DNA of 64,000 nt, taken from Gekko japonicus (Eukaryota). The notes below the pieces were generated by a model. The model was not told where the DNA came from and did not search any database. It saw nothing but the letters and a program-made list of their open reading frames with translations. The translations under genes and the position numbers were made by a program. Location: assembly GCF_001447785.1 (NCBI RefSeq), contig NW_015174905.1:186001-250000 (forward strand), in the 5' to 3' direction. This document shows, piece by piece, positions 1 to 64,000 of the stretch (its first letter is position 1; every line of letters begins with the position of its first letter).

Positions 1-132
1 TAAGTGAATTTTATAGTATTGCACTTCTGTATTTGTGTTTTATTGTATTTTAACCTGCTGTACACCACCTTGAGCCTGCCTGTGCAGGAAAGGCGGGTTA
101 TAAATCGAAAATAATAAATAAATAAAAATAAT
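1..132 (+). mobile_element. L2-type LINE 3' tail fragment
   Basis: tgtacaccaccttgagcc...aaaggcgggttataaat followed by an (AAAT)n-like tail, typical of squamate L2 ends. Confidence 0.55.
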
Positions 133-715
133 ATTCCCCCCCCCAGTGATTGTATCACGTATTATAAATGGTATCTTTGTAGCATTTAAAACTATTATGT
201 GATGCTCCTACACTACAATCTGATAAAAGCTTTACCACTGGATTATGCTGCTTGTATAACTCAGTCCTAGTATCTCAGAAATAAATGGTAGACCCTGAAG
301 ACTGGGAACTATGCGATAGCTGGCATTTGTTGCCAGTAGCCGCCAGGGAAGGAGGTTAAAAGAGTGGTGATGACAATGGATTTCTTTCTTTGGCTAGGGG
401 CAGCTGATGGTACCACAGCCATGGTGCATATGCTTGTAGCTGTAAAAGCTACAGTGTGCTGTTAAAAGGTTACTATAAGGCTTTCAGATGCTGTAAATAA
501 TAGATTACAACATCACCATACCAAAAAATGTGTGGGTCCTAACTGGCCAGAAATTTGGGAAGTATGATGGGGTTGGGTTTAAAAGGAATTAAGCAGTAAA
601 TAGTCTGGGATAAAGTATCCGAAGCATGCATTGAAACATTGACATTGAAAGATGGGGACAGTCGCCAATCCTTAATTATCCTGACTGGAAGTGCACAGAT
701 GATTAAATCTGCTGT

Positions 716-1310
716 AATAATAATAATAATCTTTCAATTTATTAATCGCTCAATCCTGCAGAGCTGCTGGCTCTGAGCGATTTAGTTACACATTCACAAG
801 GGACTAACAAGGATTCATAGGGGTAAGGGAGGACAACACATATAAATCTTTAAATCGCACACATTCGCAGCAGATGGGGATTTTGTTTCAGCTGTAGACT
901 AGACATGTTCCAGACGGCATTTTTCCCTTGGCTTGGCTTGATGACGTCAGCTTTCTCCAGGACTCCAGGACTGCTTCGAGTCACAACGCCGCACTGCCGC
1001 TGCCTGGCTGGAACGGCCCATTACAGGCTTCTTGATGTCAAAGAGATTTTTCTAGGCTTCCGATCTTATGAGCTGGACATTCCGTTCGCCGGCTAACACC
1101 TCCCCCGCCGGGGGGGTTAGTGTGCCCTCCCTCTCTAAGGAGTGGTACCCATTTTATCTACTCGCTGAAGCTTTCGAACCGCTGGGTGGACGGCGAGCTG
1201 GGGACAAGGCTGGTAGCTCACACCAGCACGGGGCTAGAACTGACAGCCGTTCTGTTCAGCTCAGATGTTACTTATAACCAGAGGATAAATCCCCTGTGCC
1301 ACCGCTCCCC
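716..1310 (-). mobile_element. Composite SINE-like element: Sauria-SINE-like head, unique body, L2-like tail with (ATT)n
   Basis: 1135-1310 shares motifs with the Sauria SINE at 16824-17176 (agtggtacc..atttatctact, gctttcgaac.gct.ggt). 716-1080 is the reverse complement of 12195-12578. Confidence 0.6.
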
Positions 1311-1754
1311 TGTAGGGTAAGTAAACAATGTACCTAATTCTCAACTTGGCCTCTGTGGTTACTGGAGCCACAGACAGACCAGAAAGATCTTTCTACAAAC
1401 ATGAGAATAGACCCAGGTTTGCAGAAAAATCTGAAATCTAAAAAAAAAAAGTACATTGGAGGTTAACCTACCGCCTGATAGAAGCAGTGCCTATAGATTT
1501 AATAAACAAATGCCCTTAGTGGCCATTGCTAAGCAGTTACAATGGTATTGCCAGCCTTTAGCCCTTGGTTTCTGTCAGTAAAAGGCAGGAGCAGGGGGGG
1601 CAGACACCTTTCCCAGGTTGTTTTGGCCTTTGAGGAAAGACTCACTGAGGGCCAGGCCTGGCAGCAGCCATGGCCAACCTGATACCATGAAACTTGCATG
1701 ACTCACCCAAGCCTGGCTGTTTGCTACTGTTCAAAAATACCAAAAACAACATCG

Positions 1755-1972
1755 TACAGTGGTTAGAGTTTCAAACTAGGATCCGGAAGACACAGGGCCA
1801 AATCTCTACTCCACCACGGAAGCTCACTGGATGACTTTGGGCCAGTTACACACTCAGCCTAACCCACCCCACAGGGCTGTTGTGAAGAGAAATGGAGGAC
1901 AGGAGAATGATGTACGCTGTTTTGGTTCCCCACTGAGGAGAAAGGTGGATTGAATATGAAGTAAACAAATAA
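1755..1972 (+). mobile_element. tRNA-derived SINE (Squam3/MIR-like), old copy
   Basis: agtggttagagt A-box-like head, ctcagcctaacc..acagggctgttgtg body, A-rich tail. Confidence 0.6.
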
Positions 1973-2829
1973 TCAATATAGCTTAAAATGGGGGAGCAGA
2001 TAAAAGATAGGCTGGTTCATGGTTGGGAAGGAATGAGGGAAACAGGGGAAACTGAGGATATGGGAAGCTGTCAGGAGAAGAGAAAGAAATAGTGTAGTGA
2101 GGGGAATGGAAGGGAAAGTGAGGGGTCCCCTCAAGCCCTTGCAGTTTCCCCACCTGCAACTGGGCTGAGCCTGCCCAGCACCACAAAACTCAGCCCATCT
2201 CAGCAGCTGGGACCACACAACTGGCTGGTAAGCGGGAAGAAGAGAAGGAAGCAGGAAAAGGAGAGAGGCTGTGGGGAGTTCGTGGGAAAGGGAAAAGTGG
2301 GGAAGGGAAAAAATGAGACGCCCTCTGCAAGTCCTTGTGGGTCCTCCGCTTGTCAAATTATCACTGCAACCTAGAGATGCCAAACACCAGTGGGAAAATG
2401 AACGAATGAAAATGTTATGCTTTTTATCTGCCCCCAGGAATTCATCAATCAAACCACTGGCCTGTTGAGGTAGCAATATCTCCAGGATGTTGGGAGCCTC
2501 TCCAGCATCTCAGCTGGAAATCTTCCACCTCACCCACTGCCTGATCCTTTTATCTGGTACCTTGTGCATGCAAAGCAGATGCTCAGCCACGGAGCTACAG
2601 AATCTCACAGCAGTATACAATGCTGCATTTGGAGTCTCAGGCTGCTTGAATAATCCCTGAATAAGGAAGTCGAGATTCAAATGTCTTATACTTTGGAAAT
2701 CGGTTGTGTGACTGCATCTTTTTTTCTTTCTCTCTCTCCCACCCAATGCACAAGTACACTCGACTCTTCCCAAAGCCTGGAAACCCCTCCCCCCTCTCTT
2801 GAAAACAAAAGGGTGCGTTCAGATCGGCC

Positions 2830-3400
2830 ACTAGAATCCCTGGATGGATGGCGGGCGGGCGGGAAGAAGGGGCGCATCAGATGACGGGAGAGAGAGGGAG
2901 GCAAAGCCATGTTAGCGGGGAGGGAGCGGATGCCTAGCCGCCTTTACCTTCCCCGTCGCGCTCAAAGATCAGGACGTTGCCCAGGAACGGATAGCAAGGG
3001 CTGACCCCCGGGATGGGCTTCATCTCCTGCCATACTCGAAAGTAGCAGAGCAGCAAACGGGAGGCGGAGGCCACCAGCAGGGTGGCCAGCAAGGCGACCG
3101 CGGCCGTCCCCCAGTAGAAGAGCTGGCCGCCCTCCGAAAACTTCTGCAAAAGCTCCATGTCCACCGCGGCGCCGAGAACAGCCGCGCCTTCCGGGGAGCA
3201 AAGAGTTTTGCCGCGGGGAGGAGGAGCCCGGAGGGCGAAAAAGGGAGGCCGGCAGAGCACCGAGCGAAGGCGGAGACAGCCGCGCAAGGAAAGAAGGGGG
3301 TGGAAGGCAGGCGGCGAGAGAGAGGCTGGCTTGAACATCTGACTTTTCAACCTCTCCTTGGTTTCACTGTTAGCGACTACATTCCTCCTCCTCCCTCCTA
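2830..3400. promoter_or_regulatory. CpG island / promoter of CYP4V2-like gene
   Basis: GC- and CpG-rich segment overlapping exon 1 and its 5' flank in an otherwise CpG-depleted background. Confidence 0.7.
2948..3158 (-). CDS. CYP4V2: Cytochrome P450 4V2-like, coding exon 1 (remaining exons outside window)
   Basis: ATG at 3158 (gacATGG). MELLQKF...WGTAAVALLATLLVAS is a membrane anchor. YFRVWQEMKPIPGVSPCYPFLGNVLIFERDGE resembles CYP4V2 [31 protein letters not shown]. 211 nt, phase-1 donor G|GTAAAG at 2947. Lies downstream of FAM149A as in human. Confidence 0.9.
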
Positions 3401-3498
3401 GATTTTAAAGGAAAAGACACATTTGTATCTTCTAGACCTAACTCACTCAAGACAAGGCGGGTTACAAAATATGGGACGTACTAAAACTAAGGACAGCG

Positions 3499-3783
3499 AT
3501 TGCCCATAGGGAATACATGAGTGCCCATAAAGAATAATGGAGAGTAGGGCTTGCCTAGAGGGAATAGCGCAGTACATAATTGCCAATAGAGAATCCATGG
3601 CAGCCCATAGGGAATACTGGAGAGGTCGCTTGCCCATAGGGGATAATGGAGTACATAATTGCCAATAGAGAATCCATAATACCAATAAAGAATCCATAAC
3701 TGCCCATAAGGAATAATGGAGAGGACGCTTGCCCATAGGGGATAATGGAGTACATAATTGTCAATAGAGAATCCATGATTGCC
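3499..3783. repeat. Minisatellite (ttgcccataggg..ataatggag..tacataattgccaatagagaatccat units)
   Basis: About 4 imperfect units; the array resumes at 4305 after an L1 insertion. Confidence 0.8.
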
Positions 3784-4304
3784 AAGCAAAATGAAAATTG
3801 TTCAGATAAATGTTGGAAATGTAAAAATAAGATAGGTACATTTTATCATATGTGGTGGCTTTGCGATGTAACAAAGAGATACTGGAGATGGATCCACGAG
3901 ACGATGCAAGAGATATTGAGAACTAAAATACCATTTTTGCNNNNNNNNNNNNNNNNNNNNNNNNNNNNNNNNNNNNNNNNNNNNNNNNNNNNNNNNNNNN
4001 NCATGGAAAAAACTGTATGACTGGTACAACATAAATGCATAGTTTAAAGTAATGGAAATTTTGGTATTATTAATCTCGTTTAGTTAATTAGAAACTATGG
4101 TAAAAAGATAAGAGTGTACAGAAACTTAAGCAAACCCATAGAAAGTGATTTAAGAAAATTGTTAAATATGGTAATAGAGTTATACTGATCTCTTTGTATG
4201 TGTTATGTATGTAAGTGGATGTTTGTTATATGTTGTATGTATGTTGGTTTGTGTATAATATGAAAAGTAATAAAAGGGTACCTAAAGGGTACTTTTAAAA
4301 AAAG
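3784..4304 (+). mobile_element. 5'-truncated L1 (ORF2 C-terminal zinc knuckle + 3' UTR + A tail) with 18-bp TSD
   Basis: CWKCKNKIGTFYHMWWLC motif; aataaa and A run. agagaatccatgattgcc is duplicated at 3766-3783 and 4305-4322. Contains the N gap 3941-4001. Confidence 0.8.
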
Positions 4305-4344
4305 AGAGAATCCATGATTGCCCATATGCAATATTGCCCAAAGG

Positions 4345-5550
4345 TTATTCCGGCTCCCCCAGCTCTCATTAGGGGCTCTTTAAAAAGTTATGGCTGCTGA
4401 TGTTGACAGCGGCGGCAGCAGCGGCAACGGCCACGGGGGGAGGGGCGTGAAACGTTCCCCCACCTCTCTGGGCCCCGGGGTGGTGGCCTCGGAGTCCTAG
4501 GGGCAAATTTCACCTCTCGTGTGTGACATCACATGCGAGAGGTCATTTCGGCTCCCCCAGCTCTCGTTAGGAGCTCTTTAAAAAGTTATGGCTGCCGACG
4601 CTGCGGCAACAGCCGCTGGGGGGCGCAAAACGTTTCCCCGCCTCTCTGGGCCTCGGGGGGGTGGCCACGGAGTCCTAGGGGCAAATGCCACCTCTCCCCC
4701 AGCTCTCGTTTGGGGCTCGGACATCACACGCGAGAGATCATTTCGGCTCTCCCAGCTCTCGTTAGGGGCTCGGACATCACATGCGAGAGGTCATTTCGGC
4801 TCCCCCAGCTCTCGTTAGGGGCTCGGACATCACATGCGAGAGGTCATTTCGGCTCCCCCAGCTCTCGTTAGGGGCTCGGACATCACATGCGAGAGGTCAT
4901 TTCGGCTCCCCCAGCTCTCGTTAGGAGCTCTTTAAAAAGTTATGGCTGCCGACGCTGAAAGTGGCGGCAGCAACGGCAGTGGCAATGGCCATGGGGGAAG
5001 GGGCGCGAAATGTTCCCCCACCTTTCTGGTCCCTGGGGGGGTGGCCTTGGAGTCCTAGGGGCAAATTCCACCTCTTGCGTTGCCGCTCGGACATCACACG
5101 CGAGAGGTCATTTCAGCTCCCCCAGCTCTCATTAGGGGCTCTTTAAAAAGTTATGGCTGCTGATGGCGGCGGCAGCAGCGGCAACGGCCGGCGAGGGGGA
5201 GAAGCGGGAAACGTTCCCCCGCCTCTCTGGGCCCCAGGGTGGGGACCTTGGAGTCCTAGGGGCAAATTCCACCTCTTGCATGTGATGTGATGTCACACGC
5301 GAAACATCATTTCGGCTCACCCAGCTCTCGTTAGGGGCTCTTTTAAAAGTCATGGCTGCTGATGCTGGCGGCGGCAGCGGCAATGGCCGCGGGGGGGAAC
5401 ATTCCCCCGCCTCCCTGGGCCCCGGGGTGGTGGTCTTGGACTCCTAGGGGCAAATGCCACCTCTTGCATGTGATGTGATGTCACACGCGAGAGGTCATTT
5501 CAGCTCACCCAGCTATCCTTAGGGGCTTTTTTAAAAGTTATGGCTGCCAG
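4345..5550. repeat. GC-rich compound tandem array (53-bp units plus longer ~190-bp units)
   Basis: ggctcccccagctctcgttaggggctcggacatcacatgcgagaggtcatttc repeats with period 53 (aggtca at 4788, 4841, 4894). Longer units contain aaaagttatggctgc and ggagtcctaggggcaaat. Confidence 0.9.
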
Positions 5551-6228
5551 TTTAAATGTTTAAAAATCCAATTTTTTTTTAATGATTTTTATCCATCCTG
5601 ACTGGATATTCCAACCTTTTAACCCTTCCTGCCCTAGTTGGCTGGGAGATCCTTACCCCGTCCAGAGTGAGGAAGCCCAATGGTGAACCCCCATCTCCCA
5701 GCCATTAAAGAGCGCATGTCCTACACATCTCAATGCCCAGCTTATGTTTTAACAATAGCTTTCCATCTTGCCCTTCCTGGAAGGTAGAGCAAATGGTTAT
5801 CTTCTCACAGAAATGCATCTTCGCCCTAGCTGACACTTTTGTACATTTGATGGCTCACTTGCCTGGGAAAGCAAGCTGCTGAGCTTCAAAGCACTTTACA
5901 TCTCTGTTATAGTGACAGGTGTTTACAGACATTATACTTATTTGGATTTTGATTTTGCTAATGACATGTATATTCCATTTATTGTTAATATATTAGTTTT
6001 ATATAACTAATGTTGTTGTCGCATCTCACCTGGTGAAGAGAAGTTCAGGTTCAAATCACATTGAGATAAGTAATCTTCCATGCAGCATTTTTTTTTTTAA
6101 CTTTCATGGTTTAACTTCCATGGTTTTTTAACTTTCATGGTTTGCCACTTACAGAGGCATTATAATTCAGACTGTAGCATAAACTCTTTTTTATAACATG
6201 CAATGATTGCTCATTTTGCAAATACAAT

Positions 6229-6365
6229 GAGAGCCAGTTTGGTGTAGTGGTTAAGAGCAGTAGACTCTAATGTGGAGAACTGGGTTCAATTCCCCACTCC
6301 TCCACATGAAGCCAGCGGGGTGACTTTGGGCCAGTCACAGGTCTTTCAGAGCTCTCTCAGCCCCT
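6229..6365 (+). mobile_element. Squam3-type SINE, 3'-truncated
   Basis: gagagccagtttggtgtagtggttaagagc...gggttcaattcccc (tRNA A/B boxes). Confidence 0.75.
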
Positions 6366-6464
6366 AAAAACAAATCTAGTTTTCCGCTAGAACAACGCTA
6401 ATAGCTAGAACTTGTGGCTGCCAGACGATCCTAGGATCTCCTGGCTATTCTACACACAATGCCA

Positions 6465-6545
<81 letters not shown>

Positions 6546-6552
6546 GAAGAAG
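6465..6552. repeat. (GAT)n microsatellite followed by (GAA)3
   Basis: Directly visible. Confidence 0.98.
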
Positions 6553-7344
6553 AATTGCAAATACAATTAGCCCTCTTATTGCTTCTTAATGTTTTTTCAG
6601 ACATTTTTTCCCATAGCTTATAAATACAAGAGATTACTCTTGTCATATGTTTGAACTGGTTTATATCAAGCACGACTCATAAGTTTCTCCTCCCCTTCAC
6701 CTATCTTTTGGATGCTTTGCATTGCCAAATTGGGTTGGACTAATTTGGGGATTATAGGGTGATGTTGTATTAGATAGACCATTTAAAAAGAGATTATGTT
6801 AGCTCCTGCATGTTGGCATAATTCTTATCCAAGACATATGGCACGCAGTTGATGGGGCTATTAGACAGCGTGGGTGAGAAGCAAGTAATTACCTTCACGT
6901 CTATAACCTGAATCTATAACCAGCACAGCCATTCCGGATTCCAGGCTATATGGTAACATTACAGGGGAGGGCAGTGGCTGTGCCAAGCACAAACCATCCA
7001 CATTGCCACTCTCCATAAAAGTGTTGAGAAATCTGTACCACACATGATGAGACGCAATCGCTGTTTGCACAATTTGGGCTATGATTAGTCCAGATGCGCT
7101 CCTTGCTGTCTGGTGCTGCTCTTTTGTCAGGAAGAAGGAGACTGTAAGCAGGAGAGTGTACAAAGATAAGTAGATGGCCCCCAAGCACAAACACTCTGGT
7201 TAGCACAAGATGATGCAGAACAAAAAGACACACAGGTGCACACAAACTGAAGCACTCAGTACCACAGCGGTTGCCTGAGGATTTGTTAGAGCTACAAATA
7301 TAAGAAGCACAAGAGTGCAATCTGGGATTTTGTGGGGAGGGGGT

Positions 7345-8050
7345 TATTATTTATTTATTTTTGTGATTGTGATCCTGCCCTGCCCCGCAAGTGGGCACAG
7401 GGCGGCTTATAACAAGTCATAAAACCATGAACAATTCCATACAAGACTAATACATTAAAATGTTAGTTAAGCAGAATGAAAAATTTTAAATAAGACATTC
7501 AGGATGTATCTAAACCTAATGGCAGCTCAGTGGTTAGTTCAGGCCAGCAGGGACAGTGGATCACTCTAATGGAGTCGAAGTACTGCACCTGGTGCTCATG
7601 ATGCGAGTGGCGCCATGGGGTGGTTGAAGCAGGGGAGGCTGATGTTATTTGATGTCCGCTGCTTCAGCCAAAAGCCTGGCAGAACAGCTCTGTCTTCCAG
7701 GCCCTGCAGAACTTTAACAAATCATGCAGGGCCCCCCTGATCTCAATCGGGAGCATGTTTCACCAGGCCGGGGCCAGGGCCGAAAAGGCTCTGGCCCTGG
7801 TCAAAGCAAGGCAGATGTCTTTCAGGCCGGGGATTTCTAAACAGTGCTGGTCTGAAGAGCACAGGGCTCTTTGGGGCATGTATGGGAAGAGACGGTCCCA
7901 CAGGTAAGCTGGTCCCTGGCTGCATGGGGCCTTAAAGGTCAATACCATCATCTTAAACTTGACTCGGTACTCAACTGGCAACCAATTTATCTGGTGCAGT
8001 AGTGGCTGAATGTGCACCCGCACAGACATCCCAGTAAGCAGGAACGCCAT
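7345..8050 (-). mobile_element. L2 LINE 3' fragment
   Basis: Minus frame HIQPLLHQINWLPVEYRVKFKMMVLTFKA...RAFSALAPAW is typical of the L2 ORF2 C-terminus; (AAAT)-type tail near 7350. Confidence 0.8.
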
Positions 8051-8612
8051 CAACATGTATTTATAGTTAGGATTTTTTGCTCCAATGTACATAACTTTGC
8101 ACTTGGCCACAATGAACCCCATTTGCCACGTTGATGCCCACTCACCCATCTTCAACAGATCCCTTTGGAGTGCCTCACAATTCTCCCTGCTTTTCACCAC
8201 CCTGAACAACTTCATGTCATCTGCAAATTTAGCCAATTCACTGCTCACTCCTAACTCCAAATCATTAATGAACAAGTTAAAAAGCATTGACCGAGTACTG
8301 ATCCCTGCAGTACCTCACTGCTTACCACCCTCCACTGAGAAAATTGCCCATTTATACTCACCCTGTTTCCTATTAATTAGCCAGTTTTTGACCCACAAGA
8401 GGACTTGTCCTTTTATTCCGTGACTATTGAGCTTACTTAGGAGCCTTTGATGAAGAATTTTATCAAAAGCTTTCTGGAAGTCAAGGTAAACAACATCTAT
8501 TGGGTGCCCCTTGTCCACATGTTTGTTCACCCCCTCAAAGAACACTAACAGGTTAGTGAGACAAAATCTTCCCTTACAGAACCCATGCTGAGTCTGCCTT
8601 AATAGCTTTTGT
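8051..8612 (-). mobile_element. CR1 LINE reverse-transcriptase fragment
   Basis: VDKGHPIDVVYLDFQKAFDKILHQRLLSKL and LFNLFINDLELGVSSELAKFADDMKLF, frameshifted. Confidence 0.9.
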
Positions 8613-8619
8613 TCAATCT

Positions 8620-10670
8620 TTTAAAACTCTACCGATCTACCAATGCAATCTTTTAAAACTTTTCCAATCAATCACTTTACTTTTAAAACAATGGAATAAA
8701 CTAAACCTATCCTGGATGGAGAAAATCAATATGGTTAAATCTTTTATTTTTCCACATTTTTTGTTTCATTTCAGAACTTTACCTATCCCAATTTCAAATA
8801 AAAACTTTACTATTGGGCAGAAAACTTTAAATGATTTCATTTAGAATTATAAAAAGCCAAGGGTAAGTTTTTATACAATGTGCAGACTTTCTAAGTTAGG
8901 AGGCCTTGATATCCCCAACCTAAGATTTTACTATGATGCAGTACAACTCACGAATATAGTACTGGTGCTAAATCAAAACATTTCTATACACAGAATATAA
9001 GACACACTTATATCCATCCCAACTCTTTTTATGAAGCTATTTGGGACAAGCTTTCAGATAGACTGAGCTATATTACACCAACATTTTCCTATCCAGTACA
9101 CTCTAGGTTTTGGATAAAAGAAGAGCCAAATTAGTTCCCAATACTTCCCCAGTTTCCACGTTTTTAGGATAGAGCTGGTTTTTACCAGGGGAACACCATG
9201 ATTCATTCAAACTTTGGAGAGCCTCTAATTTATCACACTTGATAGACACAGGGCTATTTTTTGGGCAGGAACGCACAGGAGGCTCCTGAGTTGGCCACGC
9301 CCAGCAGGGACTCATTAGCATAATAGGCCACACCCAACAGCAGAAATTCATTAGGATTGGCTACATTATGGGTGTGTGGCCTAACATGCAAAGGAGTTCC
9401 TGCTACAAAAAAAGCCCTGGGTTTTGACAACAAAGTAAACAGAATAAGAAGCAAACGGTGGGTGTGGCTGGATGACCACACTTCTGGTAACACAGGGGTG
9501 TGGCCTCATATGCTAATGACCCATGCTGTCAGGGGTGTGGCCTAATATGCTAATACATTTCTGCTGTTGGGTGTGGCCAATTATGCTAATGAGTTCCTGC
9601 TGGACTTTTTCTACAAAAAAAGCCCTGGATAGACATAATAAAAAAGGCACTATTATAGATAAAACATCCCAAGAAACAAAAATAGGGGAGATAATACCAC
9701 TGTGCCAGTATCTTCAAGCCAAACACTTGACAGAGCACTCTGTGATTCAAAGTAATCTTATGAGAGGCACAACAGATTTTGACAACTTACTTAAACAAGA
9801 CATTAGCAGTTATAAAGGCCTCATTTCGAGACTGTACAAGATCTTAATCTCAACTGAGGGAATTAAACAACCTTCCTATAAAGATTGTAATCATGGTCTA
9901 AATTTGGCTGTCATGTATATTTACAACAAAATAATTAAATATTAAAATTCAGTCGTTTAAAACTCTTGCTCGCTGGTACTTAACACCATTGAAGTTGCAC
10001 CATATTATTTAACACCTCAAAAATTATCGCATATAACATCTGCTGTTTCTCCTGCATGTTGGAAGAAATGCGGAGGTGTGGGAAATTATGTTCATTGTTG
10101 GCTTAAATGCCCGAAACTAGAGCTGTTTTGGAAAGAAATAATAACTCAGGTCAAAAATATAACTGGTTATGAATTGCAATGCATAGTGGAACATATACTA
10201 CTAAATAGATGGCAAATGCATATACAATCTAGTAGTATTATGAAAAGAATAGCCATTTTGTTGGCAGCAGCCAAAAATGCAGTAGCCTTATTTTGGAAAG
10301 ACACTAAAAGTCCTCAACAACATCATTGGCACGCTAAACTTTGGAAGTTCTATATAATGTCAAAAATAACATAAAATGTAGATGGAAGAGATGTATACAA
10401 ATCTTCTTTAGATCATGCTATGATTTGGTTCCCTATTGTGAATTATTTAATTGATCAGGGTGAAATCCCTACTACAGTTAATGACTTAAAACTATGGTAA
10501 GATGTGAATGTCTCATTGACCTGAAAAATGTAACCTGATACTGTAACTTTGAAAATGTAATACTCTTTTTAGCAACTCTAGCACTCTTTTCCTGTATACT
10601 CCAACTTACCTGTTTTGTTAATTGCTATTTTTCTTTGCATTTATTAATAAAATGTTATTTAAAAAAAAAA
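8620..10670 (+). mobile_element. Degenerate L1 ORF2 3' portion with poly(A)
   Basis: GGLDIPNLRFYYDA near 8900; CWKKCGGVGNYVHCWLKCPKLELFW knuckle; aataaa plus A run near 10660. Confidence 0.8.
9249..9627. mobile_element. hAT-type MITE inserted in L1, 8-bp TSD
   Basis: TIRs cagggctatttttt / aaaaaaagccctg; gatagaca at 9241-9248 and 9628-9635. Confidence 0.85.
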
Positions 10671-11265
10671 AGCTGCACCATATAGACTCCAAAATGCAAC
10701 CTTTTTGCTGGAAATGATGTGGGGAAATTGGCTCGTTCATGCACTGCTGGTGGAATTGTAAAGAAATTTTGGCAAAATGTTATGACTTTAATCCATAGTA
10801 TTACAGGCTACGCAATCCCTATGAAACCCAAACTGATGTTACTAAACTCTTGGCACAATTATAGCATTCCATGAATATGAAGGAACTTGATAGCTATTCT
10901 CTGTACAATGGCAAAAGCAGTAATCACTTCATCTTGGAAAGATGCAAATCCTCCTTCAATCTTCTCATGGTACGGAAGAGTGTGGGATTACTATATAATG
11001 GAGAAGATATCAGACTACATTTTACACACAGACTCTGGATCATATTACTCAAACTTTGAGGAACAGTGGCACCTTGTTTTGGAATTTATGGATGGCAATG
11101 AACAGAGCTTCAAACATTTATATCCAGTTGTCTTGTTTTATAGCTATTTAATGCAACTGTACTGTATCTATGTTTAATCTCAGGATCATTTTTATGTTTA
11201 TCTTAATAAGGTTCCGGTTTGTGTTTTACATTGTAAGGGTTTATATATTAAAAAAAACAAAAAAG
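10671..11265 (+). mobile_element. Second L1 3' fragment
   Basis: CWK*CGEIGSFMHCWWNC knuckle, AKAVITSSWKD, A-rich tail near 11250. Confidence 0.75.
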
Positions 11266-11419
11266 TTATATCATTTTTTATATCATAACGATTACAATCT
11301 CCGGTGGAGGCAGGGATCCCCTGCTGCCAGACCCCACTGCCCCCCTACCAATCAGCTGGCCAGTGGGGAGGATTTACCCAGAAAAAGAGCAAGGTCCACT
11401 CAACATTGCACCTTGGCGG

Positions 11420-11555
11420 TTAATCATGCCGGCAACATGACCACAGAAATGTCTTCAGACAGCGCTGGCTCTTCGGCTTGGAAACAGATGAGCACCGCAA
11501 CCCTAGATTCGGATTCGACTGGCTTTCGAGCAAGGGAAACCATTGCCCTTACCAC
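11420..11555 (+). mobile_element. Sauria SINE 3' half
   Basis: catgaccacagaaatgtcttcagacagcgctggctc...atgagcaccgcaaccctaga matches 38280-38398. Confidence 0.8.
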
Positions 11556-11987
11556 CATAGCACAAGGGTCTTCACTGTGTGACTGAAGGTAATCGGTGGC
11601 AGCCATTTTGTGGCTGCACCCAACACACTGTGTCAGAGTTTCAAAGGTGCCTGAAGGCTCAAAGTGGTTGGGGACCCCTGACCCAGAAGAAAGCAGGATT
11701 AACAGTTTTTCCTCTGCGCCATTTCCCCAACCTGAAATTGCCCCACTGACTTGCAATTCTCTCTGTTGGACCAGAGGTACAGGCAATATTCAAAATGCTT
11801 GTGTGAGTGCCCCAGTAAACAAAATAAATCTCTAGTTAATTCTCCTCCCACTGTGCTGCAGTCCTGATTTGAGTCTGGCAGTGTTGTTTAAAATCACTCA
11901 AAAGATTCAGTCAGCACCTTGTCTGTTTGTTCTCTCCTTATCTTCATATTTAACATCATTGCCAGGTTTCCTGAAACCTTACTACTA

Positions 11988-12195
11988 TGGTTGCCAATCT
12001 CCAGATGGTGTCTGGAGAACTCCTGCTTTTACAACTGATCTCCAAGCAGCAGAGATCAGTTCACCTGAAGAAAATGGCTGCTTTGGAAGATGGACTCTAT
12101 GGCAATATACCCCATTGTAAGTTTGTCCCCTCCCCAAACCCTACCCTCCTCAGGCTCTACCCCCCCCCGCAAATCCCCAATTACTTCCCAACCGA
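11988..12195. mobile_element. Abundant non-autonomous repeat with gggttgccaa / ttggcaaccc ends (further copies ~16637-16798, 17678-17850, 21781-21981, 37078-37600)
   Basis: Shared core gagatcagttcccctggagaaaatggctgctttgga in at least 6 copies; imperfect terminal inverted repeats. Confidence 0.75.
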
Positions 12196-12578
12196 GCTGG
12201 TGGTTCGGCTCGCAAGATCGAAAGCCTAGAAGATCTCTTCGGCATCAAGAAGCCTGTAATGGGCTGTTCCAGCCAGGCAGTGGCATTATGGAGCTGCGAC
12301 CCAAAGAGTCCTGGAGAGGAAGAGCAGACGTTATCCAGCCAAGCCAAGCCGAGTGAGAAAAATGACGTCTGGATCATGTCTGAGTTGCAAATGAACAAAT
12401 CTCCGTTGGCTGCAAAAGGTGTGCTATGTAAAGATTATATGTGTTGTCCTCCCTTACCCCTATAAAGCATTGTTAGTCCCTTGTGAAATGAGAAACTGTA
12501 AATCGCTCAGAGCCAGCAGCTCTGCAAGGATTGAGCGATCAATAAATTGAAAGAAGAAAAAGAAGAAGAAGAAGAAGA
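12195..12578 (+). mobile_element. 5'-truncated copy of the composite element at 716-1310, (AAG)n tail
   Basis: catcaagaagcctgtaatgggc.gttccagccaggcag and aaatcgctcagagccagcagctctgca are reverse complements of segments in 730-1045. Confidence 0.75.
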
Positions 12579-12984
12579 ACCCTGCTTACTTTCTTACAGT
12601 GAGTCAGTCCTTTGTGGAATAATATGCCCTCATCTATCTCTCCTCTCAGGCATACACACAGTTCCCTGAATCACACAGGGTAGGCTGGAAAATTCTAAGC
12701 CTACCACCAAGGCCCGCCAAACAAATAGGCAGTTCTTAACTCTGCACTGAGGGAGGGGATTGCTTCATCAGAATTCAGCACGAGGCCAGCTCCTTTGGGG
12801 AGCTCCACAAGGACAAAAGACTGTCTTAGCTCAAGGGTAACCAACAGTAGGAATTATCAAGGCATACTATAGTCACAGGCTTCCATAAATTAATTTCATC
12901 AGCAGCTGTAAAGATACAATAAAACCAAAGGGAAGAAAAAAGGCAGGTTGGCATATTTTAACTTGATGTATTTTAATTATTTGA

Positions 12985-13340
12985 CATGCGGTGTTGGAGG
13001 AGAGTTTTAGGGTTACTGTGGACTGCCAAAAAGACAAACAAGTTAATTCAAGGTCAGATCAAGCCTGAACTCTCACTAGAAGCTAAAGTGACTAAACTGA
13101 GGCTATCATATTTTGGTTACATTATGAGAAGACAAGGGTCACTGGGGTAGACAATAATGTTAGGAAAAGTTGAAGGCAGCAGGAAAACAGGAAGACCCAA
13201 CATGAGATGGATTGAATCTATAAAGGAAGTCATAATCAGTTTGCAAAACCTGAGCAAGGCTGTTTATGAAACGATGTTTGAGAGGTCATTCGTTCGTAGG
13301 GTTGTCATAGAAGCCACTTGATGGCACTTAGCACACACAT
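12985..13340 (+). mobile_element. Older RTE-clade LINE 3' fragment
   Basis: Degenerate WRRVLGLLWTAK...YFGYIMR...MLGKVEGSRKTGRP..RWIES. Confidence 0.7.
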
Positions 13341-13364
13341 TTTAATTAGGTTCTTATTTGTGTT

Positions 13365-13930
13365 CCTGGGATCCCAGATCACCACAGACTGTGACAGCAG
13401 CCTTGGGAGGAAAGCGATGGCGAACCTCAACAGCATGATAAAAAGTAGAGACATCACCCTGCCAACAAAGGTCCGCATGGTCAAAGCAATGGTATTCCCA
13501 GTAGTCATGTATGGCTGCGAGAGTTGGACTATAAGGAAGGCCGAGCGCCGAAGAATAGATGCTTTTGAACTATGGTGCTGGAGAAGACTCTTGAGAGTCC
13601 CTTGGACTGCAAGAAGATCAAATCAGTCAATCCTAAAATAAATCAACCCTGACTGTTCCCTGGAAGGCCAGATACTGAAATTGAAGCTCAAATACTTTGG
13701 CCACCAAATGAGAAAGGAGCACTCACTGGAGAAGACCCTGATGCTGGGAAAGATTGAAGGTCAAAGAAGACGGGGACGGCAAAGGATGAGATGGTTAGAC
13801 AGTGTCATAGATGCAACGAACATGAAGTTGAGCAAACTTCAGAGGACGGCGGAAGACCGGAGGGGCTGGCGTGATCTGGTCCATGGGGTCGCGAAGAGTC
13901 GGACTCAACTGTGCGACTGAACAACAAAAA
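13365..13930 (+). mobile_element. RTE-BovB LINE 3' fragment
   Basis: KSRDITLPTKVRMVKAMVFPVVMYGCESWTIRKAERRRIDAFELWCWRRLLRVPW; ends in ctgaacaacaaaaa. Confidence 0.95.
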
Positions 13931-14569
13931 TGTTTTATAAGCTGCCTTGGGCATTGTAGAAAGGCAGGATATAAATATTTTAAATAAATATTGAGTCCTG
14001 GATCCTTTCAAATGACTTATCGAGCTCATCACAGAACAGGAATTAGTTATCATATGTGGTCATATGTACCCTAGATATAGCCCTGGGATAAAGGGAGCTA
14101 CCTTCCCTTTGTTAATTAACTTCATGAAACTTGGCATAAGAAGTATCAGCTTAGGTTCCACACCCATATTTAAGAAACACGCAGATCTAAACAATATAAG
14201 GTATCTATGAGTAAGGGATCATATGGCTCTACAAATTTAGAAGGAACATGGCTATCCAGATAGCATGATGAAACTCAAAATAAATAATGGAGAATACTAC
14301 AGCGTTCTGGGCTGAAGAATTAGCAAATCTCAAGCACTCAGTCAATATTAATCAAGCACTCAAAGTCAATACCCAACACTAGCACCTCACTAACGAGCCA
14401 GTCACTCCAGGCACGCAGATGCTGAGCATTACTTAAGAGTGGAGGCAAAAGCCCTGAGTACAAGACAGTTGTATCTACCAATCCTTGAAGGTCTAAATGG
14501 GATCCAAGTAATTAGCAAATAATCCAAGAGGAGAAAAAGGAAATTCATGAGTCTTCATGGCAAGAAGTG

Positions 14570-14667
14570 CATTGTGAGCAAGGATTCTGCTCTCAGTTAA
14601 AATCTGTGAGCTGGAGGCTAAAAAACTGTGAGCTAGCTCACACTAACTCAGCTTAGAGGGAACACTG
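14570..14667. mobile_element. Partial hAT MITE (cagtgttccctctaagc family)
   Basis: gtgagctagctcacactaactcagcttagagggaacactg terminus, identical to that of 18745-18950. Confidence 0.75.
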
Positions 14668-14834
14668 GTTACAGGACAAGCAGAATAACCCCAAAACAAA
14701 TTATTCTTTTCTTCTCTGTTGTCCTAGAATGCTTCATAGAACTGCTAAATGGGGGGGGGGGAGAGTAATATCGCCTCAAACTAAACCATCTTCTACCCTA
14801 AAAGCTCCTTTAGAAAAGTCATCAGTTCAAAGAT

Positions 14835-15830
14835 ATTTTATTTATTTATCTAACATTATTTATACTCCATGTTCTCACTTGGAGTCATGGTGGATTACAT
14901 AGAGTGAATTAATACAATTGATAGGGTGGGATACTCAATGAACAATGCACTTGGATTAGAATTAGAGAACCAACCAGAAGTCTAAAAACAGAATTGAAGC
15001 GAAACATAAGTATTAGTATGACACATTAAATAATGCAAAAATCACTTAGTAGGATCCTAGTTTCAGCAAGCTATACACAGTAGTACAGATCACAGAACCT
15101 CATGATTTTCCCAAGCAACTTTGTGAATATTTAGTGCAGTGCTTCCACAGAAAAGCCCTTTTGAATAATTCAGTTCTGCATTGTTCACGGAAAGCCAGGA
15201 GAGTGGGAGCCTTCCTGACCTCCTCAGGCACACTGCTCTGTGAGACAGGAGCCACAACAAAGAAGACATTGTGTAGAGGTGATTGTTGATTTTGCCCATT
15301 TGCAGGTTGACGCCTGCAGATGACCTTGCTCAGATGAGCAAAGTTATCATTGCAGAGCATGGGGGAGAGACAGACTCATAGATATGAGGGTTCAAAGGCA
15401 TGAAGGGCTTTGTATGTGATAGTCAATACCTTAAACTGAGCCCGACAACTGATGGGCAGCCAGTGGAGTGATTGCAGAATGGGAGTAATATGTGTGTTCC
15501 ATCTAGCTCTCAACAATAGCCAAGCCGTGGCATTCTGCACCAACTGGAGCTTCTAAATTGATTTTGAGGAGAGACCAATGCAGTAGTCTAGTCTCAATGT
15601 TACTGTGGCAAGGATCCAGGTGGCCAGCTCAGCCATATCATGATACAGGGACATCTTTTGGACTAGGCTGATTTGGAAGAAAACCTGCATTAGGGTGCTT
15701 CTCCCGTAATCATGTTGCATCAATATAACTCCGAGTGTCTTAACTTGAGTCAGTATGGGTCAGTTGAACTCCATCAAAAGTAGGGACCACAATGTCCTTC
15801 AAGATCTTTGCCTTGCCAGCCAGTTTTATC
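14835..15830 (-). mobile_element. Old L2 LINE 3' fragment
   Basis: PEEVRKAPTLLAFREQCRTELFKRAF on the minus strand; A/T-rich tail at the left end. Confidence 0.65.
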
Positions 15831-16823
15831 GCACCGTGGATATTTCTTTCTAAAATCTACTGTAACTAATTATTTAATGAAGATATTAACGTTCCAGCAC
15901 ATTATTGCAATTATATGCAACACAATCAGCAAGATCCCACAATACAAAAGACCAAAAGACACATTTATGAAATAGCAATATAAGTACTGTAAGCTTTACC
16001 CAAATTTACAGAAAGAAAAAAAGGATCTGGTGCCAGGAACTCATAAATGTGGGTTTGAAGGATGATTCATGATCTGTCTGTGTTTCTACACCTGAAAAAT
16101 TAGATTAAAACTACTGGACCCCATTGGATCAAGCTTTCACTTTAAGGTGTAATTATATTAAGATAATGCTGTTTTTGTTTTTGCTGATCAAGTATTGCAC
16201 CTGCTTCATCCAAAGTAATTCAGTACATTAATACATCTGTTTTGGTTCTTAATTTCTACATATATCAGAAGACAACTTGCAAACTTATTCCATCATTCCC
16301 ACCATGTGTCTGAACTATCACACAGTAGCTGTATATTTGCTTCCACTATCGTACAGCTTCAACACAGTTCTCATAACACCATATTCATGGCCTACTTACC
16401 ATCTTATTGCCACCGATCCTCCATTTTGTTGGCCTTTCTCTCTTCCCTTCATCTTGATGATTGAGGCCAGCTTTGCCATTCACATAAGGTCTAGAAAACA
16501 AGTTTTGGGCTATCTCCAAAACAAAAACTGTGTGCCACCAAAGAAAGTTCAGGGTCAGGCTTAATTCTGCACAATCTCAGGCCCAGGATCTCTCAGTAAT
16601 TAATCACGAGCCCTATAGTACAACAGGATCTGGACATAGGGTTGCCAGAATTACAACTAATCTCTATAGTACAAAGATCAATTCGCCTGGAGAAAATGGT
16701 TGCTGCTACTGAGGGTAAGTTCTATGGCATTTACCCTGCAGAGGTCCCTCCCCTCCCCAAAATCTGCAGGGATTTCCCATCTCACAGTTGGCAGCCCTAT
16801 GACACCTTAGCACTTAAGCTTTA

Positions 16824-17176
16824 AAAAGGTAAAGGTAAAGGTTCCCTTGCTCGAAAGCCAGTTGAATCCGACTCTAGGGTTGCGGTGCTCATCTCCGTTT
16901 CAAAGCCGAAGAGCCAGCGCTGTCCGAAGACATTTCCGTGGTCATGTGGCCGGCATGACTAAACACCAAGGCACACGGAACGCTGTTACCTTCCCACCAA
17001 AGTGGTACCTATTTATCTACTTGCAATTTCTTGCTTTTGAATTGCTAGGTTGGCAGGAGCTGGAACTAGAGATGGGAGCCCACTCCATCATGCGGCACCC
17101 GGGTCTCGAACTGCTGAACTACTGACCTTCCACAGCCTGCAGTTCAGCGTCTTAACCACTTGAGCCACCGCAGCTC
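16824..17176 (-). mobile_element. Full-length Sauria SINE with 13-bp TSD
   Basis: (acctt)n-type tail (aaaggtaaaggtaaagg on plus), tRNA-like head; cacttaagcttta at 16811-16823 and 17177-17189. Confidence 0.92.
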
Positions 17177-18744
17177 CACTTAAGCTTTAGAAAGAAGTAA
17201 TATCTTAGCATTTTCCCTTAAGAGTTTCCTAGTTCAAGGTGATCTAATTTGAACAATGAAGTTTCCCACCACAAATTGCAGCTCAGTAAGATAATTGCTT
17301 CTAAGGTGTCCAGAGACCTTTCTTCACTTTCCTTATCTGGCAATATTTCTAGTACCCCACAAACTCCTTCCTCCTCACCTTCATGCAATTGAAGAGCATA
17401 CCTTTACCTCACCTGGATTCTCTCTCCCCTTCTTCAAGCTCAAGAAAAAAAAGTCTTGTTTTCATTGAAAGTTTCTGGCCTTAAGGACAAACTGAGTTTT
17501 TACCTGGCATGGCTAGAAAGTCCCATTTCTGAAACACGTTGCATGCCTTCTGGCCTCTCCCTTACCCTCTTGATTTATGCTTAGGTCACTAATTTAGATT
17601 ATTGGCTATCACTATGTCTATTGCACCTGCCAGCAGGATCAGTGCCTGGAATCTACTCAGATAGCTATAAACACTGTAGGGTTGCCAACCTCTTGGTGGG
17701 GCCTGGAGATCTCTCCAGACAATAGAGTTCAGTTTGCCTGGATAAAATGGCTGTTTTGGAGGATGGACTGTATGGAATTATATCCCACTGATGTCCCCCC
17801 CCTTCCCCAAACTCCACCCTCCCCAGATTCCACCAGGCAAATCTCAACCCTACTTCTTATTCTCTCTTTTAGCCTCTTGTCTCTCCCTCCACAAATGACA
17901 CACATTGTAAAATGTGTGGGCGGTAAGAATATTTGCATTTTAACATGGGCGTTGTAGTGTTTGCCATGGTTGATCTATAACTGATATTATCATGACAGCA
18001 GAATGTCCTAATTATTCCCGTCAGTAAAATTATCTTTCATTGGGAGCCTTGTCACCTTGTCAAACAATCCCTTGACTGCTGAGTCTGTTGACCAGTTGGG
18101 TAAAACCCAAGACAGTAGCTCCTCAGTAGGAGGTGATGGAAGGGAGGTTTTTTCCACTGCGTTCAGGCTACCTTATCGTGAGATTTGGGGCTGAATTTGA
18201 AAATGGGCTCTGTGACACGCAGGATATTCAGTGCCACCACCTGCAGTTTCTTTTTTCTTTAGCCTGAAATACCTTCAAGTATAGAGCATTAGTGTTAAAG
18301 CACGTTAACTGACATTACCAAGCACTAGTTGTAGGGGCTGATTCAGGTAAAGATTTATTGTTGATCTTTACAAAAGGGAACACATTTCAAGAAAGCAAGT
18401 GGGGATGCTGACAAGTCATATCTAGGCATCAGTTGAGAAAATGACAAAAATCATCACTACAGTCTATCAGTTGGTCCAGTGTAAAAATCTCCCTATTGGT
18501 CCCAGCAGCAGCTTGGGCACTTTAAGCTGCAGCTAGACAAACACTTGTCAGGGACGCTCTCTAGGCTGATCCTGCACTAAGCAGGGGGTCAGATTAGGTG
18601 GCCTGTATGGCCCCTTCCAACTCAGTGATTCTTTGATTCTAGCCTCGATAAAAAAAGGTTTCTTCCCAATTTTTAAAGTCTGGCTTGGTCCATAATGTTA
18701 ATTTGGCATGTGAAAATAAATCAAATTCTCATGACAGTGTGGAC

Positions 18745-18950
18745 CAATGCTCCCTCTAAGCTGTGGAGTCCTGTGAGCAAAAACTCTACTTTGGGAGCTT
18801 CTGGCATTAAAGTTGCGAGCGAACAATTTGGCTACTGCATGAATTAGTTTGCTCTGGAGCCATCCTTCCGGAACTGAGACAAAAATGTCTGAGCCGGTGG
18901 CTAAAAAACTGTGAGCTAGCTCACACTAACTCAGCTTAGAGGGAACACTG
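18745..18950. mobile_element. hAT MITE with 8-bp TSD
   Basis: TIRs caatgctccctctaagc / gcttagagggaacactg; TSD gtgtggac. Confidence 0.9.
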
Positions 18951-20049
18951 GTGTGGACCACTGTTCTCTAACTGCAGAAATTGCAGAAGGAATGGGATCC
19001 ATTCTAACATAAGTGGACCTTAATGCATTCCACTTAGGGAGGGGCCCCAGACAGGAAGTCTCCAAAAGAGCCTAAGTCCAACTGCCAGGAGAGAACTTGT
19101 AATTAGTACAAGTTAACAGATAAACCTGATCATATTAACTAAGATCAAATAAACCAAATCTTCCTTCATTGGATGGGTGCTACATCCTCTTTAAAGAAAT
19201 CCAAGGTGGTAAAGAACCCCACATAAGTTTGATTTTGTGCGTCTCATGGCAACCCAAAATATTATCCAAATGCTGCAAGGATCTTTGCCATTGTCTGCAC
19301 ATGTGCAGTTATCTCTAGTAACCTAGGAAGAGCTACCCCCAATTTTTTTTTTTTTTTTAAAAGATTTTACCACAAATCTGGGGGCTGATCCAGGTTTGCA
19401 GAACCCTAAGTGAGAGCTATGTCTGACCCTGTCATTAAGATTTTCTTAGCCATACAGGGGTCAGCCCTTCGTTATTAGATCTACAGGTAAGTATAGGATG
19501 AATTCAGTTCAGGTTTTGATTAACTTGTATCTAATAGCTGTTGCTTCTTGCATTAATGATATTTAAATAATTAATGGACATTTGTGCTGCATGCTATGGT
19601 TATATATGTGTTTTTTCCTTGTAGCTGCTGTTTAATATATTCCTGTTTGGAAGCTTAAAAATGCTAATGACAATGGCTGCAAAGTAAACTGTCAATCCTA
19701 CAATCTTTTAAGGCATCAATCTCTTCACATCTACTTTTGGAACATCTTACATGCAAAAGTTATGCACGGTTAATTGGCACAAAATGTTTTTCTTCTCATC
19801 TTTCATAATAATAACTCTATGACAATTTCCTTCATAATATGGTAAAAACAGGAAATATCCCTCAAAAGAGATATGAGCACACTGTCATTCACAGTGACCC
19901 TGCCAGTTCATTTGGAATTGAATTAGCAGCACAGAAATGGCCCTAGTGATAATTGCCGGTGACAAGTGCTGAATGCTCTAGAGGGTGACAAGTGTGGGCA
20001 ACCCTCAACAACTCTGCTAGTCTCATTTTGGATAGAACACCCAAGCACA

Positions 20050-20225
20050 GAATTATGTGTTTGCAGCCAACTCATGGAGACCCAAGCAAGGGGATTTCAA
20101 GGCAAGTGAGAAGCAGAGGGGGTTTGCCATTGCCATCCTTTGCATTGTCTTCCTTGGTTGCCTCCCTTCCAAGTACCAACCCTGCTTAGCTTCTGAGATC
20201 TGAAGAGATCAGGCCATGCCACCTC
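20050..20225 (-). mobile_element. 5S-rRNA-derived SINE-like copy
   Basis: ccctgcttagcttctgagatctgaagagatcagg is the reverse complement of a 5S segment, joined to a non-5S body. Confidence 0.55.
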
Positions 20226-20335
20226 CTCTCCCATGATTATTATGGTGGTGGTGGACTGGACAGTGCTGTCAAGTCACAGCCAACGTTTTAAGATGAGAGA
20301 CTAGCAGAGGCGGTTTCCCATTGCCTGCCTCTGTA

Positions 20336-20703
20336 TTTTATTTATTTATTCATTTTATTATATTTATACCCCGCCCTCCCAGCGAACGGGCTCAGGGCGG
20401 CTTACATAAGGCACAAAGTGCATGCAATATATAAAAACTAAAACAATTAAAATTCAGTTCTATCAGATGCACAAATAGAAAACTCCTAACATTTTGTATA
20501 ACAGGAGGGGAGGGCTAGGGCCGCAAACAGATATTACCCGGCCCTCCGGCAGTATCGCTCTGTAATGGAGCAGTGGTAGTAGTGGCAGTGGCGGCTCCTA
20601 CTCAAAAGCCCGGTGGAAGAGCTCTGTCTTACAGGCCCTGCGGAACTGCACAAGGTCCAGCAGGGCCCTGATCTCCTCCGGGAGCTCATTCCACCAGATA
20701 GGG
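20336..20703 (-). mobile_element. L2 LINE 3' end
   Basis: (ttta)n tail, atttataccccgccctccc..ctcagggcggcttaca; resembles 7345-7750. Confidence 0.7.
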
Positions 20704-21522
20704 GTACGCCTAAATTTTTCTGAGTAGGGGTAAAAACTGGGGGGGGGCGATTTTGGATGGGAGGAACACTTAAATCATTCCTTTTCCCCAGCCCCATGGC
20801 TTTGTAAAAGAAAAAAAGATCATGGAACTACACAAACCAGTAGTGCCAAGAATACAACGGTAGCCTAGGGAAGGACTATGCCTCAGTGGTTGAGTATACA
20901 CTTGGCATACTCACAGGCCCAGGTTCAATCCACAGCATCTGCAGTTGAAAGGATCTGGTAGCAGATGGTATGAAAGACCTCACCCTTGAGATCCCACCCC
21001 AGAGAGCCACTTGCCAGTAAACTAGACAATACTCTGACCTCAATAGATCAATGGTCCAACTCAGCTGCTCTGGGGCCCCACTGGGGAGGAAAGTGGCATA
21101 TAAATGCTTAAATAAATAAGTAAACATCAAAATATAGGTAGAAGCACTGGTCCATGTTGTACAGGATGCTCTACCAACTTGAAAAGCCAAAGCCAATACT
21201 AGAATGTACCTATGGCCTTCTGGGAAGAAAAGGCCATCCAGTGGAAAAACAAAATGGAAGCCATCCAACTGGCAACATAAAAACCTGTACTTGATGAATG
21301 GCATTATGTTTTCAATTGGATATACAGGAGGCAAACAAAAGGCCTTAAGATCATGGCCTGTATGCTTTTTTCCTGCCTCTTTTTTTTTTAATGTCAAGCC
21401 TCATGAAAAGATTTGAAGAACTTAAAAGACTGCATACTGTACTGTGTTGCTCTAGTTGGTCTTAGTAAAAGGTATTATATTGTTTTTGATTTTTCAACAT
21501 TGCTATCAGTTACGTAAGTGTA

Positions 21523-21776
21523 GAAAAAGGAGGAGATTGGATTTATACACCACTCTTCACTTGGAGTCTCAGAGTGGCTTACAATCTCCTTTCCCTTCCT
21601 CTCCCCACGACACCCTGTGAGGTAGGTGGGGCTGAGAGAGCTCTCTCGAGAACTGCCCCTGAGAGAACAACTCTGAGAGAACTGTGACTGACTCGAGGTC
21701 ACTCCAGCAGCTGCATGTGGAGGAATAGGGAATTGAACCTGGTTCTCCCAGATTAGAGTCCACACTCTTAACCACC
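21523..21776 (-). mobile_element. Squam3-type SINE
   Basis: Near full length; matches 41867-42142 and 48205-48482. Confidence 0.85.
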
Positions 21777-22176
21777 AAATTGGCTGCCAACCTCCAGGTA
21801 GGCATCTAAAGATCTCCCAGAATGACAAGAGCTCTCCAGACGACACAGAGCAGTTCCTCTGGAGAAAATGGCTGATTTGGAGAGTGGCCTCCATGGCATT
21901 ATACCCTCCTTCCCAAATCCTACCCTTCCCAGGCTCCACCTCCAAATCTCCAGGAATTTCCCAAATGGAGCTGGCAATGCTAGAAGTGCCTAAATTTTAT
22001 TTTTCATTTCATTGTTCCTAGAATCTATTTTTAGAAAAACAATATAAATACACTTTAAAAAACCAACAGTTAATGGGATCTTTAACGTCTTTGTTTCACA
22101 GTTTTAGAAACATGTTGTTGCCTTATTTTGGCAACTGTATCATTCCCTGCATGTTTCTTTTTAAGTCTGAGAAGAA

Positions 22177-22571
22177 CAGGGGTCATTTCCTGCAGGAGCG
22201 CAAAGGAGCGGAGCTCCGGCAGTAAAGAGCCCGGGGGGTGGGCACATGCAACAAGCCCCACCCCCTGCTCCCAGCAGCCCTCAGTCAGAGCCAGAAGCAG
22301 CCAGGTAAGCTGCAGAGGCCCCCCCCAGTCCAAAACAGTCCAGTGGCACCTTTAAGACCAAGTTTTATTCAGGTACAAGCAAGGACAGATCTGCACGCCC
22401 TCCCCGTCCCCTATAGGTAGCAATCCAAAACAGTCCAGTGGAGCCTGAGCGGTGAGTGTTGCCTTCTGACACACTTCCGGTGATGTCGGGGTGGTGGCAT
22501 ATGCAAATAGGTTATGCTAATGTGTTATGCTAATGAGCTCCTGCATCTCTTTTTCTACGAAATGACCCCTG
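22177..22571. mobile_element. hAT-type MITE with 8-bp TSD
   Basis: TIRs caggggtcatttc / gaaatgacccctg; gagaagaa at 22169-22176 and 22572-22579. Confidence 0.9.
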
Positions 22572-23342
22572 GAGAAGAATAACTTAAACATCTGAAGTAT
22601 TTGTTTCACGTTCCAGAAACTGTATTTGGCTGCTGTTAAAAAGGAACATAAGTTTTACAATATGAAAATGTAGCAAAACGTGTATTGATAGGTATGCCAA
22701 TGGAGTCCATCAGACTTCTCTACAAACCACACATGCACTGACTGGACTTTCATTGGTGCGCACACAAAACTACCATGATACATTTTAAAATGTCATTGTG
22801 ATATATGTACCTGTCTTTCATCCACCGAGTGGACTCAGAATACAATGCACATTTAAAAAAATGTAAGTTAAACAGAAAGTTAAACAGAAATATACATGTC
22901 TCCAATAAAATCTTAAATTAGGTGACAAACCACAAGGGTGTCCCGGGGCTTGGGCTGGGTCCCATTGACACAGCTCACAGAGGACCACAGGCAAAGAGCT
23001 AAGGGCTCACACCTATGGCCAAGCCCTGGCTTCAAATACCTGCAAAAACAGTGTATGCAAAGCACGGAGAAAAAAAGTGGGAAGTATTCCATCTCCCTCT
23101 GTGAAACTGATTGGCAGCTGGCCCATAACAACCACAAGGAAGTATCACTTATATAACACCCTAATTACTATGGGATTAATTGCCACAAGGTATTCTGACG
23201 GATGCCAGCATGTATGTATTTAATAATAGTTTAAGTGCTGACTTTTCCATAACTAGGGCTATGAAGTCCAGATTTAGAGACTGTCTATACCAACGGACTG
23301 GGCACAAATGAGAAGAGACACTTGACTGTCTTATGACGTTCT

Positions 23343-23408
23343 CTAACCAGGCCCGACCCTGCTTAGCTTCCGAGATCAAATGAGATCAGGCGTGTTCAGG
23401 GTGGCATG
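23343..23408 (-). pseudogene. 5S rRNA pseudogene fragment (5' portion)
   Basis: Reverse complement catgccaccctgaacacgcctgatctcatttgatctcggaagctaagcagggtcgggcctggttag matches vertebrate 5S; box C and the terminator are missing. Confidence 0.85.
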
Positions 23409-23739
23409 ACGATCTCAAACATAATCATTGTTGGCAATTGCCAGATTCGTTAGAACTCTGGTTTGATTCTGAATGAAAATTTTTATGGTCTTTACATTAC
23501 TGCTTTCTGTACTGCACATTCTGCAGTACAACACGCAAACCAAAGCTTTATTTGTTGACGACCACTGAAAATGGAATTAAATCAAACCTGTAGGCCTCAC
23601 CCCCCAACAACAGCCCCTTTTCAGCCGTTTAAGCCATCTACTTCCCCACCTCCTATCACAGTAATCTGTGACAATGTGAAGAATCCAAACTGTCCCTCAC
23701 ATAAGCAAATGAGAATCCTTCATGATAGCCGATACATCA

Positions 23740-23945
23740 GATTGATTGTACACTCCACCTTTCTCTCCAATGAGCATACATTGTTCTTCTCCCCTCTGCT
23801 TTATCCTCACAACGACCCGGTGAGGCAGGTTGAGATTGTGACTGGCCAAAGGTCACCCAGCCAGCTTCCGTGGCAGAGTGGGGATTTGAACTTGAGTCTC
23901 CCAGATCCTGGCCCAACACTCTTAAGCACCCCACCACGCTCGCTC
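23740..23945 (-). mobile_element. tRNA-derived SINE (Squam3/MIR-like), old copy
   Basis: atcctcacaacgacccggtgagg...ggggatttgaac...aacactcttaa. Confidence 0.65.
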
Positions 23946-24340
23946 TCATGAACTGATCCAATTCAGCTTTAAAGCGAAGAAGGTGCTTTTCTCCTCCTCT
24001 TCAGCTGGGTGTGGCTCATTCTGAAAATCTGAACAAGCTGTAAACTAGCAGCAGTGCAATTTAGTTTTTAATACAATGCTGCGCACATGAATGAAAACAG
24101 GACCCATTTTCAGCATTCCGATTATGGAAGGATAAATAAGCAGCTATACATCTTAGGCTTTTATAACTGAAATAATTAATATGCTTAATATTCATGGTGG
24201 GGAGAGGAGAGGCATGACAGGGCAAGGATGTCAGCAGGAGGAGAAGTGGCACTGGTCCGTTGCTCACATGAAGGAATTCCCCTCTACCTCTACCACCAGG
24301 CCACTGAGATTTGTATTTCACTCCTTTCCCCACAGACTTA

Positions 24341-25495
24341 TTTTTGTTGTTCAGTCGCACAGTCGAGTCCGACTCTTCACGACCCCATGGACCAGATCAC
24401 ACCAGGCCCTTCTGTTTTCCGCCGTCCTCTGAAGTTGGCTCAACTTCATGTTCGTTGCGTCGATGACACTGTCTAACCATCTCATCCTTTGCCGTCCCTG
24501 TCTTCTTTGACCTTCAATCTTTCCCAGCATCAGGGTCTTCTCCAGTGAGTGCTCCCTTCTCATTTGCTGGCCAAATTATTTGAGCTTCAGTTTCATTATC
24601 TGGCCTTCCAGGGAAGAGTCAGGGTTGATTTCTTTTAGGATTGACTGATTTGATCTTCTTGCAGTCCAAGGGACTCTCAAGAGTCTTCTCCAGCACCATA
24701 GTTCAAAAGAATCTATTCTTCGGCGCTCGGCCTTCCTTATAGTCCAACTCTCGCAGCCATACATGACTACTGGGAATACCATTGCTTTGACCATGCGGAC
24801 TTTTGTTGGCAGGGTGATGTCTCTACTTTTTATCATGCTGTTTAGGTTCGCCATCGCTTTCCTCCCAAGGAGCAGGCGTCTTTTAATTTCATTGCTTCTG
24901 TCACAGTCTGCGGTGATCTGGGATCCCAGGAACGTGAAGTTTGTCACTACTTCCACGACTTCCCCTTCTATTTGCCAAGGAGTGATGGGGCCGGATGCCA
25001 TGATCTTAGTTTTTTTCATGTTGAGCTTCAAGCCCACTTTTGCGCTCTCCTCTTTTATCCAGAGCAAGAGGCTCTTTAGATCCTCTTCACTTTCTGCCAT
25101 TAGAGTGGTATCGTCTGCATATTTGAGGTTGTTGATCTTTTCCCCAGCAATCTTAATTCCTGCTTGTGATTCATCCAGGCCAGCATTTCGCATGATGTAC
25201 TTTGCATATATATTAAATAAGCAAGGTGACAATATACATCCTTGTCGTACTCCTTTTCCTATGCTAAACCAATCAGTTGTTCCATATCCGGTTCTGTCGC
25301 TTCTTGACCCTTATACAGGTTTCTCAAGAGACATATGAGATGGTCTGGTACTCCCATCTCTTTAAGAACCTGCCATAGTTTGTTGTGATCCACACAGGCT
25401 TTAGCATAGTCAATGAAGCAGAAGTAGATGTTTTTCTGGTACTCGCTTGCTTTCTCCATAATCCAGCAAATGTTGGCAATTTGATCTCTAGTTCC
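24341..25495 (-). mobile_element. RTE-BovB LINE, 5'-truncated, RT domain to 3' end
   Basis: 218-aa ORF with NNLKYADDTTLMAESEEDLK; FCFIDYAKA; same 3' end as 13365-13930. Confidence 0.95.
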
Positions 25496-26164
25496 TTATA
25501 GTGAAAGCAGAAAGTGCATTATGAAATGCATGAATTATTGCTGCTGCAACCAGGCTGCTCACTGAATCCAAAGTCAAGCCTGCCTTTTTTATTGTTTTTT
25601 CTGTTGCGAAAAGTCTTCTCCTAGCCAAGCGTTGATGCCTCCTGTCCTTACTTCCACAAAACTACCCCACAGTCCTTCACACGTGTTGTCCACTCCTTCT
25701 TCCCACCCCCACACTCCTCACAAGGATTTAAGTCAGAATTGTTTGCTCTGAAAATGCAGTATTTGCAGAAAACAATAAGCCTGGTTGCAGTGGTGCTGCA
25801 AAAGAACTAGACTGGCACTTGGCTGATTATTCCTTCAGCTTACCTAACACACACAGGTCAGGAAATCAAGGGAACCCTGCCCACCACCACCACCACCACC
25901 CCGCCCTGCTGCTGCCTGGCTCCCCTACACAGCCCTGAGCAGGAGTGTTAAGTGTTTTTACAGGACATGCTGTGAACATCCAGAAGAAGGTGGAGCACCT
26001 TTTAGAGCTAATGAATTGCCCAATACTACCCAATTGTTTATTTCACACCAGGAATTTCCATCTTATTAGAAGAGCTGGATGAAGTTATTTGAACAGAACT
26101 AGGTGTCCAAGTTAAATATTTTAAGAACGCACCTGAGAATTTTTCTGATGTGCATACTGAAATG

Positions 26165-26170
26165 TTTATT
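26165..26170 (-). promoter_or_regulatory. Candidate distal poly(A) signal of FAM149A
   Basis: AATAAA on the minus strand with TGTA just upstream, near the end of a repeat-poor stretch 3' of the stop codon. Confidence 0.3.
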
Positions 26171-28951
26171 TTAAATGTACAACATTGGCAACCTTTTCAG
26201 AGAAGTCAGTTTATTCAGCAACTTGAAGGCTACAAGGGACAGCCTGATGCCTACCTAGAGCGATAACATTCCAAGTCCCACCTGCCTCTTGACAAAAGGT
26301 ACTCAGAACTTTGGAATTTGAGCTGAAGACAGTAGTAGAATGAATATATATATATGGCTTGTGATAGTGGCTAGGGTCCTCTGAAAAAAATCTCTCCTGA
26401 TGGGACTTTCACCAATGGAGTGGGGCCCTTACCACCCCCCTCTAAATGCAGCCAAAAATGCACTTTAAAATACTACATCTGGGGGAGAGGGGACACCCAG
26501 GAACAGAATGGGGAGGGGGGGGGTTGGAATTGCAAGTTGCTTACACTTCAGCCATTACAGAGTTAAATGTTGTTTGTTCGGAAACAGGATGTTACTGTTA
26601 CATAATGTATTCAACGGTGGGAAAGTTTGTGGGAGTTGTTTGTAGAAATGATTTGATCTAGCATTAATGTATTCACAAGGTTTATGGCCCTTGGTGCGAA
26701 CCAAAGAGGTAGTTCTCTTCTAGAAGCCAAGACAGATAGAAAGATGTAGATGTTAGCATATATTACTGAGAGTAGCTGCAAGTATGTAAACTTTTATTTT
26801 ATTGATTTTATCCAAAGTACCATACCCATGTTTTATTTTGTTTTTATAGTAAAGATATTTTTCTTTTACTAAGTGTGGCTCGTGGTTGCAATGAAAACAT
26901 CGAATCCCAACAGGGGGGGAAGAGTCAGACTCTGTGGTGGAAGGGGAGAATCAGCAAAGATCACCCCCGCCCTTCCATTAGTAGACATTTAATACTGGAT
27001 CCAAACCCAGAATTTCTCAGCCTTATTAGGATGCTGTGAACACGGGATGGGGCAAGCCCCATAAACACTGCCCTGAACTCCTTGAAGAAGATCCAAAACA
27101 GTTATCAAATGAACAGTTTTCTTGTTGTCCAGGTCTATGTACCACTTAGTTTTAACTAACATTTCCTTGTGTGTTCTCTCTCCCTCCCTCCCTCCCTCCA
27201 CACACACAGACACACACCCATTACAGAGAGAAAACAAATGAGGCTTTTGGATTGTCGGCCCATAGTTCTTTAAGGAAGGCTGTGGCTTGGTTGGGTGGTC
27301 TACTGAAATCTCTAGTGTAATGAGAACAGCAGATATTTCAAAATAAAAAGTATTGGTGTGAAATGATGCTTTGGCTTCTGAAGCAAACATTTTAATCGAT
27401 TTGCTAAAAAGGACGGATTGTATTAGCAGGTGATATTTTTAAAACTTCAGGAAGATAAAAAGTTTATACTTAGAGTATTATGCACAATTCAGCAAGCCAG
27501 CCCAGTTCTTGACAGTTTATGGCATAATTCTGCTAGGTGGAGCCATCTTCTTTTATAGTGAATGACTCTATTGGAGCCGCTTTAGAGCACTTTATACACT
27601 AACTACTGGCAAAGAGTGTAGTCTGGATCACTAATCACACTTCAAGGAGGAGATGCCGAGGAAAAAGAAAAGCCAGGGTAAGAGGCAAGGCAATACTTTT
27701 AAAACAAAGGAGGAGGACATAATCAGAGAGATTAGAGAAGAACTTGGGAGTCTGCACGCAATCGATATTCGTGCTAGCCAAAACATTGGTAATATGTGGA
27801 CTACTCTGGGGAAGTGTAAGCTAAGGATGTGTAACAAAATTCTCCCCGTCCAAATTCCTCCATGGATCCTTGTGTTCTAAAGTACTTCACCCTGTTTGTA
27901 AAGTGGTACCAATGAACAGCAACACACTGGTCATCTACTTTTGATTCCTTGGCTTGTTTTACGACATATAAGCTGCAACCCTAAGAGTGCTTTCCTGGGA
28001 GTAAGACCCACTGAAAAAATTTGGACTTTATTTCCAAGTAGACCTGCTTAGGGTTGCTTCCACATGCATGCACAATTTTGATGCAGTTGTCAATTTGTAC
28101 CTTTCTTCTTTACAGGTTACCTGTGTGCACTGATGTATAATGTGTAAAACCCTGTAAGAAAAGGGCAAGAAAGAAACAGCTACACATTCCTGTTTTCCCT
28201 GGTGGACAAAATGGCAGCCTGGGGGATAATTTAGATTACACAAAAAAAAAAAAGGAGGAGGAGGAGGAAAGGAAACAATTAAACCCCTTCCTTACTCTGA
28301 GTCAGAGTCCAACATGGCTGCAATTTAAATATTTTTTTAAAAATCAAGAAAACCAGTTGTAAATCTATCATTACATAGTTTGGCTCTTTGGTTTCAGTCT
28401 CACTTTCATTCTGTTTTTCATCCCAATCCTGGAGACCATAAAGGAGTATCCAAAAGTCCCCAAAGGCTGATTTTCAAGTCCTCTGCCCAGAACATGTGAG
28501 CCAGGGTTGATGCAGATATGACATAGAGCACAGAGAGGGAAAAGAGGGCATATACAAAGCCACTCTGTGTAATCTTTAGATCAGTCAGTCAGGTTCTTCT
28601 CTGAGCTGGGTCAGATAAAATCAGGGATTACACAACTCCCTGGCTCCCGAGGCTCAGGAGTTTGCTAACCTCTTTCATGTTGACTAGCTCCAGGACTGGA
28701 GCCTTGAAACCAGTCTTTGGAGGCTTTGTCTGACCTTTGACAAAATTTGGGTGAAAAGCAGCAAAACATCTGACTTTCATGCAGTCTGCTTAGTATTTAA
28801 TTGAAAAGTGAAACATGAAGATCAAAGCTTATGGAAAAAATTTGGCTCAGTTTTTGTTTTTACTTGTATTGGTCCACAAAGAAAGCAGAACCAGGAAGGC
28901 ACTTTCCTATAGAAGCCAGCACATGCCCTTAGAAAGCAAATATCACTAACA

Positions 28952-28957
28952 TTTATT
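28952..28957 (-). promoter_or_regulatory. Candidate proximal poly(A) signal of FAM149A
   Basis: AATAAA ~210 nt after the stop codon. Confidence 0.3.
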
Positions 28958-29165
28958 CTGCATTTCAGACATTAGCCACTGCCTCATTTGCTTTTGTTAA
29001 TGTTCTTTTAGAGGTTTTGGTGAAGCAACTTTCAATAGAAGGCCATATGCAGAGACAGAATACTAATTCACAGAACTGCATGACTGGTTCTTCATCCTTC
29101 TTCACACTAGGCTGAACATTGTAGTTTTCCACCAAGTACTGATCAGCTTGTTGTCATCTGCCATG

Positions 29166-29239
29166 TTAGGAAGCAACTTGAAATCTCCTCCTAGAGATGG
29201 TTGAATTTCTCTGAAATGATTTCACGTGGAATTGTGAGC
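29166..29239 (-). CDS. FAM149A: FAM149A last coding exon (14)
   Basis: ttacag|(G)SQFHVKSFQRNSTISRRRFQVAS* resembles the human C-terminus [24 protein letters not shown]; 74 nt. Confidence 0.92.
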
Positions 29240-31157
29240 CTGTAAGCAAAAAAAACAAACACTATTGGGTGTCCAATGATACAGTTCATTCAGACAAGGA
29301 AAACCTATGCTGAAATTCTCTCGACAGACAGCCTTGTTTTCTGCTTCAACTTCCATTCTATAAAATAGGAGCAATGCTGTTTTACATCCAAGGAGACTGA
29401 GAGGATGCTGCATAAGGTAAAGCCAGTAGATCATCTGCTCCTTAACTTTGCAAGCAAGGCTGCAACCCCTGATTTTGTCTGACCAAGCTTATGGCTCTCC
29501 TGTCTAACTGTGCTGAAATTTAGAAAGAACTGCTCCTTACAAGCCTGTCAATGTTTCAGATCAGTCTGCTAAATTCAGCCATACGCTCACCCAGATTGCC
29601 TGTTTAACCTTCGTTGCCCAAGTACCCCAGCTCCTAAAAGCTTTCTACTTCCCTTCTTGTCGATATACAGCCTCTCTTATAATGATCTTGGCCTGAAGGT
29701 TTGCTCCTGCACTTTCTTCTTCTTAGCTACTCACCCTCCCAATGTCTTGCTTCCCCTTTTCTATAAGCCACTGCCTTCTAGCCACTTCTTCCTTGGCTCT
29801 CCACTTCTCAGGCTGTTGTCTGTTCATTCCCGATCCCACAATCTCTTCCCGCCCCCAAGGTTTCCTGTCTTCAGTATCACTGACTATCCAGTCAGTGATC
29901 AGGCATCATTCCCCCCCCCCATTCGTGGTCCTCCTGTCGCTAGCCCTTTGTGAAATAATTGTCCCAGACTGCTGCCTTCTTTTCCTCAGTCTTAGGGTTG
30001 CCAAGTCTTCTTACCTTGGCTGCGGGGGAGCCTCACCGGGCTTCGGGAGCTCTCCGGCAATGCGTGCGCGCGCACGCAAAGCGCACGGCGGCGCCAGCAT
30101 GTCACAGGAAGTGACGCACTACGTCGCTCATGTTGAGGGCATGGCCCAGATCATCGGAGGGAAAACCATAGAGTTTTCCCTCCAATGATCGGGCCACGTC
30201 CCCAACGTGAGCGACGTGGTTGCGTCACCTCCGGTGACACAGCCACGCTGCACTTCGGGGGGCGGAGTTCCCCCCGGGGCCCGATTCCGCGGCGGCGGGA
30301 ATACATCCAAATAGGGGGTTTACCCGCCCCCTGCCCCCACTTGGCAGCCGTACTCAGTCTCCTTTCATTATCATTATTATGATCATGTTCTTTTACCCCC
30401 CCCCTTCTCACTGAGACCCAAGGCAGATTACAAGTATGATTTAAAAAAAACAACTTTTCAGTCAGTTAGTAAATGGATTACAAGAATGTGGGAACATTTG
30501 AACCTAACAACAAAAGATTCCTAGTATGAAGGCTAGGATTGTAGGACTGGGGAGAAAACAAAAAAATGCATGTAAACATATCTTCATGTTTAAGGCACTA
30601 AGACAATCAGTGTAGAGAAGACTTTAAGAGTCACCTCCTGAACTATTACACCTCAGCTTTGCTCCTTTTACAATCCTGGTTTTGCACATTTTGCAAAATG
30701 ATAAAAGAGCAGTCACTCCTCTGCTCTGGCTTCTGCCTCCTCTATCTCTGTTCAGGTCCTGTGAAATCTCTGCCCCCTTCCTTTAGCTCCACATCCTGTG
30801 GACTTCTGTCTCCTGGGCCCTGTTTTCATCCAGCTTTCCAGCTCTCAGCATCTCTGTCTACTTATGCAGCTCATTCTGTACCAAGATCCAGTGTGAGGCT
30901 GCGGTCACACATGCTAGTTGAAGCATAGGGGAAGCGAGGCTATTTCCTCCAAAGGAATTTGACAAGCAATTGCGAGATGACACATCCCTTTGTAGGTGCG
31001 GGCACAGCCCGTCACTGTGTGATTAGACACAAATGCGGGTGAGTCTCTCTTTTTTTTTTTTTGGCCGTTTGTTTCCCAAGTGCATAAATGAGAAATCACA
31101 CCTCCACACTGAGGGCCCCTTAGAGTATGCGATGATGCACATACTGCAAAGGAGGGG

Positions 31158-31669
31158 NNNNNNNNNNNNNNNNNNNNNNNNNNNNNNNNNNNNNNNNNNN
31201 NNNNNNNNNNNNNNNNNNNNNNNNNNNNNNNNNNNNNNNNNNNNNNNNNNNNNNNNNNNNNNNNNNNNNNNNNNNNNNNNNNNNNNNNNNNNNNNNNNNN
31301 NNNNNNNNNNNNNNNNNNNNNNNNNNNNNNNNNNNNNNNNNNNNNNNNNNNNNNNNNNNNNNNNNNNNNNNNNNNNNNNNNNNNNNNNNNNNNNNNNNNN
31401 NNNNNNNNNNNNNNNNNNNNNNNNNNNNNNNNNNNNNNNNNNNNNNNNNNNNNNNNNNNNNNNNNNNNNNNNNNNNNNNNNNNNNNNNNNNNNNNNNNNN
31501 NNNNNNNNNNNNNNNNNNNNNNNNNNNNNNNNNNNNNNNNNNNNNNNNNNNNNNNNNNNNNNNNNNNNNNNNNNNNNNNNNNNNNNNNNNNNNNNNNNNN
31601 NNNNNNNNNNNNNNNNNNNNNNNNNNNNNNNNNNNNNNNNNNNNNNNNNNNNNNNNNNNNNNNNNNNNN
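31158..31669. other. Assembly gap (others: 3941-4001, 34643-35292, 63663-63904)
   Basis: Runs of N. Confidence 1.
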
Positions 31670-33068
31670 GCACTACAGATCCAAACAGACCAGCATCGTT
31701 TTACAACCAGATAGAGGAAATGCTAAACTGTGGCCCCGTTCACACGAGGTGTTTTGGGCCGGGAGTGGGCCAGATTGGAGACGGAACAAACGGGCGCGAT
31801 CCCACGCCAACATCTGGCTGGCGTTGTGCTCCCGTCTCCGATCTGGCCCTTCCCTTGATGCGGCGCATCAAAAGTGAACCACCTACCGAGGTGGTTCATC
31901 TGGATGACGCGCCGCAAGCCGGGCTGTCGGATCGCCGGCGCGTCTTTGCGCTGGCTCATCCCCGGCTCCTAGCCGAACTGCGCATGCTCCGACATGCGCA
32001 GTTCGGCAGGCTCCCCGTCTGAACTGTGTTTTCTCCCCGGCATCTGATCGTGCCGGGAAGAAAAGGCGCCGCAGCCCAGGGGATCGTGGAATCCCGCTGT
32101 GGCGTCTCAACTTTGGCGTGGCTTTTAAAAGCCGCGCTTTGAGCGACTTATTCCCTGCCGTGTGGCAGGGGCCTATGTAGCTCAAGTATCTGGGAAGAAT
32201 GAACTGCCTTTTACTACTTCTAGATGTTTATTTCAATCTTATAAAAATTCTAGAGAAATCCTATGCACTAAGCTTTCAGTCTATTGATTCTAACCCTACT
32301 GATTTCAGTTGGTTTAGACTGAAGTAACTCGAAAGACTGCAGAGCTTTATCCATTTCCCCCCCTGCAAATACTGTTTTCCTAGTCCTCATACCAAGTTGG
32401 GAGTCCAGTGGCACCTTTAAGATCACCAAAGTTTAACTCTGGGTAAAAGCTTTTGCATGCACACAAATGTTTATACCCAGAATTAAACTTTGGTGGTGCC
32501 ACTGGACTCAAACTTGGTTCTACTGCTTCGGATCAACACAGCTACCCATGTGAACCTAGTTCTCAAAGTTATGAATAAAAATGTACTCTTCATTCACTTC
32601 TTCCTCTAAAAACACTTTCCAATATACATTTTATTAACAATGGTGCAACTGAGAACAGCACACTTGCACTATGAAGTATGGAATAATGAATGACTACATT
32701 TATGAGCTATTAATAGCAACACAGAATTTTGCAGGGAAATGGTAGCACAAAGCGCTTTTGTCAGTGCTTTCTCATTGAGAAGGCAGCCCTCTGCTGGTTC
32801 TTTGGTAACACCGCATGAACATTTCTACACTCTCCAAGCACCTGTGATCAGAACAGAACCCATAGTGATTTTACACACAGCCCACCCACAAACAGCCTTT
32901 TGTCCCATCTTATTGCACAAATGCACCTGTGCAAATGGACACACACAAGTGTAAGTGAAACTATATCGAGATTATTTCAACCCAAAGGTGTGAAGAAGAG
33001 TATTATGCAATCTCAAGCAGAGTTACTCCAGTCTAAACCCATTCATTTCTCTCTCTCTCTTTTAATTT

Positions 33069-33260
33069 TATGACAACAGTGGGAGTACAGAAAAGGGAAA
33101 AAAGAAAAAAGGGTGATACAACATAATTACATTTGTCAATACACTCATGTAGTTCAAAATGTATATGACAACAGTGGGAGTACAGAAAAGGGAAAAAAGA
33201 AAAAAGGGTGATACAACATAATTACATTTGTCAATACACTCATGTAGTTCAAAATGTATA
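33069..33260. repeat. Perfect 95-bp tandem duplication
   Basis: tatgacaacagtgggag...aaaatgta at 33069 and 33164. Confidence 0.95.
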
Positions 33261-33859
33261 GGACACAGAATATTTCCCATTTCATCCCCTTCATTATACT
33301 TTTTAAGGTATTATCTATAAAACACAATAGTTCTTATTTCTGTTGGGGTACAATTGTATTCATCATTTAAGTTTTAAGTTACAAACTTCATAACTAATCT
33401 ATTTTAACTACAACACTGGTTTCATCATTACTACGTATTCAATATAACATATTTTGCCACTACTACATATTCTTCATCATCATCATCATCATTATTAATA
33501 ATAATCATCATCTTTATTGCATTAGCAAGAAACATATTAATTAAAGTCTTTAATAAATAAATAGTATATCACACTGTAAAAGAAGGTCTATTATTATCAG
33601 GCCTCGGATGGGGCTGGAGCGCCCCAGAGTGGTGCTCCGGGAGTGACGCGTCCAGGGGGCGGGCACATGATGAAGTCTCGCCCCATGCGTCCAGTTGCCC
33701 TCATTTCGCCGCAAGAGGAGGAAGAAGCAGGATGGTGAGTAGGCTTCCTGCCCGCCCCTGGCTACCTCTGGCCACTCCACATGGCCCTCCCTGCCCCATC
33801 CTCAATCTTCCCCAGAGCCGCGTGCCCCGGGAAAGATCGACGCCCCCGCCCCCATCCCT

Positions 33860-34455
33860 GCCTCATCCGGGCCGCCCGGGCCGCCCTGGATGAGGCCCCA
33901 CCCCCGTCTTGTCCGGGTCGCCTGGAGTGGCCTGGATGAGGCCCTTGTCCCTGTCCCTACCTCGTCTGGGTTGCCTGAAGCAACCTGGATGAGGCCCCCA
34001 TCCCCATCTCTGCCTCATCTGGGCCGCCTGGAGTGGCCGGGATGAGGCCCTCATCCCCGTCCCTGCCTCGTCCTGCCTGAGGGCCCCTGGTATTTTTTGC
34101 CGATGTGTCACAGTGTGTTGGACCGGATGGGCCACTGGCCTGATCCAGCATGGCTTTTCTTATGTTCTTATCTCTGGTGCAGTGATGCTCTGCATTCTTG
34201 GTGCTTGGGGGGCAAGAGTGGGAGGGCTTCTGGGGTCCGGCCCCGCTGGTGGACCTCCTGAGGGCCCCTGGTATTTTTGGCCTATGTATGACACAGTGTG
34301 TTGGATTGGATGGGCCACTAGCCTGATCCAGCATGGCTTCTCTAATGTTCTTATCTCTGGCGCAGTGATGCTCTGCATTCTTGGTGCTTGGGGGGCAAGA
34401 GTGGGAGGGCTCCTGGAGTTCTGGCCCTGCTGGTGGACCTTCTGATGGCCCCTGG
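33860..34455. repeat. GC-rich ~50-60-bp tandem units followed by two ~181-bp tandem units with a CR1-like end motif
   Basis: ggatgaggccc repeated 4 times; ctgatccagcatggc..tt.t.atgttcttatctctgg.gcagtgatgctctgcattcttggtgcttggggg repeated twice. Confidence 0.75.
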
Positions 34456-34463
34456 GTTTTGTC

Positions 34464-34642
34464 CAGTGTTCCCTCTAAGTGCAAGCTAGCTAACAGGTTT
34501 TTTTGCCTCTGGCTCATACATTTTTGTCTTACTTCGGGAAAGATGCCTCCAGAGCAAACGAATTTATGCAGTAGCCAAATCGCTCGCTCACAACTTGAAT
34601 GCCAGTCGCTCACAAAGCAGAACTTTTGCTCACAAGACTCCG
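34464..34642. mobile_element. hAT MITE (cagtgttccctctaag family), truncated by gap
   Basis: Same TIR and body as 43671-43875. Confidence 0.8.
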
Positions 34643-35519
34643 NNNNNNNNNNNNNNNNNNNNNNNNNNNNNNNNNNNNNNNNNNNNNNNNNNNNNNNNNN
34701 NNNNNNNNNNNNNNNNNNNNNNNNNNNNNNNNNNNNNNNNNNNNNNNNNNNNNNNNNNNNNNNNNNNNNNNNNNNNNNNNNNNNNNNNNNNNNNNNNNNN
34801 NNNNNNNNNNNNNNNNNNNNNNNNNNNNNNNNNNNNNNNNNNNNNNNNNNNNNNNNNNNNNNNNNNNNNNNNNNNNNNNNNNNNNNNNNNNNNNNNNNNN
34901 NNNNNNNNNNNNNNNNNNNNNNNNNNNNNNNNNNNNNNNNNNNNNNNNNNNNNNNNNNNNNNNNNNNNNNNNNNNNNNNNNNNNNNNNNNNNNNNNNNNN
35001 NNNNNNNNNNNNNNNNNNNNNNNNNNNNNNNNNNNNNNNNNNNNNNNNNNNNNNNNNNNNNNNNNNNNNNNNNNNNNNNNNNNNNNNNNNNNNNNNNNNN
35101 NNNNNNNNNNNNNNNNNNNNNNNNNNNNNNNNNNNNNNNNNNNNNNNNNNNNNNNNNNNNNNNNNNNNNNNNNNNNNNNNNNNNNNNNNNNNNNNNNNNN
35201 NNNNNNNNNNNNNNNNNNNNNNNNNNNNNNNNNNNNNNNNNNNNNNNNNNNNNNNNNNNNNNNNNNNNNNNNNNNNNNNNNNNNNNNNNNNNGGGGGGGG
35301 AAGCTAGGGCCCTCGCCCAGAGCCTCTTTCTAGAGCTCGTTGTATTTATTCCCACAACAAGCCTTATTCCTAGTTATTAATATTTCTTCAAGATGTTTAT
35401 AATGCATTGCTTAGATGGGATGATGGGTTTTTCTCTTTGGTTTTTGTGAATAAAATTTTGTGAATAAAAATAAAACCAATTGTCTTTGGTTTTTGTGAGT
35501 AAAATTTAAAAAATCTTAC

Positions 35520-35598
35520 CTGTCAGTACTCCTTGACCTGTCCACATATGATTAGCAAAATCCATAGACGTCAATGACCTTTTATGAGCTGCATCTGA
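35520..35598 (-). CDS. FAM149A: FAM149A exon 13
   Basis: cag|SDAAHKRSLTSMDFANHMWTGQGVLT(G)|gtaaga; 79 nt. Confidence 0.92.
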
Positions 35599-36485
35599 CT
35601 GACAGAGAAACATATGTTTATTTTTACAAAACAATAAATCAAGGCTAGACACTGACCAGCAAATGAACCATGAGTTATGGGGATGTAACTATTCCATAAG
35701 GAGAGCTGAAGAGTGGTCAAAACCATTTCCAAGGGGATCAACAAATGCGTACCTTCACCCAAAGCGTAATTAACTTATGGACTTTACTGCTACAGAAAAC
35801 AAGGATGGCCCCAAGTTTAGTTGACTTTAAAAGGGGACTGGCTTCCATGGAAGACAGCTCCATCAGTGGTTATGAGCCAGAATGACATATGCACCAGTAG
35901 TAACCCTCTGAATGCCAGTACTGGAAAGCAGCAATTGGGGTAGACTTGGATCTTTGGGACCTCCCTGAAGGCCTTCTAGGATCATCTGGGTGGTCATCCT
36001 GTGAAACAGGGTACTGCAATAGATGCTCTTATATTATGTTTGTTTCGTTCCTAACCAATACTGGGGAAATTGAGCCAGCAGTCTTATTGACAGCAGCTGG
36101 TATTTGGGACAATGTGAGAGCAATCTAAAGCAGGTGTTATTCAGAGTCTAACTCAGAGAGACCAGCTGAGCTCTGAGCAGGAGCAGGAGAGAGAGCTGTG
36201 AGAGAGGTGAGTGGGTTTCTTTTACTTGCTTTCAGCTGAGAGAATTCAGCTAAGGATATTTTGTTAGAAGATATAGCTTAATTATCTCAAGCTTCCAAAT
36301 TAGACTCTTGATACTACATTCTCTGGAAGGAGAAACAGCCTCTACGACCCTAAACCAGCCAGACCAGTCGCACAAGAATAACCATATACAGTTGAACGGT
36401 TGGTACTAGAGTGGTTTCATCCACACTTTGTCTTCAGTTTAATTGGGGGGGGGGGTCTGAAGTTTGCAGCCTTTCAAATACTTAC

Positions 36486-36614
36486 CCGAAATGTATGAGT
36501 GGTATTGGGTCTTGAAAACTGATCAATTACTACAGTGCGCTCTCTAACTGGCCGTCGTTCAGTAGCATCAGGTACTGCACTGGATATTCTGCTGGGAGGA
36601 TATCTTCTTCTGTG
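36486..36614 (-). CDS. FAM149A: FAM149A exon 12
   Basis: cag|HRRRYPPSRISSAVPDATERRPVRERTVVIDQFSRPNTTHTFR|gtaagt; 129 nt. Confidence 0.93.
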
Positions 36615-38050
36615 CTGAAAAGACAGAAGAAAAAGCCCTTTACACCACCAGGACACTGTAATAATTACATTAAAATAAGCACACTTTAGCTTTTAACAGA
36701 TTTGCTTGAAAAAGAGAGCTTTCAGCTACCCTTCTTGAATACATGACAATGAAATATTACATCTCCCTTATAAATAAAAGCCGAATGGTGGTTGCACTTC
36801 TCTAGAACATTCCACACGCTCCTGAATTGGTTGGCGCCCTGGTGTGTCACTCAGAATTTGTCCCTATCCACTGGCTGTATTGCTTGAGTCTCGCCTCCAA
36901 CATTCTAAACAGTTTGCTGTTCCTCCCCCCCCCCATAGCCAGTCAGAACACAGAGGTTATTTGCATATGCAGCCTCATTGGCCTTTACCTCGGAACACAA
37001 AGTTCGTTTGCATATGCGACTTGATTGGCTTTTGCCTCTAACATTCTAAACAGTTTGCTGTTCTGAGGTAAAATGTGTCCAATCTCCAGGTGAGGGCTGG
37101 AGATCACTCAGAATTACAACTGCTTTCCAGATGGCAGAGATCAGTTCCCCTGGAGAAAATGGTGGGCTCTGTATCCTTATATGCTGCTGAGGTGGCCCCC
37201 GTATGACAGCCAATGTGACATAGCAGTCAGGGCTTCAGAGCACGGGAGAGGCTGCAGGTGTGTGGGGGGTAGAAAGCTGAAGAGTGAGGGGGAAATAAAG
37301 GTAGGTTGATGATTGGCTGGGAAAGAGATAGGGTTACCAACTCCAGGTGGGAAATTTCTGGAGATATGAGGGATGGAGCCTGGAGAGGGTGAGGTTTCAG
37401 GAGGTGTGGGACCTCGGAGAGATACAAAGCCATAGATTCCACCCTCCAAACCAACTATTCCCTTCTGGGGAACCATCGTTGCCAATCTCCAGGTGAGGGC
37501 TGGAGATCACTCAAAATTACAACTGTTCTTTGTGTAGCAGAGATCAGTTCCTCTGGAGAAAATGGTGGACTCAGTGTCATTATACCCTGCTGAGGTCGCC
37601 ACAGCAAATTGACACTGAGTGTCCAAGGCCAGGGCACCCGCCCAGAGCCTCTTTCTAGAGGCCGTATTTATTTCCACAACGGGCCTTTTCCCTAGTATTA
37701 TATAAAGCAGAAGGGGAACAGGGGAATTGTTAGAAGTCCTACTCAAGAATAAAGGTGAGAATGAGGTGCAATTCAGTATAGATTTTATTTTACCTCATTT
37801 ATTCCCCACCTGGCTCCCCTGTGGGAACTCAGAGTGGCTTACACTATTCTCCTCTATTTTAGCCTCACAACAACCTTTGTGCTATTAAAAATTGTTTTAA
37901 TGATGGATGTTTGGGAGGGGGGTTGATTTTAATGGTCTTATAATGTAATTTTATATGCATGTTTTAAATTGTTAACCGCTTTGGTGGTCTGGGCCAAGGT
38001 TACCCAGTAAGTTTCCATGGCAGAATCGGGATTTGAACCTGGCTTTCCCA

Positions 38051-38398
38051 GAGCTGTGGTGGCTCAAGTGGTTAAGACGCTGAACTGCAGGCTGTGGAAG
38101 GTCGGTAGTTCAGCAGTTCGAGACCCGGGTGCCGCATGACGGAGTGAGCGTTCGTCTCTAGTTCCAGCTCCTGCCAACCTAGCAGTTCGAAAACAAGAAA
38201 TTGCAGGTAGATAAATAGGTACCACTTCAGTGGGAAGGTAACAGCGTTCCGTGCGCCTTGGTGTTTAGTCATGCTGGCCACATGACCACGGAATTGTCTT
38301 CGGACAGCGCTGGCTCTTTGGCTTTGAAATGGAGATGAGCACCGCAACCCTAGAGTCGGATTCAACTGGATTTCAAGCAAGGGAACCTTTACCTTTAC
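38051..38398 (+). mobile_element. Full-length Sauria SINE nested in an older SINE
   Basis: Near-identical reverse complement of 16824-17176; acctttacctttac tail; ttcccaga on both sides. Confidence 0.92.
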
Positions 38399-40047
38399 TT
38401 CCCAGATCCTAATCCAACACTCTAATGACGATTCCACAGTGGCTCTAGTGCAATGCACTACACTGTAAGCAAAGTGAGCTTCCGGTGGATCTTTTACAGT
38501 CTTTTCTTTTACGCTGCAACAGATGCATTGCAGACAGGTAGCCATGCTACAGGACTTGGTAAGCACTGTACATTGCTGAAGTCAAACACAGAGGCTCATA
38601 ATCTAAGTTCACCCATGCGTCAGAAGCAGAAAGGGAAGGTAAATGAAGAGGGAACCTTGCTAATTGCTGGCGACTGTAGGATTAGGCCAAAGATTGCTAG
38701 AGAATAGACTGAGGTCCACTGGTGAACAACTGACCTATTTCTGGAGGACCACCTACCACCTGTTTGTCACTGCAGTTTTTGGAAAAAGGACTGAACTAGT
38801 AGATCCTTGCCATTCATGGGGAATCCACTTCTAGGATCTTTGTGAATGCTGAAATCTGCAAGTACTGAGAGGCAGGGGTCTGCTTACCTCCCAGTAGCAA
38901 AACAGTCAGTATTCCACAAAATTTAACAACGCAATGATTACCATGAGGGTGCAAGTTGGAGTAAAAAGCAGCCTGGAGACCACATCATGGATTACGAATA
39001 AGTGAAACTGAGCATCACAAAAATAGACAAAGGGTGAGGGTCTACTATTCCATCTACACATTTTTATTCTACCACTCCAGAAAGCAAACCATGGTATCCC
39101 ATTTCTTTCTAGCTAACGCAAAGTATTCCTAATGTTGAGCATCTGTTCTGGGGAGAAGTCAGTGGGGAAACTGACTTTTTCAGCGCTTTTTAAAAACTTT
39201 CCAGTAAACTTATAAACTTCATATAATAGGCATAAGTGGCCATTCTTCTCCTTCCTGCACCTTTTATTGGGCGACTGAAATGTGTGCAATAGCAAGTAGT
39301 CTGAATACTGGGGGGGGGGGGGGGCTATGACACTGGGCAGCTGTTTGCCTGACTTATTATACCTGCTATGTCCAAACTGGATACCCTGATATCTACAATG
39401 CATTCTAATATTTGGTGATACAAAACCAGCACAGGAAATGTGGACTACTACATTATCCCCACCCCCGCCCTGGTAAATTAAATGGGAAGAAAAATAAAAC
39501 CACGAGCTGCTAAAACAAGGTACGTGAAGAAGGCACAGAAGTGAAATTGCTAAAATAAGAGGGAACAGAATCTGATGCAGTAAAGTCAAAACAGGAAGGC
39601 ATCAGTGCAGCTGCAAATTGAAACAAGTTCCTTTAAAAGTTACAGAAACACACAGGTTACTGAAGAAGAAAACACCTTTCTGAAACATCTGTTTCTTGTC
39701 TTTTGTTGCACCCACCTTCCAGTGACAGAACAGCCCTGTGAGGTAGATTAGGCAGAGAAACAGTGACCTGTGCAAGAGCATTCATTCAGCTTCATAACTG
39801 AACAAGGACTGGAACCTTGCAGCCCTATCCTAAGCAGAGTTACACTGAAATCAATGGGCTTACAACGGCGTAATTACTTAGGACGGCACCGCTAGTCACC
39901 CAGGTCTAAGCCTGGTGCTCTAACCACTGCACAACCCTGAGGGATTCAGTTATTTGTGATTAAACAGACTGAGTGACAACATGATTCTTTCTACATTTCA
40001 GCTAAAGATATAATGCTATTAAAAAAGGGAAGGAGTATATCTCTTAC

Positions 40048-40168
40048 AAAACCTTGCCGGGATCCTGGAACTGAAAGATACTGATCAACAACTTCTGAAC
40101 TTATTGGTGGCAACTTGTTCCGTGTTGTCGGCGGAATTGGAGAAGACATGCGATCTAAGGCCGTGCAC
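40048..40168 (-). CDS. FAM149A: FAM149A exon 11
   Basis: cag|(L)CTALDRMSSPIPPTTRNKLPPISSEVVDQYLSVPGSRQGF|gtaaga; 121 nt. Confidence 0.9.
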
Positions 40169-41037
40169 CTGAGGGGAAAATCGATATGAATAAACACAAT
40201 TGTGCATTTTTCAGTTCCTTCAACTACTGCAGGAGGAGTTGTTCTTAATTTAAGGTTGCATAGACAGCGGAATACCTGTTATGTCTTTTTGCAAGATGCC
40301 TATTTACAAATTGACAATGCCCCTGAACACATCACTTACTGCTTACAAGGTCAGACCCACTGCTCACATTGGCTATGGAAAGAGGCAGGGTGGGGGCAGA
40401 GCCATCCTTAAATCCCTGCCAGCTCTGCCCCCACGCTGAAACACCATGATGCTGGGCATCACATGTCCCTGCCTCTTCCTCCTCCGAGGAGAGCAGCCGA
40501 ATTCTTCTAATTCTCATGTAAAGCCTGTCAAAAACCTAACAATTAGTTCTAGTTCTCAAATCATGTTCAATAAAGCACCAAACCAGAACTGTGTATAATA
40601 TATAGCTTCATCAAACCAGATCTGTGTATTTTGGGTTGACGTGTTGTTTTGATCTCTTTGATGGACTGTTATGCTGTTTGTTTGGGGGTTTTTTTCCTGT
40701 CCTGTAACTTGTTTCCTCGTTCTCTGCCTTGAGTCTAAAGCAATAAGGCAGGATATAAATATTCTAAATAAATAAATCATACTTCAGCAGTGCCAGAATG
40801 GCTTAATTCTGCAGCTGGTATTATCCTCTGCTGGCTTCTAATGCTTTTACTAGGCACTGCAGACTTACTTTCAAGGCTTAGGTGGCAGGTTTAAGAACAA
40901 CACAATGTGACATAAAATAAAATCAGTTGTGATAGACACAATAATGGAATAGTGAAATAGCTGCGATGAAGCCAAATCACTCGACCTGAGTCTCCTGCTA
41001 AGATCACAGTAGCAATGAGGAGAAAACGACGTCTTAC

Positions 41038-41262
41038 AGTTTTGTCCCCCTAAGAACTTCATCGCTGTAAACGTTGGAGGTTTTTGAGCGCAATGGTTCA
41101 GGGACGATAGATGGCAGCCTACGATGGCCTGGCATTTTCCTAGAGGATCCCTGCAACACCCGGGAAGATGAAAGAACGCTGCTGTCAGTAATTCGCCCCA
41201 GCCGATTTCGCGCTGAGTTAACACTGGGGCCTGTGGGTTGTGGCTTATCTTCTTGCTCATTC
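41038..41262 (-). CDS. FAM149A: FAM149A exon 10
   Basis: cag|(Q)NEQEDKP...RRLPSIVPEPLRSKTSNVYSDEVLRGTK(L)|gtaaga; 225 nt. Confidence 0.93.
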
Positions 41263-41527
41263 CTGAAAGAGAGGGACAGTTTCAGGAAGCCAGTCGCCAC
41301 TTGTACAGGACTAGTTTACCGCCACCGCCGCCACCACCACCAAAACAGAATATGCTGCACTGAGATGTTTAAAAGAAAATACAAGTTTGACACAGGCAAA
41401 ATAACAAAACGTAGCATGAGACGGAGGACCCAGAGTTCATTAAGAATCTATGGAACCATGTGGCAGGATGGGTTTTTCTACGCTGCAAAAGTGAAGCGCG
41501 AGATCTCACAAGCCTTCCCAATACTCA

Positions 41528-41632
<105 letters not shown>

Positions 41633-41866
41633 CTACCAAAATAAATAGAACCAACCGTTATTAACTCTTTCAGGGCTTTGCCAGAAAGACACCAAATATT
41701 GAAGGGGGGACACCCACAGAGTTTAAAGATTATGCATGAAAAAACTGAAGGGAATTCCATCCCACATGAAAAACATGTGCAAAAAAGTGGTTTAATGCTA
41801 ACACTCTTTGAAGAGCTAGAATGCACACTGCAATTAATGTTTAAAGAAAAATTCACCTCTATATAA

Positions 41867-42142
41867 AGAAGAAGAAGAAGAGATTGGATTTATGCCCCGC
41901 CATTCACTATCCCGAAGGAGTCTCAGAGTGGCTTACAATCTCCTTTCCCTTCCCCCTCCCCACAACAGACACCCTGTGAGGTGGGTGGGGCTGAGAGAGC
42001 TCTCTCGAGAACTGCCCTTGAGAGAACAGCTCTGAGAGAACTTGTGACTGACCCACGGTCACACCAGCAGCTGCACGTGGAGTAGTGGGAAATCAAACCT
42101 GGTTCTCCCAGATCAGAGTTCGTGCTCTTAACCACTACACCA
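41867..42142 (-). mobile_element. Squam3-type SINE
   Basis: (aag)n tail, ggattt..gccccgcc..tcact, head ttaaccactacacca. Confidence 0.88.
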
Positions 42143-42364
42143 CATGCACATTTCTTAATGGTTTACTGACCTGACTGAAGTCCAGTTTGCACATTACTTT
42201 TGTAACAAAGTCGCTATTACAAAATTTTCCCTATGGTTGGCTGGAGGGTGCATCACACAAGTCACCTGGATTTCAGAGGTGCTTCCCACACATGCAGCAG
42301 ATAGAACTGTGGTGCTAGCATGGGAAGTACCTATGGGACCATGGCAAAATACCTGTCATTTTTG

Positions 42365-42590
42365 TGTAGTGTGGTGTAGTGGTTAGAGTGTTGGACTAGA
42401 ATCTGGGAGACCCAGGTTCAAATCCTCACCCTGCCAGGGAAGCTGGCTCGGTGACCTTGGGCCTGTCACAAGCTCTTAACCTAGCCTGCCTCACAGGATT
42501 ATTGTGAGGCTCAAACAGAGAGGAGAACTACGTAGGCTGCTTTGGGGTCCTCACTGGGGAGAAAAGTGGGTATAAATTAAGTAGATCAAT
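42365..42590 (+). mobile_element. tRNA-derived SINE (Squam3/MIR-like)
   Basis: ggtgtagtggttagagtgttggactag...ggttcaaatcc. Confidence 0.7.
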
Positions 42591-43213
42591 ATCATCTTGG
42601 GGGTTGACCATGGAAAAGTAGTTTTGTGGTGGCTACCATACTATAAGGATAAAACACAAAGTACTCACACTAATCAGCCGCCATATGTCAAACAAACCCC
42701 TTTTTTTGTTGTAGTTTAGGAAAACATATATACTTAATGAAAACACATAAGTGCACCAAGGGTTTTAGCAAAGTTCACTGGAGTTATTTATTCCTTATCT
42801 TTTTAATCAATCTCTGTACAAGATTTTTTAATCAATCCTCCACTGCTCTTTTGAAATACTAGTTTTTAATACACTATATGAAACATTGTTAAGGCATTGC
42901 AGGATGTCACATTTATGTTTATTTTAGCTACACAAGCTTATCTGAATAATTCCCCAATAAACCAGGAAAAGCCATTATTTTGGGGGGATTCATCAGTATG
43001 GGCTCTTGCAGGACCAGCTGCCAGTCTTACAAATCAAGCCCCCCCCACATCTCCCCACCCATACACAGTTACAAATGGCCTTTCTCGCCTTTTAGCCTCA
43101 TCAGTGAAAGCAGATCTAAAAGGAACAGGAAAGTGGAGCTGGTCTGCTTGATCCAGAAACTCTGGCAAGGGCCCCTGGGCCAACAGGGAAGAATGCCTGG
43201 AGCAGAGCCAATC

Positions 43214-43328
43214 ATGTTCGGTAAGAAAGCTTTAATTTACCCGAATTAGTGAAGAGGAGAGTTTGGAGCAAAAGAAATCTCAGCTTGCTTTAAAAAGGAC
43301 AAAGCATTCCTCTTGTGCTCCCCAATGC
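43214..43328 (+). repeat. Inverted copy of FAM149A intron 6 acceptor plus 5' part of exon 7 (partner 44858-44977)
   Basis: 115 nt align to the reverse complement of 44858-44977 with one 5-nt gap; includes a perfect 33-mer, gagagtttggagcaaaagaaatctcagcttgct (43257-43289). Confidence 0.95.
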
Positions 43329-43670
43329 TTTGAGAAGAACAAAAATCCTCTCGTGTGTGTTTTTGTCTTTTAACTTTCACCAGGTTTTTGTCCCACTGGG
43401 AAGTAACAAATCAACCCAATGTCTCAAGGTAGGGGAAACCTCTGCCACGCTATCGACCTTGGCTGAAGTCGTACTGCGCCAAGCCAACCACTGACACCAG
43501 TCCTGGACTTTGGACTAGCTATGAGCTTGCTAAACCATTGTGTGCACGCACGTATAAAACATTAAGCTCACTTAATATAGAGAATATTACGTAATTTTGC
43601 TGTTCTGTCGGAGAAAAGGCTAAGCAGAACCAGACTTTTGTTTGCCCTGTGTATATATGTCTGTGTGCAT

Positions 43671-43875
43671 CAATGTTCCCTCTAAGCTGAGTTAGTGTGA
43701 GCTAGCTCACATTTTTTTAGCCTCCAGCTCACAATTTTTTTCTTAGCTCAGGCAGGATGGTTCCAGAGCAGACTAACTTATGCAGCAGCCAAATCGTTTG
43801 CTCACAACTTTAATGCCAGTGGCTCCCATAGTAGAATTTTTGCTCACAAGACTCCACAGATTAGAGGGAACATTG
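43671..43875. mobile_element. hAT MITE with 8-bp TSD
   Basis: TIRs caatgttccctctaa / ttagagggaacattg; TSD gtgtgcat. Confidence 0.9.
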
Positions 43876-44178
43876 GTGTGCATATAATGTAAACACTGTG
43901 TACATACATCTTATTAAAAAAAAAGTTTGTTGGCCTATCTGCAAGCCTAAATCCTGAAAACAGAAGGCCAGCTGAGAACCCAGACAACTGCTTTATATCT
44001 CACACAGGTACCTAAGCAGAAAGAAGAGGGGTGAATGGAAGCTTGCAAGAAAGAGACACTGTGGCTGGCAGCTCACGAAGACAGGGGGGATATGAGGGAC
44101 CTAGGGCCAGAAGAGGCTGGTGAGAAAAGCTGAATTTCAACTCCTGGACTACCAGGACCCTAGCCAGAATTTATTTAC

Positions 44179-44333
44179 CTGTGATGGGACAAAGTGTAAG
44201 CCAAAAGATGCTACTCGAGCCTCTGACCCTCTTGATGGAGGTACACTTGATGCATCTACTGTAACACGAGGAACAGGCAGATGTGGCAATTTATTCCCAA
44301 TAGCTTTCAGTTTCTCCATCTGTTTGTCATTCT
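44179..44333 (-). CDS. FAM149A: FAM149A exon 8
   Basis: tag|(E)NDKQMEKLKAIGNKLPHLPVPRVTVDASSVPPSRGSEARVASFGLHFVPSQ|gtaaat; 155 nt. Confidence 0.9.
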
Positions 44334-44750
44334 CTAGACCATCATTGAAAAAAAACTGAATCAAATATATATACAAACTAGCAGTAATGTGCAGCATTAC
44401 AGTTATTCACACAGGTCCAATCTAAATACGATGCTGGCTCCTTGCAAAGCAAATCCAGCCTCGGGATTTCATGTTCCCCTCTCTATCCCACCTGCACAGC
44501 GATTTCTCTTTCACATCCCAGTTTTAACCATGATTTTGTGTTGCATATGTACCAATGCAAACCAGGGCTAATGCAAGCCATTGTTCCCAGCATGTTTGCA
44601 CAGGACAACAATACAAAAGCAAGGCCAGAGACTGATATTTTAGCACAGGCTAACTATACATTTCTCAACCACAGAACAGTTTGAATTTCTAGAAATTATT
44701 ACCTTTAAGACTATTTCTAGAAGTGCTTTCCCCAGAAACATTCCAATTAC

Positions 44751-44941
44751 CTGCAACAGCTGATTCCCAGTTCTTTCTTATTAGTTCTTCCAGTACTTCA
44801 ATTACACTCTTCCAGACATGATCAAATATCTCTGCAGTGACAGTATCTTTGATGCAGGCATTGGGGGAAACAGGAGGAATCCCACGCTTAGTCCTCTTCT
44901 GAGCAAGCTGAGATTTCTTTTGCTCCAAACTCTCATCATCA
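44751..44941 (-). CDS. FAM149A: FAM149A exon 7
   Basis: tag|(L)DDESLEQKKSQLAQKRTKRGIPPVSPNACIKDTVTAEIFDHVWKSVIEVLEELIRKNWESAVA|gtaatt; 191 nt. Confidence 0.93.
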
Positions 44942-45095
44942 CTAATTCAAGCAAATTAAAGCTTTATTACCAAACATTACCTGTTCTCTATTAATAAACG
45001 GTCAATTAGCTTATGTTGTCTTACTGGATTTGCCTAAAAGTGACCAACTATTTCATATTTTTAATATGAATTTTTTTAAATTATAAAGAATGTTA

Positions 45096-45516
45096 TCTCT
45101 CCTTATATATAATTGAGTAAGGGAGCGGAGAAAAAATGTGCACCGTCAGCCATTGGCCTGCCAGCTGCCGCTCAAGGCTGCTGGCGTGCCATTGGCTGGG
45201 AGGCGGGAGGACCTCTCCGCTGGTGAGAGGCAAAGTCCTTCAGTGGGGCAAGATTGTGGCCCCGCCAAGCGCGAGGCCTCTTTCTGGCGGCCACACCAGC
45301 CTTCTGTTGCATGGGGCGGACTTTGCCAGCCAGGCTGTAGGCCCTGCATTGGAGGGGACTCCGGCGGCCCCGGCCATGCTCGGGGATGCGGCAGGTGGCC
45401 GCATGCTGCGCCCCGGCCCTGCTTCACCGGGCGGGCCCGGGCCCAGCCCCCTTACCCCAAGCCGACAGCTCTCCCTAGGTCCTGTTGCCTCCTCCTGCAA
45501 CAGGCATTTCCCCTAG
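45096..45516 (+). mobile_element. Non-autonomous Helitron-like element
   Basis: 5' a|TC..tatatataa; 3' hairpin cctgttgc-N8-gcaacagg followed by CTAG|t; no TSD. Confidence 0.65.
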
Positions 45517-45617
45517 TTCTTATTATAAAGAAAACAGCTACTACAGAGAAGCATGACCTTTTTCTAAAGATAGTTTAATCATTTTTATTATACTCTTTTA
45601 AAAAATGGAGTGCTTAC

Positions 45618-45779
45618 AGTTCCTTGTTGTCAAATGCAAGGTACTCTTCGATCTTCCCCTCTGCATCATAGATTTCTTCTTCCAAAAACAAATACACAGA
45701 TGACTCAGCTAAATCAGCGTTGGATGCCCTGTGCACTGGAGAAGCTGCAGGGATCAGTTTGGAGCCCGAAATGCATAAC
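45618..45779 (-). CDS. FAM149A: FAM149A exon 6
   Basis: tag|(E)LCISGSKLIPAASPVHRASNADLAESSVYLFLEEEIYDAEGKIEEYLAFDNKE(L)|gtaagc; 162 nt. Confidence 0.93.
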
Positions 45780-46134
45780 CTAAAGACATTTTCCAGATAC
45801 AAGAAAAAGTGCCATATTGCAACTGAATTAGAAGTTATGTCGCAATTTGTAACCCGAAATGAAGAATGACAAAACATCCTTATGAAGGTGGCCCCTTCTT
45901 AGCCATTAGCGTCCTCTGGGTGGTGAATACCTCCTTTTATCTGCCTCACTTGCCACAGAGAGCTTTTCCAGTAGTTCCAAAACTATGACTCACAATTCTG
46001 CCAGGTCTAAGGAATGGGGGGAAGGGACTTATGTGAAGGGAGCATCACTTTGTGGACTAGTGTCTAAGACAGATGCCCCATGGGCATCAATCCTTGATCC
46101 TCAAAACTCTGCACCTAACATGTTATCTAACCAA

Positions 46135-46663
46135 GGCCCCGGTCACACGGGCAGGAAACTGCGGGGGGGAAGCGTGGCTGTTTGCCCTGGGGCAAACTAA
46201 CACGCAGTAAAGCGATCATACCTCCTGTGGAGGTTCTGTGGAGGTACCGTGGAGCTTCTGTGGTTACGGAGAGGCGTCGATCACAACACATGCCTGCACG
46301 CAACGAAGAAGCGCGCGACGCGGTGAACTAGTTTTCTTTTTTTGTGTTCACTACGAATGCGCATGCTCCATTGGGTGCATGTGCGCAACCACGGGGACTT
46401 GGGGGAAAAAAACCTTTTTCACAAGGGGACATGGGCGGGCGCCGGATGCCACCGGAAACGCGATCAGACGCCCGCCCTTGCCCCGCAGTTTTCGGAAACT
46501 AGTACCTCCGAGGTACTAGTTTTTTGCTGCGCGGTTTCGGGAGGAAGCCTCGGTTGTGCCACAGAAGCGCTACGCTCCCCAGATGTGCTGGTGAGATCGC
46601 GCCCGGAAACTCCGCCTGTCTTCCGTATCTCTTGCGTGGCTAATGTTGCATGTGACCGCAGCC
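46135..46663. mobile_element. PIF/Harbinger-type MITE, 3-bp TSD
   Basis: Imperfect TIRs ggccccggtcacac / atgtgaccgcagcc, flanked by caa on both sides; CpG-rich. A related end (ggctgcggtcacac) occurs at 30897. Confidence 0.65.
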
Positions 46664-48072
46664 CAAGAAAATCTATTGTCCAAGCTTTTTATTAATACTT
46701 TTTATGTACAAGAAATAATAAGTTATTTTTTTCCACATCAGCTGCATTGTTACAAAAATATTAATGAATTCAAATTATCCTACAATTACCTTTATAAACT
46801 GCCCATAGTTACTGCTTATGAGAATTAACTACTTGTTTCTATTTTTCATAAAGAATCTCCAGATGAACATATCTCTATAAGGACTCTTCCTTCTGATTAT
46901 TTGGACACTATTGGGAGAAACATAAGTCCTCTCACTATGCATTTGTTAACTGTTATAGTTTGTGAGGCAAAGCACTCTGATCCCCCCCCTCAAAGGGTTA
47001 ACATGAATAATGGTAAGCCTGCTCTGGCTTGCAGGTGTCCACAACTGGGCCTCCTTGCCTGTACCATCCTTATCTCCTTCAAGACCAAATTCAAGAATGC
47101 GGTAATTGACTAATCCTGGGAACCTGTGTTCCGTTCTATGACTAGATGGGAGGGGAGAAACAGGAGCAGATGTCGTCATCTTCTAGAGAGTTCCATCAAG
47201 CAAGCTCCCTGATTGGGTTTGGGAGATCACCTGATGCCAGATGGCCAAAGATTATTATTAAGCCATAGACAAGAGGGAAGCCATGATAACTTGATGATTC
47301 AACTGGGCCTTGGCTCAGACTATGCTAAGCCCCACTGTGATGGACTGCTGCAGAGGCAATGCTTAAGCCTCTAGCTTGGACTCTGATATTCTGAAAGGTG
47401 TGCCATCTAATACCTGATATTGAAGTATTAGATAGAGAATTCATGTGGGTAGCTGTGTTGGTCTGAAGAAGCTGGACTCTAGCTTCATTCTCACATCACT
47501 TTGTTAACTCTTGCATTTACGTGCTAATTTGCTGCCATTCATTGATCTTACTGGCCACCTGATCCAATTTCAGCTCTGCATATGCATCTTGGCTCTGAGT
47601 GGCTCTTCCTAACAGCTGCCCTCCACCCTCTTTTTCCTGTAAGTAGTGCTTGAGGAGATTTTATTCCATTTTGTCTGAGGAAGGGTGCTTGCACACCAAA
47701 CCTTACAGTTTTAATAAAACTTTGCTGGTCCTAAAGGTGCCACTGGACTCAAACTTTGTTCTATTAGAGAAGTTAGCTTTTCTTATTTCCTTGCCGCAGG
47801 ATTGCAGGGACTGTGTTGCCCAGAGATATCATAGTTTCTTAAAGTATTTAATAAACCTGTATATGTTTTACCAAGGTCTGGTTCCTTGTGTGCCGATAAC
47901 CTTGAGGACCCACAGCTCTGGGTGCTGCCTGCTTGCCTAAGGGGTAGTGGCTCACAGGGACCCAGGCTTGGGTCCTTGACATAGTTTTATATTTAAAAAT
48001 ATGTATGACTTTCAAACATACTATATAAAGAACACGCATTAAGTGACAGTTCATACTGAAGGGTCAACATAC

Positions 48073-48198
48073 TCTTTCATACTGCTGGTCATTTCGCTCA
48101 AGCTAGGTAAGGATCTGGAACATACAGTGTTGGCATTTCTTCTCTGGTAGTGCTGAAAGCCCTCATCGTTAGGAAGAACAAGCTGTTTCCCCAATATT
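48073..48198 (-). CDS. FAM149A: FAM149A exon 5
   Basis: cag|(R)ILGKQLVLPNDEGFQHYQRRNANTVCSRSLPSLSEMTSSMK(E)|gtatgt; 126 nt. Confidence 0.92.
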
Positions 48199-48204
48199 CT
48201 GCAA

Positions 48205-48482
48205 AAGAAGAAAAATAAGATATTAAGATTTATACCCTGCCCTTCACTCAGATCTCAGAGCAGCTTACAATTCCTTTTTCTTCTCCTCCCCACAACAGAC
48301 ACCCTGTGAGGTAGGTGGGGCTGAGAGAGTTCTTTCGAGAACTGCTCTTGAGAGAGCAGCTCTGACAGAACTATGGCTTGCCCAAGGTCCTCCAGCAGCT
48401 GCAACTGGAGGAGTGGGGAATCAAACCCAGTTCTCCCAGATTAGAGTCTGCACACTTAACCACTACACCAAACTAGCTCTCA
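48205..48482 (-). mobile_element. Squam3-type SINE abutting the exon 5 acceptor
   Basis: Matches 41867-42142; head ttaaccactacaccaaactagctctc. Confidence 0.85.
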
Positions 48483-48637
48483 GTTCATTGCTAATGAAAC
48501 ATATGCAGACTCTATGGAATTCCAAACACTAGAATTCAATTTGGTGACTACAACAATGTTCACTGCTTAATCTAATAAGTAAAAAAGCAAACTGCAGACA
48601 TGTTTGAGGGGAAATAACTCTAGAAAGAGAGAGTCTA

Positions 48638-48814
<177 letters not shown>

Positions 48815-50502
48815 CTAAGGATTTTAAAATTAACAGCATCATTTCTATACATATTCAAATCTAAAAATACATTAGTCACTGAGATAAAATTGAATATAGG
48901 CACAAATCATTCAAATATTGTTTGAACATCAAATTCAATACCACTAAAATAAGAACACTTTCTTGAGAATGAGCCCCACTGAATAGAATTCCCAATGCAG
49001 ACTTCCAAACCATGTCCTCTACTATTTGTGAAAGAGCACTCTCGCAAGGCCCATTCCCTCAGGTCTCAGGAGATCAGAAAAGCCCCATAGCCATCTTAGG
49101 TCTCTACGTGGCAAAACAACCTCTTCCCCTTACTCCCTGGGGTTATCAGCTTATCCCTGGGTAGTAACTGCTGCCACCAACAAATGTGAACAGGTATCCC
49201 CTGCAAGACACATCTGCACATCCACAACCATGTTGCCATTTAATGGTTGCCCTGTCTCCTACTTTGCTTGTACTACCTAGCTTGGGGACAATCTATTACG
49301 TTTCAAGCAATCACGTTCATAATCAGCCTTTCTCTTTTACTGCTCTTTCGGAAGCAGTACTGAATAGCTGTGGTGTGTGTTTACAGAGATCAGGACTGAA
49401 GCATTCAAAATATAATAAAGTTTAATACACAAAAATAGTATACATGATCTGGTCAAGCAAGGATATGAAGGTGAAAACATACAATCCTCTAAATCCTAAA
49501 CTTATCCTAAATGATGTTTGATTAGGATAGGTCAGTAATTCTTGAAGTTGTGACCCTTTAAAAGTCTATCATTACTTTAGTTCTCAGAATTGGGAATTCC
49601 CCATTGTTCCCCAACACATGGTCAAGATGGAGCCCCAATGCAAATATCTAGTCACTCATGGCTAGAGCCAAGAGTCAGTGTAAGAGTAACAGCATCAGAG
49701 ACTTTCTTCCTCATACCATGAGAATGTATATTCTTCTACTGGGAGTCCATCCCCCTCTAGGATCAATCATGATCTTCCTGCCTCAAAAAGAAGAAAATAT
49801 ACTCTAGCATTTTGGCTGTCCCAGTCTGTCTCCCTGTAGATGTGACAAGGCATTAGGTAGTAATTATTTTTTTTGCTTCAGCAAGCACTGTCTCCATAGT
49901 TAAATGCTGGAGTGCTCGGTACTTGGGAGACAGCTGACTCATCTCCTGCAGTTTTCCCCTTTGCCAACTCTATGCTTGCAGCTGGGTCCCAAGTCATGGC
50001 CAGAGTGCAGGTGCCAATGGCTGAGTTATTAGGGTGAACTCTAAGGTGGAAAGCATTTCTCTACACTATTTATAAGCCCTGCCTGACCTTCAGAACGATT
50101 TGTTGGAGAAGCAAAGGGGTCTGCAATGAAAAGGGGGGAAGCTGGAAACATTCTGATAGGAGCTCTGCTTGCAGTCCTTTGGATCCCCTAACAGAGAAAA
50201 ACAGAAAGATCAATGTTGTCTGAAGATAAGTCAAGTAAAAACTGGAAGATGTACAGTGTAATTTACGTGTAAGAGATTATTAAAAATGCAAGTAGAATTG
50301 GTGTTACATGACTGAAAGGGATATAATACAATTAGGAGAAAGAAAACTGAAGCATTTTGAGTAACAGCAAGACATGAAAATTTTCACAGGGAAAGATCAT
50401 ACAGAATGACAGTTACAGATCAAATAGGATGCTAGTTATGGAGAAAACAACAGCAAAACAAGGAAGGTTAAATGCCAGAATGCAAGATTAAAAAGATGTA
50501 AC

Positions 50503-50573
50503 AGGAGGGCCTGGCGGGAGCTGGTCCATGGGGTCGCGAAGAGTCGGACTCGACTGTGCGACTGAACAACAAA
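50503..50573 (+). mobile_element. Short BovB 3' end
   Basis: ctggtccatggggtcgcgaagagtcggactcgactgtgcgactgaacaacaa. Confidence 0.85.
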
Positions 50574-51299
50574 CAGAAAGTAAGAATATAAGGAACAATA
50601 GATTTTAAAAAAGGAGAGAGGCTGATGCTTACAAATAGCTGGTTTGCAGGAATATAAATGGAACAAGATTATCAAAAGAAGTAAGTGAAGGAAAATATTT
50701 CAAAGGAGGAAAAACAACAAAGAAAATGATTAGAGTTAGGAAACCCAGTGCTGATAAAGAACATGATGATGAATGGGAAATGGGAGTAAAAGAAGAAAAA
50801 TAAATAAATAGTAGAAATGAATAAGCTTAGAGAAATATGCTCACTTAGCAGGAAGTAAGGTGTCAGAAAGAAACAAATCCTTGGATATAAAATATCAGAA
50901 AGAGGGTGGATCTCACACCATGCATGAATACAGGGCCGAAACCAGCAAAGGAAAGGTGGCAAGGGTACCACGGTTCAAGAAATAAAGGCTAACAAGATCA
51001 GGCAGGGCGAGAAGATCAAATGTGCTGGGGAAAGCTGAGTAGGAGCAGAATCCAAAGAAGATTAATATGAGAAGGGGAAAAATCAATATTTGTTTACTAA
51101 TATAATCACAAAGAACAGTCTTAGGGAGTGGAAGATGGAGAATGTTTAGAGGTGAAGATAATAACACAAAGAAAAAAGGATAGCTGAGATATTCTACACT
51201 AAATGTTTTATTGGAAGTTACCACACAGCTTTTGATTGACCTTCCCAATAAATATAGCTGAGATCTGTACATGTAAGGCAGTCATCTTCAAATATTTTA

Positions 51300-51527
<228 letters not shown>

Positions 51528-52961
51528 CTACATTTCTTTAAGAACAGTGGGTTGGGTCCAATGGGAGTGCAACTTCCGTGGCTGCCTCCTCTCAGGGCAG
51601 CCTGAAATGACTTCTGAAATATTGCTTCTGGGGGAGATCCCTGAAAACAGGATTTTCGGAGGTATTTCAGATTGCCTCGGGAAGGGGAGCCATGCAAGTT
51701 ACCTTCCATGGGTACAGCCCATGGAAATGCTGTCCTGGATCCAACCTCGCTGTACTTTAATAAAGAGCTTTGTGGCACTTTAAATACAAACACATATATT
51801 GCGGCTTAAGACACCACACTTGGAGCTACTTAAGACTTTTTTGCAATTATTAAAATTTTGAAAAAGCAGTTGATTGATACTGGTGGGAAAAGATGAGTGA
51901 ACAGCTTATGGCACGGGTTAAATATACAATGCATTACAAAACGTTCTAAGCGACTTTTCTCCTGCTCTGTGAATACGTATAAGCTACCTACTACATTCAC
52001 AGGTACGCTTTGGACTACAGGCACTCTTCTGCCACAGTAATGGTAACAGTGGAACAACAGTTTTATTGGTGAAGGAGTGGAAGAATTTTGTCAATGCCCC
52101 TGATACTGTAGATGGAGGTCCCCTCTCCTTAGCCCTAGGATCAGAATGGGGAGGGGAGCACCTCACTGGGCTGTACCCGAAAGAAGGCGCTTGGAAAGTC
52201 TTCTTCCACTGTTTGCTATCCAAGCCAGGTACTCTTATGCAATTGATATGGACAACAGACTTGTTCTATTCTTTCCTTGTTCTCCTGCAATTTTTTAAAA
52301 TCATAAGCATGGCCTAAAATCTTATTCCTGCCACCGTGTTTTCTAAAATATGCTCCAGTTCATATAAGGGAATTGGAGACCGTTAATTGGGAAACATAGG
52401 CTGACATACCGTCGGTCTTTTGGAACTAGTTTCAAAGTTCTTTGGATCCTAACCAGAATAACTTTAAAGGCAATTATTAAATGCAGCTGACAATTTCAGA
52501 CATGTTGAAAATAAACCTTATACAGGGAGCTCCATGAACCTGAGATACAAAAGCAGCCCAGAACCAAGATACTGCACAGCATTTGCTATTTTTTTCAACA
52601 TCAAAGAATTAGAAGATAAATATTTGTTAAATATTTGGAACTAAAATTGCCCCCCATGTGTGTTTGTATGTTTATGTACGTGTATTTCTGTTGTGTGTGT
52701 TCAAAATAAAGAAAAATATTATATCTAAAAAAAAAGAATTAGAAGTTGGGTGATTTTTAGTAACACAAAATCATGACCAAGAACCTTGATGATGAAATAG
52801 TTTGTGATACATAGAGGATCATACTGCAGTTCTAGGCTACTGTAAGCTAATTTCTATGTTTTTAAGAACATACTACATTACACTGTTCTTGTCTACTCTT
52901 GGAGGCCATACTTCACATGTTTCATTTTTAAATCAACATGATTCCAGAAGGTAACTCATAC

Positions 52962-53072
52962 AATGTATAGCTGTTAATTGCTTCTTGTACGCTTTTGGTA
53001 AAAGGTGCTGGAAGAGAATCTTCAGTCTTTCCTTGTATGTCACGGTCTGCAGATCCTTTGGACAGCCCTCTT
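52962..53072 (-). CDS. FAM149A: FAM149A exon 2 (most 5' exon found in window)
   Basis: Polypyrimidine tract + cag|RGLSKGSADRDIQGKTEDSLPAPFTKSVQEAINSYT(F)|gtatga; resembles human [20 protein letters not shown]; 111 nt. Confidence 0.88.
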
Positions 53073-54135
53073 CTGGAAGAAATAAAGAAGGGTTTAAAAA
53101 AAAAGAAGGATGCAATTAATTCCATTTTCTTGCACAGAATCAAAATTTTGATCCCTGCACTCTACCACACACCATGAATAAAAGAGCATATCAAGATTTA
53201 AAAGAAATTTATAGTTACAGACATCTGCACACTCTCCTTAAACAGGCAGCTAAAATTGCATGGTGTTCTACAGGGCCAGCTTCACATTTAAATTAGGCTC
53301 TGAGCCACAACTTGTACAGTGTTAGCACATTAGGAATGCATGGCTCCAGCAGACGTTACTTTGGCACGCTTTACTTATATAATTTTGAAGGGCCAATTTA
53401 AACACATAGACAAGCAATTTTAACTCCCCCTGCATTACTATTAAATCGAGCCACAATCCCCACCTCCATGCCATCAAGTGGTCTGCCAGCAAGTTCTACT
53501 GCCAAGAAGTACTTTATGTACATTTTTCTGTCAAGACTCAGAGGTTCCAGTTACTGAACCTTTAGTGCTTATAATATTTACTAAAGGATGCCAGCACAAT
53601 CGAAAGTATCCTCAACATATTTTTATACAGAACAGAATAACACTGCATTAAAAAATTGAGGTAGCAGATATTCTGCCATTTTCACAAACACAATGCTCGC
53701 ATCAATAATTGGTGAACAGCATTTAACTTCTATACATATACCTTACTTGCTCTTTTCCATCCTGTTTATGTGAGATAAAACACATATGCAGGAATACAGA
53801 TAAAACAAGAAACATTCATTTTGTTCATTTGTCAAAGAGGAAGAGAGAAGCATATTTCCCCAGTGGTGAACCCCTCTTCCAAACTAGACTATGGTTTGAG
53901 TTCTGCTTTCTGTCTCCAGAAAGAAAAAAGCAGAGCCTCTTTACAAATGAAGCCTCACTTTCTCACAGTAGCTTAGCATAGACCCTTCAGGAGCATCGTT
54001 ACACTCCGTTATTTGAGGGAATGTCTTCTACAATAGACCCATGGTATAAAGTGAGGAAAGCATCCAGCTGAATCAGTAACCCCTTGTGCTCAAAGAACTG
54101 TGGGGGGGGGGGGATACTCAAGACAAGGTGTGGAG

Positions 54136-54310
54136 CAGTGTTCCCTCTAAGCTGAGTTTTTTTAGCCTCCAGCTCACACATTTGTCTTAGCTCAGGAAGG
54201 ATGCCTCCACAGCAAACTAATTTATGCAGTAGCCAAATCGTTCATTCACAACTTTAATGCCAGTAGCTCATAAAGTAGAATTCTTGCTCCACAGCTTAGA
54301 GGGAACATTG
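54136..54310. mobile_element. hAT MITE with 8-bp TSD
   Basis: TIRs cagtgttccctctaagc / gcttagagggaacattg; TSD gtgtggag. Confidence 0.9.
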
Positions 54311-54959
54311 GTGTGGAGTTATTTAGTATATTATTTGGTTTAAAAACAACAACAACAACTATGTATCCCACTTCCTCATTTCATAAAAAAACAACTATGT
54401 ATCCCACTTCCTCATTTCAGTTTGATGTGGCTTACAAGACCAAAGTTTAAAATGCATAAAAATAAACAAATAAATAAAACTGCAACATTAAAACAACAGC
54501 TGTAAAAAACCCCGCAAAAATAAAGCAGCTAAGTGGCCTAACACTTCCAGAAAAATCATCATTCTGGAAATTTAAGAAAGCAGCTTGGTATAATTTTAAG
54601 AACTATTACATCAAACAGCATGCTCGACACCTCCTTTGGAAGACCATTCCATAGCACATAGTGAGTCCACTACTGAAAATCTACCAAGGTCCAAGCTTGC
54701 TACAGAGATGGTATCAGCAGAAGCAATGCGGGAGGGGTGTGTGTGGACATGAACCAGAACATGATGCGATGCCCTCTGGGAACAGAAGAACATCATAGCC
54801 AGGGCCCACAGGGTCTTGAAAGCACCAACCCAGTCACTGCTTCCATGCACGGGGACAAGGCTTTCTGCTCCTGCACCTTCTCCCTCTATCCAGCCCTCCC
54901 TATCCTTTCCTCGTCGTTGCCATTATTTACAGCCCCAGCTGGTTTCTGTGTTCCACCCT

Positions 54960-55195
54960 CCTCAATACTCCAGGTGCGGCCTGACCAAAGCAGTGTACAG
55001 TGGGACTGTGACATCTTGCGATTTGGATTTTATGTCTCTGTTGATACACCCCAAGTTCGCATTAGCCTTTTTTGTCACCGCATCACACTGACTGCTCATA
55101 TTTAACTTAGGGTCCACCCGTACCCTAATATCTTGTTCACATACATTGTTACCCAGAAGTGTATCCCCCATCCAGTATGTGTGTTCCTCATTTTT
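54960..55195 (-). mobile_element. CR1 LINE fragment
   Basis: KLNMSSQCDAVTKKANANLGCINR...VPLYTALVRPHLEY. Confidence 0.9.
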
Positions 55196-58100
55196 GTGGT
55201 AGGTTAGGCTGAGAGGGGATTCCACTCTAGTTTGACACTCTAACCACTAGACCACACTGGTTCTGAAAAGCTTTACAAATAACAACAAGCACCTTAAATT
55301 GAGCCAAGAAACACAGAGGTATACATCTGCTTTCAAACTGGAGTTAAAAGTTCGCCTTTAAGAAAATCCCCAACTCCCAGTGCATTGCACTGACTTTCAA
55401 CAGGGGAATTTGTCCAATATTTACCTAACCATATTAGATCTCCCTCCAGAGAGAGACATGCCTTCAGGCATGAGACACAGTTCCACTGCATAAGTCAATA
55501 CAGCTCCTCTACGCAAGTCTCAACAGAGGGTGTTCTTCCTGATGGAGATCAGCAAGTGCACTGGGAATTCGCAATTTTTCTGTAAAGTAACTTTGCATCT
55601 TTTTGGCTTTGCCTTTTCTGAAGTTTGTGTGTCGTCAACCCCCTCCACCAGTTTTCATAGAGAAAGAAAAAGCTCTAAAGAGTATCAACAACAGACTTGA
55701 GAACAACCAGAAGAACAAAGAAAATTACCTGACACAATAATGAGAAAGAAGCCTACAACACACACAACAATATGAAAGAACTGAGAGCTCTGGCAAACTT
55801 TGCAGGCACGGAATGTTCATATAAAATTCAGATTGTTGTTGTTGTAGGATGGAAGATTCTTAACGTATCATTTCAAAAACATGGCCCCATTCAGAACTCC
55901 AAAATCTAAGAAGAAATTTGGATAAGAATTCTGGAAATTCTTGTTTAATTATAACAGCCCAAAATAAAGAGACAAGCATCAAGGTTAAGGACTTGCACGG
56001 GGGGCGGGGCGGGGGGATGTCCCTTTTGCTTTTGTTGAAAGTCACCCCAATGAACAAGTTTGCACTTACAGGCAACAAAGAATGCCATGCTTTTTCAACA
56101 GTTAAGATGAAGGACAGAATATCCCTCAGGGATCACCAAGGCACAGGCCTGGAATCCGGCATGAGAACCAAAGCTTAACCTTGAAACGTATGAAGTAATA
56201 GCGTTTTCCACAGCTTTTTCACTGGAAAAAATGAAGGAGGGGGTTCCCCCTCCTGAAAAGGCTACACTGGGGCTCATGAGATTTGCCTGGAAAAAAGACA
56301 TGTGAAACAGGGGCTGTAATAAGAAAGGGAACTGGCAGAGACTGAGCAGAAAAGAGCGCTGGATCTAACCTGCAATCTAGAGCAAACTGTTTTATAACAC
56401 GTGTTCCATGAGCTGAAAACCCTGGGATGAATTTTACTTCTGACAAGTGTACTGAGTAGCCTAAGTGCCCCATCTGAATTGTGGAGATAATAATACATGT
56501 CTACCTTGCAATTATTGCTTTATTTGTATGTACAGTGTTTGCATTATATTAAACAAAAAATTTAAAAATGTCAACCTTACAAGACAATTGTAAGGACTAC
56601 AATGTACATGAAACGCTCGGAATGCTTATTGGTTCATTTCTGTAAAGAACTTCTGCTGATGTAATCTGCTTTGGGCTTGTACAGGGGGAAAATGAGGAAT
56701 AAATATTCCATAAATATTTAGCCAAAAATGAGTAATTTTTTATTTTTGAATCTATAACTATAATTTTCATCACATTATTTCTACAATTTTAATGCATTCT
56801 TTTGCACGGGAAGAAAAATTTCTTTGAACCAATTTCAATTTCTTTGAACCACATGGCAAACTGGATTTGAAAATTATAATACTTGAAAATTATAATTAAA
56901 GTTATTCTTTTCTCCCTTGCAAAGGGATGCACTGCACAGCATAGGAAACAAATGCTTGTTTGTAAACAAGTGTACATGTTTCAGGGAGCACCTACCAACT
57001 GCAGCTCTTTAACCCTTTACCTTATTGCATGTGTCTTCTTTAATACAGGTGTCTTATCTTGCTTGTATTGTTTTAGCATACCCACCGCATGTACTGGCCA
57101 GTGCTACAAGCAAAAAACAAAACTCATAGTTTTAAATACTTCCCTTAAATACAATAATAATGCCACTATAATGCATAGTGAGCAGGTTAGGTTCATGGCA
57201 CAGGTTTCTAGGCTGTTTGCTTCTGCAGACTGTATGTCTGCTTATTCATTTACTTACAAGGTAGTTACTGATTAAAAGCTTCTCCCAGTGGACTTTTAAA
57301 GGAAAATATAGTATCTACCACTTGCTTATAAAATAGGGATATGGAGGGATGATGAATTTGAAATCCCAGTGTTATTTTCTTAGCAATAATACATTTTGTT
57401 TTTCTGATGGAGATCCCCGTAGCCCTAAAATAGAGGAAATACATTAAGGCACATTCAAACTCTTTCAGTTAAAATTTCTCCTGAAGAAATATATGTGCCT
57501 GCTAATTACTTGCCCATGCCAAACAGGCTTTATTAGCTTGCCTTATGAACATATTCCAAAATGGGAACAGCAGCCTTGCTACACCTTAGAGCAACAACAT
57601 CAGTACATTAACAGTGCAATCTTAAAAATAATCTCCTGGGAATAAGCCCTGTTGAATAGATCCAGGGAGGAGTCCAAGATCTGCTAGAGTGAGCAGTGTA
57701 AAACGCAACAGAAATGGAAAACAACCCCCCTTTTTACTTAAACTATTAAATCATATATATTTTAATGTTACTATTTTCATTGTGTGCGTGCACTGTGATA
57801 TTTTACCTCCTGATGCAAATGCAGTATTTACAAGCAAGCAGTATATTTACATTTACACACAGCTACTAGATGAACGCAGGTAGGGGGCTGCACAATGCAC
57901 CCAGCATTCTCTCCCCACCCCCTGCACAAATTCCACTCATGGCTGAGATTGCTGCTACTGTATGTGTAAGTGGTTGAGAGAGGACGGCCAGAGGCCTGAC
58001 AGCTGAGAATATACACATATACACACATTCATAAGCACCCATTTTTGACAAATCTGACATTTCAGCCCCAGAACTTCAGACTTACCCTATGATAACCAGC

Positions 58101-58254
58101 TCTGGCTCCAGCTCTTGCTGCCGAGGGTTGGAAGCCACGGGCAGCAGACAGGAACACCGGACCCCGCCAACAAAGGGCATGAAAAGCACATGAAAAGCCT
58201 AAGGAGGCTCTCTGCCCCTCCCGTCCTCAGGAGCTCTGCTTTGCCACTCTCTCA

Positions 58255-58488
58255 CACAAACACACACATCATCATCATTTCATTTCAGGACATGATCCTC
58301 CACATCCTTCCAGGAGAGAGGGGTGTGTCTGTAAGCGCATTTATATGAAAGAGAAGGGGAGGGGAATCACAAACGCACACACATCATCATTTCATTTCAG
58401 CACATGATCCTCCACATCCCTCCAGGAGAGAGGGGTGTGTCTGTGTGTGTGTGTGTAAGTGCATTTATATGAAAGAGAAGGGGAGGGG
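58255..58488. repeat. Imperfect ~120-bp tandem duplication
   Basis: catgatcctccacatcc.tccaggagagaggggtgtgtctg...gcatttatatgaaagagaaggggagggga occurs twice. Confidence 0.85.
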
Positions 58489-59232
58489 AAAGGAAGGATA
58501 TCTGCAGAGGCAGCTCTGGCTCTGCTTGTGTCTCATACGCTGCTCCTGGAGCTTCCCAGAGAGCTCTTGCCAGATATAAACACATCTTTTGGCAAGCAGA
58601 ATTCCAAAACAGCTGCATTAAAAGGGAATGGCCATTCAACAATGGAAGCAGAAGCCGTAAAGGTCATGTTTTGCTATTATTAACAGAGTATTGGTCCTGC
58701 AAAAAAGAAAAAAGGGAAAAAAAGCCCCTTCTGTCTGACCCGGGGCTGATTTACTATGCTTGATCTGAGGCTGAGTGCATATGAGTATCTGTTGACTAAC
58801 TGGGAATTTTACTGTGTGTCAGTCAGCAAGCAGTTTCATCGCTCAGACAGAAAAGGGAAGGATTCCTGATCGCTGCTTTCAGTGTATATTGATATTATGG
58901 CATCTTCTTCCCACCACAAAATTCCTAAACGCCTATGTCCGTTATATGATTATTTCCTCAGTCGTCTCTGATCCTTCAAAATACAATGGCACTTGTACCA
59001 TGGCACATATGAAGAAAGAAGCAGAGGAGGTTTTCACTATGGAAGATGCATCCCGCTATTGCAAATTCCTTTTTTTGGAACTGAAGGGAAGGTGACGAAG
59101 GTAGAGGTTTTGTGTTGGATTAGCCAGCTTCTCTTCAAATATTTAGCAGGAAATAGGACTGTAGGGAGATCCGCCACCCCTTTAAAGAATACAGTATATG
59201 ATCATACTAGTTGTTAGGTTTTTAAATGAGTC

Positions 59233-59359
59233 AGGCAGGAGCTGGAACTAGAGACGGGAGCTCACTCTGTCCTGCGGCACCCGGGTCTCGAACTGCTGAA
59301 CTACTGACCTTCCACAGCCTGCAGTTCAGCATCTTAACCACTTGAGCCACCGCAGCTCC
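59233..59359 (-). mobile_element. Sauria SINE 5' fragment
   Basis: Matches 17051-17176. Confidence 0.85.
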
Positions 59360-61350
59360 TTACAAAGCAGCTGCGGGGAACTAATTTTTATGGCATCACA
59401 GGGATCCACTTCAGACTGAGACATGACACAGGGGAAGGATGCACTTCTGCCCCCTTCCCATACACCATTTTCCTGAGCCCACATGGCTGTGTGGGCATTA
59501 TTTGCCCCCATTTGAATGTGCAGGTACAGTAGTCTATGCATGTATATTTCCAAAATGGTGCAAACGTCACATCTTGTTTTGCCCTTATACTGATTTCCAT
59601 GTTACAAATATGGATGACACTTTATAAAAGCATGGCAGACACAAGGCAGAACCTTATTACAATACATTGTCATGTCTTGGATGCACAGAACAGAAGTCTG
59701 AAAATGGCACTTACTGTGATATAAACCTAGGGATGGATCTAATGATTCTCTTCCACCGTGTCTTCCTCCAACAAAGAAAAACCTTCTTTGACAAACCCAG
59801 ATTTTCTCCAATAAAGAAATTCTCCATCACAAAAAGTAATTCTCAGCTAAAGGAAGTCTTTTCCCCTTGAAACAATACTTAGCAGAAGAGAGTCATAGAC
59901 GAACACCTAGCAGATTTATTTATTGCATAAACATATTCTGATTCCTTTAAATACAGTCTTAAGTACAAAAAAAAGTGGCATATACTCATGTGGGTAATCC
60001 TTACAAATAGCAAGCTCCACTCTCTTCTGACAACTTTTAAATAATTGGGTACACCAGACCCAAATTGGGTCAGAAGGAAGGGCAAGGTTCAGCTGAATCT
60101 CTTTTGCAAAATTTTACAAGATATAGGTTACAGCCAGAGGCTATAGGTACTAGGAATGTTTTAACTGGTTTGGAGTATGAGAATTGCACACAATTTGTAT
60201 AAACATAGCACTTTAACACAGCATAGCTGTGGAACATGTACTGATTCTTTGCTACTCTTAGGAACACACAGTGCCTTTATCCATATGGAGGATTAAATGC
60301 TTCCATCATATGACAGTTTTTCTATGCTGCTGATTTACTGCTTGATGTGGTCTCTGCCAAAAACCCCAAGTCAATGCCAAAAACCATAATCGGTACTGAT
60401 GTGCAAATTCACCACTCCAAGGTAAGCAAATCACTTGATCAACTGTCCTTTATGGTTTAGTGGAAGAAACAGTACACCAAGTCTGTTTCCCGCTTCTTCC
60501 ACTTTATGCACAAAAGTAGCAAGAGGTCCCACTTTTAGCCTTCATCCAAAAGTAAATAAATCTTTGATTACTCTGTGGCAGCCAAGTGGGGATGCTAAAT
60601 ACATTATTATGGGCATCAGAACTCACTTCAACTTAATGTGTTTGCACAGTCAACGGAATGAACACAAGTTGACGCAAGCTGAAAAATTACATCAAGGTCA
60701 CAGCTTCCAGACTTAATTCTCTCCTTAGTAATCATGGAAACAACAGAATTACCAGTTGAGTAAGAGTTTTATGATGATAGAAGAGATTCAGCAACAGAGT
60801 TTAGTTGAAACACCCTGGAATTCTGTATAGGTAGCCAGCTTGCTTCAGAATAAAGAAAGATCCTGAGAGAGCAACCCCAAGAAAACAAGCTCTGACTGCT
60901 CCATGAAGGCTTGGACCCTAAAATATCATAAATGTTCCTAGCAATGAAATTTGAGAGAAATTATGATTTTCCCCATTTTTGCTTTTTCCTTTTCATTTTC
61001 ATGTTCTGAAATGGGGCAAAGGCAAAGCCAATTAGACCAAGACAGAGAGGGGAAGGGGAGTGGAAACAAAATCCTGCAAGTGCGGTCTTTCTCAAATGGA
61101 AGTTTCTCTCAAGGGATAAATTCTTTCTTGCTCATTCATGCCCCAGCTTTTCTCAGTACAGTTCCCAGAACCTGCTGCCAAATTATTCTTCCACACAGGA
61201 AAATAATGTAACGCCTCTTATTGATGCTATATTTCTTTAGTGATTTACACCACACCTTTCTCCCCAGTAGAGATCCAAAACAGCTTACAATATTCTTGTC
61301 TCCTCCATTTCATCCTCACAACAACCCTGTGCAGTAGCTTAGGTTGAGAG

Positions 61351-63545
61351 AACAAAACATTGGACTTACCATTAGGTTCCTTCTTCTTGAGGGTGAGGAG
61401 GACACTCTGATATGCTTGGGTTCCTATTCCACAATCCCTGGAGGCAGGAAACTGAGTGCACTTTCCATCTCCAGGGGGAGGAGGAGCCCACCCTCAGTCT
61501 GGAGACTTCTGCAGCTGTTAACAGTCCACAGTGTGTGCCAAACAAACAAACAAACAGACACAACAAGGCTTACAGTACCCAATGAAACAAACTACACAGA
61601 TAAAGATACACTGTTAGAACAGTGAACGAACAATGAACATGGAGATTGGCAGTCAGTCACTCTTTAGAAAATGTAATAGGCTGAACAGAGACCCTCCAAC
61701 TAGGGTGGGACCAGAGTGTCCCCCTCGCTGTCGAGAAGAAGGAGTAAGTCGAATGTTCTTTGGGGTAAGTCGAATGTTCCATTCTCTCTTGAGGGGAGGA
61801 GGACACTCTGATATGCTTGGGATGTTACAAAGATCATCTGATCCAGGGAGGGAAAAGTGACTACCAACCATATAGATAACAGTAGGACTAGACCACTTGC
61901 TGTTGGACTGTCCAGAAGCATCAGCCACAGCGTCAGAGTCCATCTTGTAGTGCCTGATAAATGTTGACACGAAAGCCCAGGTAAGATGCCTTACAGCCCA
62001 GGTAAGATGCGTTACAGACATCTGCTAAGCTGGGTCTGGGTGACAGATGGGACTCTGTGTTAGCATACTGGGTGACAGTGGAACTTCCCATGAAGGTTGA
62101 ACCGATGATTTCAACAGGTTGGAAAACAAAGGCCTCCTGGGCCAGAATGGAGCCAGGCAAATCAACTCTGCCTTCTCCTGTTTCATTTTGTTCAGAACCT
62201 TTGGAATCAAAGGTGTGGGGTAAGTCATAAAGAAGGCCTGATGGCCATGGGGACACCAGAGCATCCACTTGTTCTGCTTGTTGACATTTGTCTCAAGAAG
62301 AATCTGGGTGTCTTGGCATTGGTTGGGGAGGCAATGCATGGTAGGCTGAAATGTAGAACTAGGGACTAGAATGTTTCCAGACGGAGGGTACGCTCCCCCT
62401 GGTCCAGCCTGGTGTGGTTGAGCCAGTCTGCTTGAACATTTGCTATGCCACTGATGTGTTCTGCTCTGAGAAAGGCCAGATATTGTTCTGCCCAGGACAT
62501 AAGGAATTGACTTCTGCTGTAGCCTTTTGGCTTTGGTGCCTCCCTGGCAGTTCACATGCGCCTTGGCCATAGTGTTGTCTGTCCATATACATATGTTCAA
62601 TTGAGACAGATGGTCTTGGAAGTGAAGAAGTGTCAGATGAATTGCATGCAGTTCGAAAGATTGATGCTGCTGAGGGAAGCTTCTTGATGGGACCAGATCC
62701 CCTGCATGTGGCCCACTGCATAACGGGCTCCCCAACCCATCAGGCTGGCATCTGTTGTGATCTGTAAGTCTGTGGTCACTTGGAAGGGTATGCCTACAAG
62801 CATTTCTTGTGCCACCCAGGAAAGTCCAAGATGCCACATGATTCTTAGAAAGGGAGTCCACAATCCAGGACTTGAGCCAGAGATGTCTTCTGGCTATCAG
62901 TGTGGAAGCCATGGCCCTTGCTGAGAACTTGATTGTGTCCAGGCTAGCATCAGACATGAAAACTGTGCATGTAACTTGACAGGCACTGATTTAAATCTGG
63001 GTATTCTTGAGACAGTTTATGAAGCCACATGTATGAGGCTCTTGCCATCAGAGAAGTGGTAGCAGAAGCTTTAATGGAGAAGGCAATGGCCTCATGCACT
63101 CTGCGGAGAGCTGAGTCACTTTTTCGATCACTGGGATTTTTAAGGGTGCCCTCTCCCTCTTTTGGAAGAGCCACCCCTGATGCTAAGCTAGCCACAGGAG
63201 CATCTACCACTGGAACTTTCAGTAAGCTGGTTAACTTGGGAGAAAAAGAGTACATTCTTTTAGCCTGTTCAGAATGTAAACAGTTATTGGTAGGATCTGA
63301 CGATTCCTCTTTTATTTCAGTTTTTAAAAAGGAAAGGAAGGAAAAAGTAGAACCAAGTTCTCTAACCATAGAAAAAACCTCATGGCCCCCTTTATCATCT
63401 TCTTCCTCCTCAGGGATTTCTACCTTAGGGGCAGAAAGCTGTAGGATTTTAATGCTTTATGTAAGAGAAAGCGGTGAGTTGGCTCGCTTTGTTGAGGAAT
63501 TTTGTCCTCAGACAACTAGCCTTCCTCTTGGAAGGTATTTCTTTA
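61351..63545 (-). mobile_element. Degenerate, internally deleted DIRS-type tyrosine-recombinase retrotransposon
   Basis: Gag/LAP2alpha-like VPVVDAPVASL...ARRHLWLKSW; RNase H ITTDASLMGWGA and TDNTMAKAHVNCQGGT; methyltransferase-like PLIPKVLNKMKQEKAELICLAPFWPRRP; recombinase tail TWA..STFIRHYKMD; terminal direct and inverted repeats at 61372-61822. Confidence 0.85.
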
Positions 63546-63908
63546 TTTAATTCCTTATATTTTTATTTAATACATTTTACCATTTGTTACATTTTGGAAT
63601 TTATCTTCATCTTTATTTCCAGGTACACATTGGTACTGATATTATTTCCAGTATATGCAACTNNNNNNNNNNNNNNNNNNNNNNNNNNNNNNNNNNNNNN
63701 NNNNNNNNNNNNNNNNNNNNNNNNNNNNNNNNNNNNNNNNNNNNNNNNNNNNNNNNNNNNNNNNNNNNNNNNNNNNNNNNNNNNNNNNNNNNNNNNNNNN
63801 NNNNNNNNNNNNNNNNNNNNNNNNNNNNNNNNNNNNNNNNNNNNNNNNNNNNNNNNNNNNNNNNNNNNNNNNNNNNNNNNNNNNNNNNNNNNNNNNNNNN
63901 NNNNTATA

Positions 63909-63985
63909 GGGGCTGCGGTGGCTCAAATGGTTAAGACAGTGAACTGCAGACCGGAAGGTCGGTAGTTCAACAGTTTGAGACCCAA
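63909..63985 (+). mobile_element. Sauria SINE 5' fragment
   Basis: ggggctgcggtggctcaaatggttaagac..tgaactgcag matches 38051-38125. Confidence 0.75.
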
Positions 63986-64000
63986 GGTTACCCAGTAAGT

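What the first reader, a model, noticed from the sequence alone, without database searches (positions are those of the whole stretch)
43214..44977. Intronic inverted copy of a FAM149A splice acceptor and exon: candidate fold-back duplex controlling splicing or A-to-I editing
Seen: 43214-43328 is the reverse complement of 44858-44977, which covers the last 36 nt of intron 6 (including the AG) and the first 84 nt of exon 7. By hand alignment there is a 33-nt perfect core, about 16 substitutions and one 5-nt gap. It is host-gene sequence, not a recognisable transposon, and has no poly(A) or TSD. In the minus-strand pre-mRNA the two arms lie ~1.5 kb apart and enclose the rest of exon 7, intron 7 and exon 8. 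About 7 substitutions (T>C, G>A) would give G-U pairs that keep the helix, including three just upstream of the AG. The exon 7 and 8 acceptors both have poor pyrimidine tracts. Established: exon/downstream-intron duplexes direct ADAR recoding (e.g. GRIA2 Q/R), structures can mask 3' splice sites, and flanking inverted repeats promote back-splicing. Inference: this element could (a) recode the A-rich E-Q-K-K codons or edit the acceptor AG, (b) cause skipping of the 191-nt exon 7, which frameshifts (skipping exons 7-9 together, 450 nt, stays in frame), or (c) favour an exon 8 circle. It could also be a neutral template-switch duplication.
Basis: partly seen in the sequence, partly recalled or inferred. 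Interest (0 to 1): 0.8.

Follow-up and report, generated by a model that had tools for sequence, protein, structure and literature searches.

The report
Backwards exon-edge copy inside FAM149A intron
A 115-base backwards copy of the start of one FAM149A exon really does sit in a downstream intron of this gecko gene. It could pair with the exon's splice site in the RNA, but so far it looks like an old, drifting replication or repair scar, not a proven regulator.

Summary
43214-43328 (+) is the reverse complement of 44858-44977. That stretch is the last 36 nt of intron 6 plus the first 84 nt of FAM149A exon 7 on the minus strand. The arms differ by 16 substitutions and one 5-nt gap, share a 33-nt perfect core, and end sharply.

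Independent DNA runs from three related organisms carry the copy with both junctions at single-copy depth. It is therefore neither an assembly error nor a transposon, and it predates their roughly 7% divergence.

In silico the arms form a 105-bp duplex (-158.6 kcal/mol). The acceptor AG is paired with probability about 1.

Nothing shows that the duplex is used:
- At least 8 of the 11 exon-side differences, plus a frame-breaking deletion, are decay of the copy.
- Recent divergence in the copy (2/115) is not lower than in the flanking intron (about 10/934).
- The perfect core is already broken in one relative.
- G-U-compatible changes are not enriched (7 of 10 transitions, p about 0.17).
- The one RNA run laid was too thin (0-24x on exons, zero on unique intron) to test editing or junctions.

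Best reading: a neutral, template-switch-type inverted duplication with latent dsRNA potential.

The parts
43214..43328 (+). Inverted copy (115 nt) of the intron 6 end plus the exon 7 start. It reads in sense on the + strand, so it is antisense within the minus-strand FAM149A pre-mRNA, and it lies in intron 8. It is a pseudo-exon: a 5-nt deletion after 43305 breaks the frame.
   Evidence: present in independent DNA runs of three organisms
44858..44977 (-). Parent arm: the last 36 nt of intron 6 (44977-44942, including the acceptor AG at 44943-44942) and the first 84 nt of exon 7 (44941-44858).
43257..43289 (+). 33-nt perfect core of the copy, complementary to 44902-44934. Logan contigs of X1 and X3 break exactly here (43286/43260 and 44931), as expected for a 31-mer graph branching at a shared core.
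44751..44941 (-). FAM149A exon 7 (191 nt).
44179..44333 (-). FAM149A exon 8 (155 nt), enclosed between the arms.
45618..45779 (-). FAM149A exon 6 (162 nt).
41529..41632 (-). FAM149A exon 9 (104 nt). Intron 8 runs 44178-41633.
43657..43875 (.). Young high-copy MITE-like insertion in the loop between the arms. It is absent from the contigs of organisms B and C.
43208..43212 (+). CCAAT at the end of the left flank, repeated at 43322-43326 at the 3' end of the insert. This is possible microhomology for the return template switch (suggestive only).
   Evidence: junction print-out

Best explanation
A roughly 120-nt piece of the FAM149A gene, spanning the intron 6/exon 7 boundary, was copied once, in reverse-complement orientation, into intron 8 about 1.5 kb away. 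The likely cause is a replication template switch or a templated (filler) insertion during break repair. This happened before the divergence of at least three related gecko taxa. Since then the copy has drifted like ordinary intron sequence, while the parent exon stayed under coding constraint. As a by-product, the pre-mRNA contains two arms that can form a roughly 105-bp imperfect duplex covering the exon 7 acceptor. Inferred, not shown: whenever intron 6 is not yet spliced when the distal arm emerges, this duplex would be a promiscuous ADAR substrate and could slightly slow use of the acceptor. No adaptive function is implied.
For: - Sharp-edged reverse-complement copy with random flanks, no poly(A) and no TSD.
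- Single-copy depth for the copy and its flanks in three DNA runs, so it is not a dispersed repeat (table 2).
- Contigs of X1 bridge both junctions: records 2 and 3 across 43214 and 43328. Contigs of X3 (about 7% diverged) and X9 (about 7%) cover the copy too. The event is therefore real and older than their split (table 8).
- Polarity: at 8-9 of the 11 exon-part differences the parent keeps the residue conserved in FAM149A of other vertebrates (DD, Q, PP, S). The copy is the side that changed, including a CAG>TTA triplet change and a frame-breaking 5-nt deletion.
- Window versus X1: 2 differences in the 115-nt copy against about 10 listed in 934 nt of unique flank, so the copy is not evolving more slowly (table 3).
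- The X9 contigs run through both cores without the branch seen in X1 and X3. This implies the 33-nt perfect core is already interrupted in organism C.
- G-U-compatible changes are 7 of 10 transitions (binomial p about 0.17, my calculation).
- CCAAT microhomology sits where a return switch is expected.
- Template switching is a documented source of new inverted repeats and RNA hairpins (PMC5453318, PMC8794818).
Against: - No outgroup lacking the insertion was available, so the age, and therefore the absolute decay rate, is not calibrated.
- The event (120 nt copied over 1.5 kb) is larger and longer-range than the short template switches catalogued in PMC5453318.
- The microhomology is only 5 nt and was noticed post hoc.
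- Counts are small (2 vs about 10 substitutions).
- The difference table is truncated, so B- and C-specific changes inside the copy could not be counted.
- RNA evidence is absent, not negative.
Confidence: 0.7

Rival explanations
1. The arm is a functional long-range RNA element. By pairing with the exon 7 acceptor it tunes exon 7 inclusion (skipping shifts the frame, giving down-regulation by NMD), or directs ADAR editing or recoding of the first 28 codons of exon 7, or promotes an exon 8 circle.
For: - Predicted duplex of -158.6 kcal/mol.
- 105 arm-arm pairs in the MFE structure of a 1964-nt context.
- P(paired) about 1.0 for the AG, and about 87 kcal/mol lost when the distal arm is shuffled.
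- The acceptor has a weak pyrimidine tract.
- The copy has been retained in three taxa.
- Long-range pairings are known to suppress splice sites, loop out exons and attract editing (PMC8052449, PMC7797038, PMC2724269).
Against: - Retention of an insertion is the neutral expectation.
- The copy's recent divergence is not lower than that of its flanks, and the core is broken in organism C.
- The differences are one-sided decay with no compensatory pairs.
- Conserved complementary regions are depleted around actively used splice sites (PMC8052449), so a helix on a constitutive, frame-critical acceptor is more likely tolerated than selected.
- No RNA evidence was obtained.
Confidence: 0.15
2. The copy is the remnant of a larger inverted segmental duplication, or was carried in by a mobile element (for example a Penelope-like or hAT-type capture), with the rest later deleted or decayed.
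For: Intron 8 is rich in high-copy repeats at 41853-42154, 42306-42607 and 43657-43875.
Against: - The copy ends inside the conserved exon. If more of exon 7 had been copied, it should still be recognisable at about 86% identity, but the next 100 nt are random.
- About 600 nt on the 5' side and 330 nt on the 3' side of the copy are single-copy at 80% likeness.
- The nearest repeat on the 3' side (the MITE) is a later insertion, absent in organisms B and C.
Confidence: 0.08
3. Assembly artefact: a chimeric or fold-back read was incorporated into the assembly.
For: None found.
Against: The arms are 14% diverged. Short-read contigs from three independent studies and organisms contain the copy and bridge its junctions at normal single-copy depth.
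Confidence: 0.01

Closest known systems
Template-switch mutations / templated insertions that create inverted repeats (four-point model, PMC5453318; RNA hairpins and de novo miRNAs from template switching, PMC8794818 and bioRxiv 10.1101/2023.04.19.537475)
   Same: A reverse-complement copy of nearby sequence inserted in one step. It has sharp ends, no TSD or poly(A), possible microhomology at the return point, and it creates a new RNA-level stem.
   Different: The copy is much longer (about 120 nt) and its template is much further away (about 1.5 kb) than the short local events catalogued. The ancestral empty site has not been seen.
Exon / intronic editing-complementary-sequence (ECS) duplexes of ADAR targets (GRIA2-type; the distant intronic element in Gabra-3, PMC3479170; intronic ECSs for coding sites, PMC8897444)
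   Same: An exon pairs with a downstream intronic complementary sequence, and the exon arm is A-rich (23 A in 84 nt).
   Different: Known ECSs are conserved above the intron background and give site-selective editing. Here no editing has been observed, and the arm drifts like its flanks. A helix this long predicts promiscuous rather than site-selective editing.
Conserved long-range pre-mRNA structures that regulate splicing (PCCRs, PMC8052449; ATE1, PMC7797038; Drosophila, PMC2724269)
   Same: Kilobase-range complementarity that overlaps a splice site and loops out an exon.
   Different: Those are short, conserved and often show compensatory changes, and they are depleted at active splice sites. 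This one is long and lineage-restricted, has no covariation evidence, and sits on a constitutive acceptor.
Inverted repeat pairs in introns (IRAlu-type) that drive hyper-editing, exon skipping and circRNA formation
   Same: A duplex of about 100 nt at 86% identity formed by inverted copies in one transcript, enclosing an exon.
   Different: The arms are unique host sequence (one of them an exon and its acceptor), not transposon copies.

Membership tests
Template-switch / templated-insertion inverted duplication | Reverse-complement copy of nearby sequence with abrupt boundaries | tested here: met
   115/120 nt at 86% identity, flanks at 26% identity
Template-switch / templated-insertion inverted duplication | Not a mobile element: single copy, no TSD, no poly(A), no terminal repeats | tested here: met
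   table 2 (depth equal to neighbouring unique sequence in three DNA runs); (junctions)
Template-switch / templated-insertion inverted duplication | Microhomology at switch points | tested here: inconclusive
   CCAAT at 43208-43212 and 43322-43326; only 5 nt, post hoc, and the junctions are old
Template-switch / templated-insertion inverted duplication | Ancestral empty site in an outgroup | not testable with these tools
ORF searches over the copy found nothing.
ADAR exon-ECS duplex | Exon-intron complementarity able to form dsRNA | tested here: met
   (in silico only)
ADAR exon-ECS duplex | A>G RNA-DNA differences at the exon arm | tested here: inconclusive
   only about 1x RNA depth on exon 7 and zero on intron 8; no differences listed
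ADAR exon-ECS duplex | ECS conserved above the intronic background | tested here: not met
   2/115 differences in the copy vs about 10/934 in the flanks between the window and X1; core broken in X9. Small numbers.
Conserved long-range splicing-regulatory RNA structure | Compensatory (double-sided) substitutions that maintain pairing | tested here: not met
   the differences are one-sided changes of the copy. G-U-compatible changes are not enriched (7 of 10 transitions).
Conserved long-range splicing-regulatory RNA structure | Associated alternative splicing of the masked or looped exon | tested here: inconclusive
   the joints table is dominated by repeat-derived joints and exon coverage is too low

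The most novel reading that the evidence does not exclude
A gecko-lineage-specific inverted exon-edge copy has been co-opted as a long-range RNA switch. It pairs with the weak exon 7 acceptor of FAM149A and so sets the ratio of productive to frameshifted (exon 7-skipped) mRNA, or it makes exon 7 a clustered A-to-I recoding target. That would be a caught-in-the-act example of how an ECS or regulatory helix is born from a template-switch mutation.
Probability: 0.1. Interest if true: 0.6.

Novelty: new member of a known kind. Interest (0 to 1): 0.27.

Why it matters
If the duplex were used, it would document the birth of an exon-intron regulatory helix, or of an ADAR editing-complementary sequence, by a single inverted duplication. 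The origin of such elements is rarely observable. As it stands, it is a clean, datable example of a mid-sized (about 120 nt, 1.5 kb range) inverted templated duplication of host sequence in a squamate genome. It is also a reminder that strong predicted pre-mRNA helices over splice sites can persist without evidence of function. FAM149A itself is a poorly characterised gene, so no phenotype can be inferred.

Tried and rejected
- Pfam on the exon 7 peptide alone gave nothing. Gene identity came from the all-library phmmer search plus names and DUF3719 on the full-length hits.
- I searched the protein collection with the two ORFs that cross the copy (45 aa; 89 aa), hoping for ORFs from relatives' contigs. 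No candidates were found. This says nothing about absence.
- I looked for extended homology beyond the arms with permissive scoring and found none.
- I considered CpG decay of the parent intron as the source of two G-U sites. For 43242 this is rejected, because X1, X3 and X9 all carry the parent-like T there, so C is a recent change in the window's lineage.
- The RNA depth dip on exon 7 is not interpreted. It rests on only 2-4 reads, and the tool warns that dips are no finding.
- No N runs were filled.

Full report
**Observation**

The inverted repeat is real and matches the description.
- The repeat finder finds two collinear arm pairs, 43214-43305/44886-44977 and 43306-43328/44858-44880, offset by 5 nt.
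- Local alignment joins them into 115 nt against 120 nt with a single 5-nt gap.
- A position-by-position count gives 16 substitutions: 5 in the 36 intron-derived positions and 11 in the 79 aligned exon-derived positions. Ten are transitions and six are transversions.
- The perfect core is 33 nt, at 43257-43289 / 44902-44934.
- Seven substitutions would leave G-U pairs in the minus-strand RNA, three of them just upstream of the acceptor AG.
- Similarity ends abruptly on both sides. The next 100 nt are 26% identical, which is random.
- In the whole-window list of inverted repeats of 50 nt or more, this pair contains an exon; most of the other long pairs involve elements that recur in the window.

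**Gene context**

- The 62-codon translation of 44940-44753 hits 135 proteins in the all-against-all library.
- The full-length hits are named FAM149A by their sources and carry Pfam DUF3719 in an upstream part.
- tblastn of four of these proteins against the window lays out a minus-strand gene.
- Inspection of splice sites fixes these exons:

| Exon | Coordinates (minus strand) | Length |
|---|---|---|
| 6 | 45779-45618 | 162 nt |
| 7 | 44941-44751 | 191 nt |
| 8 | 44333-44179 | 155 nt |
| 9 | 41632-41529 | 104 nt |

- The copy lies in intron 8, 850 nt after the exon 8 donor and about 1.58 kb before exon 9.
- Exons were translated and searched one by one, by reference. I did not build or search a joined spliced model.
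- On the + strand the copy reads as a sense pseudo-exon with its own AG. The 5-nt deletion breaks the frame.

**Is it real DNA, and how old is it?**

I laid four public runs on 41400-45900. The three DNA runs were:

| Run | Organism | Divergence from the window |
|---|---|---|
| X1 | A | 1-3% |
| X3 | B | 6-7% |
| X9 | C | about 7% |

- All three cover the copy at the same depth as the neighbouring unique intron. The copy and its flanks (42608-43513) are therefore single-copy sequence, not a dispersed repeat.
- X1 contigs bridge both junctions: 42519-43286 and 43260-43696.
- The X1 and X3 contigs end and start at exactly 43286/43260, and at 44931 on the parent side. A 31-mer graph must branch there if the 33-nt core is shared by two inverted arms flanked by the same mismatches.
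- This confirms the inverted repeat independently in organisms A and B. It also shows that the mismatches bounding the core predate the A-B split.
- In X9, single contigs run through both cores, so in organism C the perfect core is shorter than 31 nt. The helix is still eroding.
- An assembly artefact is excluded. The insertion is older than the roughly 7% divergence of these taxa.
- Earlier notes of this scan call the genome a gecko. I did not verify the species.

**Direction and rate of change**

- At the exon-derived positions, the parent keeps residues that are conserved in FAM149A of a coelacanth, sharks, a frog, a bird and other hits, namely DD, Q in LAQKR, PP and S in PPVSPNAC.
- The copy has changed these positions. 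The changes include a three-adjacent-base change (CAG to TTA) and the frameshifting deletion.
- So 8-9 of the 11 exon-side differences are one-sided decay of the copy. None is a paired change.
- Between the window and X1, table 3 lists 2 differences inside the 115-nt copy (43242, 43318). It lists about 10 in the 934 nt of unique flank (42608-43213 and 43329-43656).
- A few unlisted differences could raise either number slightly. Either way the copy is not evolving more slowly than its surroundings.
- G-U-compatible changes make up 7 of 10 transitions. Against an expectation of one half, the one-sided binomial p is about 0.17 (my calculation).
- There is no signal of selection for pairing.

**RNA potential**

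- The two arms alone form a duplex of -158.6 kcal/mol.
- In a 1964-nt minus-strand context, the minimum-energy structure contains 105 arm-arm pairs.
- In the partition function the mean probability of arm-arm pairing is 0.87. The AG and the first exon base are paired with probability of at least 0.999.
- Shuffling the distal arm costs about 87 kcal/mol.
- The thermodynamic premise is sound, but these are equilibrium calculations on naked RNA. Whether the helix forms before intron 6 (676 nt) is removed is a kinetic question that cannot be answered here.

**RNA data**

- The one raw-read RNA run I could lay (X21, about 3% of the run read) shows reads on exons only. From aligned bases, depth is roughly 24x on exon 9, 9x on exon 8, 1x on exon 7 and 2x on exon 6. 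It is zero in every unique intronic bin, including the distal arm.
- The gene is therefore expressed and spliced.
- The coverage cannot reveal editing, alternative junctions or back-splicing.
- The tool warns that dips in depth are no finding.
- The joints table is filled by repeat-derived joints.
- The functional predictions therefore remain untested. They have not been refuted.

**Origin**

- There is no poly(A), no target-site duplication and no terminal repeat.
- No high-copy sequence adjoins the copy.
- The nearest repeat on the 3' side, a MITE-like element at 43657-43875, is absent from organisms B and C. It is therefore a later insertion.
- The copy stops inside a conserved exon, which argues against a larger duplication that decayed.
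- The last bases of the left flank and the last bases of the insert share CCAAT (43208-43212 and 43322-43326). A return template switch would need microhomology at that point, but this is only suggestive.
- Template switching during replication is a documented source of new inverted repeats and RNA hairpins (PMC5453318, PMC8794818). This event is longer and longer-range than the typical catalogued cases.

**Comparison with known systems**

- The layout resembles three known arrangements:
  - exon/ECS duplexes of ADAR targets (PMC3479170, PMC8897444);
  - conserved long-range splicing structures (PMC8052449, PMC7797038, PMC2724269);
  - inverted-repeat pairs that loop out exons.
- It fails or cannot complete the membership tests that involve conservation, covariation or observed RNA effects.
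- PMC8052449 reports that conserved complementary regions are depleted around actively used splice sites. This makes a selected helix on a constitutive, frame-critical acceptor less likely a priori.

**Verdict**

- The best explanation (about 0.7) is an old, neutral, template-switch-type inverted duplication with latent dsRNA potential.
- A functional splicing or editing role keeps about 0.15.
- A remnant of a larger duplication or a TE-mediated origin keeps about 0.08.
- An assembly artefact is about 0.01.

- Two ORF-based searches for relatives found nothing.
- Only one read-laying run was available, and its difference table is truncated.

Noticed in passing
window 43657-43875: A MITE-like element with 22-nt terminal inverted repeats (43668-43689 / 43857-43878). 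Other copies lie in the window at 14587-14667, 18743-18953, 34497-34641 and 54176-54289. It is present in the window and in X1, but contigs of organisms B and C skip it, so it is a young lineage-specific insertion. Summed DNA contig depth is enormous and RNA read depth is about 8000x.
   Followed up: partly
window 41853-42154 and 42306-42607: Two further very high-copy repeats in intron 8. Summed contig depth is 10^5 to 10^7 against about 100 for unique sequence, with thousands of RNA reads on both strands.
   Followed up: no
window 41529-45779 (exons 6-9): In RNA run X21, depth falls steeply from exon 9 (about 24x) through exon 8 (about 9x) to exons 7 and 6 (1-2x). This could be 3' bias, the tool's human-like read filter, or a transcript starting downstream of exon 7. 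There are too few reads to tell.
   Followed up: no
window 43290-43292: Three adjacent bases differ between the copy (TTA) and the parent (CAG). This looks like a multinucleotide mutation in the copy.
   Followed up: no
window vs run X1 (41400-45900): The best DNA holder under the same species label differs from the window by about 1-3% in unique intron sequence, plus several indels (for example 10 nt at 44634 and 5 nt at 44039). That is high for one species, so the window's source may be a divergent population or a sister taxon.
   Followed up: no
proteins P0001 / P0136 (Logan contigs, not fetched): ORFs from a related species read from exon 7 straight into intron 7. They are 86% identical to the window's exon 7, and the intron-derived translation is similar too. 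These are genomic contigs of a more distant gecko that could show whether the arm is older, but the tool to fetch them was closed.
   Followed up: partly
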